Source of the DNA: a virus
Strand: one strand, 5' to 3'
Length of the DNA: 6,380 nt
Virus record (IMG/VR): IMGVR_UViG_3300020041_000087
Coordinates: 1-6,380 of that record
Shown: positions 1 through 6,380 of the stretch, piece by piece
How the letters are laid out: each line of letters begins with the position of its first letter
How positions within the stretch are numbered: the stretch's first letter is position 1
Position numbers and translations under genes: made by a program
The notes under the pieces: model-generated
The model's database searches: none
The model's input: only the letters and a program-made list of their open reading frames with translations
What the model was told of the DNA's origin: nothing

Positions 1-121
1 CCTATGACTCAAATTTTCAACTCTTCCAAGGCTTCTATTGTTAATCTGTTTAATGCAGGTTATAATCCTCGTTATTTCAATTGGAAGACAAAGCTTGACG
101 TCATCAATGGTGCCTTTACTA
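1..121. repeat. Terminal redundancy, copy 1 (identical to 6260-6380); assembly signature of a circular molecule
   Basis: Base-by-base comparison of cctatgactcaaattttc...ggtgcctttacta at both ends shows no mismatch over 121 nt. Confidence 0.97.
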
Positions 122-381
122 CCACTCTTAAGTCTTGGGTTTCTCCTGTTACCGAATCTCTTCTTTCTGGATGGTTTGGTTTTGGATATAATGAAGGAAC
201 TGTTAATAAAAACAATAAGGTTGTTTTGAATTATAAGTTCTTTAAGGTTAACCCTTCTGTTCTTGATCCTATATTTGGAGTTACTGCGGATTCTACTTGG
301 GATACCGACCAACTTCTTGTCAATTCTTATATCGGTTGCTATGTTGCCCGTAATTTGTCTCGTGATGGTGTACCTTATTAG
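1..381 (+). CDS. VP1: Major capsid protein, 3' part (same gene as 4790-6380; bases 1-121 duplicate 6260-6380); stop TAG 379-381
   Basis: It is in the same frame as 4790 after circularisation ((6260-4790) is divisible by 3). Track ORF 4-381 is its tail (..PMTQIFNSSKASIVNLFNAGYNPRYFNWKTKLDVINGAF...SRDGVPY*). Confidence 0.95.
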   Translation, partial: PMTQIFNSSKASIVNLFNAGYNPRYFNWKTKLDVINGAFTTTLKSWVSPVTESLLSGWFGFGYNEGTVNKNNKVVLNYKFFKVNPSVLDPIFGVTADSTWDTDQLLVNSYIGCYVARNLSRDGVPY

Positions 382-396
382 TTTTTTGTTTTTACT

Positions 397-879
397 ATGA
401 TAGGAAAGTTTAATTCTTTGGAATGTCTGGAACAAGGTTCTGGATTTATTCCTAATGTTGAGCCTGATGCTTTTGCTGTTGCTCCTCAGTTTGATTCTAC
501 CGAGGAACTTCGTGTAGAAATTGATGATACTGATGAATCTCGTCCGGTTCGTTATACTTCTGATGTTCGGTTAATCCTTCATACTAAGGATTTGGCTTCC
601 CGTGCTGGTCTTGCTGTTGCTTCTAAGTTTGGACAAAACAACCAGTCTCCCTCTCAAATTCAGCAAATAATGGATACGATGTCTGATGATGACCTTTTGG
701 CAACGGTACGTTCTCGGCATATTCAGGCTCCTTCTGAAATTATTGCTTGGTCTAAGGAATTGTCTGCTTACGCTGAACATCTTGAGTCTCAAGCTCAAGA
801 ATTGATTGACGCTGAAACTTCTAAACAAAAAACAGAAAAGGCGGATGCTGCTTCCGCTAATGCTGTTTCTTCTGAATAA
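397..879 (+). CDS. Hypothetical acidic 160-aa protein; possible internal scaffolding (VP3-like) protein by position only
   Basis: The ORF is uninterrupted with the same T-ending codon style as the capsid gene. It sits between the capsid and pilot genes, and its TAA (877-879) overlaps the next ATG (TAATG). It is D/E-rich (EELRVEIDDTDESRP, MSDDDLL). I recognise no catalytic motif, so the function is a guess. Confidence 0.7.
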   Translation: MIGKFNSLECLEQGSGFIPNVEPDAFAVAPQFDSTEELRVEIDDTDESRPVRYTSDVRLILHTKDLASRAGLAVASKFGQNNQSPSQIQQIMDTMSDDDLLATVRSRHIQAPSEIIAWSKELSAYAEHLESQAQELIDAETSKQKTEKADAASANAVSSE

Positions 880-1034
880 TGGGTTTACTTAGTTCAATCG
901 CTGGTGGTCTCTTTGGTATTGGTTCTTCTGTTATTCAGAATTCACAAAATAGACAGAATGTCCAGGAGACTAACCAGATGAATTATAAGATTAATCAGAT
1001 GAATAATCAGTTTAACGAACGTATGGCGATATAG
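879..1034 (+). CDS. VP2: N-terminal segment of the pilot / minor capsid protein (VP2, phiX174 H-like), ending at in-frame TAG 1032-1034
   Basis: ATG 879 overlaps the preceding TAA. It encodes MGLLSSIAGGLFGIGSSVIQNSQNRQNVQETNQMNYKINQMNNQFNERMAI*. The glycine-rich hydrophobic N-terminus followed by a Q/N-rich stretch is what microvirus pilot proteins start with. It is in the same frame (0 mod 3) as ORF 1056-2033. Confidence 0.75.
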   Translation: MGLLSSIAGGLFGIGSSVIQNSQNRQNVQETNQMNYKINQMNNQFNERMAI

Positions 1035-1055
1035 CAGCGTAATTGGCAGGAGAAT

Positions 1056-2033
1056 ATGTGGAATAAGGAGAATGCTTATAACACTGCTTCTGCTCAACGC
1101 CAACGTCTTGAAGAAGCTGGTTTGAATCCTTATCTGATGATGAACGGAGGTTCAGCTGGTGTTGCTCAGTCTGCCGGAACTGGTGCTTCTGCTTCTTCTT
1201 CTGGAAATGCTGTTATGCAACCTTTTCAGGCTGATTATTCTGGTATAGGCTCTTCCGTTGGTAACATTTTCCAATATGAGTTGATGCAATCTGAAAAGTC
1301 TCAATTGCAAGGTGCTAGACAGCTTGCTGATGCTCAGGCAATGGAAGTTCTTTCCAATATCGATTGGGGAAAACTTACTGACGAGACTCGTAATTATTTG
1401 AAAACTACCGGGTTGGCTCGAGCCCAGCTTGGTTACGCTAAGGAACAGCAGGAGGCCGATAACATGGCAATGACAGGTCTTATCATGCGTGCTCAACGTT
1501 CTGGTATGCTTCTTGATAATGAGGCTAAAGGTATTTTGAATAAGTATCTTGACCAACAACAGCAAATTGATTTGAATGTTAAGGCTGCGGATTATTATCA
1601 GCGGATGGCTGCCGGCTACCTTTCTTATTCTGAAGCTAAAAAGGCTATAGCTGAAGAGGCTTTGGCCGCTGCTCGTACTCGTGGTCAAAACATTTCTAAT
1701 AAGGTTGCTTCTGCTATTGCTGAGTCTCAAATTGCTGCTAATATTGCGGCTAATGAATCTTCTGCGGCTTATCATAATGAAGAGCTCAGGCTAAATCTTC
1801 CTCAAGACAATGCTCGTAGTAGTAATATTGAGGCATGGTATCGTTCTAGAAATGAGAAGAAAAGGTATAAGTATTTTGACGCTGATAAATGGGTCAACTA
1901 TGGCACTAGCATTGGTAATACTATAGGCAATTTCTTACCTCATAGGATTATTTCTAAGTCTTTTTCTCGTTCCATTAACCATAACTCTAACACTGGTTCT
2001 AATACTAATTATAATTACAATTATAGTCATTAA
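1056..2033 (+). CDS. VP2: Pilot / minor capsid protein VP2 (H-like), main body as an uninterrupted ORF; the true gene most likely begins at 879
   Basis: It contains WNKENAYNTASAQRQRLEEAGLNPYLMMNGGSAG, the block I associate with microvirus VP2 proteins. A long A/Q/E-rich, coiled-coil-like middle follows (AQLGYAKEQQEADN..., AIAEEALAAARTRGQ...). It ends in a low-complexity N/Y/S tail (NTGSNTNYNYNYSH) and stops at TAA 2031-2033. The frame is also open from 1035 back to the TAG. Confidence 0.9.
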   Translation: MWNKENAYNTASAQRQRLEEAGLNPYLMMNGGSAGVAQSAGTGASASSSGNAVMQPFQADYSGIGSSVGNIFQYELMQSEKSQLQGARQLADAQAMEVLSNIDWGKLTDETRNYLKTTGLARAQLGYAKEQQEADNMAMTGLIMRAQRSGMLLDNEAKGILNKYLDQQQQIDLNVKAADYYQRMAAGYLSYSEAKKAIAEEALAAARTRGQNISNKVASAIAESQIAANIAANESSAAYHNEELRLNLPQDNARSSNIEAWYRSRNEKKRYKYFDADKWVNYGTSIGNTIGNFLPHRIISKSFSRSINHNSNTGSNTNYNYNYSH

Positions 2034-2055
2034 CGTTAGTATTTTTCTCATATTT

Positions 2056-2093
2056 ACCCGGCCGTACTCGATGCGTGCCGGGTTTTGTTGTTT
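2056..2093 (+). terminator. Intrinsic (rho-independent) terminator-like hairpin after the pilot gene
   Basis: A 7-bp G/C-rich stem pairs acccggc (2056-2062) with gccgggt (2077-2083). It is extendable by an inner 4 bp (2063-2066 with 2072-2075, one G-T). A T-rich run tttgttgttt (2084-2093) follows. The hairpin begins 23 nt after the VP2 stop. Confidence 0.7.
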
Positions 2094-2395
2094 GGAGTAA
2101 CTTCCGGCAACCGCGCGAAGCGTGGTTATACACTCCCTGAATTCCGGGAGACTCCGTCGACTGGAATCAGAACCGTAAGGTTATAGTACTGCCTTCCTTT
2201 AAGCTTGATGTTCGCAACGCGTAAGCAATTCCCCGGAGAACTTCTCTCTGCCGTCGCTGCTATACCCCTAAAATATTATTTGACGAAGTCTACATGAGTT
2301 TGCCCGAAGGGAAAGCGATTTACCTCATCGCTTTCAGTCTCCTCTTGTCTTATATACGCAAACTCACAGACCAACCTGTCACCCACATAACTTAT
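2094..2395 (+). other. Structured non-coding block (hairpin cluster); candidate complementary-strand origin / DNA-level cis element, or an unclassified ncRNA
   Basis: No ORF of 60 aa or more lies on either strand between 2034 and 2501. Hairpins read by eye: 2109-2127 (8 bp, GAA loop, contains GCGAAGC 2115-2121); 2133-2150 (ctccc/gggag); 2171-2182 (aacc-GTAA-ggtt); 2282-2290 (gac-GAA-gtc); 2303-2311 (ccc-GAA-ggg); 2311-2335 (perfect 9-bp stem gaaagcgat/atcgctttc, 7-nt loop). Local G+C reaches 36/60 in 2101-2160, against about 18-20/60 in the capsid stretches I counted. Confidence 0.6.
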
Positions 2396-2426
2396 TGTTT
2401 ATTTATGTTAATAATACATGCGTATA

Positions 2427-2459
2427 TTTGCTTCTTTTAAATTTTTATTCATATCTTTG
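2427..2459 (+). promoter_or_regulatory. Bacteroidota-type promoter candidate (-33 TTTG, -7 TAnnTTTG) for the 2502-4763 gene block
   Basis: TTTG sits at 2427-2430 and TAtcTTTG at 2452-2459, separated by 21 nt, in an AT-rich tract about 45 nt upstream of ATG 2502. A second TAnnTTTG (tatatttg, 2423-2430) overlaps it. The motifs match the published Bacteroides promoter consensus. Confidence 0.5.
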
Positions 2460-2501
2460 TTTTGTCTTTAAAATCAATGTATAATTAAAATTTTAAGTGT
2501 T

Positions 2502-2675
2502 ATGGAAAATTGTTATTTGTGTTCTGTACAGTCTAAGGTAAATCCTGCTCAAAATGAGACTGTTCTCGTTCCTGTCGAAAGTATTTCTGAGTTTGTTTCT
2601 TCAACTCTCCGGCCTGATTGCCTTCTTATTATTTCTCCATGTTCAACCTTTAAATCAATTTCTGATGAAAAGTGA
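2502..2675 (+). CDS. Hypothetical 57-aa Cys-rich protein (CxxC ... Cx6C), below the ORF-track size cutoff
   Basis: ATG 2502 to TGA 2673-2675 encodes MENCYLCSVQSKVNPAQNETVLVPVESISEFVSSTLRPDCLLIISPCSTFKSISDEK. By hand count 33/57 codons end in T, matching the genome's coding style. The overlapping track ORF frame (2554-2664) has about 11/37. Confidence 0.5.
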   Translation: MENCYLCSVQSKVNPAQNETVLVPVESISEFVSSTLRPDCLLIISPCSTFKSISDEK

Positions 2676-2754
2676 AACTAAGTCTAAAATCTGGTCTGCA
2701 ATTATTGCAGCTGCTGTTAGTCTTCTTACGTCTATTGCTCAGATATTTTCGTAA
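2665..2754 (+). CDS. Hypothetical 29-aa single-pass membrane peptide; holin-like candidate
   Basis: The internal ATG at 2665 of track ORF 2554-2754 gives MKSETKSKIWSAIIAAAVSLLTSIAQIFS*, a charged N-terminus followed by a hydrophobic span of about 19 residues. 16/29 codons end in T. It overlaps the stop of the 57-aa ORF and ends 9 nt before the peptidase ATG. Confidence 0.45.
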   Translation: MKSETKSKIWSAIIAAAVSLLTSIAQIFS

Positions 2755-2763
2755 TCGTAAGCT

Positions 2764-3072
2764 ATGAACCCTGAATTAATGAAATTTGTTGAGTGGCTTC
2801 TTCGCCGAAATCTTCATTTTACTGTCACTTCAGCTTTTCGTACCAAGGAGCAGAATGAGGCATGTAATGGTTCTGAGAATTCTCAGCATTTGACCGGAGA
2901 TGCTATTGATTTAAAGCCTTTGGATTTTTCGGTTGACTCTTTAGTCTTTGTAATTAAAGATTCTCCTTTCAAGTTTGACCAACTTATAAAGTATCGAACT
3001 TTTGTTCATATTTCTTTTGCTCGTGGTCGCAATCCTCGTCAAATGGAGCTTAATTTTTCTAATAGAAAATGA
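2764..3072 (+). CDS. Zinc D-Ala-D-Ala carboxypeptidase-like cell-wall hydrolase (Peptidase_M15 / M15_3-type), 102 aa
   Basis: SAFRTKEQNEACNGSENSQHLTGDAIDL contains the S-x-H-x-x-G-x-A-x-D zinc-ligand signature (nt 2881-2910) after an S-x-x-R..N segment. A downstream FVHISF supplies the third His ligand. There is no signal peptide or TM segment. TGA overlaps the rep ATG (ATGA, 3069-3072). Confidence 0.85.
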   Translation: MNPELMKFVEWLLRRNLHFTVTSAFRTKEQNEACNGSENSQHLTGDAIDLKPLDFSVDSLVFVIKDSPFKFDQLIKYRTFVHISFARGRNPRQMELNFSNRK

Positions 3073-4763
3073 TTACTAAGGAATTACAGAATAAGTTAGT
3101 GACTCGTTGTCAGCACCCTCGTACGGTTGTCAATAAGTATACTCAAGAGTCCGTTGTTGTCCCTTGTGGCCATTGCCCCTCTTGCGTTCTTCGTCGGTCT
3201 TCTATTCAGACAAACCTGCTTGCTACTTATTCTGCTCAATTCCGTTATGTATATTTTGTCACTCTTACTTATGCTCCTTGCTTTCTTCCTACTTTGGAGG
3301 TTTCGGTTGTTGAAACTTGCACGGACGATGTTGCGGACGTATCCTGTGTTCCCAATATTGATGAGTTGGACGCTGATGACCCTAATGCTTATTTGTTTGG
3401 TTTTCGCAGCGTTCCTCGTTCCGCTTCTGTCAAATTAAAAAATTCTACTGTTGAGCGTACGTTTAAAGACCCTGAGATAAAATTTTCTTATCCCATGAAG
3501 CCTAAGGATTTGTTGTCTATTCTTGGGAAGGTTAAGCATAATGTTTCCAATAGAATTCCTTATATTTGTAATCGTGACCTCGATTTATTTTTGAAACGTT
3601 TAAGAAGTTATTTCCCGGATGAAAAATTTCGTTACTACGCTGTATCAGAATACGGCCCTACCAGTTTCCGCCCGCATTGGCATTTGCTATTGTTTTCCAA
3701 TTCCGAACGATTTTCGCAAACTATTTGTGAAAATGTATCTAAGGCTTGGTCTTACGGACGTTGTGATGCGTCATTGTCGAGAGGATTCGCAGCTTCATAT
3801 GTTGCGTCGTATGTTAATAGTTTTGTCGCTTTACCCGACTTTTATACTCAAATGCCAAAAGTGGTGCGACCTAAATCCTTCCATTCCATTGGATTTACAG
3901 AATCAAATCTCTTTCCTCGAGAGGTACGAGTTGCCGAAGTTGACGAAGTTGCCGATAAGTGCCTTAATGGAGTCTGCGTTGAGCGCAATGGACATTTTTG
4001 CACAATTAAACCTTCTTGGCCGTATCTCCTTCGATTATTCCCGAGATTTTCAGAGCCTATTCGTAAATTTCCATCGCGTGTTTACCAGTTATTATCTGCT
4101 GCGTTCACAGCACCCGGGAGAGTCGTTCGTGGCGGATGCGCCGATTTAGATTGCGATCCTTTTAGTGTTGATTCTAAACAATCTCTTTTATCTTTTTGTA
4201 AGAAATATTTAAATTATGTAGATAATTATGGAAAATCAAATGAACATAGGAACTTTCTCTCTCCTCAGGCAAATTTACCGCATAGTGATATTCTCATTTT
4301 GTCTGAATGTCGTTTGTACGATGGTGTTGATTTGGACCCTGTTCATCGCGCCTCCCGCGTCTACCGCTTTTTTCTCGGAATTAAGAAGTTTGTTCGAGTC
4401 TATTCATCAGCCGGAGATCCAAGATGCTTCTTTCCCAGCTGCTTTTTCGGAGGAACATTCCCTGAACAAATAGATTTTTTGCGTATTCTTTCCGTTAAAA
4501 TAGTTGATTTTTGGAATCGTTACGAGTACAATCGTCTTGTTGATTTTTATCAGACTTTGGAAGATTCCAATGACAAAGAATTGGTTGACTTTGAACTTCG
4601 TAACTATTCTTTTCGTTATGATAAGTCTGTTCTTGATGAAGAAACTCCTTATAATGAATTGCCTCTTGTTCGTCACTTGGCTGCCGCGTCATTGATGAAA
4701 TGTCGGGATAAGGTCAAGCACAAGAAGGTTAATGATTTGTCAGGTGTTTTCTTTTATGAATAA
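3069..4763 (+). CDS. VP4: Rolling-circle replication initiator (HUH endonuclease, Microviridae A/VP4 family), 564 aa
   Basis: An N-terminal Cys cluster is present (C14 ... PCGHCPSC). Motif 1 is FVTLTY (3255-3272). The HUH motif is RPHWHLLLF (HWH = 3675-3683). The tyrosine motif is SYVASYVNS, with Tyr codons at 3798 and 3810, two Tyr three residues apart as in phiX174 gpA. Confidence 0.95.
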   Translation: MITKELQNKLVTRCQHPRTVVNKYTQESVVVPCGHCPSCVLRRSSIQTNLLATYSAQFRYVYFVTLTYAPCFLPTLEVSVVETCTDDVADVSCVPNIDELDADDPNAYLFGFRSVPRSASVKLKNSTVERTFKDPEIKFSYPMKPKDLLSILGKVKHNVSNRIPYICNRDLDLFLKRLRSYFPDEKFRYYAVSEYGPTSFRPHWHLLLFSNSERFSQTICENVSKAWSYGRCDASLSRGFAASYVASYVNSFVALPDFYTQMPKVVRPKSFHSIGFTESNLFPREVRVAEVDEVADKCLNGVCVERNGHFCTIKPSWPYLLRLFPRFSEPIRKFPSRVYQLLSAAFTAPGRVVRGGCADLDCDPFSVDSKQSLLSFCKKYLNYVDNYGKSNEHRNFLSPQANLPHSDILILSECRLYDGVDLDPVHRASRVYRFFLGIKKFVRVYSSAGDPRCFFPSCFFGGTFPEQIDFLRILSVKIVDFWNRYEYNRLVDFYQTLEDSNDKELVDFELRNYSFRYDKSVLDEETPYNELPLVRHLAAASLMKCRDKVKHKKVNDLSGVFFYE

Positions 4764-4789
4764 TATGTTTAATTTTTTAATTTGTTTTT

Positions 4790-6380
4790 ATGGCTTCTTA
4801 CACCGGAATGTCCAATCTTCAGAATCACCCTCACCGTTCTGGATTTGATATTGGACGTAAAAATGCGTTTACTGCGAAAGTTGGTGAGCTTCTCCCTGTC
4901 TATTGGGATATTTCTATGCCTGGTGATAAGTACAAGTTCAACGTTGAGTATTTTACCCGTACTCAGCCTGTTGAAACTTCTGCTTATACCAGGTTGCGTG
5001 AATATTTTGATTTCTATGCTGTTCCGTTGCGTCTTCTTTGGAAGTCTGCGCCTTCCGTACTGACTCAAATGCAGGATATCAATCAGATTCAGGCTTTGTC
5101 TTTGACCCAGAATTTGGCTCTTGGTACTTATTTACCTTCTTTACCTCTCTCATTTTTTTATCAAGCTTTGAGTAGGCTTAATGGAAATAGTGTCAATCCT
5201 GGTAATTCTTCTTCTTTAAATAATATGTTTGGTTTTAATCGTGGTGATTTAAGCTATAAGCTTTTGAGTTATCTCGGTTATGGTAATATTGTACTTAATA
5301 CTCCTTCTTCTGGTAATCGCTGGTGGTCTACAACTTTAAAGAATGACACTTCTTCTTCTTCTTATACTCAGGCCTATATTCAGAATAATGTTGTGAATAT
5401 TTTCCCTATTCTTGCTTATCAGAAGATTTATCAAGATTTTTTCCGTTGGTCTCAATGGGAAAATGCGAATCCTTCTTCTTACAATGTGGACTACTATTCT
5501 GGTATTAATCCTTACTTGATTTCTTCCATTCCTTCTGCTTCTGATGCTTATTGGAAGTCCGATACAATGTTTGACCTCAAATATTGTAATTGGAACAAGG
5601 ATATGTTGATGGGTGTTCTTCCGAACTCTCAATTTGGTGATGTTGCTGTTCTTAATATTGACAATTCCGGTAAGCCTGATGTTGTTTTGGGATTAGGTGA
5701 TAAGAATAGTACAGTAGGAGTTGCTTCTGCTATTTCTTCTAATTCGGCTTCGGTTCCTTTTTTTGCTCTTAAGGCTTCCGCCTCTAATGTTCTTCCCGTG
5801 GGTTCTACTCTTCGTGTTGATCTATCTTCGTTGAATTCTCAATTCTCAGTTCTTGCCCTTCGTCAAGCTGAAGCTCTTCAACGTTGGAAGGAAATTAGTC
5901 AATCTGGAGATAGCGACTACCGTGAACAGATACGTAAACATTTTGGTGTGAACTTGCCTCAAGCTCTTTCTAATATGTGTACCTATATCGGTGGTATCTC
6001 TCGTAACCTTGATATCAGTGAGGTTGTTAATAACAATCTTGCTGCCGAAGGTGATACTGCTGTTATTGCTGGTAAAGGTGTTGGTGCTGGTAATGGTTCT
6101 TTCACTTACACTACTAATGAGCACTGTGTTGTTATGTGTATTTATCATGCTGTTCCTCTGCTTGATTACACAATTACTGGTCAGGATGGTCAGTTACTTG
6201 TGACTGATGCTGAATCTCTCCCGATTCCTGAGTTTGATAACATTGGCATGGAGGTTCTTCCTATGACTCAAATTTTCAACTCTTCCAAGGCTTCTATTGT
6301 TAATCTGTTTAATGCAGGTTATAATCCTCGTTATTTCAATTGGAAGACAAAGCTTGACGTCATCAATGGTGCCTTTACTA
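4790..6380 (+). CDS. VP1: Major capsid protein (Microviridae F/VP1 family), 5' part; the ORF has no stop inside the window and continues at base 122 (=6381) to the TAG at 379-381; full length 616 aa
   Basis: I translated codon by codon from ATG 4790 (in-frame TAA at 4778-4780 upstream) to 6380 and found no stop. The ORF track omits it, apparently because it has no in-window stop. It starts MASYTGMSNLQNHPHRSGFDIGRKNAFTAKVGELLPVYWDISMPGDKYKFNVEYFTRTQPVETSAYTRLREYFDFYAVPLRLLW. It also contains FPILAYQKIYQDFFRWSQWEN, CNWNKDMLMGVLPNSQFGD, ALRQAEALQRWKEISQSGDSDYREQIRKHFGV and EHCVVMCIYHAVPLLDY. These are blocks I recognise as conserved microvirus capsid-protein segments. Confidence 0.95.
   Translation, partial: MASYTGMSNLQNHPHRSGFDIGRKNAFTAKVGELLPVYWDISMPGDKYKFNVEYFTRTQPVETSAYTRLREYFDFYAVPLRLLWKSAPSVLTQMQDINQIQALSLTQNLALGTYLPSLPLSFFYQALSRLNGNSVNPGNSSSLNNMFGFNRGDLSYKLLSYLGYGNIVLNTPSSGNRWWSTTLKNDTSSSSYTQAYIQNNVVNIFPILAYQKIYQDFFRWSQWENANPSSYNVDYYSGINPYLISSIPSASDAYWKSDTMFDLKYCNWNKDMLMGVLPNSQFGDVAVLNIDNSGKPDVVLGLGDKNSTVGVASAISSNSASVPFFALKASASNVLPVGSTLRVDLSSLNSQFSVLALRQAEALQRWKEISQSGDSDYREQIRKHFGVNLPQALSNMCTYIGGISRNLDISEVVNNNLAAEGDTAVIAGKGVGAGNGSFTYTTNEHCVVMCIYHAVPLLDYTITGQDGQLLVTDAESLPIPEFDNIGMEVLPMTQIFNSSKASIVNLFNAGYNPRYFNWKTKLDVINGAFT
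6260..6380. repeat. Terminal redundancy, copy 2 (identical to 1-121)
   Basis: Same as copy 1. 6260 is the first base of a capsid-frame codon (cct), as is base 1, so the reading frame is preserved across the junction. Confidence 0.97.

Follow-up and report, generated by a model that had tools for sequence, protein, structure and literature searches.

A single in-frame TAG in the pilot-protein gene of a microvirus genome is very probably a private CAG-to-TAG change under the standard genetic code

The gene for the DNA pilot protein (VP2) of the microvirus genome in IMG/VR record IMGVR_UViG_3300020041_000087 is interrupted by a single in-frame TAG. We consider it very probable that this TAG is a private transition of a CAG codon (Gln52) in a genome that uses the standard code, and that it represents either a real amber variant or a consensus error. 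The comparison with relatives shows that the change is confined to this assembly and that the ancestral codon is CAG. Between a real amber variant and a base-call or consensus error, the odds are roughly equal. As it stands, the TAG carries little weight: a lone assembled genome has a lone nonsense change of an ordinary kind.

The window analysed here (the whole stretch of 6,380 nucleotides) holds a complete circular microvirus genome. Its bases 1-121 recur exactly at 6260-6380, which gives a circular unit of 6259 nt, and the + strand carries every gene (Table 1). The scaffold gene (VP3) shares the frame of the capsid gene and starts five codons past the capsid TAG. VP2 follows the scaffold gene directly, its ATG overlapping the scaffold TAA (TAATG); it shares its strand with the capsid and replication genes, and the order is that of annotated relatives. 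The GenBank matches to the window comprise 8 genomes at ~80-84% nucleotide identity, among them the Dulem viruses 236 and 257 and the bajarodmic viruses 410 and 1134, and the closest genome of all, L005, is only 89.6% identical. Four proteins of the window, looked up by exact sequence, gave no match. The gene order (VP1-VP3-VP2-...-M15 peptidase-VP4, with M15_3 between VP2 and VP4) and the genome size of ~6.3 kb are like those of the Alpavirinae of the human gut, for which Bacteroidetes hosts are inferred (Roux et al. 2012, PMC3394797), and this likeness is one of layout. The relatives of the window also have gut sources, and the 16 metagenome contigs that match a pattern specific to the window's TAG site come mostly from the human gut. 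A scan of genome contigs gave a sole match in cellular genomes, a distant one (36%) in Chitinophaga. We infer that the likely host phylum of the phage is Bacteroidota.

Table 1. Features of the window, with positions counted from its first nucleotide.
Feature	Position	Strand	Remarks
Major capsid protein gene	4790-6259, then 1-381 on the circle	+	Pfam Phage_F; stop TAG 379-381
Internal scaffolding protein (VP3)	397-879	+	Named scaffolding protein in GenBank relatives
Pilot protein VP2 (DNA pilot protein)	879-2033	+	PHROG profiles, GenBank relatives
VP2 codons 1-51	879-1031	+	Gly-rich hydrophobic N-terminus, then Q/N-rich stretch
In-frame TAG, codon 52	1032-1034	+	C-to-T at 1032 relative to the clade's CAG
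VP2 remainder, codons 53-384 and TAA	1035-2033	+	Intact, collinear with relatives
Candidate re-initiation site	1048-1058	+	AGGAG 1048-1052, 3-nt spacer, ATG 1056 (Met59)
Non-coding stretch	2034-2501		3' of VP2
Intrinsic terminator-like site	2056-2093	+	GC-rich hairpin and T-run; 3' of VP2; conserved in relatives
57-codon ORF	2502-2675	+	
M15_3 peptidase gene	2764-3072	+	
Replication initiator gene	3069-4763	+	

The VP2 gene comprises 385 codons; it is interrupted once, by the TAG at codon 52, and ends with TAA at 2031-2033. An earlier reading of this DNA, made without database searches (hereafter the sequence-only reading), had given the frame, the TAG, the start, and the stop, and every one of these coordinates is accurate. 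It had also placed the TAG inside one protein and not between two genes, which the profiles and the relatives bear out. Four PHROG families of the type "pilot protein for DNA ejection" match VP2, and the best of these alignments, to phrog_31272 (E=3.8e-10), spans residues 2-144 and passes the TAG unbroken. The profiles also cover the part of the protein that precedes the stop, described in the sequence-only reading as a typical pilot-protein N-terminus, in which residues 1-19 have a mean hydropathy of +1.6. VP2 is 66-71% identical to GenBank CDSs labelled DNA pilot protein, and in 4 GenBank records with the same gene order a single uninterrupted pilot CDS runs on from the scaffold stop. The nucleotide alignment with 4 GenBank relatives is collinear through the TAG: the window reads GCG ATA TAG CAG CGT where the relatives read GCG CTA CAG CAG CGT or GCT ATG CAG CAG/CAA CGY. 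The database holds 1019 homologues of VP2 at E<=1e-30, and the single uninterrupted frame expected of a microvirus VP2, absent from the window on account of the TAG, is present in 101/101 relatives. A Pfam search of VP2 matched no family. An AlphaFold2 model of an intact homologue (P0002) places a long helix over residue 52, but its mean pLDDT of 39 is too low for this helix to count as evidence. By these comparisons, both flanks of the TAG are one gene.

The relatives are nearly uniform at the site of the TAG. The best 120 of the 1019 protein homologues are all full length (355-388 residues), and in an alignment of the kind that the sequence-only reading had proposed as a check, the residue opposite the TAG is Q in 119 of them and E in one. 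In the same best 120 of 1019 homologues this residue sits in an invariant block, QFNERMA-[I/M]-Q-QR. At the nucleotide level, a degenerate site pattern that left the first base of the codon free and fixed the other two as AG matched 47 IMG/VR contigs, and each of them has CAG. The window-specific pattern, with the codon constrained in this way too, found the 16 metagenome contigs mentioned above, and these have CAG without exception (16/16). With TAG fixed in the site pattern, there were 0 matches in 241 million metagenome records. We also gathered a site-blind sample of 96 unique relatives, with a query limited to the downstream part of VP2. In this sample, codon 52 is CAG in 86, AAA or AAG (Lys) in 10, and TAG in none, and the relatives bearing Lys are distant (36-40% identity). 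Five further contigs, which encode the closest database homologues, all have CAG. When these data are pooled, CAG is found in 91 of the 101 relatives, i.e., in every relative above ~60% VP2 identity, Lys in the 10 distant ones, and TAG in none of the 101. The earlier suggestion that one transition leads from CAG to TAG is thus confirmed, as the relatives carry CAG and the change is C to T at 1032.

The window sequence is not generally damaged, and apart from the TAG its odd changes are not in excess. Judged over 59-84 genomes per gene, its private changes at columns invariant in all other genomes number only 3, a count that places the window 38th of 69 genomes; the stop is one of two C>T changes among them. 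No other defects were found in VP2 or in the rest of the genome. Among the relatives, we counted 0 premature stops in ~160,780 aligned codons of six proteins from undoubled contigs. The window is thus the only genome of the comparison with such a stop, and not one of many sloppy assemblies; and since a comparable defect is seen in 0/96 relatives, premature stops are rare in the assemblies of this clade. The seven codons from the TAG to ATG 1056 are identical to those of the relatives and undecayed, and the change is therefore recent.

TAG is a working terminator in this genome and in its clade, and the code is the standard one. The capsid gene stops at the same position in 94 of the 96 relatives (TAA in 83, TGA in 8, and TAG in 3), and the capsid TAG of the window stands at this conserved position. 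The capsid gene of L005 likewise stops with TAG, and more in-frame stops follow. TAG serves as terminator 57 times in the relatives, 46 of which are VP2's own stop, where it is often directly followed by a second stop (FLPW and then two stops). It also terminates a 29-codon ORF, described below, in 10 relatives, and in-frame TAGs are absent throughout the 101 relatives. Were TAG to encode Gln, the capsid frame of the window would run stop-free through five codons into the scaffold gene and give a fusion of 782 residues. Coding density is 90.2% with code 11 and 90.8% with TAG as Gln, a gain of 0.6 points that comes in part from this implausible fusion, so that the density comparison put forward in the sequence-only reading lends recoding no support when made on the window. 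The window has 85 CAA/CAG codons against one in-frame TAG, and in-frame TAG is absent from five of its six genes. As that reading had reported, there is no tRNA in the genome (0 genes by ARAGORN), and there were no Rfam matches in the window at E<=1.

These results bear directly on the possibility of a real TAG decoded as Gln, or as another residue, often enough to produce full-length VP2, with a suppressor tRNA supplied by the host or by a co-infecting TAG-recoded phage, e.g., a crAss-like one. We regard this as very unlikely. It accords with the Gln that close relatives have at the aligned position, and Lys or Glu occurs there in homologues that are distant or rare, which means that more than one kind of suppressor could serve. 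The gene layout fits the gut Alpavirinae and their inferred Bacteroidetes hosts (PMC3394797), and Bacteroidetes do have phages that recode TAG. A phage-encoded tRNA-CUA is not strictly required for recoding, since only 40% of TAG-recoded genomes had a detected suppressor tRNA (bioRxiv 10.1101/2021.08.26.457843). However, the recoded clades of gut phages in that survey have in-frame stops in 26-71% of their genes, and the window has a lone TAG among its many ordinary Gln codons. Suppression would also fuse the capsid protein to the scaffold, as TAG is the terminator at the conserved capsid stop here, and it would have to operate in a clade where TAG commonly ends genes and where no relative has it in frame. 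Neither a tRNA, nor an Rfam match, nor a gain in density worth the name speaks for it. The recoded gut-phage survey mentions no microvirus or ssDNA phage (bioRxiv 10.1101/2021.08.26.457843), and in a global survey of microviruses the Mycoplasma code is the only one reported (PMC9239249). Of five features of TAG-recoded phages, the window lacks four; the fifth, a TAG aligned with Gln, does not discriminate, because C-to-T on CAG yields TAG, and a Gln at the site is the exact prediction of a CAG-to-TAG mutation too. The sequence-only reading had listed TAG as a sense codon among its explanations and had named ordinary sense codons in close relatives as grounds to abandon it: close relatives all have CAG, none has an in-frame TAG, and TAG still works as a terminator in the genome and the clade. 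Less probable still is a TAG that is real and fixed in a replicating lineage, which would make full-length VP2 only with a suppressor tRNA borrowed from a Bacteroidota host or a TAG-recoded phage. This idea is kept alive by the inferred Bacteroidota host. If the suppressor were borrowed, a 6.3-kb ssDNA phage would depend on the code switch of another phage, and a TAG fixed in a thriving population would be the first hint of a suppression-dependent microvirus in a gut where TAG-recoded phages are common.

Two further explanations were weighed. A working split gene, in which a 51-residue peptide and a 325-residue protein started at ATG 1056 replace the single pilot protein, is highly improbable. 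Bacterial ribosomes are known to restart downstream of a nearby nonsense codon, and ATG 1056, the first start past the TAG and the only candidate restart site, lies 21 nt downstream of it with an AGGAG ahead at 3-nt spacing. Yet 3 nt is a short distance for such a spacer, Shine-Dalgarno pairing is little used in Bacteroidota, and the restart product would lose the hydrophobic N-terminus. The AGGAG and the ATG are ordinary conserved coding sequence; because the same bases encode W-Q-E-N-M in intact relatives, they did not evolve for restart. The gene is split in 0/101 relatives and in 0 of the best 120 of 1019 database homologues, and ATG 1056, from which the sequence-only reading had envisaged re-initiation in a genuinely split gene, is a conserved internal methionine. 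A programmed leaky readthrough, in which the TAG would serve regulation by reducing the amount of pilot protein, is extremely improbable. In E. coli, termination at UAG is weak when C follows, and UAG can be misread by near-cognate tRNA-Gln. The pilot protein is needed in few copies per virion and is a low-copy virion component in phiX174. A programmed stop should nevertheless be conserved, and TAG is found in 0/101 relatives. In the alignment with 4 GenBank relatives, no downstream structure or motif at the site sets the window apart.

The evidence favours the point change or error that the sequence-only reading had taken as its null hypothesis. With a private CAG-to-TAG change, translation of VP2 as written would end after 51 residues. 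A restart at AUG 1056 could at best yield small amounts of a 325-residue product, truncated so that it lacks the hydrophobic Gly-rich N-terminus. Given the early stop and the truncated restart product, the genome alone probably cannot make a working pilot protein, and as written it is probably null for this protein. Such a genome may still be sampled. In phiX174, the pilot protein H is a virion component that does its work when the particle infects its next cell. As the pilot protein rides in the virion and acts at that later step, a mutant genome that arises in a cell crowded with wild-type siblings would still be packaged into infectious particles, and a real nonsense variant could be such a new mutant. 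Genomes of ssDNA are prone to deamination damage and have high mutation rates (PMC5075021). The other possible origin is a mistake in base calling or in the consensus of a low-coverage assembly. The names of many related metagenome contigs give an assembly coverage of 1-6x, and microvirus assemblies often hold artefactually split genes (Kirchberger et al. 2022, PMC9239249). Some points count against a private change or error. Given 0/96 comparable defects, the TAG is an outlier event and not routine noise; the aligned Gln is equally predicted by TAG-to-Gln suppression; and phages that recode TAG circulate in Bacteroidota, the likely (inferred) host phylum.

In its sequence features, the finding matches a classical microvirus amber mutant. 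The classical am mutants of phiX174 include ones in gene H, which encodes the pilot protein. Both cases concern a small ssDNA phage in which a single transition makes UAG in a gene that is intact elsewhere and undecayed; in the window, the ancestral codon is CAG and the TAG is one base away from the sense codon of the relatives. Unlike the phiX174 am mutants, the TAG of the window is known from one metagenome-derived sequence only. The artefactually split genes of microviruses (PMC9239249) are similar in that a core gene is broken into two ORFs where relatives have one, but those splits are assembly frameshifts, whereas the break in the window is a substitution. The code 15 gut phages (crAss-like, Lak; bioRxiv 10.1101/2021.08.26.457843) share with the window an in-frame TAG that aligns with the Gln of homologues, as well as a structural (late) gene, the gut habitat, and a probable Bacteroidota host. 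They have many in-frame TAGs against one in the window. In contrast to these phages, TAG is still a terminator in the window, there is no suppressor tRNA and no density gain, and the relatives all use the standard code. For annotation, this calls for caution: VP2 is best marked as an interrupted gene or a pseudogene, and should not be re-called under code 15.

At the other end of VP2, the C-terminal tail differs in length by ~30 residues across the clade. Clade-wide readthrough at this end, suggested by similarity that extends beyond the stop in some relatives, was rejected, as the tails merely differ in length, many have tandem stops, and there is no conserved extension.

Two features located 3' of VP2, a structured element and a small gene, are probably of more practical use for the annotation of this abundant clade of gut microviruses than the TAG itself. 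The non-coding stretch that follows VP2 is not mere spacer, since 80-90% nucleotide identity is kept over ~2054-2493 in 70-76 of the 96 relatives. It includes a conserved structured element (~2094-2375) that is supported by covariation. The + strand folds better than shuffled sequences (z=-3.7, 0 of 100), and the - strand does not beat them (z=-1.6). In an alignment of 40 sequences, 90.9% of the pair cells are standard, versus 27-41% when the partners are slid by 1-3 columns. Compensatory changes are seen in nine pairs, versus 0-4 in the slid controls, and the observed pairing values were reached by 0/500 shuffles. The element has several C-GNA-G triloops with a variable middle base, which recall the very stable GNA mini-hairpins of DNA. 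It may act as ssDNA, e.g., as an origin of the complementary strand, or as RNA, and these roles are inseparable here because the packaged strand has mRNA sense.

The small gene is a strongly conserved, unannotated 29-codon ORF (2665-2754), MKSETKSKIWSAIIAAAVSLLTSIAQIFS, located just upstream of the M15_3 peptidase gene. It is without annotation in the GenBank relatives (4 records) and is open in 75 of 77 relatives. The 74 extracted copies comprise 60 distinct nucleotide sequences and only 17 distinct proteins, and the variation is mostly synonymous. The product looks like a real single-pass membrane peptide, and is possibly a lysis partner of the M15 peptidase.

Within the non-coding stretch that follows the pilot-protein gene VP2 lies a conserved structured element (see the table), found with 80-90% identity in 70-76 of the 96 unique relative genomes. 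It contains no ORF and no tRNA, and has no match in Rfam. Folding was evaluated on both strands, giving a z of -3.7 on the plus strand vs -1.6 on the minus strand. In a 40-sequence alignment, 90.9% of the pair cells were paired, compared with 27-41% in controls where the pairing partners were slid by 1-3 columns, and compensatory changes were found in 9 pairs (0-4 in the same controls). The element carries several C-GNA-G triloops, the middle base of which varies, and in one relative (L015) it is interrupted by an insertion of ca. 130 nt. The element may act either as an origin structure in ssDNA or as an RNA.

Between VP2 and this element there is a site resembling an intrinsic terminator, which is also conserved in the relatives. 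The site suggests that the capsid, scaffold, and pilot genes form one transcription unit. Within the clade, VP2 tails differ in length by some 30 residues. In most relatives the stop comes directly after ...GNFLPW or ...GNFLPH, frequently as tandem stops, and an extension rich in N, S, and Y (...RIISKSFSRSINHNSNTGSNTNYNYNYSH) is present in the window and a minority of relatives. We found no sign across the relatives of a conserved readthrough extension at this terminus.

Features of the window, with coordinates and strand
Feature	Position	Strand	Sequence	Location
Capsid-scaffold junction	379-399	+		
VP2 C-terminus	1945-2033	+		
Intrinsic terminator-like site	2056-2093	+	GC-rich hairpin then TTTTGTTGTTT	directly 3' of VP2
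Structured non-coding element	2094-2375	+		inside non-coding stretch 2034-2501
29-codon ORF, unannotated	2665-2754	+	MKSETKSKIWSAIIAAAVSLLTSIAQIFS	directly 5' of M15 peptidase gene

The 29-codon ORF overlaps the 3' end of a 57-codon ORF in a different frame. Of 77 relatives, 75 keep the 29-codon frame open, and the variation is mostly synonymous, with 60 distinct nucleotide sequences vs only 17 distinct proteins. It probably encodes a real single-pass membrane peptide, which may possibly act as a holin-like partner of the M15 peptidase. Of 83 relatives, about 20 have an interruption in a longer frame of 66 codons that starts at ATG 2554.

The capsid and scaffold genes share a frame, with nothing but a TAG and five sense codons between them. 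The relative L072 has this arrangement too, and coordinates suggest that Dulem virus 236 does as well. The arrangement looks incidental, since it is missing from most relatives, including the nearest neighbour (L005) and Dulem virus 257.

Finally, positions 1-121 and 6260-6380 are identical, an exact terminal overlap of 121 nt. As an assembly, the window is circularly closed and represents a genome of 6259 nt.
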